Source: a virus
Taxonomy: Duplodnaviria; Caudoviricetes
IMG/VR virus record: IMGVR_UViG_3300044614_001923
Strand: one strand, 5' to 3'
Length of the DNA stretch: 64,000 nucleotides
Part shown: positions 1 to 64,000 of the stretch, piece after piece
Layout of the letters: each line of letters opens with the position of its first letter
Numbering within the stretch: position 1 is the stretch's first letter
Program-made: the position numbers and the translations under genes
The notes under the pieces: generated by a model
Databases searched by the model: none
Told to the model about the DNA's origin: nothing
What the model saw: only the letters and a program-made list of their open reading frames with translations

Positions 1-334
1 CAATTACAAATATATCATCCGTTACAAGTGGAGGATTTGTAAAAATGATAGAACTTCCAGAAACAACAAAATCTTCTGAAGGTTCTAAGAAATAATTATT
101 TTTCCCAACTAATAGTTGCTGATCATTGATTGGAGTATATGGTGTTCCATCATCATATAAAGAAAATGTCCTACCAATGCCATTAAATCCTGAAGAAATA
201 TCGTCAAGAATAATATTATTATACTGTATTGATTTTGACGGAACTTCAAAGTTAACATCAACTCCATATTTTGGAGGAGTTGATACCGTAACTCTTTTCC
301 TATTATGAGAAATGGTTACATCGTATTTTGTCAT
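1..334 (-). CDS. Virion structural protein, baseplate/tail-type repeat (C-terminus beyond window edge)
   Basis: Manual translation from ATG at 334 (ATGA overlap with stop of 331..666): MTKYDVTISHNRK...ILDDISSGFNGIGRTFSLYDDGTPYTP...FTNPP, open to base 1. The LDDISS-FNG motif is typical of cyanomyovirus structural proteins. Confidence 0.6.
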   Translation of the reverse strand, partial: MTKYDVTISHNRKRVTVSTPPKYGVDVNFEVPSKSIQYNNIILDDISSGFNGIGRTFSLYDDGTPYTPINDQQLLVGKNNYFLEPSEDFVVSGSSIIFTNPPLVTDDIFVI

Positions 335-666
335 AGAGTAACTCCTGGATTAACTAAGATATTACCCTGTATTACTCTAGTTTTAAATCCAGTACCAGAT
401 GTCAATAAAACGTCATACATATGCCTACCTTCTTTTAAGGTCTCAGTCACAGAACTTGCCATTGATACTGTAATTTCACCAGCAATTCTATCCACAAAAG
501 TAACATCAAATGGATAGGAAGTTGTTGATCTTGGATGTTTTTTTAAAAAACATTCAGCAGTATAATCAGTCAAGTTTAAAGGAGTACCATCATCATTTCT
601 GATGGTAAAATCAACGTCAAAGTCTGAACCTTGCTCAAGCACTAGATTTATATTAATTGCAGACAT
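331..666 (-). CDS. Conserved cyanophage structural-type protein (LEQGSDF...YDV motif)
   Basis: 111-aa ORF with beta-sandwich-like pattern seen in phage baseplate upper-type proteins. Confidence 0.55.
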   Translation of the reverse strand: MSAININLVLEQGSDFDVDFTIRNDDGTPLNLTDYTAECFLKKHPRSTTSYPFDVTFVDRIAGEITVSMASSVTETLKEGRHMYDVLLTSGTGFKTRVIQGNILVNPGVTL

Positions 667-698
667 TAACCTTTTTTACTATTCTTATATCTTATTTA

Positions 699-1070
699 TT
701 AAGTAGCATTGTTCCTTCTGCTGCCATAAGAATACAAATTTTTTGGTTTTTCTGGTTCCATCCATTCTAATATTTTTTGATATCTACCTAGATCAAAAAA
801 ATACTGAGAGTTGTACCATACTTCCCATGAAGTGTGTCCTTTGTCATGGTTGCAAGTTCGGCAACAACAGACAACATTTTTAGTTTCATCTGGACCTCCT
901 TTTGATTGAGGAACAACATGGTCCAGAGTTAAATTTTCAGTGGAACCACAATATGCACATTCGTGATTCCACCTTTCTTTTATACTTCGCCTCCACATTC
1001 GTTTTGCTTCTGATGAACTTGTAGTTTGAAGATTGTACAAGTACTGTCTCGGAGAAGCGAAGAGTTCCAT
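699..1070 (-). CDS. HNH endonuclease
   Basis: CAYCG...LTLDHVVPQSKGG...NVVCCCRTCNHDKG. Confidence 0.9.
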   Translation of the reverse strand: MELFASPRQYLYNLQTTSSSEAKRMWRRSIKERWNHECAYCGSTENLTLDHVVPQSKGGPDETKNVVCCCRTCNHDKGHTSWEVWYNSQYFFDLGRYQKILEWMEPEKPKNLYSYGSRRNNAT

Positions 1071-1104
1071 AAGATCTTGCGTCTTATGAGTATTTATTTA
1101 CTTT

Positions 1105-1425
1105 TCAAAATAAAAGAGGTTCCGATTGTCCTTCGGGTAACCATACTTGCTGCTGAAGATCTATGGGTGGAAGTTCTTCTTTTGCAGAAGGTAAACCTTG
1201 CTGTCCTGGAAGTTGCTTATCTGTGGTTGATGTTACAGTGATCACTTGATCCATAATGAATTTTTGTTTTCTATAAGATCTTTTATCTGGATCAAATTCA
1301 AACATCATTCTAGCATCCATTTCTTCACCACAGTGAGCAATCACTCTACCTGTAGTTTTTTCTATTACTACCCAATAATCATACATGATGCTGTTTAAGT
1401 TCTGGATTTGGTTGAGAAGGAACAA
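1105..1425 (-). CDS. Hypothetical protein (start may be the internal MYDYW Met)
   Basis: ORF in operon orientation, overlapping the neighbouring ORF end. Confidence 0.6.
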   Translation of the reverse strand: MFLLNQIQNLNSIMYDYWVVIEKTTGRVIAHCGEEMDARMMFEFDPDKRSYRKQKFIMDQVITVTSTTDKQLPGQQGLPSAKEELPPIDLQQQVWLPEGQSEPLLF

Positions 1426-1636
1426 CAGGATTCCTCGATTTGTTTTTAATTACAATAAAAGCATCATTTTGATAGGACACCGTTCCAAATGGTTTTGCCC
1501 ACTTAGGATTTGCATCTGGGTTTGTAGCAGTTCCTGTGACTGCTACACCACCAATCTCAACAGAGATTTCATCATTGGCGTCCCATCCAAGTTTTTCAAG
1601 GGCAAGAGCAAACTGCCCAAGCATTCCAGCAGTCAC
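1379..1636 (-). CDS. Conserved cyanophage hypothetical protein
   Basis: 85 aa, ATGA-type overlap with petF stop. Confidence 0.7.
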
Positions 1637-1926
1637 AGATTTTCCTCTTGTTCAGTTAGAATTACACAGTCGCTAGTAGGATATGCTACACAAGTCAGCA
1701 CCCATCCTTCAGCAATTTGATCATCATCTAGGAAAGATTGTTCTTCATTATCCACTGTGCCACTAATCAGTTTACCAGCACAAGCACTACAGGCGCCTGC
1801 CTTACAGGATGAAGGGAGGTCAACACCTGCCTCTTCTGCTGCCTCAAGAATATATTGATCATCGGGACACTGAATAGTGGTTTCAGTACCGTCAGGAGAT
1901 TGAAGAGTAACGTTGTAAGTAGTCAT
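1633..1926 (-). CDS. petF: Plant-type [2Fe-2S] ferredoxin
   Basis: [14 protein letters not shown]...[11 protein letters not shown]. Confidence 0.97.
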
Positions 1927-1934
1927 TTTTAATA

Positions 1935-2594
1935 TCAGTTAGTAGTAGAGTTAATAGATTCCCAATCTTTTTGGAAGATTTCAAGACCTTTATCAGTCAA
2001 GACATGCTTGTACATTTCCCAAAAAACATTAGGTGGGATAGTGGCAACTTGAGCACCTTCATGGAATGCCGTAGAAACTTGATGAGCATTTCTGATAGAT
2101 GCAGCAAGAACCATAGTTGGGCATCCATGAATACGATAAACGTTGGCAATGCCAGAGACAAGATCCATTCCACTGAAGGAATTATCATCAAGTCTTCCAA
2201 CAAAAGGAGAAACATAAGTTGCTCCTGCTTTTGCAGCTAAGACAGACTGAGCTGCTGAAAAAATAAGAGTTACGTTTGTTGTGATTTGTTCTTTAGATAA
2301 TTGTCGACAAACTTTTAAACCATCTATAGTGCATGGAACTTTAATTGTAACATTGTTTGAAATTTTATGAAGATCATATGCTTGGGTAAGCATATCTTCT
2401 ACAGTATCTGCAACAACTTCTGCAGAAATACTTACAAGATCAGGAAACTCAGAGGCAATCTCTTTAATTACTTGATCATATTTTTTTCCACTCCTAGCAA
2501 CTAAAGTTGGATTTGTGGTGACTCCATCAATTAATCCTGTATCATATGCTTTGGCAATTTGCACTACATCAGCAGTGTCAAGAAAAATTCTCAT
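1935..2594 (-). CDS. talC: Transaldolase (TalC/Fsa family)
   Basis: [45 protein letters not shown]. Confidence 0.96.
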
Positions 2595-2665
2595 GTCTAA
2601 AACTAAACTCCATCTAATTATAACAGAAAAAAGTTAATACGCAAATAAATGTCATGAAATAATGA

Positions 2666-3214
2666 TCAAACTAAAAGACCTTTAAGTAGATGTGTTGCCT
2701 CAGAAAACCTATCAACATAATGAATGAGTTTTATTTCCTCATTATTCATAAATCCATTATCTAACATTTCATCCTCAATCCAATGCTTCAATGTTCTCCA
2801 CATTCTACCAACACAAATGATTGGTTTTCTATCAATATGATTTACTTGAACTAACTGATAGATCATTGCCATTTCAAGAAGAGTTCCAATGCCACCAGGA
2901 GTTACAATAAAAGCATCACAATTAGCAAAGGTTTTCAACCTCGAGTAAAATGTTTGATGCTTTTCATATTCCTGAACATAAGGATTTACGTCATCTTCAA
3001 ATGGAAGATAGATTGCTTCAGCGACAGAGCAAAGTGAATTTTCTGAGCAGGCACTCATTGCTCCCTTATTAGCTGCTTCCATAGTTCCTGGACCACCCCC
3101 AGTAACTACTACCCATCCCTCAGATGCAATATTTTTTCCAAGTTTTTCTACAGCATTATAAAGACCAGAATCAGGACTTGTTCTTGCCGATCCAAAGATT
3201 GCTACTTTTTTCAT
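2666..3214 (-). CDS. LOG-family nucleotide 5'-monophosphate phosphoribohydrolase
   Basis: FGSAR, TGGGPGTMEAAN, PGGIGTLLE motifs. Confidence 0.85.
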   Translation of the reverse strand: MKKVAIFGSARTSPDSGLYNAVEKLGKNIASEGWVVVTGGGPGTMEAANKGAMSACSENSLCSVAEAIYLPFEDDVNPYVQEYEKHQTFYSRLKTFANCDAFIVTPGGIGTLLEMAMIYQLVQVNHIDRKPIICVGRMWRTLKHWIEDEMLDNGFMNNEEIKLIHYVDRFSEATHLLKGLLV

Positions 3215-3218
3215 AAGA

Positions 3219-3377
3219 TTAAATTTTATTTTTTACTTTATCATGTTTTTTAGAACATGCATCTCTTGCCCACAATCTAGATAAACTATTCACATAAGAA
3301 CAAGATTTCTTAGATTTTCCACAATAAGGGCACTTTTCATCTGGAGGATCACTAATATATCCATCAGGAGTATACAT
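3219..3377 (-). CDS. Small Cys-containing hypothetical protein (52 aa)
   Basis: Manual translation MYTPDGYISDPPDEKCPYCGKSKKSCSYVNSLSRLWARDACSKKHDKVKNKI*. Confidence 0.55.
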   Translation of the reverse strand: MYTPDGYISDPPDEKCPYCGKSKKSCSYVNSLSRLWARDACSKKHDKVKNKI

Positions 3378-3529
3378 CCTTTTTCTTTTTTGATTCTCTA
3401 ATTATTTAAGTTTTCTTATGTTCATTTTGATTTTTCTTATTATAAGACACTTTAACAGGTCTATAAAGTTGTGGCCAAGTGTCTCTAATAATCTCAGCAA
3501 GTTTATAAGGTGTTTCTGAACTAATCATT

Positions 3530-3551
3530 AAAAAAGGGAGGTCTCCCTCCC
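3530..3551 (-). terminator. Intrinsic terminator after psbD
   Basis: GGGAG...CTCCC hairpin followed by T-run on the minus strand. Confidence 0.7.
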
Positions 3552-3557
3552 AGTATA

Positions 3558-4619
3558 TCATAGAGCGTTACCTCTAGGCAAGACTTCCTCTGGGAACACA
3601 AAGTTCTCATGAGGTTGGTCTACTGGAGCCATCCAAGCACGAAGTCCTTCGTTGAGTAGAATGTTCTTTGTATAGAACGTTTCAAACTCAGGATCTTCTG
3701 CTGCTCGGATCTCCTGACTTACAAAGTCGTAAGCACGAAGATTAAGAGCCAGACCAATAATACCAATGCTACTAGTCCATAACCCCATGACAGGTACAAA
3801 CAACATGAAAAAATGAAGCCAACGCTTATTACTAAAAGCAATGCCGAAAATCTGTGACCAAAAACGATTTGCTGTAACCATCGAATAGGTCTCTTCCTCT
3901 TGCGTAGGTTCAAATGCTTTGAAAGTGTTTGCTTGATCACTATCTTCAAATAAAGTGTTTTCTACAGTTGCTCCATGAATTGCACAGAGCAATGCTCCTC
4001 CCAGTATACCAGCAACTCCCATCATATGGAAGGGGTTGAGTGTCCAGTTATGGAAACCCTGAAGGAACAGAAGGAACCTGAAGATAGCAGCAACACCAAA
4101 TGAAGGTGCAAAGAACCAACTGGATTGTCCCAGTGGATACATCAAGAATACAGAAACGAATACTGCGATAGGACCAGAGAATGCGATTGCGTTATAAGGA
4201 CGGATGCCTACAAGACGGGCAATCTCAAACTGACGCAGCATGAATCCAATCAAACTAAAGGCGCCGTGGAGTGCCACAAAAGTCCAGAGTCCCCCAAGTT
4301 GGAACCACCTGACGATATCCCCTTGAGCCTCAGGACCCCAGAGCAGAAGAAGAGAATGACCCATAGAATCTGCTGGAGTACTAACTGCCGCAGTAAGAAA
4401 GTTTGCACCCTCAAGATAGGAGGATACAATTCCATGAGTGTACCAACTCGTAACGAAAGTTGTCCCAGTAAGCCAACCACCAAGAGCAAGATAAGCTGTG
4501 GGAAAAAGAAGAAGTCCAGACCAGCCAACAAAAACGAAACGGTCTCTTTTAAGCCAGTCATCGAGTACATCAAACCATCCTCGTTGTGAAATAGGTTGTG
4601 AAAGTGTTGAAGAAGTCAT
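3558..4619 (-). CDS. psbD: Photosystem II D2 protein
   Basis: [21 protein letters not shown]...[10 protein letters not shown]. Start placed at MTSST (4619) because GGAGG lies just upstream. Confidence 0.98.
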
Positions 4620-4639
4620 AGCCTCCATTGTATTTCTCA

Positions 4640-4673
4640 TATTTATGTTAACATTCCTTAACAAAAGAGTCAA
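4640..4673 (-). promoter_or_regulatory. psbD promoter: TTGACT-17-TAACAT plus T4-type late TAAATA, with HLR1-like repeats
   Basis: Read directly from sequence; 10-bp-period GTTAACAT/CTTAACAA. Confidence 0.55.
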
Positions 4674-4682
4674 TGAGTCTTT

Positions 4683-5471
4683 CTACTCAAAGAAATTATC
4701 AAGAGGGAAAAATGATGAGATACGTCGTTGCGCCATATCAATATACTCTTGATGAATCTCAATTCCAAGATAATGACGTTTAAGATCAATACATGAAATA
4801 GCAGTCGTCCCACTGCCCATAAAAGGATCTAAAACTACGTCACCAACGTAGGAATAGTATTTTACAATTTTATCGCTAAGTTCTTTTGGATATGGGGCAA
4901 GATGTTTGGATGCAGTTTCTGGGTTTATCTTCCAAACATTGGATCTCTCATATTCTTCCTTAACCAAAGAACTTTCCAATATATCCCCACCATATGATCT
5001 AACAACTTTATCAATTAAAAAGTCTGCTGGCTTTTGAAAGATAAAAATTGTTTCAGTTACAATATTTGGTTTATATGCAACAGGTTTGCGGTGCTGATAA
5101 AACCCACCATTACGATTAATTGATGCCCCTTCTGGTTTCAACCAGACAATATCATCAATATACTTCCATCCCATAGACTCCATCAAGGAAAAAAAATGAA
5201 ATGGAATAGCAAGTCTTTTACTTTCATGTGATCGAGACTGTCTTGCCTCAATTACAGGAGACAAATTGACAGCACACATTCTTCCTGGTTTAGTAACTCT
5301 TAAAACTTCTTTAAAGACATCAGAAAGAAACTGCAAATATTCACCATATGTTGGCCAAATAGAATATGATCTAGCATTATAATATGGAGGAGAAGTGCAT
5401 GTCAGATGTACGCTTTCTTCCCCAAGAGTTTTTAAAATTTTAGAACAGTCGCCAAGAAGAATTTGATCCAT
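4683..5471 (-). CDS. DNA methyltransferase, N4-C/N6-A beta class
   Basis: TCTSPPYY catalytic motif followed by VLDPFMGSGTT SAM-binding motif. Confidence 0.92.
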   Translation of the reverse strand: MDQILLGDCSKILKTLGEESVHLTCTSPPYYNARSYSIWPTYGEYLQFLSDVFKEVLRVTKPGRMCAVNLSPVIEARQSRSHESKRLAIPFHFFSLMESMGWKYIDDIVWLKPEGASINRNGGFYQHRKPVAYKPNIVTETIFIFQKPADFLIDKVVRSYGGDILESSLVKEEYERSNVWKINPETASKHLAPYPKELSDKIVKYYSYVGDVVLDPFMGSGTTAISCIDLKRHYLGIEIHQEYIDMAQRRISSFFPLDNFFE

Positions 5472-5534
5472 TCAATACAACGAGAAGTAAATATTTTAAC
5501 AATAATTAAAGTAAGTGTCAAATTGTCTTATCCG

Positions 5535-5657
5535 TCATCCCCAATAAATTTGCCCAAGAGTGAATAAGACAAATACAAGGACTGTGAATACCATCATACC
5601 TACACCTGCCCAGATTACCCAGTTAGGTACAGGTTCGTGTTGATTATTATGAGACAT
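5535..5657 (-). CDS. Small single-TM protein (40 aa)
   Basis: Manual translation MSHNNQHEPVPNWVIWAGVGMMVFTVLVFVLFTLGQIYWG*. Confidence 0.65.
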   Translation of the reverse strand: MSHNNQHEPVPNWVIWAGVGMMVFTVLVFVLFTLGQIYWG

Positions 5658-5683
5658 AAAAAAGAGGGTTGTTACACCCTCTT
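5658..5683 (-). terminator. Intrinsic terminator after psbA
   Basis: AAGAGGG...CCCTCTT hairpin plus T-run. Confidence 0.75.
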
Positions 5684-5707
5684 ATTATATCAGTTATTCA
5701 GTTTTTA

Positions 5708-6787
5708 TCAACCGATGCTAGGAGCAGTGAGAGCAACAGGAGTGTTCTCAGCAGCAGCAAGGTCAAGAGGGAAGTTGTGAGCGTTACGCTCGTGCATGAC
5801 TTCCATACCCAGACCAGCGCGGTTCAGAACGTCTGCCCAAGTGTTGAGTACACGACCCTGACTGTCAATGATGGACTGGTTGAAGTTGAAACCGTTGAGG
5901 TTGAACGCCATAGTGCTAACACCAAGAGCAGTGAACCAGATTCCTACAACGGGCCAAGCAGCAAGGAAGAAGTGCAGTGAACGTGAGTTATTGAAGGAAG
6001 CATATTGGAAAATAAGGCGTCCGAAATAACCGTGAGCAGCTACAATGTTGTAGGTCTCTTCTTCTTGTCCGAACTTGTATCCATAGTTCTGTGACTCATT
6101 TTCTGTCGTCTCACGTACAAGACTAGAGGTGACAAGAGATCCGTGCATAGCAGAGAAAAGAGAACCACCGAAGACACCAGCAACTCCCAACATGTGGAAA
6201 GGATGCATAAGAATGTTGTGTTCTGCCTGGAAAACAAGCATGTAGTTGAAAGTTCCCGAAATCCCAAGAGGCATAGCGTCACTGAAGGATCCTTGACCAA
6301 AGGGATAGACCAGGAACACTGCAGAAGCAGCAGCAACGGGTGCAGAGTAGGCAACACAAATCCAAGGACGCATACCGAGTCGGTAAGAAAGTTCCCATTC
6401 GCGTCCCATGTAAGCATAGATGCCAATCAGAAAGTGGAATACGACCAGTTGGAAAGGTCCACCATTATATAGCCACTCATCTAGGGAAGCAGCTTCCCAA
6501 ATAGGATAAAAGTGTAGTCCAATTGCATTAGAAGAAGGAACAACGGCACCAGAGATAATGTTGTTTCCGTACATGAGTGAACCAGCAACGGGTTCGCGGA
6601 TGCCATCAATGTCTACAGGGGGAGCACCAATGAATGCGATGATAAAACAAGTAGCAGCAGCAAGCAGCGTTGGAATCATTAGGACACCAAACCAACCCAC
6701 ATAAATGCGATTGTCGGTACTGGTGATCCACTCGCAGAATTGTTCCCAAGTATTTGATTGTCGTTGACGTGAAATTGTAGCAGTCAT
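5708..6787 (-). CDS. psbA: Photosystem II D1 protein (intron-free)
   Basis: [14 protein letters not shown]...[13 protein letters not shown]; continuous 359-aa ORF. Confidence 0.99.
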
Positions 6788-6789
6788 TT

Positions 6790-6905
6790 TTCGTAAAAGG
6801 GTAAGTAAAAGTCCAGGGGGGACTGGATGGTTACAGTATTTCCCACAACACCCTCCATTGTGGGTATGAGAGACGTAATTTATACTCCCATAGGTCTCGG
6901 TTAGC
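6790..6905 (-). ncRNA. Structured psbA leader, PhotoRC-II-like motif
   Basis: GAGAC...GTCTC stem, CCCACAA...TTGTGGG stem and TCCAG...CTGGA stem in the 5' UTR of phage psbA. Family name recalled from memory. Confidence 0.6.
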
Positions 6906-6909
6906 GGGA

Positions 6910-6987
6910 GTTACAAAGATTAAGAATGTGTTACATTCCTTAACCTGTTGATGTATTTATCATAACATTGTTTCGAAATCCTGTCAA
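6910..6987 (-). promoter_or_regulatory. psbA promoter: TTGACA-17-TATGAT, late ATAAATA, and HLR1-like direct repeats
   Basis: -35 at 6982-6987, -10 at 6959-6964, ATAAATA at 6954-6960, repeats at 6910-6947. Confidence 0.7.
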
Positions 6988-7086
6988 TAGGCCCAATTAC
7001 TCAGGTGGCACAGAGCAACAATTCTTTTAATCAACGTTACTTTTTAGAATCACTCTACTAAATACAGATGAACATAAAAACAAAAG

Positions 7087-7188
7087 ATGTCCAAGTCGCC
7101 AAACAAGAAGGGTAATAAAGGTCCTTCAAAACAAAATCAAGGTAATGCGACTGCGAAGAAAGCAAAGAACGGTGGTAAGAAAAAGTGA
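7087..7188 (+). CDS. Small Lys/Gly-rich basic peptide (33 aa)
   Basis: MSKSPNKKGNKGPSKQNQGNATAKKAKNGGKKK*; TAAATA late promoter at 7059-7064. Confidence 0.6.
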   Translation: MSKSPNKKGNKGPSKQNQGNATAKKAKNGGKKK

Positions 7189-7194
7189 GGTTAT

Positions 7195-7386
7195 ATGCCA
7201 CGCGAATGGAATACCCCCAAGCGTGAACCTTGGAACGCACCTATACATCAGATTCTCAAAGCAATAGACAATCACACTCACGAGTACTTCAAGAGTGGTG
7301 ATTTGTGGCATCTAGAAAAAGCAGATATGTTGAGACAATATCTTAGAGAACTTAAAAGTTGGATTCATAAACAAGAAGGAAGATGA
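7195..7386 (+). CDS. Conserved cyanophage hypothetical protein
   Basis: 63-aa ORF with GAGG RBS. Confidence 0.7.
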   Translation: MPREWNTPKREPWNAPIHQILKAIDNHTHEYFKSGDLWHLEKADMLRQYLRELKSWIHKQEGR

Positions 7387-7526
7387 ATGAAACTGTCTGG
7401 TCAGTTAATATATTGTTAGGTATTGGAATGATTTCAGTTGCTTACATAATCTACTACATACTTAAAGAAGCAACTCATGAGTTAAATGTACCAGTACAAA
7501 ATCAAAAAGATCAACAGAGTGATTGA
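7383..7526 (+). CDS. Small single-TM protein (47 aa)
   Basis: ATGA overlap; MNETVWSVNILLGIGMISVAYIIYYILKEATHE... Confidence 0.55.
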   Translation: MNETVWSVNILLGIGMISVAYIIYYILKEATHELNVPVQNQKDQQSD

Positions 7527-7824
7527 TGGAGATACTGTTGACGTTGATATTGATTTAGGTTTTAGTATTACAATCAAACAAAGAGTTCGTCTTAAAGATA
7601 TTGATGCTGCAGAAACAAGAACTATAAATCTTGAAGAAAAGCAAGCAGGTATAAACGCAAGACTTTGGTTGGAGAAAGAACTTTCCCGTGAAGGTGAATG
7701 GATTATTGAAACAACAAAAGAGGATAAGTATGGAAGAATACTTGGCACTCTTTATTTTGTCGGAGATCCTGTCACTGTAAATGAAAGAATGTTAAACGAA
7801 GGTATAGCAAAACCATACATCTAA
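7486..7824 (+). CDS. Thermonuclease (SNase-like) nuclease
   Basis: RVIDGDTVD, RVRLKDIDAAET, DKYGRILG. Confidence 0.88.
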   Translation: MYQYKIKKINRVIDGDTVDVDIDLGFSITIKQRVRLKDIDAAETRTINLEEKQAGINARLWLEKELSREGEWIIETTKEDKYGRILGTLYFVGDPVTVNERMLNEGIAKPYI

Positions 7825-7889
7825 AATGAAATCTACACTTCTCATTGGAGTATTAATTATGAGATTAATAACCAACGAGGGCATTTTCA

Positions 7890-8216
7890 ATGAAGGACGC
7901 AGACCACAACCAAGAAAACAATTCCCAGAACTCATCAGATTCATCAGAAGACCAGCAAAAAGAGGCAAGAAAAAATCGCGGTTCTATCTTGAACAAATTA
8001 ATCTTTGTTATTTGCTGCTCAGTAGTTGCATTTGTCGGAATGAACTTTGTTTCCTGCAACTTTATGCTTCCAGGTTCTATGAATGAAGCAAATGCTAAGG
8101 GAGAATTAAAAAATCCTCCTCCTTTAGATTGCAAAGAATCTGAAAGAAGAGGATATGAAACTTTATTAGCAATTTTAACTACAGTAATTGCACTAAGAAC
8201 TAAAATAGAAGATTAA
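7890..8216 (+). CDS. Two-TM membrane protein, holin-like candidate
   Basis: Hydrophobic segments LIFVICCSVVAFVGMNF and LLAILTTVIAL; converges on the lysozyme stop. Confidence 0.5.
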   Translation: MKDADHNQENNSQNSSDSSEDQQKEARKNRGSILNKLIFVICCSVVAFVGMNFVSCNFMLPGSMNEANAKGELKNPPPLDCKESERRGYETLLAILTTVIALRTKIED

Positions 8217-8700
8217 GAATTCCAAAGTTTACCTTCAGCAGTTCTTCTACGGGCAAGTCCTTTCTCTACGTTAGTTCCAGGATTGCGATAGAGATATAAA
8301 GCATCAGAAACTTTAGACCATTCTTTATTTTTAAGAACTCTAGTTATGGTATTAAAATTGGAAGACCCGTAAAAACCAGAACCAAGATTATAAGCAAAAG
8401 ATAGAAGAGCTCCTTGTTGATTTTCATTCATCTCATTCCAATAAGGGATTTTTTGAAGTGCAGGAAGAAATCTATGTTCAAGGTCAAATAATAATAATTT
8501 ATCAGCATATTCTTGTGTTATTTTCTTTCCAAGCATAAACGTAGATCCATTAAAATCTTTTGTACTTCCCCACCCAATCGTGATTGGTTCCTTTTTAGTA
8601 AGTGGATCTGGATATGCATATAAATGACACCCCTCAAATTCTCTAATTAAATCAACACCACATTGAGGAATTTTTAATTGTGGTGTTGATTCTACTTTTT
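8213..8700 (-). CDS. GH24 lysozyme domain with no own start codon; reachable by -1 frameshift from 8692..9411
   Basis: Frame open from 8703: KKVESTPQLKIPQCGVDLIREFEGCHLYAYPDPLTKKEPITIGWGST...FMLGKK. The E-x8-D-x-T-like catalytic region lies upstream of the only ATG (8536). Confidence 0.85.
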
Positions 8701-8701
8701 T
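8650..8701 (-). promoter_or_regulatory. Candidate -1 programmed ribosomal frameshift signal
   Basis: A_AAA_AAG at 8701-8695, then TAG, then a 13-bp perfect inverted repeat (8679-8691 with 8650-8662). Confidence 0.7.
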
Positions 8702-9411
8702 GCATTAAAAATTCTTCCCCATCCATCATTACCATTAGGACACCATCTACGAGCAAGTTCTGAACGCTTGTAGACTGCTCCCTTACCATTTGCTACAGAA
8801 CCTGTATATCCGTCATTAAGACTACCGTAAGGGTCATTAACAACATAATCACCAGATGGAGTCTTACCAATAACTACAACCATGTGCCCACCAGTAGGTG
8901 CAGATAAAGAACCCCTGTGCAGAATACCAATAACGACAGGTCTCCCAGCAGATAAATTACTATCAAGATCAGAAAAAGAAAGACTGTAACTAAAGTGTGA
9001 CTGAATACCATAAGAGGCAAGAACTTTGGTCTGAACCAAATGATCAGTCGTGTCGCCAATTTGGAAAACTTTTTGTACATAGGCGTCATCGCCTTTAGGA
9101 CCTTTTAATGTTCCAGATTTGAAATATTCAAGGCACATTGCACAAGCAGATGAATTACAAGTTCTGTCAGCATCCCTGTAGTTATCTGTTTGTGGGTAAA
9201 AAGGAACTGCTAAGATACTTGCTTGTGGTTTTTCTTCTTTAGTTCTAAAAATTCTAACCCAGTTTGCATCATCTTGCATTAATTCCTGTGCTTTGAGAAA
9301 CAAATCTTTTTCAAATTGCTCTACTGCAGCAACATGCTTTGGATTATTCTCATCAAAGTGTTTAAAGAAGTTGTGAAGATCTATAATCATTGGTATATCC
9401 AAACCCTGCAC
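8692..9411 (-). CDS. Peptidase C39-like cell-wall hydrolase domain protein
   Basis: VPFYPQTDN...RTCNSSAC, GGHMVVVIG, VVNDPYG. Confidence 0.8.
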   Translation of the reverse strand: MQGLDIPMIIDLHNFFKHFDENNPKHVAAVEQFEKDLFLKAQELMQDDANWVRIFRTKEEKPQASILAVPFYPQTDNYRDADRTCNSSACAMCLEYFKSGTLKGPKGDDAYVQKVFQIGDTTDHLVQTKVLASYGIQSHFSYSLSFSDLDSNLSAGRPVVIGILHRGSLSAPTGGHMVVVIGKTPSGDYVVNDPYGSLNDGYTGSVANGKGAVYKRSELARRWCPNGNDGWGRIFNAKK

Positions 9412-9421
9412 TATATTTATG

Positions 9422-9446
9422 AAAAAAGGAGGGTTTTACCCCTCCT
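9422..9446 (-). terminator. Intrinsic terminator
   Basis: AGGAGGG...CCCTCCT hairpin plus T-run. Confidence 0.7.
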
Positions 9447-9450
9447 CACT

Positions 9451-9540
9451 TCAAAGATCTTCTGTTGTTTTATTAATTGCGTATGAAATAAGAACTAAAG
9501 AACCAATACCAATAAGAGTGAAAAGTATTTCGTGAAACAT
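9451..9540 (-). CDS. Small single-TM protein (29 aa)
   Basis: MFHEILFTLIGIGSLVLISYAINKTTEDL*. Confidence 0.55.
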   Translation of the reverse strand: MFHEILFTLIGIGSLVLISYAINKTTEDL

Positions 9541-9567
9541 TGTTCTTATCTAAAGGTACATTACTAC

Positions 9568-10080
9568 TTATACAGTTGCTGCAACTTTAGAGTTAAGATA
9601 TTCAAGAACCTTCTCAGGGGTAGTTGCTTCATATGGATCAATTTCAACATTTTCTCCCTTACCTTCTTCAATGGCAATCCATTCAATATCAGTATTATTC
9701 ACAATAGCAGCATATCGCCAAGAACGAATTGCAAATCCAAGATTAAATTTTGGAACAAGCATGTCCATTCCATGAGTAAATTCTCCATTACCATCTGGAA
9801 TCAATTTAACTTTTTCAATTCCAAGTTCTTTTGCCCAAGCATTCATTACAAAAGCATCATTGACAGAAATGCAGTAGATTGCATCAATACCAAGAGCAGC
9901 AAATTCATCATACTTTTCTTCAAATCCAGGCAATTGGTATGTAGAACAAGTAGGCGTAAATGCTCCAGGAAGTCCAAAAAGAACAACCCGCTTTCCAGCA
10001 AAAAGGTCAGTTGTACTGTAAGGTACAAATTTACCGTCTTCACGGAACATCAGATCAATATCAGGAATTTTATTTACCAT
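9568..10080 (-). CDS. Peroxiredoxin (Prx5/type II)
   Basis: FGLPGAFTPTCSTYQLPGF, SVNDAFVMNAW, RSWRYA. Confidence 0.93.
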   Translation of the reverse strand: MVNKIPDIDLMFREDGKFVPYSTTDLFAGKRVVLFGLPGAFTPTCSTYQLPGFEEKYDEFAALGIDAIYCISVNDAFVMNAWAKELGIEKVKLIPDGNGEFTHGMDMLVPKFNLGFAIRSWRYAAIVNNTDIEWIAIEEGKGENVEIDPYEATTPEKVLEYLNSKVAATV

Positions 10081-10258
10081 TTTTTAGAATTCTCCAAATT
10101 TGCTTGAGATGAAAGATGATTTGTTTAGATTTAGAAACTTTTTGGTTTTCTTTTTTTGTAGTTTCTACAATTGTCTCTCTATTAGAGTCGGCAGGAACAA
10201 ACTTAATATCTGCCCATATTTCTGCTTTTTTTATTAACTTGTTTTCAAAGACATCCAT
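10070..10258 (-). CDS. Hypothetical protein
   Basis: 62-aa ORF overlapping the peroxiredoxin start. Confidence 0.55.
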   Translation of the reverse strand: MDVFENKLIKKAEIWADIKFVPADSNRETIVETTKKENQKVSKSKQIIFHLKQIWRILKNGK

Positions 10259-10308
10259 TTCTAATACTGATTAGAAAATCAAACACATTATAGCATGTAT
10301 TTTCAAAA

Positions 10309-10416
10309 TTACCAAATACCTGGAATAATTTGACCTGTTAGGGCATAAGCTCCAAAAGCGGCAATAATTCCAATCATTGCTGCCCACCCATTAATACGTT
10401 CTGCGCGTTCATTCAT
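10309..10416 (-). CDS. hli: High-light-inducible protein (35 aa)
   Basis: MNERAERINGWAAMIGIIAAFGAYALTGQIIPGIW*; GGAG RBS. Confidence 0.92.
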   Translation of the reverse strand: MNERAERINGWAAMIGIIAAFGAYALTGQIIPGIW

Positions 10417-10427
10417 TGTTTTTCTCC

Positions 10428-10514
10428 TTAGTAAGTTTCAGAAAGTTTTTCTACAGAAATTGCCAACAAAACAAAGAAGGCAATTGAGGTAATAGTCCAA
10501 AATGCTTCAGTCAT
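10428..10514 (-). CDS. Small single-TM protein (28 aa)
   Basis: MTEAFWTITSIAFFVLLAISVEKLSETY*; ATGA overlap with hli. Confidence 0.65.
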   Translation of the reverse strand: MTEAFWTITSIAFFVLLAISVEKLSETY

Positions 10515-10723
10515 CAGAAGACGCCGAAGAATAGTTTGCCAGTGAGAGCATAAGAAATAGCCCCAGCAACAATACCGACCATAGCCCAGCGTCCATTCAT
10601 TTTCTCCGCCTTCTCGGCATAAGGTTCAATACCATAACGCTCAAGGTCTTCCTTGGTCATATACATTGATGGTTCTTTGGCAAACATATTCATTTGCCCA
10701 AACTCATTTTTTGTTACAGTCAT
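10514..10723 (-). CDS. hli: High-light-inducible protein
   Basis: AEKMNGRWAMVG...TGKLFFGVF. Confidence 0.93.
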   Translation of the reverse strand: MTVTKNEFGQMNMFAKEPSMYMTKEDLERYGIEPYAEKAEKMNGRWAMVGIVAGAISYALTGKLFFGVF

Positions 10724-10734
10724 TTTTTCGTTTT

Positions 10735-10781
10735 ATTACAAATTGTTACACAATTATATAGCAAATATAAAGGGGTGTCAA
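10735..10781 (-). promoter_or_regulatory. Consensus sigma70 promoter of the hli operon with HLR1-like repeat
   Basis: TTGACA (10776-81), 17 bp, TATAAT (10753-58); ATTACAAA-TT-GTTACACA at 10735-10752. Confidence 0.75.
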
Positions 10782-10809
10782 GCACCCCTCTGTAATATTC
10801 TGTTTATAT

Positions 10810-11772
10810 TTACTGACCGATTCGGTTTACAGCAATCCTTGCTCGGTTGAGAATAGAACCACTCAGGGGAACATATCCAAGATCATCAGCAAGTGATTGT
10901 GCCTTTGAACTCAGAGCATAGTTGAGTGCTTCACGAATAGCAGAAGCATTAGCACCGTTACCAGTCTTATATGCAAGAACCCAAGTCAGAGTTGAAATTG
11001 GATATGCAGTTGCACCAGCAGGATTTGGATTTTCGCCAGCAAGGTTTGCATCTAGTTTGATACCATTCAGAGCAGCAGAACCAGAAGCAGCAGTAGGAAG
11101 AACAAACTTACCTGCCTTATTTTGAATTGCTGCTGCTTGGAGTTTGTTTGCTTTTACAAATCCAGTGTTCACATAACCAATAGAACCTGGAGTTTGACGA
11201 ATGCTACCAGAAACACCCTCATTACCTTTAGCACCAATACCAGTAGGCCACTTTACAGACTTGCCAACTCCAGCAGTCCAACCACCAAAAGCATCTAGAG
11301 AGTTAGTAAATGCAAAAGTGGTTCCAGAACCATCTGCACGATACACAGTGCGGATAGGACCAGCAGCGCACCCAAGTGCTTTCCAGTCTTTAATACGACC
11401 AGCAAAAATATCTACAGTTTGCTTCTGGGTAAGTTTCAGAGTGCATCCAGGTTTGTTATAAGCAACAGCAATCGTTCCACCCACCATAGGGATTTGAACA
11501 ACACCGCGTTTTACTTTGGCGGCGTCTGCTGAACTGATTGGTTCGTCGCTTGCTCCGAAGTTAACTGTGCCCGCAATAAATTGACGAACACCAGCACCAG
11601 AACCAACGGACTGATAATTAACCCTATTCCCAGTAGTTCGTGCATAATCTTGGAACCATCGTTGATAAATTGGAGCAGGGAAAGTAGCACCCGCGCCATT
11701 AATAGTAGGTCCAGCAAGAGCAGCTGCAGGAGCAGCAACTAGACCAACAGCAAAAATTTGTTTCAGTTTCAT
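10810..11772 (-). CDS. pstS: Phosphate ABC transporter substrate-binding protein
   Basis: GAGATFPAPIY, YQSVGSGAG, FGASD, RADGSGTT. Confidence 0.96.
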   Translation of the reverse strand: MKLKQIFAVGLVAAPAAALAGPTINGAGATFPAPIYQRWFQDYARTTGNRVNYQSVGSGAGVRQFIAGTVNFGASDEPISSADAAKVKRGVVQIPMVGGTIAVAYNKPGCTLKLTQKQTVDIFAGRIKDWKALGCAAGPIRTVYRADGSGTTFAFTNSLDAFGGWTAGVGKSVKWPTGIGAKGNEGVSGSIRQTPGSIGYVNTGFVKANKLQAAAIQNKAGKFVLPTAASGSAALNGIKLDANLAGENPNPAGATAYPISTLTWVLAYKTGNGANASAIREALNYALSSKAQSLADDLGYVPLSGSILNRARIAVNRIGQ

Positions 11773-11808
11773 AAAAAGTTTTTTGGAAGTGAATTGACTT
11801 CGTAAGTA

Positions 11809-11853
11809 ATCATACTGGAAGTAAACCTTAAAGTCTACTAAGATTTGGTTAAG
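11809..11853 (-). promoter_or_regulatory. Pho-box-like repeats and -10 (TATGAT) upstream of pstS
   Basis: CTTAACCA-aat-CTTAGTAG-ac-TTTAAGG in the -35 region. Confidence 0.6.
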
Positions 11854-11868
11854 GTTTTCATTACCTAA

Positions 11869-11896
11869 TAAAAAACCACCCCAGAAGGGGTGGTTC
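11869..11896 (-). terminator. Intrinsic terminator after porin
   Basis: AACCACCCC...GGGGTGGTT hairpin plus T-run. Confidence 0.8.
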
Positions 11897-11918
11897 CACT
11901 CAACTTATGAGTATGTTA

Positions 11919-13385
11919 TCAGAACTTGAAGGTAGTCTGAATTACGCCACCCCAGTTGGAGGAGTTATCAGCAAGACGCTGATTGTCGCTTCCATAGATG
12001 ATAGCAGGAGTGATGCTGATGTTATCAGACACTTGATACTTATAGAAAATCTCAAGAAGAGTGGACTTCTCAAGGTTCTCTCCAGTAGGTGCTTGACCGA
12101 CAGCAATACCAGCGGTGTTACCCTTAGCAAATACATCTGCCCACTGCAGACCTGCCATCCAAGATTGACTGTTGGTAGCAGCACTTTGAGTACCACTTAC
12201 AGTGTTCCAACCATAACCAGCAGAGATGGAAGGTGCCCAACCAGACTGCTTAGGTTGCCAGTATGCGTTCACGGCATAACCGTTAGAGGTTTGACCTGGA
12301 ACAAGAGCACCAGAAGCACCGTTCAAACCGTTATAGGTGCGAACACGAGTGCCTTCAGTGCCATAACGATAACCAAATGCGATACCGTAGTTAGTACCAC
12401 GATAACCGATTTGTGCCAGAGTGTTTAGAGCGCCAGACTCATCAAACTCACCACGAGTGCTATCTTGACCTGCTTGTGCAACATAGTTGATACCAGCAAT
12501 CAGACCCTTCTTACCATACTGAATACCGAAACCAGAACCAACTGCCTTGTTATAAACACCAGGAGTACCACCTACCTGGAAGAAATCAAGGATCTTGGAT
12601 TCATATGCTGAAGGAACCCAAGCAATTTCAGTGTTACGAACAAGAGCACCAGCAGTCAGAGTTGCTTTATTATTGAAAGCAGGGAACTGATAGTAAAGAC
12701 GATCAATAACTACATTGTTACCAACTTCACTGGTGGTATTATCTGCCTTATCCAGTTTAAAGATTGAAGAACTGGAACCAAAAGGATCACCACTGAAGTT
12801 AGAAGAACGCAGACGAGTGCGAAGCAGATCCTTACCAGTGAATGAAGTATCCAGGTTCAGACGCAGATCGTAGTTAAATGCAGTACGAGTTACATCACCA
12901 CCTTTGGTTTGGTAGTCATCAACACCGCCGAGAACAAAGTTTGCTTCACCACGCAGTTTGGTAGTAGTGGAGAACTGAGTCGCTTCAAGTTCACCAACTT
13001 GTGCTTCCAGTTTATCTACACGACCACGAAGAACAGCGAGTTCTTGAGCGAATTCTGCTTGAAGACGCTTGAGTTCATCTGTAACTTCAGTTACACGGTC
13101 AAGGCAAGCATTCAGAAGTGCTGCTGCCTCATAGCGGGTCATTGCCTTACCGCCACCATAAGTACCGTTAGGATAACCAGCAACGCAACCATAACGTTCT
13201 ACGAGGTTGCTGAGTGCCTGATATGCCCAATCGGTAGGTTGAACATCAGAGAATTGGGTAACGCTTGTGACCTGCTCAGAAGAGTATTGGTTGACTGCTG
13301 CCATATTAAGATCTGCGGCATTCGCAGCAACAGGAGCAACCATTCCCAGAGCAACAGGTGCAAGCATCAGTTGTTTGAGTTTCAT
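11919..13385 (-). CDS. Cyanobacterial outer-membrane porin (Som type, SLH + beta-barrel)
   Basis: Signal peptide, FSDVQPTDWAYQALSNLVERYGC, QFSTTTKLRGE, terminal TTFKF. Confidence 0.93.
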   Translation of the reverse strand: MKLKQLMLAPVALGMVAPVAANAADLNMAAVNQYSSEQVTSVTQFSDVQPTDWAYQALSNLVERYGCVAGYPNGTYGGGKAMTRYEAAALLNACLDRVTEVTDELKRLQAEFAQELAVLRGRVDKLEAQVGELEATQFSTTTKLRGEANFVLGGVDDYQTKGGDVTRTAFNYDLRLNLDTSFTGKDLLRTRLRSSNFSGDPFGSSSSIFKLDKADNTTSEVGNNVVIDRLYYQFPAFNNKATLTAGALVRNTEIAWVPSAYESKILDFFQVGGTPGVYNKAVGSGFGIQYGKKGLIAGINYVAQAGQDSTRGEFDESGALNTLAQIGYRGTNYGIAFGYRYGTEGTRVRTYNGLNGASGALVPGQTSNGYAVNAYWQPKQSGWAPSISAGYGWNTVSGTQSAATNSQSWMAGLQWADVFAKGNTAGIAVGQAPTGENLEKSTLLEIFYKYQVSDNISITPAIIYGSDNQRLADNSSNWGGVIQTTFKF

Positions 13386-13446
13386 AAATTGTTTTGTTTG
13401 TACTATAGGACAAATGTTAAGAATTACAACTGAATTCTTAAGTACT

Positions 13447-13480
13447 TATTTAGTGTACCAGATAAAAAATCCCCTGTCAA
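13447..13480 (-). promoter_or_regulatory. Porin promoter: TTGACA-17-TACACT plus TAAATA
   Basis: Read directly from sequence. Confidence 0.6.
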
Positions 13481-13483
13481 GGA

Positions 13484-14290
13484 TTATTCTTGAGGTTGTT
13501 GAGACTCTTCCCTATGAGGTTCAGAGACTCTCAAGAAGTATGGATCATAATCCATTAGACTACCAATGTCAAGATTTGCTCCGTTTTGTTGCCAAAAATT
13601 AAGAAGTCCGTCATGACTTTGACGATGGAAAATATCAATATGTTCTGGGTGAATTGCAGAACCCATTTCCAAATTATAAAGGAATAGAGGAATGCAATAA
13701 CTCTTACCAGATTCAAAGATCAAATCTTCTGATACTGGTCTGGGTTTAACACCATTATCAAGTTTATATTTCTTATCTCTAATATGATTTTTAACAATTT
13801 TTTCAGCATGATGCCTTGTAATTAAATACACTGCTGCAGAAAAATCATTAACAAATCTATGATGAAGCCTTACATGAATATTGCCAGTACAAATAGTTGT
13901 TAGTTGAACACAATCCCAATCATAAGGAAGAAGATTAAAAAATTCATCCCAAGTAAATGACCAGGATTTAACTGGTTCAAAACTGACATCATCTTCCATG
14001 ATGAGAACATAATCATCATCAGTTTCTTCATAAAAATATTTGATTGCCTTAATATGACTCATTACACACCCGACTTCGTTCTGAGACATATTATCAGGAA
14101 TTCTTCCTTTCAGATAAGTAGAAACATCATCGTCTCTACCATCGTATCCTTGAATTCTTTCATGGTTCTCAATTCCCCAATTCTTAAATTGAGACTCCAT
14201 GTACTCTCTTCGGTGAGTATCATTTTCAAGATTTAACCACAAAATTTTAGGAAGACCTTCAAGTTTGAAGATTGATTTGTTTTTATCCAT
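13484..14290 (-). CDS. Glycosyltransferase family 25
   Basis: WLNLEND..RR, GCVMSH, IMEDDV. Confidence 0.85.
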   Translation of the reverse strand: MDKNKSIFKLEGLPKILWLNLENDTHRREYMESQFKNWGIENHERIQGYDGRDDDVSTYLKGRIPDNMSQNEVGCVMSHIKAIKYFYEETDDDYVLIMEDDVSFEPVKSWSFTWDEFFNLLPYDWDCVQLTTICTGNIHVRLHHRFVNDFSAAVYLITRHHAEKIVKNHIRDKKYKLDNGVKPRPVSEDLIFESGKSYCIPLFLYNLEMGSAIHPEHIDIFHRQSHDGLLNFWQQNGANLDIGSLMDYDPYFLRVSEPHREESQQPQE

Positions 14291-14948
14291 GATTAATTAT
14301 TGTTCCGTTTGGGTTGTAATCGTAAATAGGGTTATCGTTTTGGTCATATCCTTGACCGATAAAATCATACTGAATTTTTTCTCTGGATTCTTTCATCCAT
14401 TCAACTTCTTCAAATCCATGAATCAAAGAATCATTTTCTGCAATTGGCCAAATCTCTTGAGCAAGATAAATTTGGTCAGATGTATAAAAATGTTGTTTTG
14501 AATATTCAATCATAACATCTTGCTGAGATTCAGTCAGCATACCTTTCATTCCCCACATTCCAGCAAGGATAGGCCAATCATAATGTCTTTCATGATCTCT
14601 AATTATAGAAAATTTCTTATCAGATGTCAACCATTCATTAACTGCTCTCACTTCTCTTTCAGAAATACGAGAATCAGAATCTCTTGATATTGTTACATTA
14701 TCTTCACTTTCAAACATAGAATAGAATCTCCAAAAAGCACCAAAGACTCCATCATCATCAACTTCAGCAACTTCAACATTATCCATATCATGAAGTTGTT
14801 TTGCGTATTTGAAGGGAACGCTTCCATCAAGGAATATTCTACATTTCCAATCTGGCATTAGTTCTTTAGCAATTTCAGCATTTCTAATTGCGCCAATACA
14901 ATATCTGGGACTAGATCCCCATACGCTGATTGATATGATTTTGTTCAT
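14283..14948 (-). CDS. Glycan-island protein, putative glycosyltransferase
   Basis: FWRF...ISRDSDSR...IIRDH...ILAGMWG pattern. Confidence 0.6.
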   Translation of the reverse strand: MNKIISISVWGSSPRYCIGAIRNAEIAKELMPDWKCRIFLDGSVPFKYAKQLHDMDNVEVAEVDDDGVFGAFWRFYSMFESEDNVTISRDSDSRISEREVRAVNEWLTSDKKFSIIRDHERHYDWPILAGMWGMKGMLTESQQDVMIEYSKQHFYTSDQIYLAQEIWPIAENDSLIHGFEEVEWMKESREKIQYDFIGQGYDQNDNPIYDYNPNGTIINHG

Positions 14949-15892
14949 ACTGGGTTCTTCCTATACTCTTCGTAAATTTCATTTGCAGAGTATGGAACAA
15001 TATTCTTTGGAGAAATTGGAGCATACTTACAAACAATCTCATGATATTTCTCAAAACACTTTTCTGGAGTGTGATTCTGATAATATGCATCATAAGACTT
15101 TTGAGCAATATCCTTGTATCTATCATTTTCTAATTGATAGATAATTTTTTCTTCTAAATCTGAGTGATCTATATTAATACAAATGTATTCATCATATGGC
15201 ATAAAATCAGATTTGACACTGTGCAATTTAAGTTCTGGTTGAATAGTACAGACTTTTGCACTAGCAAGTTCCCAAATTCTCCAACTATCATAAGAATTTC
15301 CTGGATAATTTAGACCAATCTTTGTTTTATTGACAACATACAAATATTCTTGAGGTGTTCTCACTGGTTGATAACGAATAAACCAACGTAGGTGAGAAAG
15401 TTTATTCTGAGATAAATCTACTATCCTATTAATAAAAGATTGTCTTCTAGGATTACTCGGAGTACCTAAGAAAATAACATCAAATTGTTTATTTTCACTT
15501 TGCAATTTTTCATCATAAACAGAAGGAATTGCAAAGTGATTGGGATAAATGGGGCAATTATATGGGTTAACTGTATCAGAAGTAAGTTCTCTCTGCATAA
15601 TTAGATCAGGAGATCTATTATAATACCTCTGAACATGCTCATTATCAGTATCATCATGCTGAATAATAAATGAGTTCTTACAATACTTTTCTAAGATATC
15701 GTTGATAATAGGAACTGTCCACCCAATACTTAGATAAAGAACTACAACCTTATATTCATTTTCTACAACAAAGTCAATAATATTTCTTTCATCTACAAAG
15801 TCACAAGTATATCCACACTTCTCAAAGCATTTGAAAATATAACTTGAGTTAGGAACCCACGAGTGGTTAAAAAATAGAAAATCTTTAATCAT
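14945..15892 (-). CDS. Putative glycosyltransferase (GT-B C-terminal domain)
   Basis: FDVIFLG, KIGLNYPG...RIWELAS. Confidence 0.6.
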   Translation of the reverse strand: MIKDFLFFNHSWVPNSSYIFKCFEKCGYTCDFVDERNIIDFVVENEYKVVVLYLSIGWTVPIINDILEKYCKNSFIIQHDDTDNEHVQRYYNRSPDLIMQRELTSDTVNPYNCPIYPNHFAIPSVYDEKLQSENKQFDVIFLGTPSNPRRQSFINRIVDLSQNKLSHLRWFIRYQPVRTPQEYLYVVNKTKIGLNYPGNSYDSWRIWELASAKVCTIQPELKLHSVKSDFMPYDEYICINIDHSDLEEKIIYQLENDRYKDIAQKSYDAYYQNHTPEKCFEKYHEIVCKYAPISPKNIVPYSANEIYEEYRKNPV

Positions 15893-16578
15893 TTTATTAT
15901 AGTGTATTGGATTGAAGAATCAACATAAGTTTTTACTGGAGTTTTATATTCTTCCATATAAAACTGTAGCATATTCACCGCATGGGAAATATCAATATTA
16001 TGCGTAAGATACATGTCATGAAAAGAATCAAACATACTACAATATTTTTTCATGGAATCATAGTTTCCATAAGCAAAATGATCTGAATACGACCAACCAC
16101 CAATATCTTTTGGGATAACGAAATTTTGGTCTTTAATTTCAATATCGATTAAATCAACATCGAATCTCAATCTCATAATTAAATCATATTGACTTGGATT
16201 ATGGATCATAGAAAAAGCATACTTAACAATATGCCATTGATCTCTTAATCTTTCAACCCAAAATGAACCGTGCTCAATTGCTCTAGGATCAACTTTAAAT
16301 ACATCATCTGGACGATCTAAAAATTTAATATTTTCAAATCTATTTTGAACATACTTCTCATAATCAAGAAATATATATGAGGATAATTTTCCAGCATATG
16401 TACTCAGAACGTCAGAGGTATCTACGCCTATAGTAGGTTGACCACTCTTTAATTGACACCTATCCCAACTACAAATATAAGTATCAACATCATGTATATC
16501 TAAAATATTTTTTTTTAGATTTAGATAGGTTCTTCCATAAGTTCTAGGAAATCCTGTCATCAGTAAAGCTATTTTCAT
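15889..16578 (-). CDS. Glycan-island hypothetical protein
   Basis: KIALLMTG.PR, YDLIMRLRFD, SDHFAYG. Confidence 0.6.
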   Translation of the reverse strand: MKIALLMTGFPRTYGRTYLNLKKNILDIHDVDTYICSWDRCQLKSGQPTIGVDTSDVLSTYAGKLSSYIFLDYEKYVQNRFENIKFLDRPDDVFKVDPRAIEHGSFWVERLRDQWHIVKYAFSMIHNPSQYDLIMRLRFDVDLIDIEIKDQNFVIPKDIGGWSYSDHFAYGNYDSMKKYCSMFDSFHDMYLTHNIDISHAVNMLQFYMEEYKTPVKTYVDSSIQYTIIK

Positions 16579-17354
16579 TGATTCACAGATTCATAGAGAT
16601 TTGCATAGGTTTCTTCATCCAAATAACAGGGACAATACTCAGGTTGAAATTCCCAATTCTTGTTGACTGCTTTCATTGTACTCTTAGTATCAAGAACAAT
16701 AAAATTATTAACTATTGCTTCCCACGCAAATTCATTAATATTTGAAGAATCGTAGATATTAATCATATCTCCAAACTTATTTTTAAGCACAGATAAAAAC
16801 CAAAGAGTTTCTGTACATGTCAAATTATTTAATTTTGATTCATCTAATGTTAATACGCTTTCAATAACATTAGACCATTTGAATACGTCATTTCTATATC
16901 CAACTTGAACCCAATCACATACTCTAAAGCAATTTGGATATTCATCAGAGTCTGGTCTAATAGTCATCATATTAGACACAACCAATTTATTTTTAAAAAC
17001 CTTTAGGTCATCAGTAGAATTTGGATACAAATCAACATACTGAAAAAGATCATTCTTATGAATCATATCGGAACGTGTGACCATTACTAGTTCACCTTCT
17101 GAAAATTCTAATCCTTTTTGATAAGAAAGAACTTGCCTCTTCCAATGTTGTATTGGTCCAGGACCAGGATCGGGAGTTAATACAACCTTATCAATTTGTA
17201 GACTTTTATCAATGTATTTTTCTTGACCTTCCCATGTGGAAATTATAAGTTCATCAGAGAACCAAGATCTAATAGATTCAACAACTTCATTAATAAAGTT
17301 TTGAGGATGTTTATCATATAAAACAGATCCTCTAATAATTACGCTTTTTTTCAT
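16575..17354 (-). CDS. WavE-like lipopolysaccharide synthesis protein
   Basis: SVIIRG, LIISTWEGQ, RQVLS...GL, VTRSD, DWVQVG. Confidence 0.6.
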   Translation of the reverse strand: MKKSVIIRGSVLYDKHPQNFINEVVESIRSWFSDELIISTWEGQEKYIDKSLQIDKVVLTPDPGPGPIQHWKRQVLSYQKGLEFSEGELVMVTRSDMIHKNDLFQYVDLYPNSTDDLKVFKNKLVVSNMMTIRPDSDEYPNCFRVCDWVQVGYRNDVFKWSNVIESVLTLDESKLNNLTCTETLWFLSVLKNKFGDMINIYDSSNINEFAWEAIVNNFIVLDTKSTMKAVNKNWEFQPEYCPCYLDEETYANLYESVNQ

Positions 17355-17812
17355 TTTAGTCTAGAAATAAAATCGCTACAAACTCCAAAACAATTATAAA
17401 CTCTCAAAGAATCAAAATCTTGTTCTAATTTCCATTCTGGCATCACAATAACAGACTTAGACGTATATGATTTTCCAGGATAAGTCCAAATATAATTTTT
17501 ACTAGTAAGTGTAAAATCGTCTTGTTGATGCCAAAAATAATTGTATCCGCCAGTTTTTGATACAAAGTGATAAAGTGCTTCAATATTTTTACAATGAATC
17601 CACAATTTATCCATACGTTTTGCTAACCAATATGAGGTAACAACATATTGAGGATCATCATGTCCAAGATAAAATCTATCATCAACTATATCATAGCGAA
17701 TATCAATCTCAACATCATATCCCAACTCTATCGCAGTGTCAATATATTCGGGTCTGTTTTCTTCTAATGAATTAGGACCTTCAATATTTCCCCTATGAGC
17801 AATTAGTCTCAC
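17351..17812 (-). CDS. GDPD/PLC-like phosphodiesterase-fold protein
   Basis: LIAHRGN...EN...GYDVEIDI...LGHD. Confidence 0.75.
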   Translation of the reverse strand: MRLIAHRGNIEGPNSLEENRPEYIDTAIELGYDVEIDIRYDIVDDRFYLGHDDPQYVVTSYWLAKRMDKLWIHCKNIEALYHFVSKTGGYNYFWHQQDDFTLTSKNYIWTYPGKSYTSKSVIVMPEWKLEQDFDSLRVYNCFGVCSDFISRLK

Positions 17813-18522
17813 AATAGATCACTCCTTACATAAATTGTGTTACCTTCACAATCACTTCCATTGTATTCAAAGGAATCAGTAATTTCAACAAAACCTGCTT
17901 CTTTTCTTAGGAAATGATCAATATCAACTTTAAGTGCTTGACCTTCATAATAAGGCTTTAGTCCAACTTCAGTAAAAATGCACTTAACATCTTTAAGAGT
18001 TTCCTTTGCTCCCTCAAAAACATCAAGTTCAGCACCTTGAACATCAATCCAAATAATATCAACCTTGTCAATATTATTTTCAACGCGCCACAAATCTAGT
18101 GTGGTAGCATCTACTTTGATTTCTTTTTGTTTCCAAGATTTATCAAAATATTCTTCAGTAAGACCTTTCATGAATTTATACTTTGAAGAAGCACCAGGAT
18201 TTTCATCAATCACTGGATAAAAATTAATTTTTCCAGGTACATCATTTAGAGCAATATTGTATAGACTCAAATTCTTTTTAAAATATCCACTGAGTCTAGA
18301 ATAAACTTCTTCGCAGTTTTTATAATTTTCTGGATTTGGTTCAAAAGCATGAACCTTTGCATCTGGAAGCAGTTCCATAAATTCAATGCTTTGCCCCAAA
18401 TGCCAACTACCAATATCACAAATAGTTTCTATAGAGTCCCAGTCAATAATATCAACTACGTACTCCATTCTATTTGCAACAATAGTATGTGTGTTTAAAA
18501 TAAGTTCTTTAACTGAATTCAT
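17809..18522 (-). CDS. FkbM-family methyltransferase
   Basis: DIGS, HAFEPNP, IWIDVQGAELDV. Confidence 0.88.
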   Translation of the reverse strand: MNSVKELILNTHTIVANRMEYVVDIIDWDSIETICDIGSWHLGQSIEFMELLPDAKVHAFEPNPENYKNCEEVYSRLSGYFKKNLSLYNIALNDVPGKINFYPVIDENPGASSKYKFMKGLTEEYFDKSWKQKEIKVDATTLDLWRVENNIDKVDIIWIDVQGAELDVFEGAKETLKDVKCIFTEVGLKPYYEGQALKVDIDHFLRKEAGFVEITDSFEYNGSDCEGNTIYVRSDLL

Positions 18523-19109
18523 TTTTCTCCTCTAAAAACATCATTTCTAATACAAACTCTATCTCCTTCTCCGTGAATACATTGAGCAACAACATATTTT
18601 TGAGATCTAAGAAACTTTTGTAGAGATTTATTATCTAAAATATGGGGATATTCGTACCTAATAACTTTAGGTCGAATATTTGTATTATTAAAAAGTTGTG
18701 AAATTATTACATCTTCCACACCTTCAACATCTAAAAATAAAGCATCAATATTTTCTATCGAATTTTCATTTAAAAACGAATGAAATGTTTGCGTTTTAAC
18801 TTTTATAGATTGGCAATCTTCATGTCTAACAAAACTACTTTCTGTTCCATGCAAATAAAAATCACATTCTCCATCCTTATCATAAATTGCTAAGTTATAA
18901 AAATTAATGTCATTTATAGAAGACTTATAATTTTCTTTGAGTTTTTCAAAAACATCTGGCAATGGTTCTACCAAATGACATTCATGCTTAGCACTCATTA
19001 TGATTTCACGTAATCCATAATGTTCCTCACATTCAACTCCGTCATATGCACCAACTTGCACAATAACATCATTTTCACCAATATACTTATGATAATCTAA
19101 AATAATCAT
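18519..19109 (-). CDS. FkbM-family methyltransferase
   Basis: VQVGAYDG, LVEPLP, FLDVEGVE. Confidence 0.85.
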   Translation of the reverse strand: MIILDYHKYIGENDVIVQVGAYDGVECEEHYGLREIIMSAKHECHLVEPLPDVFEKLKENYKSSINDINFYNLAIYDKDGECDFYLHGTESSFVRHEDCQSIKVKTQTFHSFLNENSIENIDALFLDVEGVEDVIISQLFNNTNIRPKVIRYEYPHILDNKSLQKFLRSQKYVVAQCIHGEGDRVCIRNDVFRGEK

Positions 19110-19444
19110 TAGGATTTCTTTTTTTCTAAAACAATTTTATCATTAGTAATTCCAGGAAGTTTAACACAAACAATTTCACAATCTTCCAAAAAGTTTGGAT
19201 CGGCAATTTCAAAAGGATTCAATACAAAAATATCACCAGACACAAGTTTTTTTCCTTGGAGTATCATTTCTCCACGTACAAGAAGATTTACCTCTGTAAC
19301 ATGTTCATGATAATGAAGATCCCAAATTTCACCCTTTGGATGCTTTTTATAAGATACTTCTACATTTTCAGTTGTAAATGCTGTTGGGGAAAAATTACCA
19401 ACAAACCATCCACCAATCATTTCCTCCAGTCTATATAGGTTCAT
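19109..19444 (-). CDS. Cupin-domain protein
   Basis: HYH...EVNLLVRG cupin motif. Confidence 0.7.
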   Translation of the reverse strand: MNLYRLEEMIGGWFVGNFSPTAFTTENVEVSYKKHPKGEIWDLHYHEHVTEVNLLVRGEMILQGKKLVSGDIFVLNPFEIADPNFLEDCEIVCVKLPGITNDKIVLEKKKS

Positions 19445-20541
19445 AAATCATACTCCTCCCAATCAATACTATCAAATCCACTGTCAGTAATCAAGTTAAC
19501 ACAGATTGCACGATTTTTATCAGCATCTCTCAATTTATCATTGATTAAAACTCTCACACCACTACTAACTCCCATAATTAAATGATCCCAACAAATTCCT
19601 AAAGAATGAAGATGTGCTTCTGTCATTTCTCTTGCAGATTCTTTTCTAGCAGTTGTTAGAATAATCTTATATCCCTTAGAGTCCCATTCATTAAATTTAG
19701 CATTTACTCCAGGCAATAACTCTGGATCAATTTTATTAAGATCACTGAATTTATGACAATGCTTTAACACTGTACCATCTAAATCGCAAAAAATAGTTTT
19801 AGGTTTCTCAGTGTAAAACTCCTTCAACTTTCCCATATAAATGGAAACGTCTTCTGGAGTTCCTAGTGGAATATATGAGTTTTTGGGAATAAAGAAAGGA
19901 ATGATACTTTTACCTTTTTCAATAAGATAATTATAAGTTTCAGAAATATAACATTCTGGTAATCCAGTTACTCTAAAATGAGTCAGAAGATTTTCTGAAG
20001 ATTCTACAAAATCTTTTCCGCGTTTCCAATAATGAATTCCCACAAGAGCATTATCACTTATTGGTTTCTTTTCTACAATATTTGTTACTGCCCCATTCGT
20101 AATCTCAGCAAAACTATTTTTGGGATCTTTAGACTTAAACAAGACAATAGCACCATCAACTGCAAGCGGAGACACAGATTCTATAAAAGAATTTGCATCC
20201 CAATTCATTAATTGATCGCAGTTAGTGATAATTAATTCTTCATCATTATCAATATATTCTTTTGCATATAAACAAGTTTCACTACATCCACTTGTAACTT
20301 TATCAATTTGAATTTCAACAGATGAGGGATCCAGTTTCTTCAATATAGAACTTAATCTTGAATTATATTCAGGATCATCGTACTTTCTAGTAATAAAAAT
20401 ATATCTACCAGAAATTCCCAAAGACTCTACTGAGTGTTCAATAAGAGTCTTTCCATTTACTTCAATTAAAGGTTTAGGAGTCTTGATTCCATTCTTGGAA
20501 AATCTACTTCCAAGACCTGCCATAGGAATAATAATGTTCAT
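19441..20541 (-). CDS. Nucleotidyltransferase + C-terminal HAD domain
   Basis: MNIIIPMAGLGSRF...PKPLI; C-terminal FCDLDGT. Start set at MNIII. Confidence 0.85.
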   Translation of the reverse strand: MNIIIPMAGLGSRFSKNGIKTPKPLIEVNGKTLIEHSVESLGISGRYIFITRKYDDPEYNSRLSSILKKLDPSSVEIQIDKVTSGCSETCLYAKEYIDNDEELIITNCDQLMNWDANSFIESVSPLAVDGAIVLFKSKDPKNSFAEITNGAVTNIVEKKPISDNALVGIHYWKRGKDFVESSENLLTHFRVTGLPECYISETYNYLIEKGKSIIPFFIPKNSYIPLGTPEDVSIYMGKLKEFYTEKPKTIFCDLDGTVLKHCHKFSDLNKIDPELLPGVNAKFNEWDSKGYKIILTTARKESAREMTEAHLHSLGICWDHLIMGVSSGVRVLINDKLRDADKNRAICVNLITDSGFDSIDWEEYDL

Positions 20542-21920
20542 GGTTGATAGTGCTCCAAGAAATAATTCAAGTCTTCTGGGGTTCCAATACCCCACATTTT
20601 TTTAATATCTTTGATACGGATTTTCTTCCCATCTTGAATTGCTTCATTATAGACTGGGCAAACATAAAATTCATTATTAACACGAATATTTTTTTCAATC
20701 ATTTGCTCAGCATATTTTACATAATCAGATCCTTTTGTCCAGAAGTAGACACCAACAGTAGCATTGTCACTGATTGGTTTCTTCTCAGCAACTTCAGATA
20801 CAAACCCATCGTCCCCAATTTTAGCATATGACCACTTAGGGTGAGTAGATTTAAAAGTTAAAATTCCACCATCGACACCATCAGCATTAAATGCATAGAG
20901 ACACTCATTACTACTCCATTCTACAAATTGATCAGAGTTTGCCATCAACAGCGGATAATCATTATTGATATACTCTTTTGCAAGAAGTGTAGTACATGCC
21001 GCACCTTCCGTAAGACCATCAACTTGAACAATAGTACAATTTGGAGCAATTAGATTCAGAAGATATTGAAGACTGTATTTCTCATAATGATCTTTCTGAA
21101 CAATGAAAATATAATTTGCTTCAATGTTTAGATTCTCAACCACCACTTGAATCATAGGTTTTCCATCAACCTCAATAAGGGGTTTAGGAAATGTATATCC
21201 AGCATTTGCAAATCTACTACCTGCTCCAGCCATAGGAATCAGAACATTCATCTTATCAGATTTCCAAGGAACAACAGTTAATTTCTTGGAGGCAAATGTC
21301 TTGAAAACTATATTCATTTTATCTTGATTTAAGTCATCTCTATTTTCAATTGCAATAAGAGTTGCTCCACTATCCAGAGCACCTTGTCTTCCGATATGAC
21401 TATCTTCAAAAATTATAGTATCTTTAGGAAGTGCATTACATGCGGTCATGCATTTCCAATACATTTCGGGAAAAGGTTTATTTCTAGTTACATCTTCATT
21501 ACTGACATAGTAATCAATAAACTCAAGAATACCAAGTTTTAAAAGAACCAATTTTACAGTATTTCTAATACTATTAGATGCAACTGCAACTTGATAACCT
21601 CTCTGTTTAAGTTGCTGAAAATAATGCATTAACTCATAATCATGTTCCAATTCAGAAAAGATTTCAAGAGTTGCTTTTTGCTTATCTTCCCAAATTTGCT
21701 GATGTTTATCTACTGGAAGACCTTTTCTTTCAGTAAGCATTGCAAGTTTTCTGGACGTAGGAAGTCCATCATAAAGACTTAGATGTTCTTCTCTATTGAT
21801 AATATAATCCCAAGAAACTCTTTCTAAAGCACGGTTGAGTGCTTCATAGTGCATTTCTCTACTGTCAATCAAGACGCCATCAAGATCAAAAATTACTAGA
21901 TTATTCATATCAATCTCCAA
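20538..21920 (-). CDS. HAD phosphatase + C-terminal nucleotidyltransferase
   Basis: IFDLDGVL, NKPFPE, FEDS; then LIPMAGAGSRF...PKPLI. Confidence 0.88.
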   Translation of the reverse strand: MEIDMNNLVIFDLDGVLIDSREMHYEALNRALERVSWDYIINREEHLSLYDGLPTSRKLAMLTERKGLPVDKHQQIWEDKQKATLEIFSELEHDYELMHYFQQLKQRGYQVAVASNSIRNTVKLVLLKLGILEFIDYYVSNEDVTRNKPFPEMYWKCMTACNALPKDTIIFEDSHIGRQGALDSGATLIAIENRDDLNQDKMNIVFKTFASKKLTVVPWKSDKMNVLIPMAGAGSRFANAGYTFPKPLIEVDGKPMIQVVVENLNIEANYIFIVQKDHYEKYSLQYLLNLIAPNCTIVQVDGLTEGAACTTLLAKEYINNDYPLLMANSDQFVEWSSNECLYAFNADGVDGGILTFKSTHPKWSYAKIGDDGFVSEVAEKKPISDNATVGVYFWTKGSDYVKYAEQMIEKNIRVNNEFYVCPVYNEAIQDGKKIRIKDIKKMWGIGTPEDLNYFLEHYQP

Positions 21921-22581
21921 ACAACTGACTCATTTCTTCAAAAGTTTTAATATAATGATAAGAAATCATTTTTGAAATTTCTTCATCACTGTGACCATAA
22001 AACTCTGGATTTTGAGAATTAAAAAGATCACTGTTTACTTGCTCAACTTGATTAAAATAAAAATTTAACCCCGCAGATACATCGCCACAAACAGTATGAT
22101 AGTTACTAAAAGAACCAATACCTTTAATGATTTTAGTACTTACAAGAAATCCAGCGCCGCCAGATGGAAACTTTGCATCTAAAGGAATTACTTTATTAAC
22201 ATACATTGGATTTTCAGCATCTTTAGAAGAATCAAAGACAGATCCATATACATTATCTTCATCAAAAGAATCTATATGAGACTCAAGGTTTTCTACATTA
22301 ACGAAAGTATCATCATCAACAAAGAAAATCCAATCATAAAGATCTAACAAACTATTATCATTACCGTCAGTGAGTTCTGAAATTTTATTCAAAACATTAA
22401 TTTGCTTTTCTTCACCGCTTGCATAATCATCTCTATTAGAAACCTTAATTACATTATTCTCAGGATCATTGTGGTCAGAATAGAAAACTGTATCAATCTT
22501 TTCTGCCCAAGTCTTTGAGATGTTGTTAATTCTGTCAAGATGCTTTTTTGTTGTATTGACAAAACATATTACTTTTTTCAT
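21910..22581 (-). CDS. Fringe-like glycosyltransferase (GT31)
   Basis: WIFFVDDDTFV, SGGAGF. Confidence 0.7.
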   Translation of the reverse strand: MKKVICFVNTTKKHLDRINNISKTWAEKIDTVFYSDHNDPENNVIKVSNRDDYASGEEKQINVLNKISELTDGNDNSLLDLYDWIFFVDDDTFVNVENLESHIDSFDEDNVYGSVFDSSKDAENPMYVNKVIPLDAKFPSGGAGFLVSTKIIKGIGSFSNYHTVCGDVSAGLNFYFNQVEQVNSDLFNSQNPEFYGHSDEEISKMISYHYIKTFEEMSQLFGD

Positions 22582-23672
22582 GCAATGCTCCGAAACTTAT
22601 TAAACGCAGACTCAATTACTACGTGCATGTCCATATACTTATACTCAGAAAGTCTACCACCAAAAATAAAATTGGTCAATAATTTTGACTTCTCTTTATA
22701 TTTTGAATATTTTTCTTGGTTTAATTTATCATTGATTGGATAGTAAGGAATCATACCTTTTTTATATTCTTCAGGATATTCATATGTAACTACTGTCTTA
22801 TCAGAATCAACCTTTTCAAAATGCTTATGCTCTATTGTTCTTGTATATTTTGGATACTTCTGACAATAGTTGATTACCGCATTTCCTTGATAGTTATCAG
22901 TGTTTTTTACTTGCTCATCAAATCTCAAAGATCTATAATTTAACTCGCCAAATTCATAATCAAAAAACTCATCTATGCATCCAGTATAAACAACTTCTTT
23001 TGCAATACTATTAAAATATTCTCTATCAGAAAAATAATCAGTATCCAATTTAACTTCAATACCGTCAAGCATCTTATTAAACATTTCAGTGTATCCTCCA
23101 ATAGGAATACCCTGATACTTATCATTGAAATAATTATTGTCAAATGTAAATCTTAAGGGAAGACGTTTAATAATAAACTTTGGCAATTCAGATGGAGGTC
23201 TCCCCCACTGTTTTTCAGTATAATCTCTTATCAAAGTTTCATAGATATCAACCCCAACTAGAGATAAAGCTTGCTCTTCTAAGTTAGTTGGAATACCTAC
23301 AAACCTCTGAGATTCAATTATTTGTTTTGCATGATCTGGACTTCTTGTTTCCCAAAGTTCATAAAATGTATTCATATTGAAGGGCAATGAATACAACTTC
23401 CCATCATTAGATATTGCTTTTGGAGAATTGATATAGTTATTAAATTCTGCAAATCTATTTACAAAGTCCCATACAAACTTATTACTTGTGTGGAAAATAT
23501 GAGCGCCATACTTATGAACATTGATATTTTCAATTTTCTCAGTGTAACAATTTCCAGCGATATGTGAACGCTTATCAATAATCAAACAAGACCTACCAGC
23601 ATCTGTGGCAAGTCTTGCAAATGTTGTTCCGAATAATCCACACCCAACAATTAAATAATCGTACTTCATCAA
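22578..23672 (-). CDS. glf: UDP-galactopyranose mutase
   Basis: IVGCGLFG, HIAGNCY, HKYGAHIFHT, GRLSEYKYMDM. Confidence 0.95.
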   Translation of the reverse strand: MMKYDYLIVGCGLFGTTFARLATDAGRSCLIIDKRSHIAGNCYTEKIENINVHKYGAHIFHTSNKFVWDFVNRFAEFNNYINSPKAISNDGKLYSLPFNMNTFYELWETRSPDHAKQIIESQRFVGIPTNLEEQALSLVGVDIYETLIRDYTEKQWGRPPSELPKFIIKRLPLRFTFDNNYFNDKYQGIPIGGYTEMFNKMLDGIEVKLDTDYFSDREYFNSIAKEVVYTGCIDEFFDYEFGELNYRSLRFDEQVKNTDNYQGNAVINYCQKYPKYTRTIEHKHFEKVDSDKTVVTYEYPEEYKKGMIPYYPINDKLNQEKYSKYKEKSKLLTNFIFGGRLSEYKYMDMHVVIESAFNKFRSIA

Positions 23673-24028
23673 TCTCCTTTAATAACTCTATAACTATCTT
23701 CCTCAAAATGTTGAGTTGAGAATTCAAACAGTTCAGTATCCTCTAAAGCAATCATCTGATGACGAAGACCAGGATAAACGTGAAACTTATCACCTTTCTT
23801 TAAGAAGATTATATTGGCGAGTTCTATATTATCATCTTCAGAATATAGTAACTTTATACATCCAGATTGAATATAAAAAGTTTCATCTTTCAACTTGTGA
23901 TAATGCCAGGAGCATTTCCTTCCCTGTGCAAAGTACAGTAGTTTACCGCAGTATTGCTCATTATTTACAATCCATTTTTCAAATCCCCAACCCTTAGGGA
24001 CAAAATTAATTGAAGAAGTCATTTGCAT
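23669..24028 (-). CDS. Cupin sugar isomerase-like protein
   Basis: VPKGWG.E, CSWHYH..KDETFY. Confidence 0.75.
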   Translation of the reverse strand: MQMTSSINFVPKGWGFEKWIVNNEQYCGKLLYFAQGRKCSWHYHKLKDETFYIQSGCIKLLYSEDDNIELANIIFLKKGDKFHVYPGLRHQMIALEDTELFEFSTQHFEEDSYRVIKGD

Positions 24029-24338
24029 TAATTCCTTTATCGTCTATGTAGATATCACCAGATGGTTTTCCAAGTATGAGTTCATGGTATTTGCATCCCC
24101 ATAAATTTAATTGCATTTTTGTGAGAGCATAAAATTTTTCTTTTGCTTTATCTCCATTATCATTATACCTTCCCATACCGCGAGCAGTAAAGTATTTAAT
24201 GATATGCCCATCATCATATAATTGATTGATCTTATCAATCCTATCTAAGTGGGGAGAACTCCCTTCATATTTGCATGAACTACAATCCCCATTCTCACAG
24301 ATTGTGCCGTCAATATCAATTACATATTGCATGAACAT
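24006..24338 (-). CDS. HAD phosphatase (capsule-biosynthesis type)
   Basis: IDIDGTIC, FTARG, GKPSGDIYIDDK. Confidence 0.8.
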   Translation of the reverse strand: MFMQYVIDIDGTICENGDCSSCKYEGSSPHLDRIDKINQLYDDGHIIKYFTARGMGRYNDNGDKAKEKFYALTKMQLNLWGCKYHELILGKPSGDIYIDDKGINANDFFN

Positions 24339-25071
24339 CCTCCTGAGTTAAAACATAAGTTCCTTGATGTGCTACTGCTATAGCAGCTGCTTTATTTGCT
24401 AAAGGAATTGATTCTTGAATTTTTTTTGTTTTTAAAAATCCATAAACAAGTGCGGAAAGAAAAGTATCCCCCGCACCAACAACGTCATATACACTTACTT
24501 CTTGTCCTGGATATAAAATTCCATCATATTCAGCTCCCTTCCCACCCTTTGTGATAATTAAATTATCATAGTCATTTTTATCTTTTAACTTCGAATACTC
24601 TACATCGTTAATTTTAATGTAGCAATTGTACTTAGGAAGAAGTTGTTTTTTACTATCAATAAAAACTGGACACTTTGATTGATATGCAATATCAAATAAC
24701 ATTTGGGAAGTTATGAATCCTTTATCATAATCAGAAATTACAATAGCATCATAAGAATCTTCTGGAATTTCGTATTTCATTGGTTTTAAGTTGATCTCAT
24801 TATCAACTCTCAATATCTGTTGATTTGACTTTTCATCAATATAACGAGTCTTTATTATCTTCTCTTCATTTGTTAGCATATAGACCTCTATACCAAAAGA
24901 ACGAAGATTTTCTCTGACATTCCAAGCCATTCCTTGCTTAGTAACTGTCCTAGTATAGTTTAAGATTGGAACAGGTGCCTCTGGATTTAAACGATTGCAA
25001 TTTCCATAGATGTAAACATCTGTACAACTATCACCTATTAGCAATACTTTTAATGATGTTTGTTGTTGCAT
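24316..25071 (-). CDS. PfkB sugar kinase, HldA/RfaE-I heptose-kinase-like
   Basis: LNPEAPVP, ISDYDKG, DVVGAGDTF. Confidence 0.85.
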   Translation of the reverse strand: MQQQTSLKVLLIGDSCTDVYIYGNCNRLNPEAPVPILNYTRTVTKQGMAWNVRENLRSFGIEVYMLTNEEKIIKTRYIDEKSNQQILRVDNEINLKPMKYEIPEDSYDAIVISDYDKGFITSQMLFDIAYQSKCPVFIDSKKQLLPKYNCYIKINDVEYSKLKDKNDYDNLIITKGGKGAEYDGILYPGQEVSVYDVVGAGDTFLSALVYGFLKTKKIQESIPLANKAAAIAVAHQGTYVLTQEDVHAICN

Positions 25072-25438
25072 AACCTTGAACTCTATTAAAAAACTTTAGA
25101 TCTTTTGCATGTTGAGATCCAACAACTCTCTTATTTTCATAATCAGATCCAACTATCATTATATCAGGAGAAACATTTTCTACCAATCTTTCAAGTTCAT
25201 GCTCTGTATAAAATATTTTCACTTTGTCAACATATTTAATAGATGACAACATGTACATTCTGTCAGACTGATTATTAATTGGACGAGAGCATCCTTTTAG
25301 TTCTTTAACTCTACTGTCAGAATCAATAGCAACAATCAAATAATCTCCAAGTGATTTAGCATACTTAAACATTTCTATATGACCGCGATGAAGAATATCA
25401 AAGCACCCATTAATAAAAACTACTTTACAATTTTCCAT
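25031..25438 (-). CDS. Cytidylyltransferase-fold protein, HldC/RfaE-II-like
   Basis: NGCFDILHRGH, DSDSRVK.LKG..RPIN, GSDY. Confidence 0.85.
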   Translation of the reverse strand: MENCKVVFINGCFDILHRGHIEMFKYAKSLGDYLIVAIDSDSRVKELKGCSRPINNQSDRMYMLSSIKYVDKVKIFYTEHELERLVENVSPDIMIVGSDYENKRVVGSQHAKDLKFFNRVQGYATTNIIKSIANR

Positions 25439-26076
25439 TTATCAGAAATCCTAAAACTTGATCCATCATTTGGGCGTACATCATGATAATAAAGTTTATC
25501 AGTTATTCCCGTTAAACTATCAATGAGATGAAATACAGAACTATTAATACAATGAATTTCCTTCGCGCCCTTAATTACTTCAATAAAAGAAAATAGATTA
25601 TTAGAAATCCCACTTTCTATACGGACTATCTTTAAATCTGTTTCCAACTTTAAATCTAATTTTCCAATACTTGCTTGGTCATGAACAAGAATGTAGTCTT
25701 CATCTGGAGGTTCTACAACCATAGATGGAGGATTGCTTGGAAGATAAAAAGAATTATATCTTTCTGAAAAATCAATATTCAATTGAGAATAAAAAGACCT
25801 ATCCCAATCTTGGGGATTGTGATGAACAAATCCAACTAAGATTATTGGAAGATCTAATATAGATGCAAATGCATCAACTTCTCCAAATTCATTTGCATCA
25901 ACCTTGAATACATTGATGTTTGAATCCTCAGAATACAAATAATTTACAGTGTCGTAGTTATGAGTTTTGCACGGCAAGTACACAGTATCATATGATTTAG
26001 ATACTTTATGAACCAATCCATTACAAACAAAATGATCACCAAGACCAAGATGGTGATATACAATCACATTATTCAT
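25420..26076 (-). CDS. Glycan-island hypothetical protein
   Basis: HHLGLGDHFVCNG, GT-B-like. Confidence 0.6.
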   Translation of the reverse strand: MNNVIVYHHLGLGDHFVCNGLVHKVSKSYDTVYLPCKTHNYDTVNYLYSEDSNINVFKVDANEFGEVDAFASILDLPIILVGFVHHNPQDWDRSFYSQLNIDFSERYNSFYLPSNPPSMVVEPPDEDYILVHDQASIGKLDLKLETDLKIVRIESGISNNLFSFIEVIKGAKEIHCINSSVFHLIDSLTGITDKLYYHDVRPNDGSSFRISDKWKIVK

Positions 26077-26777
26077 TTAAAATACTTAGAAATCTTTTCT
26101 CTATCACCTTTAATATAAGAAACAATCTCTTTAATATCTTGATCTAAAGAGTTCCACAATTCAAGCATTTCTTGTCCTGCTTTTTCTGAATTATAGTTTG
26201 TTCCCATTGGATGATCAATAGTGTGATTGTAATCACGAATAACAGGTCTGCCATTGGCAAAACAAATTGCGGCAAGAACTAAATCCCATCCCCAACCCAT
26301 AGTATTATTTGAGAAATCAATCTTACGGTCTAACATCTCCTGAATGATCTCTTTGCGGATAAACCAAACAGTTTCATCTGTAGATGCAACCATTCTGATA
26401 TTTGGGTGATCGGATTCAAGACTACTAATGTCAGAGTTTTCTGCAGAGTACCAAGTATAGTCAATATTTGGCGCATAGATCCCTGCATCATAATATTCAA
26501 GATACTCTTTAGCATCTTCAATTAATTTTTCCCAATTATCATAAGAAACGTCTCCTTGAATATGAAAAAGAATGTCTCCATCAAACAGTTCTAATGCTTT
26601 TCTAAACTGATCACTAAAATAACATTCGTCTCCAATATCAACCCAACCGTCTCTAGTATTATTATCATCACTATTAATAACAGTGACTTTTCCAAAGATT
26701 GGAGTTAATGCATCTTCAATTGCACATGTTTTTTCAAACTGGCGGTTCCAGTTAAAAATGAAAGGTTGAATATTCAT
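26073..26777 (-). CDS. Putative glycosyltransferase (GT-A-like)
   Basis: IQGDV, GWGWD motifs; operon context. Confidence 0.55.
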   Translation of the reverse strand: MNIQPFIFNWNRQFEKTCAIEDALTPIFGKVTVINSDDNNTRDGWVDIGDECYFSDQFRKALELFDGDILFHIQGDVSYDNWEKLIEDAKEYLEYYDAGIYAPNIDYTWYSAENSDISSLESDHPNIRMVASTDETVWFIRKEIIQEMLDRKIDFSNNTMGWGWDLVLAAICFANGRPVIRDYNHTIDHPMGTNYNSEKAGQEMLELWNSLDQDIKEIVSYIKGDREKISKYFK

Positions 26778-27826
26778 GAATTTTTCTCAGCAATTTTTTC
26801 TTCAATCCATGCATAGGTTTTTGCAATACCTTCTTCTAGGGTCATTGCATAGTCCCATCCAAGTTTCTCACGAATAAGATCATTATTAGAATTACGTCCT
26901 CTAACACCTAAAGGTCCATCAATATGATTCTTTTTAACTTCCTTGTTAGCAACTTTAGCAGCAGTTTCCACAAGTTGATTGATAGTTACCATTTCTTCTG
27001 AACCAATATTTACTGGTCCAATGAAATCAGAATCCATCATTCTACGGGTCGCTTCGATGCATTCATCAATATACAGGAACGACCGAGTTTGTTTTCCATC
27101 ACCCCACACATCAATAACTCCTCCCTCCTTTGGGAGGTAGGCGACTTTGCGGCAGATTGCGGCAGGTGCTTTTTCTCTTCCACCTTCCCAAGTTCCCTCT
27201 GGTCCAAAGATATTATGATACCTAGCAACCCGAACAGGAATCCCATAATTACGATGATAAGCGAAAAACAACCGCTCTGAGAACAGTTTCTCCCAACCAT
27301 ATTCAGAATCTGGTGCTGCTGGGTATGCGGATTCTTCACGGCAATCTGGGTTATCGGGATCAAGTTGATTATGTTCTGGATACATGCAAGCAGACCCAGA
27401 ATAGAAGATCTTAGTCTTATTAACTTCCTTTAAGTCATTTAATATATGCTGTGCCTCAAGAACATTGAGATTGATTGTAGCAGAGTTATGCATAATATCA
27501 GCATCATTCTCTCCAGTAAAAACAAATCCAGCACCACCCATATCAGCAGCAAACTGATAGATTTCGTCAAATGTATCAGTATGCCTAAAAGGAACTGAAT
27601 TGTAAAAATTTCTATATGGACCTTTATATTGGATAACTTTTTGAACAAAAGAAAGGTCTCTTAAGTCTCCTACAATAAATTCGTCTGCTTCAGTTTCTGA
27701 AAACTCTGAATACTTTAAATCTACACCACGTACCCAATAACCTTCGGAGCGTAGTCTTTTAACCATGTGACTTCCAATAAATCCACCAGCACCAAGCACA
27801 AGTGCTGTCCTTTTATATTCAGACAT
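26774..27826 (-). CDS. NAD-dependent epimerase (WcaG family, GDP-mannose 3,5-epimerase-like)
   Basis: GAGGFIGSH, AADMGGAGF, YGWEK, REKAPAAICRK. Confidence 0.92.
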   Translation of the reverse strand: MSEYKRTALVLGAGGFIGSHMVKRLRSEGYWVRGVDLKYSEFSETEADEFIVGDLRDLSFVQKVIQYKGPYRNFYNSVPFRHTDTFDEIYQFAADMGGAGFVFTGENDADIMHNSATINLNVLEAQHILNDLKEVNKTKIFYSGSACMYPEHNQLDPDNPDCREESAYPAAPDSEYGWEKLFSERLFFAYHRNYGIPVRVARYHNIFGPEGTWEGGREKAPAAICRKVAYLPKEGGVIDVWGDGKQTRSFLYIDECIEATRRMMDSDFIGPVNIGSEEMVTINQLVETAAKVANKEVKKNHIDGPLGVRGRNSNNDLIREKLGWDYAMTLEEGIAKTYAWIEEKIAEKNS

Positions 27827-27859
27827 AAAAAATAATTATTGCATAGTATATATTATACA

Positions 27860-27890
27860 AAAAAAGGTGGGTTTATGCAACCCACCTTTT
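27860..27890 (-). terminator. Intrinsic terminator between the RNA modules and the epimerase
   Basis: AAAGGTGGG...CCCACCTTT plus T-run. Confidence 0.75.
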
Positions 27891-27900
27891 GCAATTATTT

Positions 27901-28045
27901 CAGGCTCGCCACCAATTCTTTGGCTGGAAATTGGAAACCAGGCGGGAGAGAGTCCCATCCGCACCACTTGCTTTTTAATGGAAAAGCAAGAAACCAAAAT
28001 GAGGGTCAAATTGACTCCACCACTTAGTTTTAAGAAACTAAGAAA
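27901..28045 (-). ncRNA. Tandem structured RNA modules, wcaG-motif-like
   Basis: Three repeats of TTTC-hairpin-(G/T)TGG(TG/CG); directly upstream of a WcaG-family epimerase. Name recalled from memory. Confidence 0.5.
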
Positions 28046-28257
28046 AGTTGGGATAACTTTGATATTTCGGAGATACCAAAGAATGCACATAAGAATAATA
28101 CATCCCAAAGTTTAAGTTTAATAGCAAAAGGAACTGTGAGTAACCCCCCAACAACTTTTATCATTAAACCATATTTAAATTCTCCCCATAACATAGTTTG
28201 ATACCCTATCATAAGGAGAATATTTCCAATCCACCTAAGCAAATCGGTTTTAGACAT
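28030..28257 (-). CDS. Small membrane protein (75 aa)
   Basis: Hydrophobic ORF, 2-3 TM segments. Confidence 0.65.
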   Translation of the reverse strand: MSKTDLLRWIGNILLMIGYQTMLWGEFKYGLMIKVVGGLLTVPFAIKLKLWDVLFLCAFFGISEISKLSQLFLVS

Positions 28258-28305
28258 AAGGGGTTTTGCTCCCGACCAGTGCTGTTAAAGTCCATCCGTG
28301 ACTAT

Positions 28306-28545
28306 TTACTCATCATCATCCTTTACATAACAAGGAACACGATCTGGATCTAACCATTTCGCATATTCAATGTCTTCCATAGCAAGAGAACATTGCATTA
28401 CATTATCAAAAAGATAAATGTCATTCCAGCGTTTTGTATATTCGTTTTGTTTTTGCATTCGATAATCGGGTTTACCGTTTATCTCCAAAATACCTGCTTC
28501 TACAAAACGATATCCTTCACGTTCAAGAAGAACTTTGGTTTTCAT
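28306..28545 (-). CDS. Conserved cyanophage hypothetical protein
   Basis: 79 aa; ATGA overlap. Confidence 0.7.
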   Translation of the reverse strand: MKTKVLLEREGYRFVEAGILEINGKPDYRMQKQNEYTKRWNDIYLFDNVMQCSLAMEDIEYAKWLDPDRVPCYVKDDDE

Positions 28546-28757
28546 GCAACCTCAACGGATTGAAGATCAGAAAGAACATAGTCCATAAGCATTTCGTAAT
28601 CATCAAGAGGATCACCAGAAAATACTACACCTTCATTCTCATAAAACCGACGAACTTTCTTATAGAGTTTTGGGTTTTTTACATCAAGATAAAAATCCCC
28701 ATTTGCTGCGCCGCGGAGAGTCTGAACGTCTTTCTTGAATTTTGCTGTAAGAGTCAT
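28542..28757 (-). CDS. Conserved cyanophage hypothetical protein
   Basis: MTLTAKFKKD...YLDVKNPKLYKKV; start set at the internal Met. Confidence 0.7.
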   Translation of the reverse strand: MTLTAKFKKDVQTLRGAANGDFYLDVKNPKLYKKVRRFYENEGVVFSGDPLDDYEMLMDYVLSDLQSVEVA

Positions 28758-28832
28758 TGTTTTGAATGTTGACCTTGTTATTATAAAAGTTTGACTTAAA
28801 GAAGTCAAGTAGGACAGTTTCACATCTGCCCA

Positions 28833-28905
28833 TGCTCCTTGCGTGGATCGAACACGCCTCAGGCGAATTATGAGTTCGCTGCATTCACCAGATTGCTAAA
28901 GGAGC
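28833..28905 (-). tRNA. tRNA-CAT (elongator Met or lysidine Ile2)
   Basis: Cloverleaf; GCGAA-CTCATAA-TTCGC; G1-C72 pair. Confidence 0.88.
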
Positions 28906-28908
28906 AAG

Positions 28909-28980
28909 TAGGACTGCGGGGAATTGAACCCCGTTCACACCGTTATAAGCAGTGGGCCTTAACCAATAGGCGACAGTCCC
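28909..28980 (-). tRNA. trnI: tRNA-Ile(TAT)
   Basis: CACTG-CTTATAA-CGGTG. Confidence 0.88.
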
Positions 28981-29023
28981 ATGAAGACAGATCAATTATA
29001 GGGGACCTGAAACCCTATGACAA

Positions 29024-29227
29024 TTAAGAACCTTCTTCGTGATCGGTGTGAATACGTATTATATCATCGTCTAAACCAGCACCTTTGAATATTTGTGACA
29101 CTTCTTTATATGGCATCATAACTGCATTTCCATATTCACTAGTAATCATAAAAGATTCTCCGTTTTCTACTCTTTCCATTAGATTATCAAAATCTGATTG
29201 AAATTGTTCTACAGTAAATGATTTCAT
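29024..29227 (-). CDS. Phd/YefM antitoxin-like protein
   Basis: FTVEQFQSDFDNLMERVENGESFMIT pattern. Confidence 0.55.
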   Translation of the reverse strand: MKSFTVEQFQSDFDNLMERVENGESFMITSEYGNAVMMPYKEVSQIFKGAGLDDDIIRIHTDHEEGS

Positions 29228-29260
29228 GATTAAATTAAAAAAATTGATATTAAATAAAAG

Positions 29261-29334
29261 TCGGAGTGATAGGATTTGAACCTACGACCGCCCGCTCCCA
29301 AAGCGGATGCGCTACCAAACTGCGCTACACTCCG
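29261..29334 (-). tRNA. trnP: tRNA-Pro(TGG)
   Basis: TCCGC-TTTGGGA-GCGGG. Confidence 0.95.
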
Positions 29335-29603
29335 TTACTAGAATTTTTAATTATAAGTTCTGGGGAATTTGCATTTGCTTCCTCAAGCAAAAATTTTTTA
29401 ACATCATCAAACTTAAAATAAGTTTTTATGATGTCTTTAAACTCTACGTACCAAACAACATCATCATCAGAAGCATCTTCCATTTCAGAAGGTGAATCTT
29501 TATGCTTAGGAACTGCCTCAATTACCATATGTGTATCAATACCGTGCTTTTCTTCAGCGGCAAGAATAACTTCCATGATTGGCAGATCTGCTAGACGAGT
29601 CAT
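29325..29603 (-). CDS. Hypothetical protein
   Basis: 92-aa ORF; stop region overlaps the tRNA-Pro 5' end. Confidence 0.6.
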   Translation of the reverse strand: MTRLADLPIMEVILAAEEKHGIDTHMVIEAVPKHKDSPSEMEDASDDDVVWYVEFKDIIKTYFKFDDVKKFLLEEANANSPELIIKNSSNGV

Positions 29604-29690
29604 TTGTTTGCTTTTGGAACTTAATTATTATAAGAGGGGTTCTTGAAAAAGTCAACCCCCCCCCTCTTATGTGATGTTATATTTATTAAC

Positions 29691-30713
29691 CTATCTAACG
29701 TGGTGTCCACCAAACATATAACGCATTCCGTTCAAGATTTTTGCTCCGAACGATCCGAGATTGCGTGAGTTAAATCTTTCAAATAGTGCAGTAGTAATAA
29801 CAGGAGCGGGAACCCCCAAGTCCACAGCGGCAGAAACAGTCCAACGACCCTCACCGCTGTCGGATACGCCTCCAGAGAACTGTTTAAGGCTACCATCCCT
29901 GCGTAGCACATCAGCAGTAAGATCGAGTAACCAAGACCCAACCACGCTACCACGACGCCATAGCTCAGCAACCTCAGCAACGTCAATGTCATAGCAATAG
30001 GATTCTGGATCTGCCATCGGGGCAACTTCTGCGTCACCTTCTCTAACATATTGGGCACCTGCGTTAGCATTCTTTAAAATATTGAAACCTTCGGCATATG
30101 CTTGCATAATACCATACTCAATACCATTATGCACCATCTTTACAAAGTGTCCTGCACCTGGACCGCCACAATGTAACCAACCATATTCGGCAGAAGTCAC
30201 ATCAGATGTTGGATCCGTTCTATGGCAGGAGTGAATATCTGGGGAGAGGGCGGAGAATATCTTTGAACAAGTGGTGACTGCAGTATTTCCACCTCCAACC
30301 ATAAGACAGTATCCACGATCCAAACCATAAACACCACCGCTAGTGCCACAATCAATATATTGGATACCCATTTTTGCCAGACGTTCTGCTCTCTTCCGAC
30401 TGTCTTTAAAATTGCTATTGCCATGATCAATAATAATATCTCCTTCACTACAATATCGTAGTAACTCATTGATTGTCTCCTCTACTGTTTCGGCAGGCAC
30501 AACCATTTGAAAAATGCCTGGTTGGTCATTTGTTTTAACTGCTTTAACAAGATTTTCAATTGTATCTTCTACACCAGAAACATATCCTTTTTCAAATGCT
30601 TCTTTTGCTTTTTCATAATTTCTACGATAACCCCAGACTTCAATACCTGATTTCATCATACGACGGGACATTCCTTCTCCCATGCGACCCAATCCAATTA
30701 ATCCAACTTTCAT
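29691..30713 (-). CDS. gnd: 6-phosphogluconate dehydrogenase
   Basis: GLIGLGRMG, IIDHGNS, DCGTSGG, GHFVKMVHNGIEYG. Confidence 0.96.
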   Translation of the reverse strand: MKVGLIGLGRMGEGMSRRMMKSGIEVWGYRRNYEKAKEAFEKGYVSGVEDTIENLVKAVKTNDQPGIFQMVVPAETVEETINELLRYCSEGDIIIDHGNSNFKDSRKRAERLAKMGIQYIDCGTSGGVYGLDRGYCLMVGGGNTAVTTCSKIFSALSPDIHSCHRTDPTSDVTSAEYGWLHCGGPGAGHFVKMVHNGIEYGIMQAYAEGFNILKNANAGAQYVREGDAEVAPMADPESYCYDIDVAEVAELWRRGSVVGSWLLDLTADVLRRDGSLKQFSGGVSDSGEGRWTVSAAVDLGVPAPVITTALFERFNSRNLGSFGAKILNGMRYMFGGHHVR

Positions 30714-30920
30714 TTAATACTCCCAAGATTCGTACTGTTGTCTAAAATAAACATCCACTTTATTCAAACTATCAAGATGAATATCGCATTTATAATTATG
30801 TTCATCACACCACTCTAATGCAAATGCATGAAATCTTTCTTCACTTTTGACTTTGTTTACTCCATAAATTCTAGCAAAAGAAGACATTACAAAATGCCAA
30901 CATTGATGCTCTGGTTTCAT
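30714..30920 (-). CDS. Hypothetical protein
   Basis: 68-aa ORF abutting gnd. Confidence 0.65.
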   Translation of the reverse strand: MKPEHQCWHFVMSSFARIYGVNKVKSEERFHAFALEWCDEHNYKCDIHLDSLNKVDVYFRQQYESWEY

Positions 30921-31116
30921 TGCGAATAAGCATGGTTAAGTCCCCATACTATAAAATATCCAATAAGACCAAAAATGGTTACACTTGATAAGATTAGTTT
31001 AATCATCCTCCTCGTCCTCGTAAGTTGATGGTTCCTCGAATAGTTCTTCCATTTTTTGTTGCAGAACCCTTTCTTGCAATCCTTTTAAATCTTCTTCTGT
31101 AAATCTAAACACCATA

Positions 31117-31323
31117 CTAATTTAGAGTAACATTAAGCCATGGAAATATTGGAGGAATTACTCCAATAAGTCTAAGAAGACCTTCAGCGAAAAGTGCAAG
31201 AACAACCCAACCAACACACATTGAAATAATCGCAGCATTACGATTGTGTTTGCGTATTGCATCATCAATCATCTCTTTGCATTCTTCCTGAGTGATTAGT
31301 CTTTCTGGGTTCGATTTGTTCAT
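31117..31323 (-). CDS. Conserved cyanophage/cyanobacterial small membrane protein
   Basis: EMIDDAIRKHNRNAAIISM...LFAEGLLRLIG. Confidence 0.7.
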   Translation of the reverse strand: MNKSNPERLITQEECKEMIDDAIRKHNRNAAIISMCVGWVVLALFAEGLLRLIGVIPPIFPWLNVTLN

Positions 31324-31455
31324 TTGGCAATTCATGAATTTTGGCGATACCAATAACGGGAAGCATAACAAGGGAAAATCCAAGAATTCCCAAACACACT
31401 TGATTATTTAATATTTCAACTACCAATTTAGCGATCATTATGATGATCTCCTGAC

Positions 31456-31722
31456 TTAATCTTCTGTGGTGAATTTATTTTCTAAACTATAAAGTCTTTT
31501 TTCCCAAGTATCTCCACCTTCTCTTCCTTTGCAAGGATTAATACAGGTAGAATCTCCATGTTTATTGCAAACAAGACCTGCAAGATCTAATTCAGATCCA
31601 TCCTTACTAACTCCTGTTCCTGTCCAAACGTGCTTACCATTTAACCAAACGGCGCCGCACTTTGGACATTCTTTTCTCTGTAAGGAGAGATCAGAAAGTT
31701 CTCTATCGGAATTTGATTGCAT
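31456..31722 (-). CDS. Cys-rich hypothetical protein
   Basis: ECPKCGAVW...DLAGLVCN...CINP. Confidence 0.7.
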   Translation of the reverse strand: MQSNSDRELSDLSLQRKECPKCGAVWLNGKHVWTGTGVSKDGSELDLAGLVCNKHGDSTCINPCKGREGGDTWEKRLYSLENKFTTED

Positions 31723-31841
31723 GAGATACCTCTATTTAAACTTTTGCATTTACGCCCAGTATATCTCATCTTCCACCAAATATATATTATCAATAACAAA
31801 TCTCAATATTAGATTGTTATGAGACGATAACATTTTTAAAA

Positions 31842-31925
31842 CGGAAAGGGTGGGATTCGAACCCACGGTGCTCATCACACGGCAGTTTTCAAGACTGCTG
31901 CCTTAAACCACTCGGCCACCTTTCC
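31842..31925 (-). tRNA. trnS: tRNA-Ser(TGA)
   Basis: GCAGT-CTTGAAA-ACTGC; long variable arm. Confidence 0.95.
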
Positions 31926-31943
31926 AATATTGGAGGTTGTTTA

Positions 31944-32189
31944 TTAACGAACCTCAAAGTCTAGTTTACGGACTTTACGTTGTCTTCTTGCCTCTTGCCA
32001 GGCAATATCTTGAGAAGTAAGAACATTTCTTTGTTCTTTCTGTGTAGAGTTTACCATAATTACTCTACTTAAGTCAAGAGCTGAAACACTATCACCCTTT
32101 ACAGTCATCATATTGTGACAACCACAAACCTGAATTTTATTCGTACTGGTCAACTCTTTGTTACAATCTTTACATCTTACTATAATCAT
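31944..32189 (-). CDS. Zn-ribbon hypothetical protein
   Basis: CKDC...CGC...RKVRKLDFEVR. Confidence 0.75.
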   Translation of the reverse strand: MIIVRCKDCNKELTSTNKIQVCGCHNMMTVKGDSVSALDLSRVIMVNSTQKEQRNVLTSQDIAWQEARRQRKVRKLDFEVR

Positions 32190-32204
32190 GATTCATAAAT
32201 CCTA

Positions 32205-32639
32205 TCATTGTGTAAACGATCTTAACATCCAAATAAATTTACCGTGCGCTTCATTTAAATCATCAACAAGGTTTATAGTTCCTTTTGATTTATTTGACTC
32301 TGCTTCATCTGATACTTGAGTCAAAAGTTCTACAATTTTCTGATGACCTTCTAATAGATCACGAATCATTCCCATAGTATCTAGCCCACTATTTGTCTCA
32401 GTAATATGAGAAACTTCAGTAATTCTAGAAAGAGTTGGAACTGGTTTTACATTCAAAAATCTCATATGTTCAGTGATTCGATCTACCTCATCAAACATTG
32501 CTTCATATTGTTCGCCAAACAAATCATGAAATTGTTTGAAATCTTCTCCAACTACATTCCAATGATATACCCAAGTCTTTTGAAAAAGTACAAAAAGACT
32601 TGCTTGAGTGTCGGAAAGTAATTTATATAGTGTTTCCAT
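32205..32639 (-). CDS. dps: Dps / ferritin-like DNA protection protein
   Basis: YHWNVVG..F..FHDLF, DRITEH, HGKFIWMLRS. Confidence 0.9.
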   Translation of the reverse strand: METLYKLLSDTQASLFVLFQKTWVYHWNVVGEDFKQFHDLFGEQYEAMFDEVDRITEHMRFLNVKPVPTLSRITEVSHITETNSGLDTMGMIRDLLEGHQKIVELLTQVSDEAESNKSKGTINLVDDLNEAHGKFIWMLRSFTQ

Positions 32640-32666
32640 TATACTTTTTTCAAGTATTTATACAAG

Positions 32667-32738
32667 TGGGCGATACTGGATTCGAACCAGTGACCATCTC
32701 CGTGTAAAGGAGGCACTCTACCGCTGAGTTAATCGCCC
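32667..32738 (-). tRNA. trnV: tRNA-Val(TAC)
   Basis: CCTCC-TTTACAC-GGAGA. Confidence 0.95.
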
Positions 32739-32739
32739 A

Positions 32740-32814
32740 TGCCCTCTGTCTAGGAATCGAACCCAGTTTCCATGTGTGTTATCCACCCGTCCTTACCAAT
32801 AGACTACCAGAGGG
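32740..32814 (-). ncRNA. tRNA-like element with non-canonical anticodon arm
   Basis: Acceptor CCCTCTG/CAGAGGG, D and T arms present; no regular 5-bp/7-nt anticodon arm. Confidence 0.6.
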
Positions 32815-32998
32815 AAAGGTGATGAGTGGCCATCACCAGCAGAAGACACTTTCTGCGAGAGAAAACACCAAACCTTATTTTTCCTGTTCTCAGGAAGGCA
32901 CCCAGATCAATGGGGTGGGAGACCTTGCAAGGGTTTATACCTCCAAAGTTTGTCCAGCATTTTCAATTTGAAAGAACCAGACATTTCTAGTCCTTCCA
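32815..32998 (-). ncRNA. ~185-nt structured RNA, manA-motif-like
   Basis: Non-coding gap after tRNA-Asn with several stems (CCTG..CAGG, GCAGAA..TTCTGC, GGTGATG..CATCACC). Name recalled from memory. Confidence 0.45.
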
Positions 32999-32999
32999 A

Positions 33000-33071
33000 C
33001 TCCACAACCTGGATTCGAACCAGGGACCAAGTGATTAACAGTCACCGACTCTACCGCTGAGCTATTGTGGA
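33000..33071 (-). tRNA. trnN: tRNA-Asn(GTT)
   Basis: GGTGA-CTGTTAA-TCACT. Confidence 0.95.
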
Positions 33072-33079
33072 ATGTTATA

Positions 33080-33283
33080 CTACTTAGAACTTACAAAATC
33101 ATTAATCGTTTCTGCTTGCTTAAGAACATCCCGTAGAGTTGGAAACTCTGGATAATCCATCTTCACAGTATTTGAAGAATTTGCATTCCAATAACGAGCA
33201 GTATCCGTTTCAATACTGAACTGATCATTTAGCATATTATATGCTTGCTTGAATATTTCAAAACGAAGTTCGTAAGGTGACAT
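33080..33283 (-). CDS. Conserved T4-like phage small protein
   Basis: MSPYELRFEIFKQA...YPEFPT..DVLKQAE.INDFVS. Confidence 0.75.
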   Translation of the reverse strand: MSPYELRFEIFKQAYNMLNDQFSIETDTARYWNANSSNTVKMDYPEFPTLRDVLKQAETINDFVSSK

Positions 33284-33328
33284 TTATTTACTCCTGTGTG
33301 TTTGTGTGTATGGAGATTAGTCTCCAAG

Positions 33329-33400
33329 AGCGGAATAGGGGATTCGAACCCCTGACGTTCAGCTTGGAAGGCTGACATTCTACCGCTGAATTAATTCCGC
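33329..33400 (-). tRNA. trnG: tRNA-Gly(TCC)
   Basis: TCAGC-CTTCCAA-GCTGA. Confidence 0.95.
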
Positions 33401-33510
33401 ATAGTCCTCTTGATTTGTGCTTCTATGAGAGGCATAAGAGGAGTAGGACTTACATGAAGTTTGGACCTTCACTGCCAATGATAATATTGTAACCTATGAT
33501 TGATCCCTTG

Positions 33511-33999
33511 TCAAGCCCCTTCACCAAATATAAATTCTTTCCATTCATGAACTCTACTTTTTTCAAGATCTAACATTACGCGACTAAAAGGTGCTTTTGG
33601 TTCACACTTTAGTTTCATATTAGTATCTTTTAAAGACTTATTGCCCTTTTTAACATTACATGTCATACAACATGCAACTAAGTTATCCCAGGTATCCTTT
33701 CCGCCTTTTGATCTTGGAATCACATGGTCTATTGTAAGATCATTTTTTGTTCCACAATACTGACATTCATGATCATCTCTTTTATATATCAAGGCACGAG
33801 ATGGATAAGTTTCCTTTTCGTTCATGAAAGGAAGTTTTACATAATTTACTAATTTAATTATTCTTTTTGAAATAATTTTTGCCTTTTCTTTAAAACAAAG
33901 AACTACGGCTCTTTTCCAATTTGTAAAGTGAAGAGGTTCATATGAACTATTGAGAACCAATATTGTTGAATAAGGTTCTATGTATTCCATACTAAACAC
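33511..33999 (-). CDS. HNH endonuclease (McrA-like)
   Basis: LVLNSSYEPL, CQYCG, LTIDHVIPRSKGG..TWDNLVACC..CN..KG. Confidence 0.9.
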   Translation of the reverse strand: MFSMEYIEPYSTILVLNSSYEPLHFTNWKRAVVLCFKEKAKIISKRIIKLVNYVKLPFMNEKETYPSRALIYKRDDHECQYCGTKNDLTIDHVIPRSKGGKDTWDNLVACCMTCNVKKGNKSLKDTNMKLKCEPKAPFSRVMLDLEKSRVHEWKEFIFGEGA

Positions 34000-34030
34000 C
34001 TATACATTTGTTATTTAGATTTTAATTATA

Positions 34031-34102
34031 CACCCTGAGGAGGATTTGAACCACCGTCTTATTCGTTCGTAGCGAAGCACTCTTCCACTGAGTTATCAGG
34101 GC
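34031..34102 (-). tRNA. trnR: tRNA-Arg(ACG)
   Basis: TTCG-CTACGAA-CGAA. Confidence 0.93.
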
Positions 34103-34107
34103 GTAGG

Positions 34108-34179
34108 CGAAGGATGAGGGACTTGAACCCCCACTAGCGGTTTTGGAGACCACCGTGCTACCAATTACACCAATCCAAC
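34108..34179 (-). tRNA. trnW: tRNA-Trp(CCA), two U-U mismatches in the acceptor stem
   Basis: GTGGT-CTCCAAA-ACCGC. Confidence 0.8.
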
Positions 34180-34183
34180 ATAG

Positions 34184-34257
34184 TATCCATGAGAGGACTC
34201 GAACCTCCAACAAATAAATCCTTAGTCTATTGCCTCTTCCAATTGGGCTACATGGAT
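34184..34257 (-). tRNA. trnL: tRNA with AAG anticodon (Leu), short variable arm
   Basis: ATAGA-CTAAGGA-TTTAT; variable region TTGTT. Confidence 0.75.
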
Positions 34258-34260
34258 ATA

Positions 34261-34331
34261 CTGGGTGACTAGGACTCGAACCTAGATAAACGCCTTCAAA
34301 GGGCGGTGTCCTACCATTAGACGATCTCCCA
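34261..34331 (-). tRNA. trnQ: tRNA-Gln(TTG)
   Basis: CCGCC-CTTTGAA-GGCGT. Confidence 0.92.
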
Positions 34332-34403
34332 AGCCCTCAATTGGATTTGAACCAACGACCTACTCATTACTAGTGAGTTGCTCTACCACTGAGCTATAAG
34401 GGC
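34332..34403 (-). tRNA. trnT: tRNA-Thr(AGT)
   Basis: ACTCA-CTAGTAA-TGAGT. Confidence 0.9.
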
Positions 34404-34405
34404 GG

Positions 34406-34476
34406 GGTGCCGTATGGGAATTGAACCCATCTAGTCGGTTCCACAAACCGATGCCTTACCACTAGGCTAACGACAC
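34406..34476 (-). tRNA. trnH: tRNA-His(GTG)
   Basis: TCGGT-TTGTGGA-ACCGA; C73. Confidence 0.92.
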
Positions 34477-34477
34477 A

Positions 34478-34549
34478 AGGCAGTGGGTAGAATTGAACTA
34501 CCGACATAGAGGGTATGAATCTCTTGTTCTACCACTGAACTACACTGCC
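34478..34549 (-). tRNA. trnM: tRNA-Met(CAT), elongator-like
   Basis: AGAGA-TTCATAC-CCTCT. Confidence 0.85.
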
Positions 34550-34552
34550 AAA

Positions 34553-34639
34553 CGGAAGATGTTGGATTCGAACCAACGGAAGGATTACTCCTTCGACGGT
34601 TTAGCAAACCGTTGCTTTAGACCTCTCAGCCAATCTTCC
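34553..34639 (-). tRNA. trnS: tRNA-Ser(GCT)
   Basis: ACGGT-TTGCTAA-ACCGT; long variable arm. Confidence 0.95.
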
Positions 34640-34643
34640 AAGG

Positions 34644-34715
34644 TGGAACCGACAAGATTTGAACTTGTGACCGCTCGGTTATCAGCCGAGTGCTCTACCG
34701 CTGAGCTACGGTTCC
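34644..34715 (-). tRNA. trnI: tRNA-Ile(GAT)
   Basis: CTCGG-CTGATAA-CCGAG. Confidence 0.95.
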
Positions 34716-34719
34716 AAAG

Positions 34720-34791
34720 TATTCCTAACGGGATTCGAACCCGTGCTGCCACCTTGAAAGGGTGGTGACCTAACCGCTAGTCGATAGGAAC
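34720..34791 (-). tRNA. trnE: tRNA-Glu(TTC)
   Basis: CCACC-CTTTCAA-GGTGG. Confidence 0.95.
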
Positions 34792-34839
34792 TTGATGCTA
34801 CAACCGCCAAGGAGGAACACTCCACAGGCAGCGTAGCAA

Positions 34840-34911
34840 CGACCCTAACGAGATTTGAACTCGTGATACCACCGTGACAGGGTGGCGTGATAACCGCTTC
34901 ACTATAGGGTC
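34840..34911 (-). tRNA. trnD: tRNA-Asp(GTC)
   Basis: CCACC-CTGTCAC-GGTGG. Confidence 0.95.
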
Positions 34912-34915
34912 AAGG

Positions 34916-34997
34916 TGGGAGGAACAGGATTTGAACCTGTGAAGGCAGAGCCGTCTGATTTACAGTCAGATTCCTTTAACCACTCGGAAATCCTCCC
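34916..34997 (-). tRNA. trnY: tRNA-Tyr(GTA)
   Basis: TCTGA-CTGTAAA-TCAGA; variable arm. Confidence 0.95.
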
Positions 34998-35001
34998 ACG
35001 A

Positions 35002-35074
35002 TGGGTCTGGTCGGACTCGAACCGACGACTTACAGGTTAAAAGCCCGCTACTCTACCAACTGAGTTACAGACCC
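35002..35074 (-). tRNA. trnK: tRNA-Lys(TTT)
   Basis: GCGGG-CTTTTAA-CCTGT. Confidence 0.95.
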
Positions 35075-35407
35075 AAATAATATAGGATAAATATTCAGTT
35101 GTCTAGGTTCTGGTCTCTTGACCACTTGATTACAATACCACCGTTTGATCTCTGGGGGGGAGGTTGGTGGACGCTTAGGAAACTGTCACAGACAACAAAA
35201 AAGGGGAGAGAAACTAAAAGTTTCCTCCCCTGTCTTTTTGCTTTTATGGATTACATCTTACATATGTTTTTCCATATTCGCAAACAGGGGAGTGCCCTCA
35301 ATATGCCAATAGCGGCAATCAAGAGTACTAATCTGTTTGTTCATTTGGAAAGACATTGTTTTCGACCTAAGTATGTTTATTTATAAGACTTTTCAATAAA
35401 AAGTCAA

Positions 35408-35481
35408 CGACTCAAGTAGGACTCGAACCTACGACCGACTGCTTAGAAGGCAGTTGCTCTATCCATCTGAGCTATTGAGTC
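35408..35481 (-). tRNA. trnR: tRNA-Arg(TCT)
   Basis: ACTGC-CTTCTAA-GCAGT. Confidence 0.95.
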
Positions 35482-35519
35482 ATGAGACAATTTTATCCGA
35501 TATGAATTCAATTGTCAAG

Positions 35520-35602
35520 TAGGACGAGAGGGACTTGAACCCTCACAGGCAATGCCCGACAGATTTTAAGTCTGGTGTGTCTACCAATTCCACCACCGTC
35601 CC
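35520..35602 (-). tRNA. trnL: tRNA-Leu(TAA)
   Basis: CCAGA-CTTAAAA-TCTGT; long variable arm; no intron. Confidence 0.95.
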
Positions 35603-35628
35603 GCAAAATATACCTCTTAGAGAGGTAA

Positions 35629-35721
35629 TAGGAGTGGAGGGACTCGAACCCCCAACCGCACGGTAATCTGCCGTATACGGAAGGTATAAGCTTCCCGCTC
35701 TGCCAATTGAGCTACACTCCC
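35629..35721 (-). tRNA. tRNA with TAT anticodon and ~25-nt extra arm (Ile-like, identity uncertain)
   Basis: GGAAG-CTTATAC-CTTCC followed by TACGG-CAGATTA-CCGTG arm; 93 nt. Confidence 0.75.
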
Positions 35722-35808
35722 TTGTGTACTGACCAATAATACCATTTAATTGGATTGATTGTCAAGTGTTAAGTCTCGGAGATCTCTGAAACCAACTTAA
35801 TAAGAATA

Positions 35809-36258
35809 TCACTTTTTGGGGCAGTTGTCAACCCATGGAGAACAGAGTCTCATTTCTCCTCCAAGTTTTTTACACTCTTCAGTGTAGCATAAAGAATTAT
35901 CAATTGGTTTCTCTATGTATGTAGGTGAAGGTACTTTAACTATTCCACTATCTCCAGTTAAACGTTCATAATCTCTGATTGCTTTATCAACTTCCAATTC
36001 TACTCTAGATTCAATTTCTTTTTCTATATCTTTAGGTTTTGGTATTTCTTGTGTCAATCCAAAGTGTTGGATAATAGCATTATATATTTTCCATAACTGT
36101 TTTTCATCCATTTTTAACCATCCAGATAAACCAGATATTAACAATAAGATTACAGAAGAAATAATAAATCCCTTCACATATTTTGGACTTAATGTTGGCA
36201 ATACTTTTAATTTACCTTCTTTAACTTCAAATAATTTAAACATTATTGATTCTCCCAA
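35809..36258 (-). CDS. Hypothetical membrane-anchored protein
   Basis: One TM segment; Cys-rich C-terminus. Confidence 0.7.
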   Translation of the reverse strand: MGESIMFKLFEVKEGKLKVLPTLSPKYVKGFIISSVILLLISGLSGWLKMDEKQLWKIYNAIIQHFGLTQEIPKPKDIEKEIESRVELEVDKAIRDYERLTGDSGIVKVPSPTYIEKPIDNSLCYTEECKKLGGEMRLCSPWVDNCPKK

Positions 36259-36545
36259 AAATCTTCTAGTGCTTTATCTATCAGATCATCTGGTGGAGTA
36301 TAATTTTGTTTATCTCTTAGTTTCTTAGTATCAAAAGTTAAAATTGGAGTAATAGTTCCATCATTTTCAACTCTAACCTTTGCACCAAATGCATTTCCTT
36401 TTGGTTGAATGTTTAGAGTATTTGCAGATTCTAATGAAACTTCTATTTTATCGTTACTTGCTTTTAAATAACCTGCTTTTGCAAGAAGATCAACTGCATC
36501 TTTTTCTGAATCGGGAAGATTATCTATTCCCATGATATTGTCCAA
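36243..36545 (-). CDS. Hypothetical protein
   Basis: 100-aa ORF. Confidence 0.65.
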   Translation of the reverse strand: MDNIMGIDNLPDSEKDAVDLLAKAGYLKASNDKIEVSLESANTLNIQPKGNAFGAKVRVENDGTITPILTFDTKKLRDKQNYTPPDDLIDKALEDFWENQ

Positions 36546-36867
36546 TGGATCTTTATATATTTATTTCTAAGATCTTTAAAGCTTCTTATAACTTATCTTC
36601 AACCCTAACAAAGGTATTTTAATTAGATATTATAGGTCTGTCAAGCAGATTAAGGTCATAAGGACCAACGGAGACCAAATATCAGATACGCTCTAAGACC
36701 TCTCAGAGACGCTCTGAGGGCACTCTGAGGCGCTGTGAGAGGGTTGCTACGATATCAGTTTTATAGGGATTATCTACTTCTTCTTACCAAATTTAAAATT
36801 AAACATAAAAAAAGAGGAGTAGCAACCGCTCTCCTCTATTTATTATTCAGTTGTATATTCTATTGTA

Positions 36868-37530
36868 TCAAACTTCTACCGTGATCAGTTTGGAAGCATA
36901 TTCATGAGCATACGATGTGCGAGCACCATGATGCCCCCAACCAATCCAACTATACGCATAGTCCATGTAACGATTGATAGACTTACCAGGAGTTTTCATC
37001 CTGTCTTCAATTCGTTTCCATTGAACTTCAGTCGTTAGATAACGAAGTTGCGTTGGAAGTGCTGATGGAGAACCACCAAACTTCTTAGCGAAATCACCCA
37101 ATCCATAATAACGATCGGCAGATGTCCATTGAATCAGTCCGTAACCACGTCCGCAGTTACTCCAACTGGTTCTACTACCACCTTCGCAAATGTTAGGAAC
37201 AAAAGTTGATTCCTGACGAATATTGCCCATGATGGTAGCAAGGGCGTTTCTGTCTTTAATACCACGATCCTGGAAGTATGCCAGGGTAGCATTCTCATGT
37301 TCATTACACCCTTTACAAATTAACCTTGTCTCTTTAGGCTTTTCGGGAGCAACCTCGCGGATTGCTGTCTTCTTTTCATCTACAAGATCAAATTCTTTAA
37401 TAATGGAAAAGGGTTTATTTTCCACTGGTGGTGGAGGACCTTGCATCTTGTAGTTGACGAATGGCAGTGATGCCGTACTGGTTGTAACCGCAGCCATAAG
37501 AGGCAGGGCTACTGTAAAGAAATTTTGCAC
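36868..37530 (-). CDS. Signal-peptide-bearing lysozyme-like protein (phage tail lysozyme 2 type); GTG start
   Basis: ALATIMGNIRQES, GYGLIQWT, QLRYL. Confidence 0.75.
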   Translation of the reverse strand: MQNFFTVALPLMAAVTTSTASLPFVNYKMQGPPPPVENKPFSIIKEFDLVDEKKTAIREVAPEKPKETRLICKGCNEHENATLAYFQDRGIKDRNALATIMGNIRQESTFVPNICEGGSRTSWSNCGRGYGLIQWTSADRYYGLGDFAKKFGGSPSALPTQLRYLTTEVQWKRIEDRMKTPGKSINRYMDYAYSWIGWGHHGARTSYAHEYASKLITVEV

Positions 37531-37697
37531 TAATTTAAATTGAACTCTACATCCGTATAGGCAAAGGAGAAGTTCCCCTTCTCAGGGGCAGCGCCCACGG
37601 CTCTAAATGACACTCAAAGTCTCATAATAAAAAAGATCCACATAGTTGTGAATCTTAACATAATAAGTTAATATTTAGGATCTGTCAAGTGTTTGGA

Positions 37698-37916
37698 TCA
37701 CCGAACATCAATCTCCTGATCTCCAAAATCATCTTCCAACTCCAAACACATATAATTCAGATCCTCTTCTTCTTCTAGATCAATCCATTCTGAAAATTCT
37801 TCAGAAATTGCAATTGCATTAAGATGGTCTTCTGTATTTTCAGATTCTGACAACTGGTGAATACGGTCGATTGACCAATCACGGACTTGAATCGCCGCAT
37901 TAATCGTTGTTTCCAT
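37698..37916 (-). CDS. Acidic hypothetical protein
   Basis: METTINAAIQVRDWSIDRIH...; start set at the internal Met. Confidence 0.65.
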   Translation of the reverse strand: METTINAAIQVRDWSIDRIHQLSESENTEDHLNAIAISEEFSEWIDLEEEEDLNYMCLELEDDFGDQEIDVR

Positions 37917-38346
37917 AATAATCTTTTCGGAAGTACCTTGAGAGGATGTTGCTATTGTAGAACGCTGGGGTTCCATCGTCAAGGGATTCTGTGAGGACAT
38001 TATTTGTGAAGAGTTGCTTTGTCTCTTCAAAGTTTGTTTTGCCCTTTGTTTTATGTAATGAGAGGATAGTTCTACTAAAACTTTCCCTACCATATTTTTC
38101 AACGTCTTCTTTAAGCTCTGGACAAGACCCATAGTATTTTTTCCAATCAGATTCAGATTTTACTTTTCTTTTCTTTCCCTTAGGCGTTCTAAAAGAGAAG
38201 AAGTACTTCCTCCCAATATATCTCCTTCCATTGGAATTATTGGTAATTAAATAAACAAAACCAAAATATTCTCCAATATTGGCGCTGCTAAAAGGATTTC
38301 CATTATAGATCCATGGATTCTCATAGTCAATATCTATACTCATCAA
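37900..38346 (-). CDS. GIY-YIG-like endonuclease
   Basis: GFVYLITN...YIGRK...ESDWKKYYGS. Confidence 0.8.
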   Translation of the reverse strand: MMSIDIDYENPWIYNGNPFSSANIGEYFGFVYLITNNSNGRRYIGRKYFFSFRTPKGKKRKVKSESDWKKYYGSCPELKEDVEKYGRESFSRTILSLHKTKGKTNFEETKQLFTNNVLTESLDDGTPAFYNSNILSRYFRKDYYGNND

Positions 38347-38488
38347 TTATATCAAGAACTTCATTGAGATATTTATGAGCAAGTCCTTTCATGTCCATGT
38401 CGTGTCTAACATGTTCCTTATAAAGTTTATCCTTTAATCCTAAAATACGAACTTTCAATTCATCTTTAACTAATTGATTTTTAGGCAT
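38327..38488 (-). CDS. Small hypothetical protein (53 aa)
   Basis: Manual translation MPKNQLVKDELKVRILGLKDKLY...HKYLNEVLDIIDEYRY*. Confidence 0.6.
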   Translation of the reverse strand: MPKNQLVKDELKVRILGLKDKLYKEHVRHDMDMKGLAHKYLNEVLDIIDEYRY

Positions 38489-38640
38489 AAAAAAAGAGGA
38501 GTGCTACCTCCTCTATCTATACAACATCATTATGTGTTTTACCTAACCATTCAGTTTGATAATCATAATCTCCAAACAAATATTCATCACATTCTGCTGC
38601 TTCTTGATATGCGTTCAGGATTTCCTGTTCACACCATTCA

Positions 38641-39822
38641 TCATAATTGGAATCCTGCAAAAGTATTTTTGGTAACATCTTGTTTAATACCCCCAACAAC
38701 ATATGATTCTACCTCCGTTTCCTGGGGTGCCACCTGGAGACCTTTAGAGGAAATCCAGTGCTGAGTCCAAGGAAGTGGGTTATTGTTTGCTGAAATATCA
38801 TATTGGGGCTTTAGCCCAATTGCTTTAATTCTTCTATTTGCGATCCACTCTACGTACTGCTGAAGAAGTTTATCATTAAGACCGATCATGCTTCCATCCT
38901 TGAACAGATAATCTGCCCATTTTTTTTCTTCATTTACAGCAAGATCGAACATTTTGTATGTCCACTCTTCTTCTTCCTTCATAATTTGCTTCATTTCTGG
39001 ATCATCACCATCACGCCATTTATTCAGGATGTTCTGAGTAATAGCTAGATGTTGGTTTTCGTCTCTTGCGATAAGAGAGATGATTTTAGCGGATCCTTCC
39101 ATAAGCTTAAGTTCACCGAATGCGAAACTACAAGCAAAACTAACGTAGAACCTAATACCTTCAAGAATGTTAACGTTTGCGACTGCTCTATAGAGTTTTC
39201 TTTTAACATCATTGATCGTTTCTTTTGCATTGGAAACACCTTCAAGCCTGAACATCCAATCATTAGATGTTCCATAACTTTGTGCTGACTGAATAAAGTC
39301 ATCATAAGATTCTGTCACGCTCTTAGCTCTTTCAAGAATACGTTCATCTGTGATGATAGTATCAAATACCTCAGATGGATCTGAGTATATATTCTTGATA
39401 ATGTAAGTATATGAGCGACTATGGATCATCTCCATAAATCCCCATACTTCCATACACGCTTCAAGTTCTGGCAAAGAACAGTAGGGAATAAATGCCATAC
39501 CAGGACCACGACCCTGAACAGAGTCAAGCATGATCTGATACTTTAGATTAGAAGTATAGATATGCTTCTGCTCAGGACGCAGGGTTTGATAATCTCCACG
39601 ATCCTTCTGGAGAGATACCTCTTCAGGTCTCCAGAAGTATCCGAGTTGTTGAGTAGTCAGTTTATCAAAGATTGGATACTTATAAGAATCATATCTTTGA
39701 ATTCCAAGTGGTTTGCCAAAAAACATTGGTTGTTTTTTGGTATCTACCTTTTCAGTGTTAAAAACTGTCATTCCTTTAATTTGGGTTTGATTTTCCTCTG
39801 CTGAAGAAATTTTAAACTGCAT
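38641..39822 (-). CDS. nrdB: Ribonucleotide reductase class Ia, beta subunit
   Basis: FWRPEEVSL, EMIHSRSY, LEGIRFYVSF, ARDENQH, QVAPQETE. Confidence 0.97.
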   Translation of the reverse strand: MQFKISSAEENQTQIKGMTVFNTEKVDTKKQPMFFGKPLGIQRYDSYKYPIFDKLTTQQLGYFWRPEEVSLQKDRGDYQTLRPEQKHIYTSNLKYQIMLDSVQGRGPGMAFIPYCSLPELEACMEVWGFMEMIHSRSYTYIIKNIYSDPSEVFDTIITDERILERAKSVTESYDDFIQSAQSYGTSNDWMFRLEGVSNAKETINDVKRKLYRAVANVNILEGIRFYVSFACSFAFGELKLMEGSAKIISLIARDENQHLAITQNILNKWRDGDDPEMKQIMKEEEEWTYKMFDLAVNEEKKWADYLFKDGSMIGLNDKLLQQYVEWIANRRIKAIGLKPQYDISANNNPLPWTQHWISSKGLQVAPQETEVESYVVGGIKQDVTKNTFAGFQL

Positions 39823-39856
39823 ACTCTCCTCCTTTCACATGAATTATTTAATGGTT

Positions 39857-42160
39857 TTAAATTTTGCAAGATTCGCAATCATCTTCACTATCTGACGCTA
39901 GGATCTGACTAATTAGCGAATCCATTTTTTCTTTGGTATCATCAACTACTTCATCAGTTTTAATGTCATAAGTATTTTGATAATATGAAGTCTTCCACCC
40001 GTACTTATATGTTGTTAAGAAGTCTTGTGCCATTACGCTAACAGGAACTTCATTATCTGGGTAATTTTCTGGATTATAGGACCAGTTTCCAGAAATCGCT
40101 TGATCGAAGAACTTTTGCATAATAGCAACAATATGTATATACCCACGATTGCTAGGCATATCCCACAGAAGCGTATAATTGTTCTTAAGTGTTTGATACT
40201 GAGGAACAATTTGCTTAAGTGGACCTTTCTTCGACTTCTTAATGGACAAGTATCCACGAGGTGGTTCGATTCCATTGGTTGCGTTTGACACAACGGAACT
40301 GCTCTCCGATGGCATCTGTGCGGACAGTGTCGAATGTCGCAGTCCATATGCCAAAACACTGGCACGTAAACTTTCCCAATCATGTTGCAACTCAATAGAA
40401 GAAACTTCATCTACATCTTTTTTATAAGTATCAATTGGAAGAATACCATCAGCATACTTTGTACGACCAAAATATTCGCAATGACCCTTTTCCTTAGCAA
40501 GTTGATTAGATGACTTAATTAGATAATATTGGAAAGATTCGGAAAGTCCATGAACGGCATCCCATGCTTCTTGAGAGTCATAATTAAATCCAAGTTTTGC
40601 CAAATAGTGCGCTAACCCAATAAATCCTATACCAAGTGAACGACGTGCCTTAGTGGCGATTTCTGCCGCCTTTACAGGGTATTTCTGGTAGTCAACCAAT
40701 TCATCAAGACCGCGTACTGAAAGATCACAAAGTTCTTCAAGTTCTTCATCAGACTTCACTTTACCAACGTTAATTGCAGAAAGAATGCAAAGTGCAATTT
40801 CGCCACTTTCATCATCAATATGTTGAATTGGATAAGTTGGTAGAGTAATTTCTTGGCAGAGATTGCTCATCTCAACTTTATCCTTAAATGAAGAATGAGA
40901 ATTGCAATGATCAATATTCATAATGTAAATACGACCAGTTTCTGCTCTCTCTTTTAAAAGATCCAGAATGAGTTCTTGAGCTCTGATAGTTTTTCTTGGA
41001 ACAGATGTATCTCGTTCATAATCCACATACATATCGTCAAATCTATCAGTCCCAAAAGCATCATACAGACCAGGAACGTCATGCGGAGAGAAGAGTGTGA
41101 CCTCTGCATCTTGGATAAATCGTTCATAGAAGAGTTTACTGATTTGGATAGAGTAGTCTAACTTGCGGACTCGGTTATCTTCAGTTCCTTTGTTATTTTT
41201 TAATACTAGGATATCTTCTATTTCTTGGTGCCAGATTGGGAAGTGGACTGTCGCGCTTCCTCCTCGTATGCCATTTTGCGTACAGCAACGGACAGTTGCT
41301 TCAAACTTTTTGAGAAATGGTACAACGCCAGTGTGCTGGACTTCACCACCTCTAATTTTAGAGTTGATGCCGCGGATTCGACCTGCGTTGATACCAATTC
41401 CTGCTCTTTGAGCAACATAGCGACCAATTGCCATATCAGAACTGAAGATACTGTCAAGGGTATCATCAACATCAACAAGAACGCAACTTGCAAATTGGCG
41501 AAGTGGGGTTCTAACACCTGCCATGATTGGTGTAGGAATGTTGATTTTGTGCTTTGAGATTGCGTCATAATACCTCTTTACATATGACATTCTGGTTTCT
41601 TTTGGATACTCTGCAAAAATTGTCAGAGCAATCATCATGTACATAAACTGTGGAGTTTCATATACTCCACTAGTGCTTCTATCTTGCACGAGGTACTTGT
41701 CAACGACTTGACGTAAACCTGCATAAGTGAAGAGATAGTCACGATCATGATCAATGAAACTATTAGCCCGTGCAATTTCTTCTTTAGAGTATTTGATGAA
41801 AATCTCACTATCATACACTTCAGCATTCACACAATTATAAATGTGCTGTTCAAGATTGGGAAGTTCTTTCATCTTCCCGTAAAGTTGTTTACGTACAGAA
41901 AAAAGAAGTAGGCGAGCAGCAACATACTGATAATTTGGATGATCAAGATCAATCAAATCAGATGCGGAACGAATAAGGATCTCTTGGATCTCTGCTGTGG
42001 TAATTCCATCATAAAATTGAATACCAGAAGTCATCTCAACTTGACTCGCAGAGACGCCTGCAAGACCTTTACACGCTTCTCCAACCATCAAATGCATCTT
42101 ATCTAGGTCAAGAGGCTCAATGCGACCATCCCTCTTGTTAACTTTTGTACCGTTGCTCAT
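39857..42160 (-). CDS. nrdA: Ribonucleotide reductase class Ia, alpha subunit (ATP cone)
   Basis: TPIMAGVRT, QFASCVL, SNLCQEI, QMPSESSS. Confidence 0.98.
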   Translation of the reverse strand: MSNGTKVNKRDGRIEPLDLDKMHLMVGEACKGLAGVSASQVEMTSGIQFYDGITTAEIQEILIRSASDLIDLDHPNYQYVAARLLLFSVRKQLYGKMKELPNLEQHIYNCVNAEVYDSEIFIKYSKEEIARANSFIDHDRDYLFTYAGLRQVVDKYLVQDRSTSGVYETPQFMYMMIALTIFAEYPKETRMSYVKRYYDAISKHKINIPTPIMAGVRTPLRQFASCVLVDVDDTLDSIFSSDMAIGRYVAQRAGIGINAGRIRGINSKIRGGEVQHTGVVPFLKKFEATVRCCTQNGIRGGSATVHFPIWHQEIEDILVLKNNKGTEDNRVRKLDYSIQISKLFYERFIQDAEVTLFSPHDVPGLYDAFGTDRFDDMYVDYERDTSVPRKTIRAQELILDLLKERAETGRIYIMNIDHCNSHSSFKDKVEMSNLCQEITLPTYPIQHIDDESGEIALCILSAINVGKVKSDEELEELCDLSVRGLDELVDYQKYPVKAAEIATKARRSLGIGFIGLAHYLAKLGFNYDSQEAWDAVHGLSESFQYYLIKSSNQLAKEKGHCEYFGRTKYADGILPIDTYKKDVDEVSSIELQHDWESLRASVLAYGLRHSTLSAQMPSESSSVVSNATNGIEPPRGYLSIKKSKKGPLKQIVPQYQTLKNNYTLLWDMPSNRGYIHIVAIMQKFFDQAISGNWSYNPENYPDNEVPVSVMAQDFLTTYKYGWKTSYYQNTYDIKTDEVVDDTKEKMDSLISQILASDSEDDCESCKI

Positions 42161-43131
42161 ATTTTCTTCCAGGTAGTAAATTTAAGTTTTGCTTCTAATC
42201 CAGAATAAGTATTCAATTCTATCACAGACTGAACATCCAGTCCAGATAATATCATCTCATTAATATCCTTTTCTTTTATTGTTGAAGGCCAGATGACAAC
42301 TTTTTGTCCCATTTCGATAACGCGGGAAATTCTTGATAGGATTTCTCGATTACGTGGTTCGTTATCATATATCCAAATAGGATCGCTAATACCCCACTTA
42401 CCAACATCACCATCAGCTCCACAAAGAGCAATCGCGTTTGAAATGAATGTTGAGTCAAATGGACCTTCGGTAATGTAAATTGGTTGTGCTTCATCGATTT
42501 CATCTAATCCGTAAACTTTTGGCGCATTATCATTGAGCATGATAGTTATGTATTTAATTTTTGAAAGACCTAATGCTCTTCCCTGAAGTCCTATTAAATT
42601 TTTCTTATAATATAGAGGAATGATAATTCTTGGTTCATCATGCTTAATATCATCAAAAGTTGGTTTTAAAGTGTTTACCCACTCTTTAAAATTTTGCGCG
42701 TAATAGAATTTATTCGGGTTTAATTTTCTACTTTTTAGATAAGCATCAGAGTCAGGATTCTCTGATGCTTTTGGTAAGTTAATATTTTGTTTGAACTTTG
42801 GTTCTTCAAAATTAAATTTTGGTTCATTAGAAACAAAGTTTTTTCCTGTTTTTCCTTCTTTAAACTTTTCAAAAATATATTGTTTATGTATTTCAATATC
42901 AATATCTTTCAAAAAGTTATTAAAGGATATGTTTAATCCGCAGTTATGGCATTTATAATTTGTATTATTTTTTACAGTATAAAGATATCCTCTTGCCTTA
43001 TTCCTATTCTTTTGAGAATCTCCACAAATAGGACACCTGAAATTGTAAAGGTTATTTTTGACCTTTTTAAACTTTTGAAATCTAGAAGAAATCAAACTGA
43101 TGTACTTTACATCAATAAAATCCATAACCAA
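42157..43131 (-). CDS. DNA primase (T4 gp61-like)
   Basis: FRCPICGDS, CHNCG, ITEGPFDS, YDNEPRN. Confidence 0.95.
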   Translation of the reverse strand: MVMDFIDVKYISLISSRFQKFKKVKNNLYNFRCPICGDSQKNRNKARGYLYTVKNNTNYKCHNCGLNISFNNFLKDIDIEIHKQYIFEKFKEGKTGKNFVSNEPKFNFEEPKFKQNINLPKASENPDSDAYLKSRKLNPNKFYYAQNFKEWVNTLKPTFDDIKHDEPRIIIPLYYKKNLIGLQGRALGLSKIKYITIMLNDNAPKVYGLDEIDEAQPIYITEGPFDSTFISNAIALCGADGDVGKWGISDPIWIYDNEPRNREILSRISRVIEMGQKVVIWPSTIKEKDINEMILSGLDVQSVIELNTYSGLEAKLKFTTWKKI

Positions 43132-43331
43132 TACTTAACTGTAAGTACTCTACTCCAGAGAACGTGAAGCGTCAAGGATCCCAATTCACAAATATTGTTT
43201 TGAATAAAAAGAAATTATACTTGTCCACTTTACGACAGAATTCGTAACCTTTTGTAGAGAATAAGTGGTAAGTAATTTTTTTGCTTTGTTCTTGTATTCT
43301 TTTTTCATTTGGCAATTATGCCAACACTAAA

Positions 43332-43760
43332 TTATTTATTTTTTATTTGTACTTGAGGAGAATCTGTGGTTAAAAAGTCTACCACCATATGCGATTGTGA
43401 AATAGCAAATGATACAACAGCAAAAACTCCAACAACAATCCAGCGATACTTTCCAAATTCTTCTAATTTGGATTCTACTTTTTCTATTCGTTGTATTACA
43501 GCTTTATGATCTTCTCTATTTTCAGATTTTAATTCTTCAATCTGCTTTAAAAAATTCTCATCATTTCTGATAGTTTGATCTATTCTTTCATCATGTTTTG
43601 TGAGAATTGTTGCTATCTTATTATTTGCTTCAGAAATCTTGTTAACTGCTACTTCCAACTTGTCCATCATTTGTCGTGATAGTTCTTCGTAGATATTAAA
43701 TTTTGCTTCCAAAACATCCAATTTCGATAGGTCTGCTTTATTTCCGTTAAAAGGTGACAT
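43332..43760 (-). CDS. Coiled-coil protein with C-terminal TM segment
   Basis: Heptad pattern followed by WIVVGVFAVVSFAI. Confidence 0.7.
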   Translation of the reverse strand: MSPFNGNKADLSKLDVLEAKFNIYEELSRQMMDKLEVAVNKISEANNKIATILTKHDERIDQTIRNDENFLKQIEELKSENREDHKAVIQRIEKVESKLEEFGKYRWIVVGVFAVVSFAISQSHMVVDFLTTDSPQVQIKNK

Positions 43761-43816
43761 TGTTTCTTGTATTAGATTATGTTATATGTCACCATATTTC
43801 ATTACCTAAAATTTAT

Positions 43817-44041
43817 TTATTTTTTAAATGATTTTACCCAATTTCTATATGTAACAGGAACTTTACGATAATCAACTTTTCCTTTTTTCCCAGTATATGC
43901 GCTAGTAATTCCAACTGGAAGATCTCTTCCTGCTGTGGGACCCAATGCTGAAGATTGTGATCCGAATCCACCTCCAGTAGACGGTGCATTTGCAACCATC
44001 ATTTCTCTCAATAATTCTATTACTTTATCTATCTTACTCAT
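43817..44041 (-). CDS. Hypothetical protein
   Basis: 74 aa, Gly-rich. Confidence 0.65.
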   Translation of the reverse strand: MSKIDKVIELLREMMVANAPSTGGGFGSQSSALGPTAGRDLPVGITSAYTGKKGKVDYRKVPVTYRNWVKSFKK

Positions 44042-44420
44042 CTTTTTTATAGATAGTTTGCAATTGCTTTAGGCAATTCAAATCAACTGGAATATCATGA
44101 ATATAACATTTTGGAAATTGAGGTAATCTATTTAAAAATAGAATAAAGGTCTTTATTTGAGACCACATATCCTTTTCAATTTTAAAAAACAACATTGGAG
44201 TAGTTGCCTCTCCAAAGATATTATAAAGAACTATAAAATGATTAATTAACAGGTGAGTACGAAGCTCACCTGTTTTTTTATATCTCTTCAGAAGACGTTT
44301 AATATACTTAAAATGATTTAGATCTTTATCAAAATCATCTCTAGTTACTGCCTGAGGATTTTCATAATTTTTAATAGCAAATAACAAAAAGTTATCTTCA
44401 TTCAATTCATTAAAGATCAT
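44034..44420 (-). CDS. Conserved T4-like cyanophage protein
   Basis: FLLFAIKNYENPQ...HLLINHFIVLYNIFG. Confidence 0.8.
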   Translation of the reverse strand: MIFNELNEDNFLLFAIKNYENPQAVTRDDFDKDLNHFKYIKRLLKRYKKTGELRTHLLINHFIVLYNIFGEATTPMLFFKIEKDMWSQIKTFILFLNRLPQFPKCYIHDIPVDLNCLKQLQTIYKKDE

Positions 44421-44427
44421 ATACTAA

Positions 44428-45195
44428 TCAAGCAGCGATTGTAAGAGTTGTTGTTCCAATACCAACACCTGATGTTGTACCTGCACCAGCAACATTTCTT
44501 AGAATGTCTGATGCAAAGGTCTTAGTTACAGCACCACCACCAGAGAAATCTGTGATAGTTCCGACCACACCTGCAGCAAGATTAATTGTCAGTATAGTTC
44601 CAATACCAGCACTTCCACAGGTAAATGCAAACGCAACACGGTTGCTAATTTGACCATTGAATGTTGTGTATGTGGTAAATCCTGCGTTATTAGTGTATGG
44701 ATAAACTCCAGATGGTGCAAATACTGATGATGCGGTTGCAACAACAGATGTGGTAACAATACCAAGAGTATTAACACCAACTAGCAATACAGTTGCGCCA
44801 GCACCACAGAATACGGTCTCATTCCATACAACATGGACATAAGCGGTTTGACCATTTCTTCTAATTCTATTGGTCGCTCCAGCGCCAATAGAAATAGGTG
44901 ATGCTTGATTAGGATCCTCAAAGAAAACAGCAACTGGGGTTGCTAATCCAAGTCCTCTTGAATGAGAACTGATGCCAGTTGTGTTTAAACCAGATACTGG
45001 AACCAAAACTTCATCATAGTAACTTGTTGAGAGTCCAGAATTTTCTGTAGTTCCGTAACGTCTATAAACCCAACCACGAACATCGGCAAAGCAATTCCAA
45101 GGCGTATTATTTCTATCTGCATCTGACAAATGCTTTGGAATATTATAATTATTTGCCGCTGTTTCAGTGGTTGTTGAAATGCCCCAGAGTGCCAT
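44428..45195 (-). CDS. Virion structural-type protein
   Basis: MALWG N-terminus; Thr/Gly-rich. Confidence 0.6.
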   Translation of the reverse strand: MALWGISTTTETAANNYNIPKHLSDADRNNTPWNCFADVRGWVYRRYGTTENSGLSTSYYDEVLVPVSGLNTTGISSHSRGLGLATPVAVFFEDPNQASPISIGAGATNRIRRNGQTAYVHVVWNETVFCGAGATVLLVGVNTLGIVTTSVVATASSVFAPSGVYPYTNNAGFTTYTTFNGQISNRVAFAFTCGSAGIGTILTINLAAGVVGTITDFSGGGAVTKTFASDILRNVAGAGTTSGVGIGTTTLTIAA

Positions 45196-45306
45196 TCTTT
45201 TTACCTTTACTAAACTAAAATTTATCTATGAGTATTTATAAAGAAGGAGACCTTTAGATTTGGTCTCCTTAGATTAATATTTAATTTCTTATAATCTATA
45301 AAATAA

Positions 45307-45480
45307 TCACTTACAATCTCTAAGAAGTGCGGTTCTTACAGTCTGTGCAAGTAGATTGTCAATATCATTATCAGTTGTATTTACATAACGATCTAAAAGA
45401 TCGCAGACAAGTTTCTTAGTGTTGCATGAATTTAATGCTGCAAAAAGAATTGGTTTTACTAGTTCTACAAATGCTCCCAT
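45307..45480 (-). CDS. Small conserved hypothetical protein (57 aa)
   Basis: MGAFVELVKPILFAALNSC..KKLVCDLL...TDNDIDN; GGAGG RBS. Confidence 0.7.
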   Translation of the reverse strand: MGAFVELVKPILFAALNSCNTKKLVCDLLDRYVNTTDNDIDNLLAQTVRTALLRDCK

Positions 45481-45538
45481 GATAACCTCCGTATGAGTGG
45501 ATTCAAAAGTATTTAGGAATTTTACTTAATTTTAATAT

Positions 45539-48500
45539 TCAATCAAACCTTGAAGACATATTATCCTGCGCTCTTTGAGCAGCAGCACGACGTTTTGCTA
45601 CTTTTTGAGCTGGAGATGCTGGAGCTCCATATTCACCAGCCTTAGGTGGTTTTTTGCCTGGTTCTTTTTTCTTTCCTCTTGGCTGAACTCCCAACCTACC
45701 AGACCCCATGCTCTTCATTACGGATCTCATTACTTGAGATCTTGTATCATTACCACCCATTGTTCCACCTTTTACAGATGGTTTTCCAGTTTTGTAGTCC
45801 TTACCAGTCTCCTTTTCATAACGATTTAATTCACTTACGAACTCTTCACCCATAGCATCCTGCTTACGTTGCTTCTTAGGATTCTTAGTTTTATCTGCAG
45901 AGTAGTTACTATCATCACCCTCAGGGTCTACAGAACTACGATGTCTTGTACTTCTTTCTTCATCATCCAGTTTTGAACGGTTGGACTTTGCCTCATCTGG
46001 AGAATATGTTCTACCACTGTTGTACCATTCTTTACCTACATGACCTCTCTTCTTAGCATCGGCAGAGGCTTCTCTACGCTTGAGTTTTCTGCGGTTTGCT
46101 TTGAAGTCCTTCATAGTCATACCTTCTTCAATTTCAAATTCAACCTCTTCCATTTCCATTGGAAGTTTTCCTTGCTTTTGCAGCGCCAATTCTTGCCTCT
46201 GAAGCATTTGCTTCTTCTGGATCATCTTCTGACGATTAGCAAGTTGTTGCTTTCTGAGCATTTCCGCTTTCTTGTCTTCAGTACCAGAACCCTGCTGTTG
46301 CTGAGCACCAACTTGCTGTTGCTCTTGATCCATTGCCTCTGCAACTCCACTGAGAGGTAACTTACCTTGTTTTTGCTGAGCAAGTTGTTGACGTTGAAGC
46401 ATTTGCTGCTTTTGAATCATCTTCTGACGATTAGCAATCATTTGCTTTCTTTGAATATCGTCTTGCTTAGCAGTGGTTCCTGATGGAGGAGTTGTTTCTC
46501 TTCCAGGCAGTTGAGTTACTGCTTCACCTAATTTTTTACCGCCGCGGCGGGCAGTGAGAACAGCGGCAATAGCAGCCTTTCTTCTTTCTTCCTTAGTTCT
46601 TCCTGCCAGTTGAGGAGATTGAGAGGAATAGAAGTCTTTGATTGCTGTTCCCATATCAGTTTTAGCAGTGATCTTTTCATCAATTACTGCAACCTCTTCT
46701 TCCATTCTACGAGCAACATTTCTAGCACCTCTAGAAACTGATCTTGCACCACTAGCAATTGCTTTCTTTAGTCCACTCTTAAGAGTGGATCCAATTCTAG
46801 AAAGCATTCCAGATTTCTTACTGTCCTTCTTTGTAGAAGCTGTCTTATACTTAATTCTATAAGAACCAGAGGATTTTGTTCCTTCATCAGAATCATCATC
46901 ACCCTTACCTGCTTGATATCCTGCCTTTGCAGTTGAAGATACTTTTCCAGCAACTTCTTTTGCTTTTTCTCCTGCTGCTGCAGCTGCGGCGCCTGCTTTC
47001 TTAGCAGCACCAACTGCCTTACCTGCGACATATCCAGCACCATAAGCTACTGATTTACCTGCAGATTTAATTCTATCACCAACACTCTTTACAGTATCCT
47101 TTACTTTTTGAGTTTTTTCTGCTCTTCTTTCAGCTGTCTTATTTTTAGCAATTAGTTTTGCATTCTTCTTAGAAGTTGCAGCTGCCAATGCATAACGATC
47201 TTCTTCGACCAATAAACTTTCTAAAGAAATATCTAGAGATTCCGTAAGTACTTCTTGAATCTCATCAATATCATATCCCTCATCAATACACTCATAGAAG
47301 ACTTCAGTTACAACCTCTTCAATTAGATCATTAGAAAGGAAATATAGTTCTGAATTTGTGAGTTCTTCAAGAACATGTTCAAACTCTTCACCTCTAACAA
47401 GTCTAGCAGCAAGTCTGGATGCTCCACTTACTCCAGAAGCAAATCCTTTAGCAACAGTAGATGCTCCCTTTGCTGCCTTACCAATTGTCTTCCCAGTTTC
47501 ACGAGCAGCACTCATTGCTTCTCTATGTCTTTTCATTCCCTTATTTACTTCTCTAGCAATTGCATCAAGAACAGGTCTTTTCTTTGGTTGACTTTCTTTT
47601 GCAGTGTCTACAGCTGCTTTTACTTCTGGTTTTGCTTCAACTTTTCTATTTTTCTTGACAGTAGATGACGGACCTTCAGAATCAATCTTTCTAGTTAAAC
47701 CATACTTCTTTAAAGCAGCGTTAGTTGAACTCTGAACTTTGCTTCCCTTTGGACCCTTAAGAGGTGCTCCTGCTGCTTTCTTCTGTAAGCGTGTTTCTAC
47801 TTTTTCAGTAATTACAGACTCGTTAAGTTCAAAAATAAACTCAACAAAAGCATCTAAACCAAGTTCTTCAATTACAATTTCAACTCCCTCATCATTTAAT
47901 CCCTCATTGAAGAAATATTCTGCTGCTACATTAATAGATTCATTAATAAATTCTTCAGTCAATTCAATAGATTCAATTATAACAGATTCCTCAAGTTTGG
48001 GGGAAAGATTGATGCACTTATCTTTTCCGTTATAATTATTGACTTTTTTTTCTTTTACTTGATTTTTTTTTTGAATCTCAATATCATCAGATACTACTTC
48101 ACGAAGATCTTCTCTCCAGTTTGAGAATCCCTCTTCAACCTTACCTTTTCTATTTGACATCGCATTGCCAATTGCTTTGCGGCGCTTCAAAAGATATTGG
48201 TCATTTTTATCTTTTTTCGCTGGAATTCCGTCATTATCAATATCACCTTTAGAATCTTCTTTACCTACTGGATCAAGTCCCTTACCAGAGGTAACTTTTG
48301 CAGTTTGACTACCTTTTTTTGCTTCTCCTTCATAAGGAGAACCATACTGAGTCATTTCAACTGAAGAAATATTTTTATTTGCTCTCAGTTGATTAATCTT
48401 TTCTCTGGTTGCCATACGAACATATGACTTACCAGTAAGTCTATCAGTTACACGTACTTGATACTTCTTAGTTTCTACTTCTTCTTTAACTGGGGTAGAT

Positions 48501-48829
48501 CCACCTCCTCCACCAGCAGGACCAATTCCAAGTTTTTCTTTAACTGCTTTCTTTTCAACAGCATTCATTGAAGTATTTGACATGTACTGATTGAATGCTT
48601 GCTCTAGAGGAACATCCTCTCTTCTTGCTCTATATCTAATATCATAAACTGCTTGGCGTACTCTCTTCATTTCACCTTCTTCACCACCGCCAGATGGAGC
48701 AGCACCTCCTTTCTTTTCTGGTCCAGATGGACTCGCTGGTGCTGATGCAGATGCCTTTCCAAGCTGTGGTTTAAACACCTCCTCAACGTAAATAGAAGAG
48801 ATGTCATTAAAAATATTATTGGTTGTCAT
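45539..48829 (-). CDS. Large modular acidic/basic low-complexity protein (1096 aa)
   Basis: Alternating Glu-rich and Lys/Arg/Gly-rich blocks; internal Gln-rich duplication. Confidence 0.8.
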   Translation of the reverse strand: MTTNNIFNDISSIYVEEVFKPQLGKASASAPASPSGPEKKGGAAPSGGGEEGEMKRVRQAVYDIRYRARREDVPLEQAFNQYMSNTSMNAVEKKAVKEKLGIGPAGGGGGSTPVKEEVETKKYQVRVTDRLTGKSYVRMATREKINQLRANKNISSVEMTQYGSPYEGEAKKGSQTAKVTSGKGLDPVGKEDSKGDIDNDGIPAKKDKNDQYLLKRRKAIGNAMSNRKGKVEEGFSNWREDLREVVSDDIEIQKKNQVKEKKVNNYNGKDKCINLSPKLEESVIIESIELTEEFINESINVAAEYFFNEGLNDEGVEIVIEELGLDAFVEFIFELNESVITEKVETRLQKKAAGAPLKGPKGSKVQSSTNAALKKYGLTRKIDSEGPSSTVKKNRKVEAKPEVKAAVDTAKESQPKKRPVLDAIAREVNKGMKRHREAMSAARETGKTIGKAAKGASTVAKGFASGVSGASRLAARLVRGEEFEHVLEELTNSELYFLSNDLIEEVVTEVFYECIDEGYDIDEIQEVLTESLDISLESLLVEEDRYALAAATSKKNAKLIAKNKTAERRAEKTQKVKDTVKSVGDRIKSAGKSVAYGAGYVAGKAVGAAKKAGAAAAAAGEKAKEVAGKVSSTAKAGYQAGKGDDDSDEGTKSSGSYRIKYKTASTKKDSKKSGMLSRIGSTLKSGLKKAIASGARSVSRGARNVARRMEEEVAVIDEKITAKTDMGTAIKDFYSSQSPQLAGRTKEERRKAAIAAVLTARRGGKKLGEAVTQLPGRETTPPSGTTAKQDDIQRKQMIANRQKMIQKQQMLQRQQLAQQKQGKLPLSGVAEAMDQEQQQVGAQQQQGSGTEDKKAEMLRKQQLANRQKMIQKKQMLQRQELALQKQGKLPMEMEEVEFEIEEGMTMKDFKANRRKLKRREASADAKKRGHVGKEWYNSGRTYSPDEAKSNRSKLDDEERSTRHRSSVDPEGDDSNYSADKTKNPKKQRKQDAMGEEFVSELNRYEKETGKDYKTGKPSVKGGTMGGNDTRSQVMRSVMKSMGSGRLGVQPRGKKKEPGKKPPKAGEYGAPASPAQKVAKRRAAAQRAQDNMSSRFD

Positions 48830-48845
48830 TGTTGTAGAATTCGTA

Positions 48846-50111
48846 CTATTTCTTCTTATACTTATTTATGAAATTCTTAATTTCTTTTGTTCCCGTCATT
48901 TTCATTGTATATTCACGATATGCATCCGTTCCAACTTCTCTTTGGTCGGCAGGAACTCCAGATTTGTTAGTAAATCCACTTTGAATATTTCTTGTTTGAG
49001 GGACAAATGCTCCGTATGATACGGGTTTATGATCCTCTTTATCTGCTGCTTTTTTAGATTCCACCACATCTTTAATCCAACATTTAAACATAATACTATC
49101 TTCAGTAACGCAAATCAAATAATTTGTTCCTCTACGAATAATACGTCCAACTAGTCCAGTATTAAGATTTTCAACAATATCTCCAATTCTAAAAATGTTT
49201 TCTTGGATATAATTTTCACGAAGGTTTTTCCAATCCAACTTAGGAGCAATTTCCCAAAGATTCCATCCCTCTTTAATATTCATTGCAGCACGAATGGTAT
49301 TATAGAGTTCTTTTGCTTGTTTCTCATTGAATGTGGAAGGAACTCCTTTTCTAAAGGTTTTAAAATCTCCTTCTGCTGCGGCCTTTCTTTGCTTAGATGC
49401 AGACATACCAGACACATCATCTTCAGAATCAGGATCCCTTTCCCCAGCAGAACGAACTTCTAAATTATCAAATTGATAGAGTTTACCATTATAATTATTG
49501 GAAAGTTTTTCAAACTCATTAACTCTATCAGCACCACCTACAATTCTTACGTTAGTATATCCATCCATATGTGCCTTTTTAAGAACATCGAAGATGGTAC
49601 GATTTGCCTGATCATTTATAATTCTTTCACTATGCTGAGGAAACATTTGCCTCATAACAGAAACTTTAGTATCAGCATCTAATGGATTCTTTTTCTTATC
49701 CTGACTTCTTGATGGAACAATAATATAATCACCATCATCAGAAGATGTTGCTACGGTATTTAAAAGTTTTTCATGTCCAGTTGTTGGTGGATTGAACCGC
49801 CCAAAAGCAATAGTTAAAGTTCCTTTTGTTTTTGGTACTGGAGGTGGACCTTCCACTTGAGGTTCTTGCTGAGACTGAACTTCTTTTGGAATTTCTTGAT
49901 CCTTTACTTTTTTTTCTTGAGGAGGGTCTTGCTTTCCAATTTTTTGATTTTTATTATAAAACTTAAGTTTTCCACCCTCAGTCTTCGCTGTAAATTCTCC
50001 ATTTTTATCGTACCATCCACCATGCCCATCTCCAGTTAAACCGAGACGAGATGCTTGCTGAACAGCAAGAGACTTTGATGCTTCAGAAAGAAATTGTAAA
50101 AAACTTTTCAT
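48846..50111 (-). CDS. Cytidylyltransferase-like protein
   Basis: FGRFNPPTTGHEKL; start set at MKSFLQF. Confidence 0.85.
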   Translation of the reverse strand: MKSFLQFLSEASKSLAVQQASRLGLTGDGHGGWYDKNGEFTAKTEGGKLKFYNKNQKIGKQDPPQEKKVKDQEIPKEVQSQQEPQVEGPPPVPKTKGTLTIAFGRFNPPTTGHEKLLNTVATSSDDGDYIIVPSRSQDKKKNPLDADTKVSVMRQMFPQHSERIINDQANRTIFDVLKKAHMDGYTNVRIVGGADRVNEFEKLSNNYNGKLYQFDNLEVRSAGERDPDSEDDVSGMSASKQRKAAAEGDFKTFRKGVPSTFNEKQAKELYNTIRAAMNIKEGWNLWEIAPKLDWKNLRENYIQENIFRIGDIVENLNTGLVGRIIRRGTNYLICVTEDSIMFKCWIKDVVESKKAADKEDHKPVSYGAFVPQTRNIQSGFTNKSGVPADQREVGTDAYREYTMKMTGTKEIKNFINKYKKK

Positions 50112-50140
50112 TTTTTGTGTTGATATACTTATATTTATGT

Positions 50141-51661
50141 TTATGTTCCGCCCCAAAGTCTGGGATCGATTCCTAGAGCATCTTGTAAATTACCAAGATT
50201 GTTTTTACTTCTTAACTTCATCCAATTTCCTTTCAACTTACTCCAATTATTTTTCGACATAATATCAAAATATAGACGAGTAGATCCTCTACTTGGATTA
50301 ACATTTTCTTTAGAAGTAACATAGACAACTTGCTCATTCAAAATTGCTCTATCATAAAACATCTCTTTAAAATTTAAAGAATTATTTGGTTCTGATGCTT
50401 TAGTAAATCCCTTTTCAAAAAATAAACTTAATGCTCCAACATTGGGTCTATAGTCTCTTCTACTACTTCTATTAATAACCGTATTGGTTAAAAGATCATT
50501 TAACTGTGGCATTACTTGTCCAACAGAATTTCTATTTTTAAGTAAAGAAGTTAAATCATCATTTTGAGACAGAGATGCTTTTTTAATTTTAGATGGATCA
50601 CAATTTTTAAAATAATTAACTAAAGTTGTTATTGCAGCATTTTTATTTCCAGAATATCTATGATGATCTAAGGCATAACGACATATTTCTCTAAATTGAC
50701 TTTCTTTAGATTTTGCAAGTATAGCAGCGGAGTACAATGGATATAAAGAAGATGTTTTTGATGCTTGAGGAGATGCTTTAGTAACTCCCCCCAGCATAGT
50801 GTAATATTCTCCAATATTTCCCTGACCCTTTGACCTTTTCCATTGATTTATTTCTCTAACGTTAGAAAATAAATCTTTTGGTTTTACGACATTTGGTGAT
50901 GAACCAAATGCAGCATTCTTAACAGATACTTTTATTGAATTTCCCTCAACCTGCCTAACGCCTGGAGGAACTAGAAAATAATCAACTAAAGGATAGTTTG
51001 CACCTACTGGAAAATAAACAGTCCACTTTGCAACTCCTCCTGGAATGTTTTCAACTCCAATCATTTTTCTTAGAGATGCCGATCCCGATAATCTTTTAAG
51101 TAAAGCATAAGCGGAAAATATTTCTATAGCTTCACTACCAAATTCTAAAATTCCATGAAAAGTAGTTGATAAATTTTTATCAAATTCGTCAAATGCTTTA
51201 GATACAACTGAGTTCCATATTACACTATCCTCACCAATATATTTCTTAACTGCATCTTTAATAGCTGCTGGAGTCAGTCTTTTTCCCTCAATACCAATAT
51301 CTTTTGGCTTCATCTTCCTGACTCTTTCAGATGAAGAAGTTCCTGGTTTTAAGACCAACCCATATGTTTTAGTTTGATCTACAAGAATTCCAACTTCACT
51401 TGATATTCTATTTCCAGATATTGTTGCTGACTTTTTCTTTGAAAAAACATAATTCTCAAGATATAGATTTTCTAAAATTCCATCAAATATAACTTGTCTC
51501 ACACTTCTACTTCTTGGCATATTTGAAACTTCATAAACAAATGTGCCATTTTCATTTATTTCAACAATACTATCTTCAGTGACGGAAATACTCCCCATAT
51601 TATTCTGAGATAAGACAGAACTTAAGATTGCAAAAATATTACTCTTTATAGAGTTTGCCAT
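50141..51661 (-). CDS. Hypothetical protein, possible PD-(D/E)XK nuclease fold
   Basis: 506 aa; YPLVDYFL...IKVSVK. Confidence 0.5.
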   Translation of the reverse strand: MANSIKSNIFAILSSVLSQNNMGSISVTEDSIVEINENGTFVYEVSNMPRSRSVRQVIFDGILENLYLENYVFSKKKSATISGNRISSEVGILVDQTKTYGLVLKPGTSSSERVRKMKPKDIGIEGKRLTPAAIKDAVKKYIGEDSVIWNSVVSKAFDEFDKNLSTTFHGILEFGSEAIEIFSAYALLKRLSGSASLRKMIGVENIPGGVAKWTVYFPVGANYPLVDYFLVPPGVRQVEGNSIKVSVKNAAFGSSPNVVKPKDLFSNVREINQWKRSKGQGNIGEYYTMLGGVTKASPQASKTSSLYPLYSAAILAKSKESQFREICRYALDHHRYSGNKNAAITTLVNYFKNCDPSKIKKASLSQNDDLTSLLKNRNSVGQVMPQLNDLLTNTVINRSSRRDYRPNVGALSLFFEKGFTKASEPNNSLNFKEMFYDRAILNEQVVYVTSKENVNPSRGSTRLYFDIMSKNNWSKLKGNWMKLRSKNNLGNLQDALGIDPRLWGGT

Positions 51662-51695
51662 AAAACTAAAAGGTTACGCTTTTAGATATTTAGAA

Positions 51696-51768
51696 TGGAG
51701 AATAGGAGACTCGAACTCCTGACACCCGCCTTGCAAAGGCGATGCTCTACCAACTGAGCTAATTCCCC
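51696..51768 (-). tRNA. trnA: tRNA-Ala(TGC)
   Basis: TCGCC-TTTGCAA-GGCGG; G3-U70. Confidence 0.96.
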
Positions 51769-51888
51769 AGATGGATTAAGTGTGATATATCTCATAAGGA
51801 CATAACAGGGACTTAACCTCTATCTTATATAGTATAAAACCCCTCAACTAAAAAGTCAAGGGGTCGGACTAACTTCCTGATTTAGTTA

Positions 51889-53358
51889 TCAGTGCTTTTC
51901 GTCACCACTAGGTGGTTTTGCCTTTGCCATTCTAGTTCCAGCAGCATCGCCAAACTTATCTCTTAGAGAAATTTTTTCTCTTCTTGGAGATACATATCCA
52001 ACTCCAGGAACTACACCTGTCTTACCAGCATCTCTTGCAGCATTTCTTGCTTCTGCTCTTGCTGCTGCTCTCTTACGATTTTTCTCGTAAGAACTCATTG
52101 CCTCATCAAGCCACGCTTCAAACTGTTCCTTAGCAATCTCACCCATTGCTTTTTGCTTACGGAGTTTCTTAGGATTCTTGGTTACGCCGCCAGGACCCTC
52201 TGAAGGATAGTCATGATCTTGAGTTCTTCCAACACCATGAACAGCACCAGATCTTGCTCTTTCTCTATCATTGGCAGTCATTTCACCTCTTCCGTAATGA
52301 GGACCACCTCTAAGAGATCTCCACATATGCTTCTCAGCGGACTTCACTTTTTTAGTTTTTTCTCCTCTTTGAGAATACTCAGATGCTGGTTTATTAGTTC
52401 TCTTACTAACAAGTTTTCCGTATGCTGCAGATGCTTTTGGAGTTTTACCGTAGGAACCTTCTGCTTCATCAAGATAAAACTCATACATATCATCCCAGGT
52501 GTAATCAGAAAGGTCATAACCTTCTTCTACCAGAGCATCTACCCAGAACTCAAACTCTTCTTTATTAATTTCTGCTGCTCTTCTTGCTGCTTTGCTTCCC
52601 TTTCCAACATTAGAATATGATTTTGGCCAATTGGAACCTGCTACTTTGCGATTGGGAGGAGTTCCCAGAAGTCCATCTTTATTAGAGCGTCTGATGTGCT
52701 TGATTAATGCAACATTATCACCTTGACCTGCTTTTGCTCTACCAGAAGCATGAGTACGGTTAGCAATCATTTCTGCTGCTTTTGCTTTACCCTTTTCACT
52801 GGTAATTGCTTCATCAAGTTCTTCCTCACCGAGAATAATATTAATCGCTTCCTCATCAATCAGATTTGCCATCATCCACTCAGCATCTTCAAAAGTTTCT
52901 GCATATCCCTCAACATAGAGAAACTCAAGAATAGTATCAAACAGATCAAAAGACTCATCTCCCATATTGAGTTGCTTTTTCTCATTAGGAGTCAATGCTG
53001 CAGATCCTCTCTGTGCTCCTCTTGCTGCCTGCTTTGCTTTTACTGCAGGGTCTGTAGACTTATGGGCATAACCATGTAGACCAGGACTTGAAGAAGTAGT
53101 CTTACGGAAATCTCCTCTTTGCTTTCTAGCAAGATTTTCCCTTGCTTTTTGCTTTTCACTATCTCCGTAAGTTGGTTTGTCTGCAAGTTTAGTTGCTCTA
53201 TCTGCTGCTGCACCACCACCAGTTGACTTAGCAATTTTTTGGCGAATAGGTGCCTCATCATAACCACGCTTTGCCATCGCAGTTGCTTCATCAACTTCTT
53301 GAGGAGTATGCACTTCAGCATACGCTTCCATTATGCCCTTAAAATCTTTGATGTCCAT
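51889..53358 (-). CDS. Modular acidic/basic protein (489 aa)
   Basis: Repeated (L/V)DEA junctions before basic modules. Confidence 0.8.
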   Translation of the reverse strand: MDIKDFKGIMEAYAEVHTPQEVDEATAMAKRGYDEAPIRQKIAKSTGGGAAADRATKLADKPTYGDSEKQKARENLARKQRGDFRKTTSSSPGLHGYAHKSTDPAVKAKQAARGAQRGSAALTPNEKKQLNMGDESFDLFDTILEFLYVEGYAETFEDAEWMMANLIDEEAINIILGEEELDEAITSEKGKAKAAEMIANRTHASGRAKAGQGDNVALIKHIRRSNKDGLLGTPPNRKVAGSNWPKSYSNVGKGSKAARRAAEINKEEFEFWVDALVEEGYDLSDYTWDDMYEFYLDEAEGSYGKTPKASAAYGKLVSKRTNKPASEYSQRGEKTKKVKSAEKHMWRSLRGGPHYGRGEMTANDRERARSGAVHGVGRTQDHDYPSEGPGGVTKNPKKLRKQKAMGEIAKEQFEAWLDEAMSSYEKNRKRAAARAEARNAARDAGKTGVVPGVGYVSPRREKISLRDKFGDAAGTRMAKAKPPSGDEKH

Positions 53359-53401
53359 TTTACAAATACTTTTTAGTTATTTATAAAAATACCATATAGA
53401 G

Positions 53402-53575
53402 TCACTCAACTACTTGACTAATTGCATCATCAAGATCAGCAATCACTTCACGAAGTTCAAAGATACGAGGTGGAGTACTAATAGGATCTGTAGTATAACC
53501 CTTCTGAGCATCAAACAAAACCTGACGAACTGCTGCAGCAGAACGTATATCCATTTCAACGGTTACTTTACTCAT
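53402..53575 (-). CDS. Small conserved hypothetical protein (57 aa)
   Basis: MSKVTVEMDIRSAAAVRQVLF...LREVIADLD; ATGA overlap. Confidence 0.7.
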   Translation of the reverse strand: MSKVTVEMDIRSAAAVRQVLFDAQKGYTTDPISTPPRIFELREVIADLDDAISQVVE

Positions 53576-53787
53576 GATTCTTCCTCAACTTGCTTATTAA
53601 ATCCAGTAGATACTTTTTTCTTTTCTGCTCTTTTTTTGAGCACTAATCCAGAAAGAGATTCCATTACTTTAAGAATGTCTTCTGTTTTGCACCCTTCTCC
53701 AAGTTCAGATGCTACAAAATGATATTTTGGAAAGAACTCTTCTGAAACTTCTTTATAATCTTCTAGAGTAATTGGTTTATCACTCAT
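53572..53787 (-). CDS. Hypothetical protein
   Basis: 71 aa; ATGA overlaps. Confidence 0.7.
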   Translation of the reverse strand: MSDKPITLEDYKEVSEEFFPKYHFVASELGEGCKTEDILKVMESLSGLVLKKRAEKKKVSTGFNKQVEEES

Positions 53788-54200
53788 ACATCTCCCTCAA
53801 CGCGATTCTCGGAACGATAGATATCAAAAGTTCCATTAGGATAACGAGCACTCAGTTTTTCATAGTTCATCTGAAGAACTTCTTCAAAATTAGTATCAAG
53901 AGCCATACATGCTTGAGCGAGATACCAACAAATATCTCCTAGTTCTCGTTTCAGATGAAAAATATTTTCTTCATTATATGGTTTTCCTTGAAGGAGAATT
54001 TTCTTTACAACTTCAGTAAACTCACCTGCCTCAGCACTCATACCCAGAGCAGCGGTTACTAGACGAGGAACATCGGCATCATCACTTGCTTCAAGTTCAC
54101 TAATACGAGCAAGAAGTTGTGCAACATCACTACTTGCAGGACTCGTTGTTTGACGTACAAAATCAATATACTTATTAGTGTCAATCACTTTATTAGTCAT
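53784..54200 (-). CDS. mazG: MazG nucleotide pyrophosphohydrolase
   Basis: LGMSAEAGEFTEVVKK, KRELGDICWY. Confidence 0.92.
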   Translation of the reverse strand: MTNKVIDTNKYIDFVRQTTSPASSDVAQLLARISELEASDDADVPRLVTAALGMSAEAGEFTEVVKKILLQGKPYNEENIFHLKRELGDICWYLAQACMALDTNFEEVLQMNYEKLSARYPNGTFDIYRSENRVEGDV

Positions 54201-55573
54201 CAGAATTTAAATCCCTCAAATGTTTTTTTAGGTTTTTTATCTTCATAATCATACTCTTCATCTTTTCCGTTGTCAAGGATATCATTCTGAGCAGATTGTT
54301 CGCAATCATAAAGACGCATTTTAGCGCGGTCAATACCAATCACAAAACGCTTATGGATGGTTGGATCATTATAACGGTTCTTAAGTTGTTTTACAAGAAT
54401 TTGTCCAAGTTCTTCTAGTTCTTCTGTAGAAATTAGAGCAAACATTAAGTCAGCAGTTGCAGGAAGACCAAATGATTCAGAAGTATCAGTCAGTTCAACA
54501 TCAGAAGAACCATAACCAGAACGAGTGGTCTGAGTGGCACTTACAATAGGAACATTAAATTCTACAGCAAGACCACGAAGTTCTTCAGCGATTGCTTTCA
54601 CAAAAGTATAAGAATTGATATTACTATTTCCTTTATACCTACTGGAAGCACAAATATTCAGATAATCAATGAAAATAATATCTGGTTTAAATGATTTCTT
54701 TAGAGCAAGTTCATTCAAAAGAGACTTGAAATGACCAGAGTGTGCTGATGCAGTTGGATACTCTTTAATGATTAATGTTCCCTGCGTCTTCTTTGCAATA
54801 TTTGTGACTTTATTCTCAAATACAGATTTGGGAAGATCTACAATATCTCGAATATTAACATTCAATAAGTTTGCATCAATTCGTTCAGCAATCTTTTCTT
54901 CTGCCATCTCCATTGTAATGTAGAGAACGTTCCTCCCTTGCAGCAACACGGAGCTAGCGACGTGGCACATGAATAGAGATTTGCCGACACCTGTACCAGC
55001 AAGCGCGATATTAAGAGTCTTACAAGGTAACCCACCTTTTGTAATTTTGTTAAAGTAATCAAGATCAAATTCAATTTTCTCCTCTGTTCTGTGATAAGAT
55101 TCATATCTTGTTTCATAATCTTGTAGATAATCATGCCCAACGTGATTGTCAAATGAAACTGCAAGAGCATCTTGTAGGATGGAAGGAATAGCATCCCTAC
55201 TCTTACTTCCATTACCATCAACTAGTTGGATTGATTCCATAAGTGCCAAATAAATGGCACGATCACGACACCACTTTTCAGTAGTATCAATCAACCAAGT
55301 TAGTTCTACAGGAACATTTTCAAGAGTGCTGACCAAATGGACAAGTTTTTGAAACTGCTCTTGAGTAACATCATTTCTTCTCTCAACTTCAATACACAGA
55401 ATGTCTTTAGTTGGAATTGTATTATATTCTAAAAGAAATTTATTAATTTCTTGATATATAATTTTTTGTTCTGGATCTTCAAAGTATTCTTCTTTTAAGA
55501 ATGGTAAAACTTTTCTTACATAATCCTCATTAAATAACAGGTTTCTAAGAATTAGAAACTCAACTTTCTCCAT
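54200..55573 (-). CDS. Replicative helicase (T4 gp41-like)
   Basis: AGTGVGKS, IFIDYLN, SATQTTR, LKNRY. Confidence 0.96.
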   Translation of the reverse strand: MEKVEFLILRNLLFNEDYVRKVLPFLKEEYFEDPEQKIIYQEINKFLLEYNTIPTKDILCIEVERRNDVTQEQFQKLVHLVSTLENVPVELTWLIDTTEKWCRDRAIYLALMESIQLVDGNGSKSRDAIPSILQDALAVSFDNHVGHDYLQDYETRYESYHRTEEKIEFDLDYFNKITKGGLPCKTLNIALAGTGVGKSLFMCHVASSVLLQGRNVLYITMEMAEEKIAERIDANLLNVNIRDIVDLPKSVFENKVTNIAKKTQGTLIIKEYPTASAHSGHFKSLLNELALKKSFKPDIIFIDYLNICASSRYKGNSNINSYTFVKAIAEELRGLAVEFNVPIVSATQTTRSGYGSSDVELTDTSESFGLPATADLMFALISTEELEELGQILVKQLKNRYNDPTIHKRFVIGIDRAKMRLYDCEQSAQNDILDNGKDEEYDYEDKKPKKTFEGFKF

Positions 55574-56567
55574 AACTAAATTCCTTACGTGCGATTTGAT
55601 CTAGTTGTTGCATTACTTCTTCAGTGAAATACACTTCAGGTTCTTTCAGAATCTGCTTAGCATAAATCTTCTTACCATCAATTTCATAGCGTCCCGCTAC
55701 ATTCTTCCAGAGTCCACCAATCTCACCAAGTTCCAGAAGACCATAGTAACGATCAAGACCGCGCTCATCATAATACAAACGGACTTCAACATCTTTATTC
55801 TCCTTACTCAAACGCGATTTAGCAGTCTTAGCCTTGATAATATTTCCGACCACTTCCGTTCCATCCTTCTCTTTCTTTTTGCTGAGATAGATAATCGTAC
55901 TTGCTGCGTACTTGAGTCCAGAACCTCCCCCCATTTCTTTCGTTGGTACATAAGCTCCGATGACATCGTATGTATGATTTGTGACAATGAGTGGTACATT
56001 TGCTTGTCCTAATTTAAGAGTTAACATTCTGAAAGCGCCTTTGATAAGTTGCGATTTAGTCATATCACGAACTTCTTTATCATTCAGAACATCATTAATC
56101 TCCTTACTCGTAGAAAGCATCCCCAAAGAGTCTAGCACAAACATGCAAGGATTGCGCTCTCCTTCAGGTTTTTTCATGTACAGATCTACCGCTTTGAGTG
56201 CTTTGTTACGAAACTCTTCAATTGTAACAACATTAACAACAACAAGACGAGAAGTATCAATTCCACGAGATTCTAATAGAGATTTAGTGATAGCAGCTTC
56301 AGTATCAAAATAGAGACAATAACCATCGGGATTGGTATCAAGAAAATTCTTAACAACGGCGAGGCTGAAGAAAGTTTTTCCAGTAGAAGACTCTCCAGCA
56401 ATAGCAGTAATCTTATTGCCAGATACACCACCAAATATGCTACCTGAAACCAGTGCATTAAAAATGTATGAACCCGTGTCAACATAAGTTTCTGTTTCAT
56501 CAATATCTGAGGCAAGTTTGGTGTAATCATCACCAATTTCTTTTACAATATCCTTTAAGAAGTCCAT
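55560..56567 (-). CDS. uvsX: RecA-like recombinase
   Basis: AGESSTGKT, VLDSLGML, MGGGSG. Confidence 0.95.
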   Translation of the reverse strand: MDFLKDIVKEIGDDYTKLASDIDETETYVDTGSYIFNALVSGSIFGGVSGNKITAIAGESSTGKTFFSLAVVKNFLDTNPDGYCLYFDTEAAITKSLLESRGIDTSRLVVVNVVTIEEFRNKALKAVDLYMKKPEGERNPCMFVLDSLGMLSTSKEINDVLNDKEVRDMTKSQLIKGAFRMLTLKLGQANVPLIVTNHTYDVIGAYVPTKEMGGGSGLKYAASTIIYLSKKKEKDGTEVVGNIIKAKTAKSRLSKENKDVEVRLYYDERGLDRYYGLLELGEIGGLWKNVAGRYEIDGKKIYAKQILKEPEVYFTEEVMQQLDQIARKEFSYGES

Positions 56568-56597
56568 AATATTTTTCCAATTAGTAACAGTATAGCA

Positions 56598-59093
56598 TTA
56601 GATAAAGAAAGCATCAAGGGTGCTAGTTCTTTCAGAAGACCATCCGATTGCATTAAGAATGATTTTTAAAGGTTCAAGAAACCCTTTATCAAATTGCAAC
56701 TCATAATCAACATATTTTTCTAATCCAAGTTCTCTTGGGAAGTCTTGAATGAAAGAGATAACATTTTCATGAATAATATTTGGTTTTTTGAGATAGCAAA
56801 ACTTGACTTTTTCTCCATTTTGAATGAGAGAATACTTATTCGTAAGTTTTTTGTCCTTAATATAGTAATTAAAGAGCAATGCTCCCCTAACATGCATTGG
56901 AGTTTTGGGAGCATATATGTTTGAAAATGATTGATATTTCTGAATATCAGAAGCAGATCTTGGAAAAGAAACTTCCTCTGGAGAAAGTTTTTTAAACTTA
57001 GTCCTACATTCTTCAATGTAATTTATCACATCATCTTCAGTCCCATTCATCATAAGTTTAAGTGCATCCTTAATCATTTGACGACAAGGAGCTGGAGTTG
57101 ATGATTTAACTGCTTCAATTCCCATGATCTTCAGTTTGGGTTCAGAGTAACGAACACCTTCACTGTCCCAGACATTCATAATATAACGTTTCTTAGCAGT
57201 CCAAATTCCACGATCAGCAATATTCTCACGCTTCATCTGCATCTTCTGCTCATAAGCATTCATGTATTCTGCCAATTCTTGGTAAGAACTTTCAATATAT
57301 TTTTCAAGTTCCACCTTAGCGACCTTATCAAGGAAATTGACAACGCTCTCAGTAGTTTTCTCTCTGCCTTCGTATACACGGTCAACCAAAGGACCCATAT
57401 GCATATAAATGGAATCAGTATCAGAAGCAATGACATAATCAACACCCTCAGTTTTAAGAAGTTTGTTCATATAGTTATTCAACTTTTCTTCAATCCACCT
57501 AATAGCAACTTGACCAGAAAGAGTAATTGCTTCAGCATTTTCAAGTTTGTAATAACGGAAATATTGATTACCAATAGCACCATAAGCAGAGTTCAAAGAA
57601 ATCTTCTTTGCCATCTGAATATTGTTGCAGCGAGCAATTTCTTTTACAAGTTCTTTATTCTTGGTTTTCTCATACTGTTTCTTTGCCTCAATCATCTTCT
57701 TCTTAAAGATAACACGGTCCCCATACATTTTTTCCATAAGTTCTGGAAGGATTCCACGTATATCTTTTCGAAACATAGCTCCATTTGGGCACACTGCATA
57801 ATCCTTATACATCTCAAGAGTAATTTCTTTCTTTAAGATTTTTTCTACAGATACATTTGGGCAACGTTCATCTACCAGAGTTTCTGGACTGATGTTTGAT
57901 TGCATAATCAAATGTGGATATAGGGAGTTAAGGTCAAAGTTGACAATCCAATCATATACACCAGGAATTGGTTCTTTTACATAAGCACCCGCATACTTAT
58001 CATTTTTTTCAGATTTGTCTTTTGGGGGAATAACGACGTTTCTTTTTTTCAAATAATTATAAATGATGTTATCCCACATACGGACTTGATAAAACACATC
58101 AACAAAGTTAACTTTTGCATCAAATGCCATCGTAACTGCAAGTTCAATCAGTTTCATCTTGTCTTCCAAACGGTCAACAAGTTCTACGTCAATGATGTTG
58201 TACTCTACAAACTTTTGCCAACCTTTGGTATAAAAGTCCTTAAAAGTATCAAACTCAGAGTGATCCAGTTTCTTCTGACCCAATTCAACACTTGCAATAT
58301 GATCTAGACGATATGATTCTTGAGCAGAATAAGTAAATTTTTTATAAAGATCAAGGTAATCCAGTTGAGTAATGCCACCAACATCAAAACAAATTTGTTG
58401 TCGGTTATTGACCCATACTTCATTTTGTGTTATGAGTCCCCATGGAGAAAAACTCTTCATTCTTTTCTCACCGAGAACGCGAGAAAGTCTGCCACAAATA
58501 TATGGAATATCATAAAATTGAATGTTCCATCCAGTAACAACCTCAGGAACATTATTTTCCCAATAAAACAAAAACTTATTTAAAAGTTCATACTCGGAAG
58601 AACACTGAATATAATTAACATTACTCTGAGTATTTTTAAATGGACCATTTCCCCAAGTAATAATATTTTTTGTGGAATAATCCTGAATTGTAATCAGAAG
58701 TATTTCTTGGTCACATGACTTTGGATCTGGGAATCCATTTTCAGAGGCAACCTCAATGTCAAGAGTTACCAACTTAATTTTATTGATATCAAATTTAATT
58801 TCATCCTCAGGATACTTATCAGAAATGTATTGATAAACATACCTATCATTCCCGTAGATTTTAAATCCATCTACGCTATCATACTTTTTGTAGAACTCTC
58901 TACAATCTTTTACTAATCCTGGTTTTATTGCTTCAACGTATTCACCTTCAAGTGTTTTATATTTTGTTTCTTTATTTGATTTTACAAATAAAGTTGGAGA
59001 GTATTCCTCCTTAAACATTACATGTTGCCCATTCTCATATCCGCGAACAAGAAACTTGTTCCCGATCATTTGTACGTTGGTATAAAATCTCAT
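56598..59093 (-). CDS. Family B DNA polymerase (T4 gp43-like)
   Basis: LDIEV, FDLNSLYPH, KISLNSAYG, SDTDS; no intein. Confidence 0.98.
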   Translation of the reverse strand: MRFYTNVQMIGNKFLVRGYENGQHVMFKEEYSPTLFVKSNKETKYKTLEGEYVEAIKPGLVKDCREFYKKYDSVDGFKIYGNDRYVYQYISDKYPEDEIKFDINKIKLVTLDIEVASENGFPDPKSCDQEILLITIQDYSTKNIITWGNGPFKNTQSNVNYIQCSSEYELLNKFLFYWENNVPEVVTGWNIQFYDIPYICGRLSRVLGEKRMKSFSPWGLITQNEVWVNNRQQICFDVGGITQLDYLDLYKKFTYSAQESYRLDHIASVELGQKKLDHSEFDTFKDFYTKGWQKFVEYNIIDVELVDRLEDKMKLIELAVTMAFDAKVNFVDVFYQVRMWDNIIYNYLKKRNVVIPPKDKSEKNDKYAGAYVKEPIPGVYDWIVNFDLNSLYPHLIMQSNISPETLVDERCPNVSVEKILKKEITLEMYKDYAVCPNGAMFRKDIRGILPELMEKMYGDRVIFKKKMIEAKKQYEKTKNKELVKEIARCNNIQMAKKISLNSAYGAIGNQYFRYYKLENAEAITLSGQVAIRWIEEKLNNYMNKLLKTEGVDYVIASDTDSIYMHMGPLVDRVYEGREKTTESVVNFLDKVAKVELEKYIESSYQELAEYMNAYEQKMQMKRENIADRGIWTAKKRYIMNVWDSEGVRYSEPKLKIMGIEAVKSSTPAPCRQMIKDALKLMMNGTEDDVINYIEECRTKFKKLSPEEVSFPRSASDIQKYQSFSNIYAPKTPMHVRGALLFNYYIKDKKLTNKYSLIQNGEKVKFCYLKKPNIIHENVISFIQDFPRELGLEKYVDYELQFDKGFLEPLKIILNAIGWSSERTSTLDAFFI

Positions 59094-59368
59094 TTAGTTA
59101 AAGACTGGTACTTTTCAAGTAGTGTGGGTTTTGGATCTGATAGTGTAAGAATTTTATCAGAGTGTATCATAAAGATATCCTGACTGGTAAAATCTGACAA
59201 CCATGCTTCTAAAGTGGGGGGAAGACCTTGTATTGGCGTAGCAAATTGATATGGTTTAGTCAATTTGCAATCGGGTTCTCCAATATCAGCAGAGACTTCT
59301 TCAATTGAGGATATTAATTTTGTGCCATCTAAAAGGCAGATTAGTTTTATATTTTCCATCATCTGCAA
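59090..59368 (-). CDS. Conserved hypothetical protein (Sm-like fold candidate)
   Basis: ADIGEPDCKLTKPY. Confidence 0.7.
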   Translation of the reverse strand: MQMMENIKLICLLDGTKLISSIEEVSADIGEPDCKLTKPYQFATPIQGLPPTLEAWLSDFTSQDIFMIHSDKILTLSDPKPTLLEKYQSLTK

Positions 59369-59766
59369 GTCTTACAATCGTAGTTATCATCTTCCTTTGC
59401 TGCTGATTCTTCAGGGGGATGATTCATTCCTTCGTTCCAATCCCTAGTTGAATTGATAACATCATTCTCATACATTTCAGCTAGCATATCTACTGGATCA
59501 GTAAACGTTACCACCCAATCAGATACAACAGGAACTCGTGTGCCTTTTGCAAGTGGAATCCAAGGAAAAAGACTAATGTTAAAGGAAGTTTTTCCTGGAG
59601 TTAGTTGAGTTGGTCCCTGAGGATTTTGTTCCGTTTCAGGATCAATAATATTAACAAGACAAGGTTTATAAAAATAAAATCCCGCCAAGCGATCATCAAC
59701 TATCATTTCTTGAACATCAGCAATGACAAATTGACCCGTTTTAATCAATGCAATTTTTACAGACAT
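59359..59766 (-). CDS. Conserved hypothetical protein
   Basis: MSVKIALIKTGQFVIAD; GGAGG RBS. Confidence 0.7.
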   Translation of the reverse strand: MSVKIALIKTGQFVIADVQEMIVDDRLAGFYFYKPCLVNIIDPETEQNPQGPTQLTPGKTSFNISLFPWIPLAKGTRVPVVSDWVVTFTDPVDMLAEMYENDVINSTRDWNEGMNHPPEESAAKEDDNYDCKTCR

Positions 59767-59871
59767 AATTCCTCCAATCTTAAACTCAGTATAGCAATAA
59801 AAAAGAGGGGAGTCAACTGGATTTTGCCAGTTTCCCCTCCGTGGCAGAGCGCCGACGATATTCAATACTAT

Positions 59872-60306
59872 TTAGAACCAAACTTTTCTCTTATGATGCT
59901 CTGGAACAATCTTTCCTAACTTAACTATAAGCATTCCGTTTTCAAATTTTACATCTCTTACTTCAACATCATCAGAAATAGTCCAAGAACGGTTAAACGC
60001 TCTTGTTGCTAGTCCTCTGTGCAAATACTCCGTCTCATTATTTGTTTCTTTTTGTCCCTCCACAAAAAGTTTATTGTTTTCAGTATATACAACAACTTCT
60101 TTTGGACTAAATCCTGCTAAGGCAACTTCCAAACGAAAATCTACATTCGTTTCTTTTACCAAGTTGTATGGAGGATAGTTAGTTTCTGTTTGATGTAGTG
60201 ACCCAAATCTATGAAACCACTCATCCATCCCAATAGAATATTTTTCTACATCATTTAAAAATTTTTCAATGTTTGCGACTTCGTATCTTGCTAAAGTTGG
60301 ATACAT
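59872..60306 (-). CDS. hsp20: Small heat-shock protein
   Basis: NYPPYNL, EVALAGF, YLHRGLA.R.F, NGML. Confidence 0.95.
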   Translation of the reverse strand: MYPTLARYEVANIEKFLNDVEKYSIGMDEWFHRFGSLHQTETNYPPYNLVKETNVDFRLEVALAGFSPKEVVVYTENNKLFVEGQKETNNETEYLHRGLATRAFNRSWTISDDVEVRDVKFENGMLIVKLGKIVPEHHKRKVWF

Positions 60307-60429
60307 GTTTTTTCTCCTTTAAAAGCGAGTTTATTAGTAATGGACCCTTACGGCATCCACTACTAATTATACAAGAATACAAAAAAAGCGAGGTAATGAA
60401 CCCCGCACATTTTTGTATTGTTTTCCGTA

Positions 60430-60867
60430 CTATTTTGCAGTAGTTTCCTTCTTAGATCCAATATTATATTTTTGCTCTAAGATCCATTCTCCCTTATCCT
60501 TATAAGATAGAACTTTAATTTGATTTAGAGGTGCAATATCTGCGATTGATTCTTCATTTACAATTCCAATAAGTCCCCAATCAGCTAAAAGACGAGCAAT
60601 TCTATTTCTGCGCTGAACATCATTTACAGTAAGATTAGCATGTTTACCATCAAGAGCAAACAATTCTTTAAAGTGGACAATATAGTACTTACCTTGCTTA
60701 TGAAGAATGTGGCAAGATTGATAGAGTTTTTTCTCCTTTCTAGATGCAACTCCAATGCGAGTCAAAGTTTCACGAACTTTTAGGAAGTCATCTGGTTCGT
60801 TAAGAAGAACTTCCACCATCATATTGGGAGACCAATTTACTTGGGGTTCAATTGTTTGATTAGTCAT
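60430..60867 (-). CDS. regA: Translational repressor
   Basis: FLKVRETLTRIG, QSCHILHKQG.YYIVHFKE. Confidence 0.97.
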   Translation of the reverse strand: MTNQTIEPQVNWSPNMMVEVLLNEPDDFLKVRETLTRIGVASRKEKKLYQSCHILHKQGKYYIVHFKELFALDGKHANLTVNDVQRRNRIARLLADWGLIGIVNEESIADIAPLNQIKVLSYKDKGEWILEQKYNIGSKKETTAK

Positions 60868-61244
60868 TTTTTTCCGCCAGTTTCAAGTCGTTGTTTAATA
60901 AAATCGAGTTGTTGTCTTGATAAAATTTTCAAACTTTGCAATGCTTTTTCATTACTATATCCATAGTACTGCTTAACGCATTCTAAATCTTTAACTTTAT
61001 CTTTACGGAGCCAAGGAGAAAATCTCTTACGCTTCCTCAGTGTATTTATATAAAACAAATATTGCATGTCCTTATCCAGATGATGATTCATATTCATTTC
61101 ATTAGCAAAAAGAATACAATCAATATGACCAGATAAACATTTATTAACAATATATGGCGGATATTCTTTCTTACAATTTGGGTCAACATCAATCAAATTT
61201 TCTTTAGTAAAATTAATTGAGTTCAACCAGTCCTTCAATTCCAT
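60864..61244 (-). CDS. Clamp loader small subunit (gp62-like)
   Basis: MELKDWLNSIN...YGYSNEKA; start set at the internal Met. Confidence 0.92.
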   Translation of the reverse strand: MELKDWLNSINFTKENLIDVDPNCKKEYPPYIVNKCLSGHIDCILFANEMNMNHHLDKDMQYLFYINTLRKRKRFSPWLRKDKVKDLECVKQYYGYSNEKALQSLKILSRQQLDFIKQRLETGGKK

Positions 61245-62061
61245 AATTAAAAAGCAGTAGTTCTTTACGTTGTTTTTGCTCACGCATATATTCACCAACA
61301 GAACGCATCGTATAAGTTAAATCAAACTCAGCAGCATTCCAGTTCTTAAATCGATCCTTCACAAGTTGATCAGAATTATAACTAATCAATTGATCCATAT
61401 TGTTAGCATCGCAATTAGTAGCAAACTTATCGTGATCAAATCTTTTGTGCATTGATCCCTTATTCCCATAGAGATTATCCTTAATATCATAAGGAGGATC
61501 GAGATACATAAAAGCACTCCTTTCTCCATCCATCAGATAATCGTAAGAGTAATTAGTTATACGCCAATTGGAAATTAGTTTTGCATACTCTGGCAGTTTC
61601 TCAATTCCTCGCATTGAAAAGTTGCTTTGTGATGCTTGAGCAGAAAATGATGAACTTTCTGTGAGACCAGAGAATGAACATTTATTGACAATATAGAAAG
61701 CAACAGCACGATCAAGACTTGATAGATCTTTGGCATTCACATGTTCCTTTGATTTAAGAAAAAGTTCTCTCGCAAGTTCGGGAGTATTGTAAGCAAGTTT
61801 ACAATCAACCAATTCATTCTTCAAATCATTTCCAAACATCTGGAGTTGTTGCCAGAAGTTTACAAGTGGTTCATAAAGATCATTTACCCAAATTTTAAGG
61901 TTTGGATATTTTTTAGTAATATAGATTGCAACACTTCCACCACCAAGAAATGGTTCACGGAATTCATCATAATTGCGAAGGTCTGGAAAATATGGTCCCA
62001 TCTTTTCACAAGCACGGGATTTTCCGCCAGGATATCTAAGGGGTGTTTTGAGAGATTTCAT
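61213..62061 (-). CDS. dam: DNA adenine methyltransferase (D12/Dam class)
   Basis: LRYPGGKS, EPFLGGGSV, YLDPPY. Confidence 0.93.
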   Translation of the reverse strand: MKSLKTPLRYPGGKSRACEKMGPYFPDLRNYDEFREPFLGGGSVAIYITKKYPNLKIWVNDLYEPLVNFWQQLQMFGNDLKNELVDCKLAYNTPELARELFLKSKEHVNAKDLSSLDRAVAFYIVNKCSFSGLTESSSFSAQASQSNFSMRGIEKLPEYAKLISNWRITNYSYDYLMDGERSAFMYLDPPYDIKDNLYGNKGSMHKRFDHDKFATNCDANNMDQLISYNSDQLVKDRFKNWNAAEFDLTYTMRSVGEYMREQKQRKELLLFNYGIEGLVELN

Positions 62062-62257
62062 AATCAGGTTTGTTGTACTTCAAATATTCAAAAAAGGTAA
62101 GTTTCATTTCTTTATGAGTCATACCACAGTGCTTTGCTGCTTGTGGTAGATTCATTTTAGAATAAAAGAGACCCTCATTTGCTTCACGCACATTTTCAGG
62201 AGTTGTTTTTACGGGAACTTCAATAAGAGATGCTTTATTGATCTTAAAAGGATTCAT
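62036..62257 (-). CDS. Conserved cyanophage hypothetical protein
   Basis: KTTPENV.EAN...AAKHCGMT. Confidence 0.7.
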   Translation of the reverse strand: MNPFKINKASLIEVPVKTTPENVREANEGLFYSKMNLPQAAKHCGMTHKEMKLTFFEYLKYNKPDYEISQNTP

Positions 62258-62541
62258 TCAAATTCTCCAACTTTATTTGATTTAACATGAGGAGGTGTTG
62301 TATATTTTGGCACACAAGAAACCGTAATACTTGTCGATTTAGTTGCTTGTGCCATTTCTCGATATCCAGTACCAACATAAATCTGCCCACCAACTACAGC
62401 AACTGCCATAGTTCCCCAGAAAATATAATACCATCTGGACTTGACTTGATGCTTTTTGAGTTGATCAAGTTCTTCATGAATATCCTGATGATGAAACCTT
62501 AAAGGTTTTTGAATCAATTCTTTTAATTTTTTGTTTTTCAC
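62254..62541 (-). CDS. Hypothetical single-TM protein
   Basis: WYYIFWGTMAVAVVGGQIYVG. Confidence 0.65.
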   Translation of the reverse strand: MKNKKLKELIQKPLRFHHQDIHEELDQLKKHQVKSRWYYIFWGTMAVAVVGGQIYVGTGYREMAQATKSTSITVSCVPKYTTPPHVKSNKVGEFE

Positions 62542-63500
62542 TTGAATTCACATTCGCACATAAGTTCAGTAAGAGCAGCAAGAATATTAATTTCTTGATC
62601 CGCAACAAAAGCAACTTGATACTGATATTTTGCAATAATCAGTACAGCAGCAGGAATAGATGCTGGAATCAAATTCTCATAACAAGCATCATAAACACGG
62701 CGTAACAATACAGAAGAATCATTATCCATATTATTAACTACCCATTTACGTACTTCAGTAAAGTTCTTATCTTTAAGACTTTTGATAAGTTCATTTACTG
62801 CAATATCAGCAAAGGATGCAAGAATTGCAGAGTCAATTTTTCCACCAACAGAATACCTCTGACATTCATTCAGAACTCGCCTCCAGTCTGGAAAATGCTT
62901 GTTGATCAACTCAGCAATTACTTTTTGATCATATTGAACACCTTCCTTATCCAAGATTGATTGAATTCTTTGGAAGAAACTTCCTGCAAGTAAGACTTTT
63001 TCTTTACCTTGAATTTTGAATTCAACCACAGCACACCTGGAATGTAGTGGTTCGATAATTTTATTTTTGTAGTTACAGGTGAAGATGAATCTGCAGTTAC
63101 CACTAAATTCCTCAGTAAACGCCCGTAGGAGGAGTTGTACGTCGTTGGTTGTGTTATCTGCCTCATCAATGATGACGACTTTGTGTTTAGCAGTTGACGA
63201 AAGCGATACGGTCGAAGCGAAGTTCTTCGCATTGTTTCTGACAGTATCAAGGAATCTACCTTCGTCGGATCCGTTAATGACATAAAAATCTACTCCCAAT
63301 TCATTACAAAGTGCTTTTGCTACAGTAGTCTTACCGCATCCAGCAGGACCAGCAAGAAGTAGATTCGGCACTTCTCCAGTATTTAGAAAGTCAATAAAGG
63401 TTTTCTTAATATTCTCAGGGAGAATACAGTCTTCAATTGTTTTGGGGCGATACTTCTCCACCCACAGAAATTCATCACGACTCATAATTTTTATACCCAA
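62538..63500 (-). CDS. Clamp loader large subunit (gp44-like)
   Basis: LWVEKYRP, GPAGCGKTT, IIDEAD, PLHSRC. Confidence 0.96.
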   Translation of the reverse strand: MGIKIMSRDEFLWVEKYRPKTIEDCILPENIKKTFIDFLNTGEVPNLLLAGPAGCGKTTVAKALCNELGVDFYVINGSDEGRFLDTVRNNAKNFASTVSLSSTAKHKVVIIDEADNTTNDVQLLLRAFTEEFSGNCRFIFTCNYKNKIIEPLHSRCAVVEFKIQGKEKVLLAGSFFQRIQSILDKEGVQYDQKVIAELINKHFPDWRRVLNECQRYSVGGKIDSAILASFADIAVNELIKSLKDKNFTEVRKWVVNNMDNDSSVLLRRVYDACYENLIPASIPAAVLIIAKYQYQVAFVADQEINILAALTELMCECEFK

Positions 63501-64000
63501 TCAGGTTTTCGTTCTGGCATACGAAGATAATTAGATGCAACCCAAGGTTTGGATGCAATATACATCTTGTAAGCAGTAAAAGTGTCAATGCTTGTGTCAA
63601 GTTTATACTCATCTGGCATAGCACGGGCAAATGAAGTTACTTCTGTAATTTTTCCCTTTGGAAAAAGGTAATAAGCATCCACAAGTGTTTTGTAACAAGC
63701 ATGTATCTTATTATAGCGCAAAGCATACTCATCGCACAAATTAAGTCCGTGCTTAATCAACCAATAGGCATTATGGATATTTTCCATTGCCCATTTGGTG
63801 CAGGGATGATTACGAAAAGCACCTTTTTCAGTCCTGTAAGGAGTGTTATCAGTCTTATAAAGAAAACCATACCCATGACCCCAATTATCAGATGCCACAA
63901 TAGAGAGCATCTGACAGCACTCTAGGGGCATTTTAACAACGTGTTTGTCGGGTAGGCAGATAGCACTCTCAGCTGGCCAAGGAGAAGTTGCAAAAATGTT
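63491..64000 (-). CDS. Pyrimidine-dimer glycosylase-like/DUF protein (5' end just outside window)
   Basis: Open to window edge: NIFATSP...DKHVVKMPLE, HPCTKW. Confidence 0.7.
   Translation of the reverse strand, partial: NIFATSPWPAESAICLPDKHVVKMPLECCQMLSIVASDNWGHGYGFLYKTDNTPYRTEKGAFRNHPCTKWAMENIHNAYWLIKHGLNLCDEYALRYNKIHACYKTLVDAYYLFPKGKITEVTSFARAMPDEYKLDTSIDTFTAYKMYIASKPWVASNYLRMPERKPDWV

Follow-up and report, generated by a model that had tools for sequence, protein, structure and literature searches.

A likely programmed -1 ribosomal frameshift joining a C39-like peptidase to a start-less lysozyme in cyanophages

Introduction

How is a lysozyme translated from a reading frame that offers no start codon? 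The question is raised by a locus on the minus strand of a lake-water T4-like cyanophage, found in a stretch of 64,000 nucleotides that was analysed as a whole and is called the window below. A peptidase ORF here ends AAT GCA AAA AAG TAG, and a lysozyme is encoded after it in the -1 frame. A first-pass annotation, made from the sequence alone, had proposed that programmed -1 frameshifting at A_AAA_AAG links the peptidase with the start-less lysozyme. Comparative evidence strongly supports this proposal. In the reading that we consider likely, the locus gives a peptidase of 232 aa and, through programmed -1 ribosomal frameshifting, a peptidase-lysozyme fusion of 392 aa, although no protein, ribosome-profiling or reporter data are available.

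Results and Discussion

Anatomy of the slip site and the start-less frame

The features of the window on which the argument rests are listed here by coordinates and strand.

8692..9390, minus strand: peptidase ORF (zero frame), 232 aa and TAG stop, with an N-terminal module and Peptidase_C39_2
8695..8701, minus strand: slippery heptamer A_AAA_AAG, in phase with the peptidase (codons AAA 8700-8698 and AAG 8697-8695)
8692..8694, minus strand: zero-frame stop TAG, abutting the 3' side of the heptamer and ending the peptidase-only product
8705..8707, minus strand: TAA in the -1 frame, two codons 5' of the heptamer, closing the lysozyme frame upstream
8213..8695, minus strand: -1-frame coding part, 160 codons and TAA stop (8215-8213), with linker and GH24 lysozyme
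8650..8691, minus strand: hairpin, 13-bp stem with arms 8691-8679 and 8662-8650, 16-nt loop
8716..8720, minus strand: GGGGA run, SD-like, 14 nt 5' of the heptamer, within conserved Gly-Trp-Gly codons
8629..8671, minus strand: possible second pseudoknot stem, loop 8671-8663 complementary to 8637-8629 (EFEG codons)
9414..9447, minus strand: terminator-like hairpin of the upstream gene (9447-9426) with T run, and late-promoter-like motif
35000..35075, minus strand: phage tRNA-Lys with UUU anticodon, expected to do the slipping on A_AAA_AAG

On a check of the minus strand, the in-frame heptamer, the 13-bp hairpin with its 16-nt loop, the GGGGA 14 nt upstream and the -1-frame TAA of the first-pass annotation all held. 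After that TAA, the -1 frame reads CKKVESTPQLKIPQCGVDLIREFEG... down to the stop at 8215-8213. The TAA at 8707-8705 shuts the lysozyme frame on its 5' side and so rules out initiation further upstream, and relatives have TGA or TAA at the equivalent place (opening of the lysozyme frame minus peptidase stop = -10). No ATG, GTG or TTG lies ahead of the catalytic Glu codon (8635-8633) in the -1 frame of the window, and the 107-aa ORF reported there by the ORF finder (start 8536) opens 3' of the catalytic Glu and Asp codons. The claims that the lysozyme lacks a start before its catalytic residues, and that the ORF from 8536 lacks the active site, were thus both correct. In the gap between peptidase and lysozyme, no match to a terminator or promoter was found on the minus strand. 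Further upstream, CATAAATA at 9421-9414 follows the terminator-like hairpin and T run of the preceding gene and resembles a T4-type late promoter.

Domains of the two predicted products

The peptidase ORF matched Pfam family PF13529, Peptidase_C39_2 (E 6e-13, 50 bits against a cut-off of 24), and the -1 frame matched PF00959 over residues 22-157 (E 1e-21, 78 bits against a cut-off of 22.3). In the peptidase ORF, an N-terminal module of ~55 aa with the motif IDLHNFFKxYDExNP precedes the papain-like C39_2 domain. Because homologues begin MIIDLHNFF or MKIDLHNFF, the real start is probably the ATG at 9390 and not the GTG at 9411. The earlier product sizes of ~239 and ~399 aa are accordingly replaced by 232 and 392 aa, which are likely values resting on a start inferred from homologues. 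Peptidase homologues formed 1963 clusters, the best 120 measuring 229-254 aa, and Cys, His and Asp columns are invariant across 15 fusion homologues. A PDB sequence search with the peptidase as query gave no significant match. Its substrate is inferred to be the stem peptide of peptidoglycan, without substrate data.

The lysozyme part consists of a linker, VESTPQLKIPQ, and a GH24 domain with the catalytic Asp lying within YPD. The EFEG...YPD motif is kept in 61 of 62 relatives, and lysozyme activity is predicted, there being no enzyme data. Both pieces of the window are colinear with the PHROG 3617 profile, in which positions 1-235 correspond to the peptidase and 244-405 to the -1-frame lysozyme. 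An AlphaFold2 model of a natural fusion (L310) was discarded for its mean pLDDT of 59. Next to the locus lies a small ORF, membrane or lipoprotein-like, that matches no family. A role as the lysis endolysin remains a possibility only; there are no lysis data beyond the late-promoter-like motif, and a virion-borne lysin is not excluded.

Conservation of the layout in cyanophages

The frameshift layout was present in 69 of 134 distinct junctions of related cyanophages, including S-PM2, S-CAM7 and many IMG/VR contigs, and a pattern recurring this often is far beyond chance. Rows with this layout (62 of 86) were scattered over the whole peptidase tree. Detailed analysis covered 63 of the junctions with the frameshift layout. 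A_AAA_AAG was in phase in 62 of these 63, the sole exception being S-CAM7, which has T_TTT_TTT in the same phase within a T8 run. The residue before the heptamer varies (V, A, T or E), and its codon always ends in A (GTA, GCA, ACA or GAA); the chance of the heptamer pattern with an A-ending preceding codon is ~0.06 per lineage. Elsewhere in the same ORFs, Lys-Lys was written AAA-AAG in only 4 of 33 cases. A stop directly followed the heptamer in 58 of the 63, and the stop was TAG in 56 of 63. In S-PM2, the junction reads GAT GCA AAA AAG TAA with a hairpin after it, and its frameshift product would contain ...FDAKKVTSS.... The signal and its conservation are shown, and so is selection on the -1 ORF: it was open over 156-172 codons in 62 of 62 relatives, and the dN/dS of the start-less lysozyme (0.10-0.36) indicates purifying selection.

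Within long ORFs, counted in the 64-kb window only and not in the whole genome, 2 of 21 occurrences of AAAAAAG were in phase. This rarity may point to avoidance of the heptamer, and is not conclusive.

The downstream hairpin

The hairpin arms, AATCAACACCACA (8691-8679) and TGTGGTGTTGATT (8662-8650), begin directly after the stop, 3 nt 3' of the heptamer. The hairpin folds at -18.7 kcal/mol (z -5.33), and none of 200 dinucleotide shuffles folded as well. Its 5' arm lies within the linker and its 3' arm encodes C-G-V-D-L of the lysozyme.

Covariation was assessed with a codon-anchored pair table and a covariance-model alignment; counts from the latter, being fitted to the model, lean toward structure. 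A MAFFT alignment of all stem families was dropped, as the 5' arms of different families were out of register. In the stem family of the window (22 sequences), 98.6% of positions were paired and 4 pairs showed double changes, a result reached by 0 of 500 shuffles. Across 62 sequences, pairing was 91%, with up to 6 pair types per position. There were at least 6 stem families, constant in hairpin position and not in sequence, and wobble positions of the 3' arm paired as AU, UA, GC or CG depending on the lineage. The stem covariation is thus shown, and the alignment of homologues proposed earlier as a check has found a kept heptamer, an adjacent stop and compensatory hairpin changes. Junctions with a start codon serve as a natural control: the mean z was -3.3 at start-less junctions versus ~0 where the lysozyme has an ATGA-type start, and no stable structure is present at the latter.

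Between the heptamer and the first stem pair, the window has a spacer of just 2-3 nt, compared to 4-7 nt in other families; the G+C-containing core of the stem in the window starts ~6 nt 3' of the heptamer. A second, pseudoknot stem (8671-8663 with 8637-8629) is possible and is not established: it was 98% paired in 22 sequences, in which no compensatory double change was found. As for the GGGGA run, the first-pass annotation was right about its presence, and its role as an SD-like stimulator is no more than possible. Such a role cannot be separated from the coding constraint of the conserved GWG codons, the TGGGG of this region also occurs in relatives without the frameshift layout, and its function is undetermined.

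Supply of lysine tRNA

A_AAA_AAG is most shift-prone where tRNA-Lys(UUU) is the sole lysine tRNA (PMC5009743). In a near-complete Synechococcus sp. MAG (G001), which is not proven to be the host, a single tRNA-Lys(UUU) and no CUU was found among 44 typed tRNAs, and no tRNA-Lys(CUU) was found among the 25 tRNAs of the window.

Other natural solutions to the same junction

Three natural solutions to this gene pair can be compared, namely frameshift, in-frame fusion and separate genes. ACG-2014f and ~13 marine contigs encode peptidase and lysozyme in one frame. A7 alleles (L310-L314), with A7 present in exact-match contigs of three DNA runs, read ...DVKKVE..., which is exactly the predicted frameshift product, so that the existence of identical in-frame fusions is shown. 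In S-SRM01 and similar relatives, the genes overlap by ATGA and the lysozyme has its own start. Fusions in the reverse order also exist (S-CREM1, PHROG 10051). Because some relatives make only a plain fusion and others make separate enzymes, a fixed ratio of two products is not universally required.

The in-frame fusion of ACG-2014f carries GCA AAA AAG TCT GA and a GGAGGG/CCCTCC hairpin. A mirror use of this site, giving a truncated peptidase, was considered and is unsupported as a conserved feature, as ~10 other in-frame fusions lack the heptamer. A single contig, L315, has an in-frame pattern like that of ACG-2014f.

Alternative explanations

The main rival is transcriptional slippage, in which RNA polymerase adds one A in A6 and the resulting A7 mRNAs encode the fusion without any ribosomal shift. 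In its favour, the slip site is a homopolymer and the same protein would result, S-CAM7 has a T8 run at the equivalent place, and genomic A7 alleles encode the same protein. Against it, 62 of 63 junctions have exactly A6 followed by G and not the 8-9 residues typical of slippage sites, the run is always in X_XXY_YYZ phase, the site is followed, at PRF-like spacing, by a covarying structure, and a sole tRNA-Lys(UUU) in the host-type genome favours ribosomal slippage (PMC5009743). RNA data add little: a metatranscriptome contig of run X23 ends at 8700, inside the heptamer, and an RNA contig of run X42 across the run shows A6, which is weak evidence since it comes from a relative and contigs drop minor variants. 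We regard transcriptional slippage as unlikely, however ribosomal and RNA-polymerase slippage cannot be formally separated by the present sequence evidence, and the ribosomal nature of the slippage is inferred.

A second rival holds that the A-run is a homopolymer error, true A7 giving a plain fusion and true A5 a separate MQKVEST... gene, or that the lysozyme is a decaying pseudogene. A7 alleles do occur in relatives and A5 would bring an ATG into frame. Nevertheless, contigs from two additional DNA runs on other samples (X3 and X6) show an identical A6, so this refutation, put forward in the first-pass annotation itself, failed for the window. Moreover, 62 distinct relatives have A6, purifying selection acts on an intact -1 ORF, and the stem covariation implies selection on RNA, which leaves this explanation very unlikely.

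Independent initiation could take place at a non-canonical start, such as a loop codon for Ile (AUU or AUC), or through termination-reinitiation past the TAG. It is suggested by the coupling that the S-SRM01-type ATGA overlap shows to occur in this gene pair and by an internal GTG or TTG in 32 frameshift-layout junctions, but can hardly be upheld. Before the catalytic Glu, ATG, GTG and TTG are all missing from the window and from 35 other junctions, and the internal GTG/TTG codons show no conservation and are found within the 3' arm or beside it. No SD-like motif is present, candidate codons lie inside a stable hairpin, and the conserved in-phase heptamer would be left unexplained.

Proposed mechanism

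The programmed ribosomal frameshift thus remains the preferred reading. Its core inference is strongly supported because the in-phase heptamer is conserved with an immediate stop and a covarying hairpin, because the hairpin is missing where the lysozyme has its own start, because the -1 ORF is under purifying selection and identical in-frame fusions exist in nature, and because the host-type genome has tRNA-Lys(UUU) as its sole lysine tRNA. In the proposed mechanism, one late transcript would carry the peptidase ORF and the start-less lysozyme in the -1 frame. The majority of ribosomes would read GCA AAA AAG and stop at the TAG that follows, giving the 232-aa product with the N-terminal module and the C39-like cysteine peptidase. 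The hairpin, perhaps as part of a pseudoknot, would hold some ribosomes over A_AAA_AAG, where tRNA-Lys(UUU) molecules would re-pair on AAA AAA after slipping back one base. These ribosomes would continue with GTA GAA TCA... and produce the 392-aa peptidase-linker-GH24 lysozyme with the junction ...IFNAKK-VESTPQ.... The efficiency of slippage and the action of both products on host peptidoglycan at lysis are inferred, and the earlier statement of a set ratio that tunes lysis likewise stands as inference only.

A bolder reading would make the site a tunable switch, with efficiency set by an H-type pseudoknot and the phage supply of tRNA-Lys(UUU), which would govern how much free peptidase is made relative to bifunctional lysin, and thereby when lysis occurs. 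Populations would retune it by toggling among A6 (two products), A7 (fusion only) and ATGA-overlap (separate enzymes) alleles. We consider this reading improbable.

Implications

Current genome annotations miss this conserved signal. The entries for S-PM2 p157 and the S-CAM7 'lysin' describe truncated fragments without the active site, a systematic mis-annotation that is corrected here. Abundant cyanomyoviruses of fresh and marine waters have this layout, among them S-PM2, a model studied for many years, and it points to a likely bifunctional lysin in a phage group about whose lysis genes little is known. The frameshift signal is short and lends itself readily to reporter assays.

Comparison with known systems

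No description of a peptidase-lysozyme frameshift was found in the full-text literature searched. Modular endolysins of mycobacteriophages and staphylococcal phages join a peptidase and a glycosidase (cysteine peptidase and muramidase) in one polypeptide; where a second product of theirs is known, it arises at an internal in-frame start and not by frameshifting. The fusions of ACG-2014f and PHROG 3617 have the same domains in the same order, colinear with the predicted product, and the reverse-order S-CREM1 and PHROG 10051 share the domains. All of these differ in using a single frame without recoding, and most lack the heptamer and hairpin.

E. coli dnaX (tau/gamma) has the same A_AAA_AAG, a sole tRNA-Lys(UUU), a stem-loop a few nt downstream and two products per gene (PMC5009743). 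However, the dnaX shift leads to the shorter product, whereas the cyanophage shift would lead to the longer one, with the zero-frame stop abutting the heptamer. Stimulation by an upstream SD has been proven for dnaX; it is undetermined for the cyanophage, where the host is a cyanobacterium and the gene a phage cell-wall hydrolase. IS3/IS911 orfA-orfB likewise combine A_AAA_AAG with a 3' structure and join an upstream ORF with a downstream catalytic domain that lies in the -1 frame and has no start of its own (PMC4066793). Those are transposases of mobile elements, often with a pseudoknot, while the cyanophage locus encodes a lytic enzyme pair, with a pseudoknot only possible and the stop adjacent. 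The tail assembly chaperones (lambda G/GT) also show a conserved -1 frameshift in late genes of dsDNA phages, from which a short protein and a version with a C-terminal extension are made (Xu, Hendrix and Duda 2004). They differ in being structural chaperones rather than peptidoglycan hydrolases, in slip sites usually of G_GGA_AAG types, and in a defined ratio of ~30:1, to which nothing comparable is known for the cyanophage lysin. Phage frameshifts are mainly known from tail chaperones and capsid genes, and with the present locus conserved recoding would extend to cell-wall hydrolases, a class of phage genes new in this respect. What is new here is the gene context; the mechanism itself is a classical one.

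Structure of the peptidase-lysozyme junction

A fraction of the ribosomes reaching A_AAA_AAG at the end of the peptidase gene would probably slip by −1, yielding a peptidase-lysozyme fusion. The elements of the junction are listed below.

Features of the junction
5′ of the peptidase gene (−): terminator-like hairpin of the upstream gene, then CATAAATA
3′ end AAT GCA AAA AAG TAG (−): Peptidase_C39_2 ORF (PF13529, E 6e-13)
8707-8705 (−): −1-frame stop TAA upstream of the slip site
8701-8695 (−): slippery heptamer A_AAA_AAG
8694-8692 (−): peptidase stop TAG
8691-8679 pairing with 8662-8650 (−): hairpin with a 16-nt loop
8635-8633 (−): catalytic Glu codon of the lysozyme
Ending at 8213 (−): complete GH24 lysozyme in the −1 frame (PF00959, E 1e-21), reading CKKVESTPQLKIPQCGVDLIREFEG after the TAA

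No ATG, GTG or TTG lies ahead of the catalytic Glu codon in the window's −1 frame, and the 107-aa ORF called mechanically from 8536 is missing both catalytic residues, Glu and Asp. The hairpin has a folding energy of −18.7 kcal/mol (z −5.33), and none of 200 dinucleotide shuffles was as stable. No terminator or promoter match was found between the peptidase and lysozyme coding parts. The first-pass annotation had described the C39-like ORF ending GCA AAA AAG TAG, the TAA in the −1 frame, the hairpin, a lysozyme without a start before its catalytic residues and an 8536 ORF without the active site, all of which held on checking the sequence. Its products of ~239 and ~399 aa required correction: homologues of the peptidase open MIIDLHNFF or MKIDLHNFF, thus the start is probably ATG 9390 and the predicted products are likely to be 232 and 392 aa.

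The window also carries psbA (5708-6787, −), an hli gene, peroxiredoxin, pstS and 25 tRNA genes. Its closest database relatives are T4-like cyanomyoviruses (Kyanoviridae), among them S-SRM01, S-PM2, S-CREM1 and DSL-LC03, with DNA identity of only 64-74% across the studied region, and the public runs containing the region are lake-water metagenomes; the source is therefore an uncultured freshwater cyanomyovirus. A 108-aa ORF (7890-8216, +), convergent with the lysozyme stop, is hydrophilic at its N-terminus, then has a hydrophobic segment closing with a lipobox-like FVSC, and carries a hydrophobic helix at the C-terminus; it matched nothing in Pfam or PHROG, and its arrangement is like that of a unimolecular spanin. 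Two genes away from the lysin locus is a staphylococcal-nuclease-like ORF (7486-7824, +; PF00565, E 4e-11).

Distribution of the frameshift layout

Three IMG/VR scans, with at most 80 loci taken per scan, provided ~240 loci, a sample skewed to relatives of the query sequences. Layouts were counted over 134 distinct peptidase 3′ junctions, and those missed by the pattern search were fixed by hand.

Layouts of 134 distinct peptidase 3′ junctions
Frameshift layout: 69
In-frame peptidase-lysozyme fusion: 17
Heptamer retained, stop overlapped by a start codon: 14
Overlapping start without heptamer: 5
Lysozyme as a separate gene, frequently bearing an N-terminal domain of its own: 15
Reverse-order fusion: 3
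No lysozyme adjacent: 11

A canonical start before the catalytic Glu was wholly absent in 36 of the 69 frameshift-layout junctions. In a maximum-likelihood tree of 86 peptidases, this layout (62 rows) was spread throughout with the others nested inside it, and well-supported branches forced at least 5 changes.

Among named relatives, the S-PM2 peptidase ends GAT GCA AAA AAG TAA, followed by a start-less −1-frame lysozyme and a stem unlike the window's (AGCTCTACT / AGTAGAGCT); its GenBank annotation at this position is limited to a 72-aa fragment, 'putative lysin'. S-CAM7 reads GTT TTT TTT CCA CAG TAG, with an in-phase T_TTT_TTT heptamer, again a different stem, and a −1-frame lysozyme likewise annotated as a truncated 'lysin'. 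S-SRM01 retains the heptamer and its lysozyme ATG overlaps the stop (ATGA), S-CREM1 has the domains fused in reverse order, and DSL-LC02 and DSL-LC03 have separate genes, with the N-terminal 'IDLHNFFKxYDE' module present on the lysozyme as well. Separate-gene lysozymes (L004 = DSL-LC03, L005 = DSL-LC02, and contig loci L063, L067, L158 and L163) often have such a ~55-aa module, either this peptidase-type copy or a second type (MSIKFIDAVKN...LPHQxDAW), which suggests that it could be a common targeting or assembly domain.

Selection on the slip site and hairpin

Whether homologues keep the heptamer, the stop and a compensated hairpin had been raised in the first-pass annotation, and aligned relatives with the frameshift layout largely kept them. 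The heptamer was A_AAA_AAG in 62 of 63 frameshift-layout junctions; the stop lay immediately 3′ in 58 of the 63, and was TAG in 56 of the 63. The preceding residue varied (Val, Ala, Thr, Glu), its codon ending in A every time (GTA 29, GCA 28, ACA 4, GAA 1). Elsewhere in the same peptidase ORFs, AAG made up 35% of Lys codons and Lys-Lys was written AAA-AAG only 4 times in 33; the chance of NNA-AAA-AAG at any given X-K-K is ~0.06. The slip site is very likely under selection. The only other in-phase A_AAA_AAG in the window's long ORFs, at 22549 (−), is near codon 11 of a 223-aa ORF (21910-22581), with a −1 frame stopping after three codons and no hairpin, and is probably a chance occurrence.

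All start-less junctions had a hairpin opening 2-7 nt past the heptamer (mean z −3.3), and ATGA-type-start junctions, a natural negative control, folded no better than shuffles. The 5′ arm lies within the variable linker and the 3′ arm in every case over G-V-(D/E)-L codons, columns −27 to −14 relative to the catalytic Glu codon, where wobble columns pair as AU, UA, GC, CG and GU depending on lineage (column −22: A-T 25, T-A 13, G-C 12, C-G 3, wobble 6). Realigning 62 junctions of all families with a covariance model of the stem family to which the window belongs gave 91% of 710 cells paired, a structure-fitted value biased towards pairing. Within the window's family, aligned without gaps (22 sequences), 98.6% of cells were paired, four pairs had both-sided changes, none of 500 shuffles reached the observed pairing and changes, and sliding the partner out of register lowered pairing to 30-45%. 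We consider selection on the stem very likely. In this family, bases 8671-8663 on the 3′ side of the loop also complement 8637-8629 (EFEG codons), 98% paired in the 22 sequences; loci L031 and L028 have other loop-to-downstream complements of 14 and 9 nt. The second stem shows one-sided changes only, thus a pseudoknot is possible, not shown.

The lysozyme frame and natural fusions

The −1 frame was open for 156-172 codons in 62 of 62 complete relatives, 61 of which had the catalytic motif, and its dN/dS against the window was 0.10-0.36, with dS reaching saturation. The window's two pieces fit positions 1-235 and 244-405 of one 405-position profile, PHROG 3617, and ACG-2014f encodes a 405-aa peptidase-lysozyme protein in a single frame, as do ~13 marine contigs. 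Contigs L310-L313 and L314 read GTA/ATA AAA AAA GTA GAA (A7), an in-frame fusion with the hairpin still there, whose ...DVKKVENSTP... is the exact product expected from a −1 shift at A6. A7 was seen in exact-match contigs from three DNA runs of different studies, and A6 co-occurred in slightly different strains in the same lake metagenomes. From sequence alone, we infer that the −1 ORF is very likely expressed and the fusion a real protein in relatives. The in-frame fusions L166 (ACG-2014f) and L315 carry GCA/GTA AAA AAG TCT GA and a downstream hairpin, where a −1 shift would stop immediately (GTC TGA) and leave peptidase only, a mirror of the window. There is no support for conservation of such a mirror frameshift, as other in-frame fusions lack the pattern.

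Alternative explanations

Slippage by RNA polymerase within the A6 run could also change frame. A contribution is not excluded, the RNA data being too thin, but it is unlikely: the run never exceeds A6 before G, the site is always in X_XXY_YYZ phase, covarying structure sits 3′ of it, and decoding by a sole tRNA-Lys(UUU) suits a ribosomal shift. Homopolymer error, which would have refuted the first-pass annotation, failed for the window, whose A6 is very likely true sequence: DNA contigs across the run from two further public runs (X3 record 4, 8631-8910; X6 record 13, 2016, 8402-8724) are identical to it, with no indel listed at A6.

Ribosomal slippage remains our preferred reading. According to a review, A_AAA_AAG shifts most readily where one tRNA-Lys alone decodes both codons, and Thermus, with two tRNA-Lys, relies on polymerase slippage instead (PMC5009743).

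Phage tRNA genes
28832-35721 and 51695-51769 (−): 25 tRNA genes, most in one array
35000-35075 (−): phage-encoded tRNA-Lys(UUU)

tRNA-Lys(CUU) is absent from these 25 genes, and we therefore infer that the phage would supply the tRNA expected to slip on its own site. Among the 44 tRNAs typed in a near-complete Synechococcus MAG, which is not proven to be the host, one was tRNA-Lys(UUU) and none was CUU; the psbA of this MAG is 89% identical to that of the phage.

Function and comparison with known systems

Shift efficiency and peptidase substrate are inference only. So are two proposals of the first-pass annotation: GGGGA as an SD-like stimulator, which lies within invariant Trp-Gly codons, and a set product ratio tuning lysis, which is not universally fixed because some relatives have the fusion only or two separate enzymes. 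The proteins could serve as a lysis endolysin or a virion-borne lysin. Full-text searches, together with reading of a recoding review, an E. coli heptamer study, a comparative paper on cyanomyoviruses and the genome papers of S-SRM01 and S-CREM1, gave no account of a peptidase-lysozyme frameshift, and database annotations of the lysozyme are truncated fragments. The mechanism proposed for the window is of the same textbook type as that of dnaX and IS3.

Follow-up and report, generated by a model that had tools for sequence, protein, structure and literature searches.

Does a row of small RNA structures ahead of a phage glycan island act as the gate of that island? We explored this question in a 64-kb stretch of viral DNA (called the window below, meaning the whole stretch analyzed), which belongs to a T4-like cyanomyophage. 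The region has BLAST matches to Synechococcus and Prochlorococcus phages only, and the window contains 25–26 tRNAs (24 by an Rfam gathering-threshold scan), a PhotoRC-II RNA, and one wcaG RNA. A preliminary description, made from the sequence alone, had proposed that three tandem RNA modules on the minus strand, together with a strong terminator behind them, gate a glycan operon of about 14 kb, and it had compared the modules with the wcaG riboswitch candidate. Taken by itself, the locus is ordinary, one more case in which a known RNA precedes the glycan island of a phage. However, our analysis indicated that the RNA is longer than its model, and that it probably does not gate the sugar-gene island alone, a conclusion drawn from promoter and terminator motifs.

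Identity and unit structure of the RNA

The wcaG RNA was described in 2010 as an orphan riboswitch candidate and was graded as a probable switch (Weinberg et al. 2010, PMC2864571). In the papers searched (PMC2864571, PMC9602691, PMC9964418) it is solely a predicted cis-regulator, and no ligand or binding protein is reported for it. The Rfam search that had been suggested as a check gave a full-length match to wcaG (RF01761) at 27998–27898 on the minus strand (100.7 bits, E = 3.7 × 10−18, against a curated gathering score of 42 bits), covering model positions 1–98 of 98. The supposed likeness to wcaG was therefore correct. In the same window, manA gave no match at the Rfam gathering score.

Modules 2 and 3 of the preliminary description are exactly the RF01761 match, while module 1 lies outside the model and produced a secondary alignment of just 24 bits. 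From end to end, the matched part agrees with the family in helices P1, P2, and P3, in the P3-loop pseudoknot, and in the two UGGYG cores, both of which are present. The setting agrees with that given by Weinberg et al. as well, namely, a T4-like cyanophage with a wcaG-like epimerase gene downstream. It also fits the range of the family, which is known from T4-like cyanophages or marine metagenomes and precedes exopolysaccharide or high-light genes. By every testable defining feature the locus belongs to wcaG, and the array in the window is the known cyanophage wcaG RNA in an extended natural form. Three differences were found. The element is longer than the RF01761 model, with a third contiguous unit and a fourth beyond an embedded open reading frame (ORF); it has a second pseudoknot, in the P1 loop, in addition to the one in the 2010 alignment; and a promoter or promoter-like site separates it from the downstream gene, unlike wcaG as described in 2010.

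Four homologous units, each about 40–55 nt long and all on the minus strand, make up the chain that we call the array, and Rfam models the last two alone. Unit A (28303–28260) consists of a 4-bp hairpin whose 7-nt loop contains GG, an A-rich linker, the core CUGGUC, and a small hairpin with a GGG/CCC stem. Unit B (28046–28003), which is module 1, has UUUUC (28046–28042), a 7-bp hairpin (28041–28024), a GUGGUGG core that begins at 28023, and a small bulged hairpin that extends to 28003. Unit C (27996–27941), or module 2, is the 5′ half of Rfam wcaG; it is made up of a strand of the UGG/CCA pseudoknot, UUUC (27993–27990), the P1 hairpin (27989–27968), the GUGGUGCGGA core (27967–27958), and the GC-type P2 hairpin (27957–27943). 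Unit D (27941–27903), or module 3, is the 3′ half and contains the CUGG/CCAG pseudoknot, UUUC (27937–27934), the P3 hairpin (27933–27913), and GUGGCGAGCC, with the core at 27912–27903. In common they have a small head, which forms a pseudoknot in C and D, and a UGGY core that is single-stranded; A–C have a short GC hairpin as well. In a MAFFT alignment of the units, B and C were one column out of register. All three modules of the preliminary description were thus recovered in their places, and its view of an array built of repeated units was extended to four.

We scanned both strands of the window for a UUUC-type lead followed by a hairpin of 5 bp or more and a UGGY core, and this strict pattern matched exactly three places, the three modules. 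With two other places that matched a second, looser pattern, the whole scan gave five matches; 30 shuffled controls gave 0.53 on average and 2 at most. No further pseudoknot-type units were found by this pattern scan elsewhere in the 64 kb. Taken singly, the modules are thermodynamically unremarkable (folding z from −0.9 to −2.1), so that the support for them is comparative.

All 78 phage records that matched wcaG were Synechococcus phages or cyanophages. Among 185,579 cellular genomes, 10 pattern matches were obtained and just one of them was a true wcaG, on a contig with phage-like content (a manA RNA and tRNAs); the other nine had no wcaG score and were considered as chance matches. Rfam found one array per phage genome in five records, with no second wcaG array reported, and it reports a single match per locus even where four units are present.

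Covariation and unit number in related loci

To collect related loci, we used a degenerate pattern in which three conserved single-stranded stretches were fixed and all helices were left free. This pattern recovered 118 IMG/VR loci, about 100 of them distinct; the invariance of the cores in this set is no evidence of conservation, because the cores were fixed by the search pattern. Covariation was analyzed in the 41 related loci that share the architecture of the window. Compensatory changes were found at 4 of the 7 pairs of the unit B hairpin (96.9% of cells paired), at 5 of 7 pairs of P1, and at 5 of 6 pairs of P3, while P2 was invariant or showed merely G-C to G-U exchanges. The observed covariation was reached by 0 of 500 shuffles and by no slid register. 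In the head stem of the unit A type, all four pairs showed compensatory changes (39 sequences). The preliminary description had seen covariation between the modules of one genome, and our result shows that it holds across genomes too, beyond paralogous modules.

The pseudoknots gave a similar picture. In the window, CUGG (27941–27938) pairs with CCAG (27927–27924) in the P3 loop. This pseudoknot is annotated as SS_cons_1 in the 2010 Stockholm alignment (PMC2864571). Its pairing is possible in all of the 99 loci, and its rare variants covary (AGG/CCU). A second pseudoknot, unmarked in that alignment, is formed by the three bases before the first UUUC and the start of the P1 loop. It covaries as GAG/CUC, AGG/CCU, and UGG/CCA, and it was found in 85 of 97 loci (shuffled mean 66, maximum 75). 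Since it is equivalent to the pseudoknot of P3, both halves of wcaG share one design; that is, a small H-type pseudoknot with UUUC as its first loop and an A-rich third loop, followed by UGGYG. In the 2010 supplement only the duplicated UGGYG was noted, and it was suggested as a possible site for a dimeric protein (PMC2864571).

We then examined the number of units. At least one extra unit was present directly upstream of the Rfam match in 82 of 101 loci. The extra units have two types of head; one is a pseudoknot-style hairpin like that of module 1, and the other is the 4-bp hairpin whose 7-nt loop contains GG. Contiguous chains of two, three, four, and five units occurred in 19, 44, 28, and 1 of 97 loci, respectively, and the three-unit form of the window was the commonest single architecture (37 loci). 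All 40 loci with the module 1 of the window have another unit farther upstream, which is separated by a 233-nt gap with a 75-aa ORF in 37 of them and adjacent in the other three. In Syn9 and S-PM2, the units stand in other orders. The flanks of the 2010 alignment already contain such chains, including overlapping entries from one scaffold (PMC2864571). None of the wcaG papers searched (PMC2864571, PMC9602691, PMC9964418) describes the chain of units, the pseudoknot in the P1 loop, the ORF within the array, or the promoter in the terminator.

A varying number of units is unusual for a single-ligand aptamer. Several similar structured units ahead of a single terminator are also found in tandem-aptamer riboswitches, such as the glycine riboswitch, and the wcaG array resembles them in its row of similar units before one terminator. 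However, wcaG units vary from two to five, their order is shuffled, and no expression-platform pairing was found for them.

The embedded ORF in the window (phrog_2318, 75 aa, 28257–28030, minus strand) appears hydrophobic, with two likely membrane helices, and lies between units A and B. Its last codons and its stop (28032–28030) are inside the unit B hairpin, with the stop in the loop. At its other end, the GGG/CCC hairpin of unit A contains GGAG 10 nt ahead of the ATG, and because of this position the small hairpin may mask the ribosome-binding site of the ORF.

Position in the transcript and the terminator/promoter cassette

Within 150 nt ahead of the array, a promoter-like motif was detected in only 1 of 97 loci. 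Of these 97 loci, 91 had an upstream ORF that stopped close to the array, and in about 75 the array started no more than 30 nt from this stop or overlapped it. The upstream ORF in the window is a 79-aa ORF with unknown function (phrog_481, 28545–28306, minus strand), which ends 2 nt ahead of unit A; about half of the related loci have a homologue of it upstream of their arrays. It is preceded by another small ORF with unknown function (phrog_552, 28757–28542, minus strand, 71 aa from an internal ATG). Our pattern scan placed a candidate early promoter, TTGACT-N17-TATAAT, at 28808–28780 on the minus strand. This candidate has an AT-rich inverted repeat of its own, 7 bp long, which includes its −35 element. 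It falls within the longest reading of the ORF at 28542–28823, so this ORF probably begins at the internal ATG at 28757. From these motifs we infer that the array has no promoter of its own and is the 3′-terminal part of an early polycistronic transcript begun near 28780. Still farther upstream, a 67-aa ORF (29227–29024, minus strand) between tRNA genes has a weak match to the Phd/YefM antitoxin family (23.5 bits, below the Pfam cut-off of 29.8), and a tRNA match at 32813–32742 (minus strand), barely over the Rfam cut-off (30.1 vs. 29 bits), was identified as tRNA-Val(AAC) by ARAGORN.

Behind the array, the strong terminator of the preliminary description was confirmed as an intrinsic terminator at 27890–27862 on the minus strand, with a 12-bp stem, a U7 tail, a folding energy of −18.5 kcal/mol, and z = −4.4. 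It begins 12 nt after unit D. A sigma-70-type promoter is predicted within and behind it (27880–27852, minus strand). The −35-like TTGCAT (27880–27875) lies in the loop of the terminator, and after a 17-nt spacer the TATAAT (27857–27852) follows the U-run, 26 nt before the ATG of the epimerase.

This arrangement is common. A terminator follows the array in 94 of 100 loci, nearly always at 8–24 nt and mostly at 10–13 nt, with outliers at 32 nt and 53 nt in one locus each. In 84 of the 94 terminator-bearing loci, a −10-like hexamer stands directly after the U-run, and 72 of these hexamers are exactly TATAAT. The terminator loop holds a −35-like hexamer with a spacing of exactly 17 nt in 69 loci, which is TTGCAT in 47, TTTACA in 15, and TTGACA in 7. 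Several of the remaining loci have the T4-late-type TATAAATA in place of the sigma-70-type −10 hexamer. In four terminator-less loci, the start codon is 13–23 nt behind the array, which fits cis control.

The promoter-early stem-loops (PeSLs) of T4-like phages have been described by Arbiol et al. (2010, PMC2839356) and Comeau et al. (2014, PMC4122927). In RB49/phi1, such cassettes have been measured to act both as promoters and as terminators (PMC2839356). By its sequence features, 27890–27852 is a PeSL-type composite of terminator and promoter. Like a PeSL, it combines a terminator-like stem-loop with a sigma-70-type promoter in an intergenic position of a hyperplastic region. It differs in that its −35 element sits in the hairpin loop, and in that wcaG-linked cassettes are fused to a structured RNA 8–24 nt upstream. 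The two PeSL papers deal with coliphages and vibriophages and leave cyanophages unmentioned (PMC2839356, PMC4122927). A second cassette of this type, without any wcaG RNA, is present in the window at 10791–10769 (minus strand). The PeSL-type hairpins of the window have the sigma-70-type −35 element in the loop or the 3′ arm and TATAAT 17 nt downstream.

PeSLs have been proposed to mediate the modular shuffling of hyperplastic regions (PMC2839356, PMC4122927). The wcaG array could likewise be a DNA-level element, with a functionless RNA, that offers homology for the recombinational shuffling of island cassettes between co-infecting phages. This would fit the place of the array, where a hypervariable island begins, and the change of the first island gene from locus to locus (21 downstream clusters), as well as the proposed role of PeSLs as recombination linkers (PMC2839356, PMC4122927). 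However, compensatory changes preserve four helices and two pseudoknots. Selection for DNA homology does not produce compensatory pairing, and a purely DNA-level role is thus contradicted; we regard it as very improbable.

Relation of the array to the glycan island

The glycan/nucleotide-sugar island extends over 27826–13484 on the minus strand and includes 20 abutting or overlapping ORFs; its length of roughly 14 kb is the one that the preliminary description had given for the epimerase-headed operon after the terminator. Its first ORF is an NAD-dependent epimerase (27826–26774, minus strand). The ORFs of the island also include cytidylyltransferase-like, PfkB kinase, cupin, UDP-galactopyranose mutase, Fringe-like GT, HAD/nucleotidyltransferase, FkbM methyltransferase, WavE, GT1-like, and GT25 members, and by Pfam most of them fall in nucleotide-sugar or glycan chemistry. 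After the island, an OprB-family carbohydrate-selective porin with an SLH domain (13385–11919) lies on the same strand, ahead of a terminator at 11897–11872, and it may share the transcription unit of the island.

Across the loci, the first downstream gene was an epimerase in 53 and cytidylyltransferase-like in 15. In others, it was a nucleotidyltransferase, carbamoyltransferase, mannose-6-P isomerase, radical SAM protein, 2OG-Fe(II) oxygenase, or another gene, and the downstream genes formed 21 clusters in all. The array is followed by tRNA genes in L006, L108, L122, S-CREM1, and S-PM2, and in Syn9 by a perfect TTGACA-N17-TATAAT and then by hli genes. The enrichment of sugar genes from unrelated families argues for some cis relation between the array and its neighbors. 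However, a simple, dedicated leader is disfavored by the tRNA and hli cases, together with the promoters in between.

A classical riboswitch, that is, a leader that binds a metabolite, has the terminator for an expression platform, and is the main on/off gate of the 14-kb island, would explain part of these results. The unpaired nucleotides are highly conserved, and stems and pseudoknots covary, as in riboswitch aptamers; the sugar-gene context and the terminator close behind the array in 94% of loci would also fit, and Weinberg et al. graded wcaG as a probable switch (PMC2864571). However, a riboswitch lies in a 5′ leader, and here the sequence motifs place a promoter-like site between the RNA and the ATG, a site that is conserved between the RNA and the downstream genes. 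The array also lacks its own promoter and reaches into the 3′ ends of ORFs, it has from two to five units, and in some genomes it precedes tRNA or hli genes. Neither was an anti-terminator pairing found: the native duplex of array and terminator (−10.71) was close to the permuted ones (−10.54, sd 0.12), although the power of this comparison is low because the array is highly conserved. We therefore consider the riboswitch reading improbable.

Gating of the whole island thus needs revision. The wcaG RNA, the terminator, and the island are real, but the RNA as the sole gate does not agree with the promoter-like site in the terminator. With a promoter in the terminator loop and tail, island transcripts could start downstream of the RNA, and in that case the array would end an early unit rather than be the only leader. 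We infer that the promoter at 27880–27852 is active for the glycan island.

An account that we tentatively prefer, and to which we give a little less than an even chance, is that a 3′-terminal array binds a factor and modulates the adjacent termination, so that it tunes the read-through into an island with its own promoter. The early transcript from near 28780 would end in the folded unit chain. The chain would bind a factor through its repeated UGGY units, with metabolites, proteins, and RNA ends as candidates for this factor. Once it is bound, RNA polymerase would stop at the adjacent PeSL-type terminator with a different efficiency, and the variable read-through from the upstream early unit would add to the promoter-driven transcription of the island. 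The array would then tune the island rather than gate it. The tie to the terminator (94 of 100 loci) and the sugar genes of different families downstream support this tuning. On the other hand, the lack of an anti-terminator pairing, the tRNA or hli genes downstream of some arrays, and the PeSL-type cassettes without wcaG count against it; because such cassettes exist, the terminator may be ordinary punctuation.

Possible partners of the UGGY units

A different explanation would free the array from its downstream genes. It may act in trans or as a scaffold, as a stable 3′-terminal non-coding RNA on whose UGGY units several copies of a protein or RNA partner (tRNA 3′ ends, for instance) would dock, with the island unregulated by the array and the terminator serving only to end the RNA. 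Termination or tRNA processing would release the chain together with its terminator hairpin. The varying copy number and the shuffled order of the units agree with such an RNA, as does an array without its own promoter placed right behind an ORF stop. It would also accord with the promoter between array and downstream gene in most loci and with the tRNA genes, or the cluster of tRNA, manA, and abiF, directly after the array in L006, L108, L122, S-CREM1, and S-PM2. The 2010 authors, moreover, suggested that a dimeric protein might bind at the duplicated UGGYG. However, a pure trans role does not predict the enrichment of nucleotide-sugar genes across unrelated families. Overall, we regard this explanation as possible but rather unlikely.

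The UGGY sequence can base-pair with RCCA, with which tRNAs end. We compared the unit tails with 173 distinct phage tRNA acceptor ends. The core of unit A can pair with the 3′ end of the phage tRNA-Pro(UGG) over 8–9 contiguous pairs, which random tails reach in about 3–8%. The 8 contiguous pairs by themselves favor the trans explanation, but they are also reached by about 8% of random UGG-anchored tails. Unit B reached 8 pairs with the phage tRNA acceptor ends, while units C and D reached only 6, which is not significant. As a test of tRNA docking, this comparison is weak.

T-box leaders offer a comparison here, since their UGGN bulge pairs with the NCCA end of tRNA. The wcaG array is similar in having a conserved single-stranded UGGY beside a helix, near a terminator, in tRNA-rich genomes. 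However, it has no Stem I, no specifier, and no antiterminator/terminator overlap, and its units C and D have no significant tRNA complementarity beyond UGGY.

A protein partner was considered as well. The GGA loops of the heads of the unit A type resemble CsrA sites, and a phage-encoded CsrA partner was rejected because no PF02599 domain was found in Syn9, S-PM2, or S-CREM1. The absence of a CsrA-like protein from these three wcaG-bearing phages also weakens the trans explanation.

More broadly, wcaG may be no compact riboswitch leader of two hairpins but only the tail of a variable chain of two to five or more units, one that tolerates an inserted gene and is insulated by a promoter, and whose units are docking sites for several copies of a macromolecule. 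We consider this broad reading doubtful. It would cover the two head types, the shuffled order, and the location at the 3′ end of early cyanophage transcripts, and for this wider coverage, too, our confidence is low. Its most interesting partner would be the RCCA 3′ end of tRNAs, bound in T-box fashion. If that were true, the chain would be a sensor of tRNA status or a sponge for tRNA ends during infection.

The matter is of practical concern because genome annotations of cyanophages routinely present wcaG, an orphan riboswitch candidate since 2010, as a regulator that acts in cis on sugar genes. The choice of sensible experiments changes when the model covers the last two units only, the chain stands at the 3′ end of a transcript, and a conserved promoter usually intervenes before the next gene.

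In some phages, wcaG heads a cluster of non-coding genes (tRNAs, a manA RNA, and an abiF RNA) instead of protein genes, as in L122 (41–725, minus strand) and S-CREM1 (OP535465.1, 9745–10567). L122 is a 27-kb contig with phage-like content (a manA RNA and tRNAs) that was binned in an ‘Acidimicrobiaceae’ MAG.

Follow-up and report, generated by a model that had tools for sequence, protein, structure and literature searches.

We found that a 72-nt element in the tRNA cluster of a T4-like cyanomyovirus is a member of a conserved, previously undescribed family of non-decoding cyanophage tRNA mimics. The element is a tRNA-shaped gene on the minus strand at 32742-32813 of the window (the whole stretch of DNA that was analyzed, 64,000 nucleotides), with RNA position 1 at 32813 and the discriminator, a G, at 32742. 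With a canonical tRNA (RF00005), it shares the acceptor stem, the D arm, the T arm, the 72-nt length, and the genomic position. A canonical tRNA, however, has a 5-bp anticodon stem and a 7-nt loop, where the mimic has a 5-nt loop with a covarying closing pair. We are highly confident that this family exists with the structure described here.

The window comes from a phage whose nearest DNA relatives are Kyanoviridae, e.g., S-SRM01 and DSL-LC03, at ~77 to 80% identity, and it holds 25 tRNA-type genes on the minus strand, together with wcaG and PhotoRC-II RNAs. ARAGORN placed the window copy of the mimic at 32741-32813 and labeled it tRNA-Val(AAC). The Rfam tRNA model RF00005 reported it at 32742-32813 with 30.1 bits (gathering score, 29), compared to 51 to 76 bits for the other tRNAs of the window. 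Further copies scored 29.6 bits (DSL-LC03) and 28.8 bits (S-RIM32) against the same threshold of 29, while those of S-PM2, S-CREM1, S-SZBM1, and S-RIM8 gave no RF00005 report at an E value of ≤0.1, and the majority of mimic copies lie below the Rfam tRNA threshold. Using a covariance model built for the mimic family, termed R1, we obtained 96.9 bits for the window mimic and no more than 33.1 bits for the best true tRNA of the window. In each of five carrier genomes, R1 found exactly one site (95 to 101 bits), with true tRNAs at 34 bits or less. None of the window's own tRNAs is close to the mimic, and a recent paralogous origin from one of them was rejected. Rfam 15 contains no family for the cyanophage tRNA mimic, and we did not find the family described in the literature on tRNA-like RNAs of cyanophages, on tRNA mimics or decoys in phages, or on tRNA pseudogenes or RNA-seq of S-PM2.

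An earlier, sequence-only reading of this DNA had proposed a tRNA-like shape without a decodable anticodon arm and suggested running a tRNA finder on it. The ARAGORN call and the Rfam alignment, with its good acceptor, D, and T arms, confirmed that shape. The same reading held that the middle could not form a 5-bp stem. In the canonical register, the stem would be GGUGG/ACAUG with only three of five standard pairs, so this description was accurate. Pair counts were based on an alignment of 60 distinct mimic sequences (alignment A2), and the parts of the window copy are as follows.

32807-32813, minus strand: 5′ strand of the acceptor stem, CCUCUGG, positions 1 to 7 (from pair covariation).
32789-32804, minus strand: D arm, GUCU-AUUGGUAA-GGAC, positions 10 to 25, with G18 G19, U11-A24, and U13.G22 (from alignment A2).
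32772-32788, minus strand: replacement arm, positions 26 to 42, with stem pairs 26-42, 27-40, 28-38, 29-37, and 30-36 and with A39 (32775) and nucleotide 41 unpaired (from covariation).
32779-32783, minus strand: pentaloop, GAUAA in the window, with a family consensus of GAYAA and GACAA in most copies (from alignment A2).
32767-32771, minus strand: connector GGAAA, positions 43 to 47, the counterpart of the variable region (from alignment A2).
32750-32766, minus strand: T arm, CUGGG-UUCGAUU-CCUAG, positions 48 to 64 (99.7% of cells paired).
32743-32749, minus strand: 3′ strand of the acceptor stem, ACAGAGG, positions 65 to 71 (from the Rfam alignment and pair counts).

The conserved acceptor, CCUCUGG/ACAGAGG, consists of six Watson-Crick pairs plus G7.A66. 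Pair 1-72 (alignment columns 1 and 71) covaries as CG/UA and pair 2-71 (alignment columns 2 and 70) as CG/AU/UA. Changes are absent or nearly so in pairs 3 to 6, and acceptor positions 3 to 7 are invariant. The G7.A66 pair (alignment column 65 for the A) is G.A in 60 of 60 copies and becomes U-A in three additional contigs. The sequence-only reading had described the acceptor as CCCTCTG/CAGAGGG with an extra G.A pair. Both the stem and the G.A pair stood, but the outermost C:G did not belong to the stem. Across 101 distinct copies, pairing between -1 and 73 was observed in 38 against 43.8 expected by chance, which ruled out an 8-bp acceptor stem and implies that the outer C:G pair is incidental and specific to the window copy. 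The discriminator varies across loci (A in 83, U in 39, C in 9, and G in 3).

The D arm, GUCU/AUUGGUAA/GGAC, was found as previously described. The D stem is 100% paired, with U11-A24 and U13.G22 in all 60 copies. The invariance of this arm in alignment A2 is in part forced by the search pattern. A scan anchored on the 3′ half of the mimic recovered nearly identical membership, with hardly any copy having another D arm, which shows that this arm is truly near-invariant. The TTCGATT T loop noted earlier is likewise present, within CUGGG/UUCGAUU/CCUAG, and T-stem pair 50-62 covaries among the 60 copies (GC in 28, AU in 25, and GU in 7). The tRNA features kept by the mimic also include U8, A14, the elbow G18 G19 with the T loop, and the order of the cloverleaf arms.

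The replacement arm does not follow the canonical register. For the shifted stem, 97.7% of cells are paired in the 60 copies, and all five pairs show changes on both sides, as opposed to 39.7% of cells for the canonical register (27-31 with 39-43), which was excluded on these numbers. Pair 26-42 is mostly A-U and G-U, and once G-C. Pair 27-40 occurs as G-C, C-G, and A-U, pair 28-38 as G-C and C-G, pair 29-37 as C-G, U-A, and G-C, and pair 30-36 as G-C, A-U, and C-G. Since this last, closing pair covaries, the loop length is fixed at 5 nt. Over the whole structure, 94.5% of cells are paired in the 60 copies, compared to 24 to 49% when the partner columns were slid, and the covariation score of the mimic structure was reached in 0 of 500 shuffles.

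The unpaired parts of the arm are conserved as well. The bulged A39 is invariant among the 60 copies. The pentaloop has an invariant A34 and A35 and a G31 and A32 that are kept in ≥90% of copies, with the third base alone varying between C and U. The connector has an invariant G44 and A45 and an A47 kept in ≥90% of copies, whereas column 46 varies freely. Arm and connector together span 22 nt, as in a canonical tRNA whose variable region has 4 nt.

The loop is of the P22 boxB type, i.e., G-A-N-A-A with a Watson-Crick closing pair and a variable third base. The GACAA pentaloop of P22 boxB, identical in sequence to the loop of most mimic copies, has a GNRA tetraloop fold with the third base (C) looped out and contacted by the N peptide (PDB 1A4T; PMC12550061). 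Judging from this identity to a solved loop, the GAYAA loop of the mimic may take a GNRA-like fold with its third base out. Variation at the third base only fits a boxB-type GNRA fold in which that base is extruded. The settings of the two loops differ, as P22 boxB is a cis element in nascent mRNA for transcription antitermination, whereas the mimic loop sits on a tRNA body.

The mimic thus lacks both the 5-bp anticodon stem and the 7-nt loop, with its U33 and purine 37, that such a stem would close. ARAGORN labeled the copies Leu-CAA (65), His-AUG (28), or Val-AAC (2), gave a two-base anticodon to 12, and gave none to 26; no anticodon or isotype is constant across orthologues. With these inconsistent labels and with most copies below the Rfam threshold, the mimic appears unable to decode. 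Although the window copy is formally called a tRNA by both ARAGORN and Rfam, and although a published table gives one S-PM2 tRNA as a pseudogene (PMC3037559) that may be the mimic locus, we regard it as hardly tenable that the element is a tRNA pseudogene in decay or a real tRNA that decodes despite an aberrant loop. Compensatory changes maintain the non-canonical stem, including pair 30-36, the anticodon labels of orthologues disagree, and conservation is at least that of most adjacent true tRNAs across several genera. The sequence-only reading had named random degeneration across relatives as one outcome that would speak against a tRNA mimic. We found a conserved structure instead, and conservation, covariation, and a phage-only distribution all indicate a tRNA mimic kept by selection rather than a decaying gene.

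As that reading had proposed, we searched for conservation of the element, and it is conserved in both cultured and uncultured cyanophages. BLAST returned copies at 82 to 97% identity in S-RIM32, DSL-LC03, S-PM2, S-CREM1, S-SZBM1, and one S-RIM8 isolate, and the element occurs without annotation in seven cultured cyanomyoviruses from several genera. The DNA around the mimic in carrier phages is only ~77% identical to the window, and the block of conservation begins and ends exactly at the tRNA-like borders. This contrast in identity and the covarying helices place the element well outside what chance would give. At least 118 IMG/VR contigs carry the element by an exact-pattern scan; these copies were retrieved with exact 22- to 23-nt patterns, to which part of their high identity is due. 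At the same loci, mean pairwise identity was 0.87 to 0.95 for the mimic (somewhat inflated by exact-pattern retrieval), 0.80 to 0.89 for the adjoining true tRNA, and 0.38 to 0.54 for the 40 nt upstream.

Among 185,579 species genomes, we obtained three exact matches, all on MAG or very short contigs. These are a 27-kb contig of an Acidimicrobiaceae MAG (L135), a 515-bp contig of a Vulcanococcus MAG (L136), and a 413-bp contig of a Clostridium assembly (L137), and all three look like mis-binned or contaminating cyanophage DNA. In 80 further genomes from the family to which the Vulcanococcus (picocyanobacterial) MAG belongs, an R1 search gave no match. A host origin was rejected on these two results, and the mimic family is phage-only, as far as searched.

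Among phages, presence is patchy. The five isolates with DNA closest to the window are without the mimic, and among the 16 S-RIM8 isolates listed, only KX349286 carries it, with the flanks of the other 15 being 99.8 to 100% identical. In KX349286, tRNA-Thr and tRNA-Ala are separated by a 325-nt block that contains the mimic (L006 461-788; compared with L139, S-RIM8 A.HR1). In the 15 S-RIM8 records without this block, tRNA-Thr and tRNA-Ala abut. This patchiness and the S-RIM8 polymorphism imply that the mimic is an accessory gene subject to gain and loss. The gene is dispensable, given its absence from 15 of 16 S-RIM8 isolates and from the five isolates closest to the window.

The mimic is always on the tRNA strand, a few nucleotides from true tRNA genes and in a single copy per genome. 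A true tRNA begins 2 to 7 nt downstream of position 72 in ~80 of 134 loci, and one ends 0 to 4 nt upstream of the mimic in ~20 of 134. In the window, the surroundings comprise the following.

32666-32738, minus strand: tRNA-Val(UAC), 2 to 3 nt downstream of the mimic (ARAGORN; Rfam, 67.3 bits).
32814-32998, minus strand: structured 185-nt spacer from tRNA-Asn to the mimic, context outside the mimic itself (fold z = -4.41).
33486-33514, minus strand: sigma-70-like promoter match TTGACA-17-TACAAT ahead of tRNA-Gly (11 of 12 positions, a match to the consensus only).

The sequence-only reading had placed the element between a manA-like RNA and tRNA-Val. The tRNA-Val neighbor was correct and lies directly downstream. 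The manA identity of the spacer was discarded, as the 185 nt have no Rfam manA match even at an E value of ≤10; a true manA does occupy the analogous place in S-CREM1 (96.6 bits). The spacer is modular. Two small hairpins make up its last 43 nt and recur at 90 to 98% identity in at least nine other contigs. In three of these contigs this module directly precedes the mimic, and one shows a compensatory change (GCAG/CUGC to GCGG/CCGC). The match at 33486-33514 is the nearest strong one upstream and a possible candidate for the start of the mimic-bearing transcript.

This arrangement bears on another suggestion of the sequence-only reading, namely that the element is a processing signal for the adjacent RNA. 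As pure processing punctuation, it would be a handle for RNase P or RNase Z to release its neighbors, e.g., the 185-nt spacer RNA. The mimic does directly follow a structured spacer RNA in the window, and phage tRNA clusters do hold other small RNAs between tRNAs (abiF, manA, and wcaG). We nevertheless find this explanation quite improbable. Such a signal would be largely redundant given the spacing of real tRNAs on either side of the mimic, with many loci having true tRNAs on both sides within 0 to 7 nt that already give cleavage sites. It also leaves the invariant loop and core of the mimic unexplained, and a punctuation role would require no invariant pentaloop, no bulged A, no fixed core, and no conservation equal to or above that of adjacent real tRNAs.

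Several other genes lie in or around these clusters. An abiF RNA motif (RF03085, 52 to 56 bits) lies within the tRNA clusters of S-CREM1 and S-SZBM1 (L004 72-108 and L005 499-535), and manA and wcaG RNAs likewise separate tRNAs in S-CREM1. The tRNA clusters of cyanophages are carriers of several small RNAs. The window cluster contains the wobble-A tRNAs Leu(AAG), Thr(AGU), and Arg(ACG) at 34183-34257, 34332-34403, and 34030-34103, respectively, on the minus strand. In bacteria, Arg(ACG) is the only usual substrate known for A-to-I editing, so the Leu(AAG) and Thr(AGU) genes are unusual. A gene called as tRNA-Ile(UAU) at 35629-35721 (minus strand; Rfam, 55.7 bits) has 93 nt and so exceeds a normal class I tRNA by ~20 nt, and there is a second Ile(UAU) call at 28908-28980. 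Also on the minus strand are a Phd/YefM-like antitoxin fragment at 29024-29227 (below the Pfam cutoff; phrog_375) and a SegE-type GIY-YIG homing endonuclease at 37900-38343.

We looked for a protein partner in the same genomes. No linked partner protein emerged from 134 mimic neighborhoods. The commonest downstream neighbors of the mimic are a ferritin/Dps-like protein (32205-32639, minus strand) and a protein matching phrog_8074 (31944-32189); neither has an evident link to tRNA, so both were rejected as linked partners and read as synteny only. In a tblastn profile of S-PM2 open reading frames, none was present in five of five mimic-bearing and zero of four mimic-less complete genomes, a sample of five carriers and four non-carriers that is small and suggestive only. 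Two S-PM2 frames were found in five of five carriers and one of four non-carriers; they are tiny and also occur in S-SRM01. A phage CCA-adding enzyme (PF01743) is absent from five carrier genomes. Since no phage protein that co-occurs with the mimic emerged from the neighborhoods or the profile, a host factor or a core phage protein is the likelier partner, ahead of an accessory phage protein dedicated to the mimic.

On balance, we lean toward the view that the element is a functional, processed, non-decoding tRNA mimic from a phage-only family, accessory in the tRNA clusters of T4-like cyanophages (Kyanoviridae), which binds a factor that reads the tRNA body. RNase P, RNase Z, and the CCA-adding enzyme recognize the acceptor/T-arm half and the elbow. 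The mimic would be co-transcribed with the tRNAs and then excised by host RNase P and 3′ processing enzymes, as is expected from its keeping that half and the elbow. In the window, the RNase P cut at the 5′ end of tRNA-Val(UAC) would define the 3′ trailer of the mimic, and CCA would then probably be added. The product could build up as a stable RNA of 72 to 75 nt and act in trans by filling a binding site made for a tRNA body, with the GNRA-like GAYAA loop and the bulged A possibly providing a second, specific contact.

Other roles raised by the sequence-only reading fit the structure less well. Anticodon nucleases read a particular 7-nt anticodon loop, and a decoy for them fits poorly with a mimic that has a conserved GAYAA loop of 5 nt in its place. 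T-box elements and RelA need the anticodon to pair with a specifier or an A-site codon, so a role in T-box or RelA sensing fits a mimic without an anticodon just as poorly. A synthetase decoy would be conceivable only for enzymes that read the tRNA body; the D stem is of the Glu/Gln type, but the discriminator varies.

The Glu/Gln-type D stem is a lead to a possible set of targets. The mimic could imitate the body of tRNA-Glu or tRNA-Gln, with non-discriminating GluRS, GatCAB, and glutamyl-tRNA reductase (GluTR) as candidate targets. GluTR recognizes the tRNA core, and such a mimic would tune the Glu-tRNA hub that feeds translation and cyanobacterial tetrapyrrole (chlorophyll and bilin) synthesis. 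Apart from the mimics, the only genes of the phage loci with a GUCU/GGAC D stem are those for tRNA-Glu (in 6 of 9 distinct sequences) and tRNA-Gln (in 3 of 12). The nearest comparison is with phage tRNA-Gln(UUG), from which the mimic differs at 1 of 17 nt in the T arm and at two positions in the D arm. E. coli GluRS relies chiefly on U11-A24, on U13-G22:A46, and on a missing nucleotide 47 as major determinants, while N73 can be dispensed with (PMC9976931). The U11-A24 and U13.G22 of the mimic match these, and the dispensability of N73 for Glu identity fits its variable discriminator. The mimic has the U11-A24, U13.G22, and short variable region of an augmented D helix. With a connector of 5 nt in the shifted register, however, its correspondence to A46 and nucleotide 47 is uncertain.

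Despite these similarities, we consider Glu/Gln body mimicry unlikely. The mimic has C1-G72 and C2-G71, as opposed to the Glu determinants G1-C72 and U2-A71 (PMC9976931), and without an anticodon loop it lacks the strong anticodon determinants (UUC/UUG). The column equivalent to A46 is the least conserved in the connector. R1 also ranks the Ile (33.1 bits) and His (29.9 bits) tRNAs of the window above Glu (28.8 bits) and Gln (25.7 bits).

The near-tRNA dimensions of the mimic would also suit the ribosome. Its body might enter the E, P, or A site, with the GNRA-like loop docking at the place of the anticodon and modulating translation of the host or the phage. GNRA loops are typical RNA-RNA docking modules, the overall and arm lengths are close to those of a tRNA (arm plus connector, 22 nt), and the elbow is intact in both G18 G19 and the T loop. 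Without codon pairing or aminoacylation, the mimic should nevertheless have a low affinity for the A or P site, and the mimic gene is dispensable in S-RIM8. We judge a ribosome-directed role to be quite improbable.

Very unlikely, in our estimate, is an aminoacylated carrier for a non-ribosomal transferase, charged by a synthetase that ignores the anticodon, like Fem-type tRNA-Gly. Acceptor positions 3 to 7 are invariant and the T arm is intact, as would suit a charged RNA, but the discriminator varies (see above), and there is free covariation at the two pairs read by most synthetases, 1-72 and 2-71. The mimic has no G3.U70 (Ala), no long variable arm (Ser and Leu), and no G-1:C73 (His), and no transferase gene co-occurs with it.

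If the mimic does bind a factor that reads the tRNA body, as we favor, its effect on that factor could be an inhibitory one. It might be a phage weapon or regulator that plugs a site shaped for a tRNA body, either as a non-chargeable competitor at the Glu-tRNA hub or as a sponge for host defense enzymes that modify the acceptor end, with the pentaloop adding affinity. We regard this extension as speculative and doubtful. If true, it would make the mimic a new class of phage-encoded RNA inhibitor on a tRNA scaffold.

Known non-decoding RNAs offer partial parallels. T4 RNAC and RNAD are stable RNAs from the T4 tRNA region with an unknown biological role (PMC3014915). Like the mimic, RNAC and RNAD (species 1 and 2) are the products of small RNA genes beside true tRNAs in a T4-type phage, and rnaC has a tRNA-type T arm, as does the mimic. 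They are, however, 139 and 119 nt long and have no GAYAA arm, compared to 72 nt for the mimic. Homology to rnaC or rnaD was rejected, as the R1 matches listed comprise a single 19-nt hairpin, the T arm of rnaC (14.7 bits), and none in rnaD. YrlA (RF02553) and the tRNA-like domain of tmRNA are also non-decoding and imitate part of a tRNA, as the mimic does. In YrlA, which is present in some phages too, a Ro-binding stem takes the place of the anticodon stem and contains the RNA ends. The ends of the mimic RNA form a normal acceptor stem instead, and its D arm is complete. No Rfam match to YrlA or tmRNA was found at an E value of ≤10 in the window region, and a fragment of 12.5 bits was found on the S-PM2 copy.

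These findings have a practical consequence for annotation. Phage tRNA clusters are usually taken as aids to codon usage, and tRNA finders assign mimics arbitrary isotypes (Val, Leu, and His), which inflates and distorts phage tRNA repertoires. The mimic is available in the cultured phages S-PM2, S-RIM32, S-CREM1, S-SZBM1, and DSL-LC03, and S-RIM8 KX349286 versus the other S-RIM8 isolates is a natural near-isogenic pair for presence and absence. Marine and freshwater cyanophages keep a non-decoding, tRNA-shaped RNA under purifying selection at least as strong as that on most adjacent real tRNAs, and this points to an unstudied interaction between a phage RNA and the host tRNA machinery.

Follow-up and report, generated by a model that had tools for sequence, protein, structure and literature searches.

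[quoted passage not shown]

In Escherichia coli, leucine identity has been assigned to A73, the A15-U48 pair, G18G19 and A20a, and it involves neither the anticodon nor the long variable arm (review, PMC9976931). A type I, that is short-armed, tRNALeu(CAA) has been described in Streptomyces coelicolor, which is leucylated by the LeuRS of this organism and also by human mitochondrial LeuRS (Fan et al. 2019, PMC6614811). The E. coli LeuRS and the LeuRS of one other Streptomyces fail on the same tRNA, and the leucine-specific domain of the enzyme decides the outcome; acceptance of type I tRNA-Leu is thus enzyme-dependent (PMC6614811). Leucine tRNAs with an AAG anticodon are known from the Lactobacillales, in which A34 is edited to I34 in Oenococcus and Streptococcus (PMC11472039, PMC13249217). 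TadA from S. pyogenes edits Leu(AAG), for which a widened consensus, YUAMGRA, has been given, whereas TadA from E. coli does not (PMC11472039). An earlier note on the DNA described here had taken as established that bacterial tRNA-Leu normally carries a long variable arm and that A34 is mostly limited to Arg(ACG). Both statements need qualifying: the type I tRNALeu of Streptomyces is an exception to the first (PMC6614811), and the Leu(AAG) of Oenococcus and Streptococcus, which becomes IAG, to the second (PMC11472039, PMC13249217). A short arm and A34 have thus each been seen before in tRNA-Leu; what is new here is a cyanophage as the carrier, together with the AAG anticodon. We found no paper describing short-arm tRNA-Leu in phages, and what comes nearest in print is a brief comment about a Mycobacterium tRNA cluster (PMC6582537).

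Here, we analysed a stretch of viral DNA of 64,000 nucleotides, referred to as the window. ARAGORN called 25 tRNA genes in the window, 24 of which are located at 28.8-35.7 kb on the minus strand. One of them is a tRNA-Leu(aag) at 34183-34257 on the minus strand, and Rfam family RF00005 matched at 34184-34257 on the same strand with 53.6 bits (E 1.3e-9). Its cloverleaf was parsed by hand from the reverse complement. The gene, its parts and its neighbours are:

34184..34257, minus strand: tRNA-Leu(AAG), type I (short variable loop), 74 nt up to the discriminator, CCA not encoded
34251..34257, minus strand: 5' strand of the acceptor stem, AUCCAUG, pairing with CAUGGAU at 34185-34191 (hand parse)
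34232..34248, minus strand: D arm, GCC(C)-AAUUGGAAGA-GGC, with A14, A15, G18G19, A20 and A20a; the family signature
34214..34230, minus strand: anticodon arm, AUAGA-CUAAGGA-UUUAU, with the anticodon AAG at 34223-34221, G37 and a G30.U40 pair
34209..34213, minus strand: variable loop, UUGUU, 5 nt, without an extra stem; its last base is U48, the partner of A15
34192..34208, minus strand: T arm, GGAGG-UUCGAGU-CCUCU, with U54, U55, C56 and A58
34184, minus strand: discriminator, A73
34030..34403, minus strand: array Arg(ACG)-Trp-Leu(AAG)-Gln-Thr(AGU), with spacers of 0-3 nt
35519..35602, minus strand: canonical type II tRNA-Leu(UAA), 84 nt, with a long variable arm and the D arm GUGG-AAUUGGUAGA-CAC; the leucine comparator within the window

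The earlier reading of the letters is borne out for the anticodon (AAG), the discriminator (A73) and the variable loop (5 nt) by ARAGORN, Rfam and the hand parse. U8 and A9 separate the acceptor stem from the D arm, the D stem consists of three base pairs plus a C13.A22 mismatch, and A26 follows the D arm. With A73, A14, A15-U48, G18G19, A20a and U54-A58, Leu(AAG) carries the full bacterial leucine identity set. The long variable arm of a canonical type II tRNA (more than 10 nt and forming a stem) is absent, the loop being 5 nt long. The sequence G36-G37 suits m1G37, a modification that is usual among CUN readers. When the window copy was folded as a single sequence, without tertiary contacts or modifications, the minimum-energy fold reached -17.0 kcal/mol and the cloverleaf -14.0 kcal/mol (z -0.41). 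We set this result aside, because covariation is seen among the orthologues (see below) and because tertiary contacts and modifications lie outside the folding model.

The nearest likeness to the array was found in the T4-type cyanophage Synechococcus phage S-PM2, with 79.8% identity over 57% of a 1.9-kb query. The S-PM2 array runs Arg(ACG)-Trp-Gln-His and that of the window Arg(ACG)-Trp-Leu(AAG)-Gln-Thr(AGU)-His, so that Leu(AAG) and Thr(AGU) are extra genes, missing from S-PM2. Within the window, the only other leucine tRNA of the phage is Leu(UAA), a UUR reader. The Thr tRNA next to His (window 34332-34403, minus strand) has the anticodon AGU in the window and in the related contigs L031, L268-L270 and L129, and GGU in L088 (895-967) and L130 (8280-8351), and is thus a second G34/A34 switch of the array. 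A further tRNA of the window, at 35629-35721 on the minus strand, is 93 nt long, has the anticodon UAU (Ile) and a long extra arm, and so combines a class II shape with a class I isotype. The tRNA array of relatives also holds a permuted tmRNA of the cyanobacterial type (L129:4662-4917, minus strand; L031:1690-1989; L269:95-394; L130:10298-10591), which in L129 matches Rfam RF01851 with 105.8 bits. The tag peptide predicted by ARAGORN is ANNIVAFSRSK(S/T)TALV in three of these four relatives and a shorter ANNIVAFSRQTALV in L130; in the window, ARAGORN called no tmRNA. The presence of a permuted tmRNA in the array of the relatives fits a cyanobacterial host.

Leu(AAG) is conserved among related viral contigs. 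An exact 36-nt pattern taken from the window copy had no match in IMG/VR, because U40 is unique to this copy, but a 30-nt core of the gene was found in 11 IMG/VR contigs and the AAG anticodon arm in 35. Contigs with Leu(AAG) are up to 249 kb long. A sequencing error in the anticodon, which the earlier note had allowed for, is excluded by these 35 independent occurrences of the AAG arm. In all 14 arrays examined, the slot Gln-[Leu]-Trp-Arg(ACG) is filled by Leu(AAG) or by its GAG form. Among 19 distinct Leu(AAG) sequences, 100% of the stem cells are paired and 13 of the 20 pairs show double-sided changes, a result reached by none of 500 shuffles. The compensatory changes among the orthologues affect the acceptor pairs 1:72, 2:71, 3:70 and 5:68 and three pairs of the T stem. 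As pairing is kept while both partners change, there must be selection on Leu(AAG) as a folded tRNA. The anticodon stem is weaker in the window copy than in any orthologue, since this copy alone has U40 and hence G30.U40, where 35 relatives have C40. CCA is encoded in seven of the 12 copies first compared; the window copy lacks it, as do the other tRNAs of its array. One lineage of Leu(AAG), seen in L297 (2811-2888) and L308, has a 2-nt deletion at positions 9-10 and a broken D stem, and is possibly decaying.

The D arm places Leu(AAG) in a family. It is an exact match to the pattern GCCC-AAYNGGNAGA-GGC, which spans 20 nt, leaves three positions free and lies outside the anticodon. At least 120 IMG/VR contigs contain this pattern exactly, and among the matches listed, 105 of the 108 tRNAs bearing it have a leucine anticodon. 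These 105 viral tRNAs carry UAA, CAA, UAG, GAG, AAG or CAG and are all 74-78 nt long. A scan of cellular genomes (one per prokaryotic species) yielded at least 120 tRNAs, and those listed are likewise all tRNA-Leu of 74-78 nt. Of the 228 tRNAs listed in the two scans together, 225 are leucine tRNAs by anticodon; these 225 include each of the six leucine anticodons and measure 74-78 nt without exception. One body combined with anticodons of both leucine codon boxes would be expected if the synthetase does not read the anticodon. The cellular matches listed are mostly single chromosomal genes of Actinomycetota; single chromosomal short-arm Leu(UAA/CAA) genes were seen in a great many members of this phylum, including Nocardia, Mycobacterium, Corynebacterium, Gordonia, Amycolatopsis and others (L132-L251). 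Short-arm tRNA-Leu also appeared in the cellular scan in some Planctomycetota and in other metagenome-assembled genomes. No cyanobacterial genome is among the at least 120 cellular matches as listed. The spread of chromosomal short-arm tRNA-Leu thus exceeds the single Streptomyces case that has been studied in print.

The members of this family share more than the D arm. A73 is present in 99 of 100 viral and in all 120 cellular members, U48 in 95/100 and 117/120, and the 5-nt variable loop in 90/100 and 119/120, respectively. In an alignment of 65 diverse members (A1), the positions A14, G18, G19, A20a, A35 and A73 are invariant, the leucine identity set is invariant or at least 90% conserved, and the consensus at position 20 is C. 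The acceptor stem begins with a G1.U72 wobble in 49/100 viral and 15/120 cellular short-arm leucine tRNAs. We also built a covariance model (R1) from the 65 short-arm tRNA-Leu of A1, leaving out the cyanophage AAG group. Scored with R1, 49 of whose 65 training sequences had been found by the D-arm pattern derived from the Leu(AAG) of the window, Leu(AAG) reached 77.6 bits (E 1.3e-19), followed within the window by a Lys tRNA (58.1 bits); the type II Leu(UAA) scored 44.7 bits and Arg(ACG) 30.1 bits. The related IMG/VR contigs L306 and L315 carry four short-arm leucine tRNAs (AAG, UAG, UAA and CAA) and no long-armed one in the available stretch.

Codon counts, made on 61 crude ORFs of the window only, connect the anticodon to the usage of the phage. 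CUU is the commonest leucine codon (462 of 1250 leucine codons, 37%, vs 104 CUC) and makes up 2.8% of all codons. In these 61 ORFs, ACU and CGU, which the two further A34 tRNAs read, also lead their codon boxes, and Leu(AAG) and Leu(UAA) together cover the two most used leucine codons. The earlier note had suggested a dedicated CUU decoder for an AT-rich genome. This idea gains from CUU being the top leucine codon and from the other leucine tRNA reading UUR, but it leaves the choice of A34 over G34 unexplained, and we regard the proposed decoding of CUU by Leu(AAG) as supported but incomplete. We rejected the possibility that the choice between A34 and G34 follows codon use, as CUU/(CUU+CUC) is 0.76 in contigs with AAG and 0.78 in contigs with GAG. 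The anticodon loop, CUAAGGA, fits YUAMGRA, the widened consensus of S. pyogenes TadA. The near-complete relatives G001 (84% complete) and G002 (100% complete) encode 28-30 tRNAs. In these two genomes we detected neither an A34 deaminase (PF14437, PF00383) nor a class Ia synthetase (PF00133, PF13603), and thus no LeuRS, while the controls were positive. Editing and charging, if they take place, would therefore be functions of the host.

We propose that Leu(AAG), a gene in the array of an S-PM2-like T4-type cyanophage, probably works as a leucine tRNA of the short-arm (type I) family. Judged from its sequence, it is a real and conserved tRNA, unusual but no recoding device. It would be cut from a polycistronic transcript, and CCA would be added by a host enzyme. 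The host LeuRS would then leucylate it, with the anticodon not being read and the long arm being dispensable, as in the bacteria studied. Charging of the short-arm phage tRNA-Leu by the host LeuRS seems likely to us, given the complete identity set and the association of the family with leucine anticodons. Once charged, Leu(AAG) would read CUU by a Watson-Crick A34:U3 pair. Should the TadA of the host accept CUAAGGA, A34 would be converted to I34 and reading would extend to CUC and CUA besides CUU; formation of I34 is uncertain, since Leu(AAG) is not a substrate of E. coli TadA (PMC11472039). The role of Leu(AAG) might be to supply the most used leucine codon of the phage in a cell whose own tRNAs presumably suit another codon usage.

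Related arrays reveal how the anticodon of this tRNA changes. A sister type I Leu(GAG) occupies the same slot in four related contigs, and the comparison of L088 (AAG) with L256 (GAG) is particularly clear: the two genes are identical at all 56 positions outside 27-44 and differ at 12 of the 18 positions inside. The differences comprise four of the five anticodon-stem pairs, the loop positions 32, 34 and 38, and position 44. This pattern, read from the aligned genes, is unlike scattered point mutation and indicates that the anticodon arm was replaced, or driven to change, as a unit. In L314, this AAG arm is joined to a different short leucine body. In IMG/VR, the arm pattern matched type I bodies only, and no donor of the AAG arm with a type II body was found.

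A block exchange of this kind raises the possibility that Leu(AAG) is kept mainly as a counter-measure, such that the short-arm body, the swapped anticodon arm or both escape host defences or toxins that act on tRNAs and recognise the type II tRNA-Leu of the host or the anticodon loop of this tRNA, and leucine codons continue to be translated during infection. The exchange between L088 and L256, the second body carrying the AAG arm in L314 and the independence of the A34/G34 choice from codon use would all be in line with this. In addition, evasion of anticodon nucleases has been put forward as a role of phage tRNAs whose anticodon loops are altered (PMC10264068). Nevertheless, we consider this explanation unlikely. 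No nuclease or toxin that targets tRNA-Leu is known for these hosts, and the same phages carry type II leucine tRNAs as well. Moreover, Actinomycetota carry type I tRNA-Leu as an ordinary gene of the chromosome, so the body per se is no defence adaptation.

Less probable still, and in our view quite improbable, is that Leu(AAG) is a conserved tRNA-shaped RNA that the host LeuRS leaves uncharged and that serves a non-decoding role, for instance as a decoy or regulator. This idea draws on the inability of E. coli LeuRS to charge a type I tRNALeu in vitro (PMC6614811), and yet Felixounavirus, a group of E. coli phages, carry type I leucine tRNAs; no match to the short leucine gene of Felixounavirus was found in 5,426 complete E. 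coli genomes. Against it, Leu(AAG) has a standard 7-nt anticodon loop with U33 and G37, its anticodon matches the commonest leucine codon of the phage, and A73 and the rest of the leucine identity set are conserved. That the family spans the six leucine anticodons would be expected of decoders and not of decoys.

As its alternative, the earlier note had offered a tRNA with mismatched identity, which could recode or mistranslate, on the basis of a class-I scaffold and an Arg-like D loop. According to this reading, Leu(AAG) would be charged with arginine (via A20) or with another amino acid, and CUU would be recoded or mistranslated. The class-I size, A20, G36 and A73 are the features that could speak for it, and in E. 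coli the major arginine determinants are C35 together with A20, with A/G73 also among the determinants. In Leu(AAG), C35 is replaced by A35, so that the major arginine determinant is missing. A20 is not conserved either: the orthologues L299 and L311 have C20, as does the family consensus. The likeness of the D loop to that of Arg(ACG), which is AGUGGAA in the window, goes back to the string GGAAGAG, common to both tRNAs but with different structural roles in Arg(ACG) and Leu(AAG); only A20 is truly common, and the whole D arm matches tRNA-Leu instead, the type II Leu(UAA) of the window having the D loop AAUUGGUAGA. The body is not a grafted foreign class-I scaffold. It carries the full bacterial leucine set A73, A15-U48, G18G19 and A20a (PMC9976931), and belongs to a natural short-arm tRNA-Leu family in which all six leucine anticodons, of the UUR as well as the CUN box, are represented. 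In addition, with CUU at 2.8% of the window codons, misreading would damage every phage protein, and we find this reading very hard to credit. Finally, a decaying pseudogene or an assembly or sequencing artefact, which might be suspected from the unique C40 to U change, the missing CCA (encoded in seven of 12 copies) and the related lineage L297/L308 with its 2-nt deletion, has next to no probability, as all 20 stem pairs are intact, G.U being a standard pair, the same sequence recurs in many independent contigs and the other tRNAs of the array also lack an encoded CCA.

Taken by itself, the functional leucine tRNA that we favour means that Leu(AAG) can be called correctly as a tRNA-Leu and that a recoding hypothesis is unnecessary. 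Beyond this one gene, short-arm tRNA-Leu genes are common in phages (at least 120 IMG/VR contigs), phages of E. coli included. As E. coli genomes were found without a similar gene and the E. coli LeuRS was negative, the question arises of how such tRNAs are charged where the tRNA-Leu of the host is only long-armed. One might speculate, though we hold it to be doubtful, that the short-arm body is a portable phage chassis, on which anticodon arms are swapped as cassettes, used in hosts whose tRNA-Leu are all long-armed. In that case, either many bacterial LeuRS enzymes accept type I tRNA-Leu, or the short arm confers a property that host tRNAs lack. The former would be contrary to the result obtained with E. 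coli LeuRS and the Streptomyces tRNA; the latter could be an escape from defences directed against tRNA-Leu, or a separate regime of charging or regulation. In any case, modular tRNA evolution is cleanly illustrated in nature by an anticodon arm exchanged as a block while the body stays constant, and the parallel G34/A34 switch of the neighbouring Thr tRNA is likewise an example of it.

Among the known systems, animal mitochondrial tRNA-Leu is also of type I and has a short variable loop as in Leu(AAG), and leucine identity lies there on A73 and A14 (PMC9976931). The mitochondrial tRNAs have a dedicated mitochondrial LeuRS and degenerate bodies, and show no evident sequence kinship with Leu(AAG). 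The tRNALeu(AAG) of Oenococcus oeni and Streptococcus, edited to IAG, has the same A34 anticodon as the Leu(AAG) of the window. The streptococcal tRNA is of type II (89 nt in S. pyogenes) and is edited by a TadA with a widened substrate range, whereas that of the window is short-armed.

Isolated phages provide closer counterparts. Using the 75-nt window gene as a BLAST query, we found Bacillus phage P59, which has two 77-nt tRNA-Leu (UAG and UAA); both combine a 5-nt variable loop and A73 with the arm GCCC-AAUUGGUAGA-GGC. Short genes of 73-77 nt with A73, annotated as 'tRNA-Leu', are present in P59, in Felixounavirus (Escherichia phage heid, Shigella phage Sf14) and in the isolate Synechococcus phage S-CREM1, which carries a type I Leu(UAA). 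P59 and heid share the same D arm, and S-CREM1 has a close variant, GUCC-AACGGCAGA-GAC. The anticodons of these tRNAs are UAG, UAA or CAA, as opposed to AAG in the window. BLAST with the two type I leucine tRNAs of P59 matched 220 records of isolated phages. Three of these were examined: heid and S-CREM1 proved to have short leucine tRNAs, as P59 itself does, while Synechococcus phage B23 has an 84-nt long-armed Leu(UAA) instead. By organism name, the 220 matches include phages of Salmonella, Shigella, Pseudomonas, Vibrio, Enterococcus and Mycobacterium. We found no paper commenting on the short arm of the tRNAs of these isolated phages, and the word 'variable' is missing from the study on the Sf14 tRNAs.

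For the type I tRNALeu(CAA) of S. coelicolor, leucylation was established by experiment. Leu(AAG) differs from the Streptomyces tRNA and from the short Leu(UAA/CAA) of Actinomycetota in its AAG anticodon in place of CAA or UAA, its cyanophage carrier, its AU-rich stems and its position in an array alongside a type II leucine tRNA. It is like all of them in the 5-nt variable loop, A73 and the D arm GCCC-AAYNGGNAGA-GGC.
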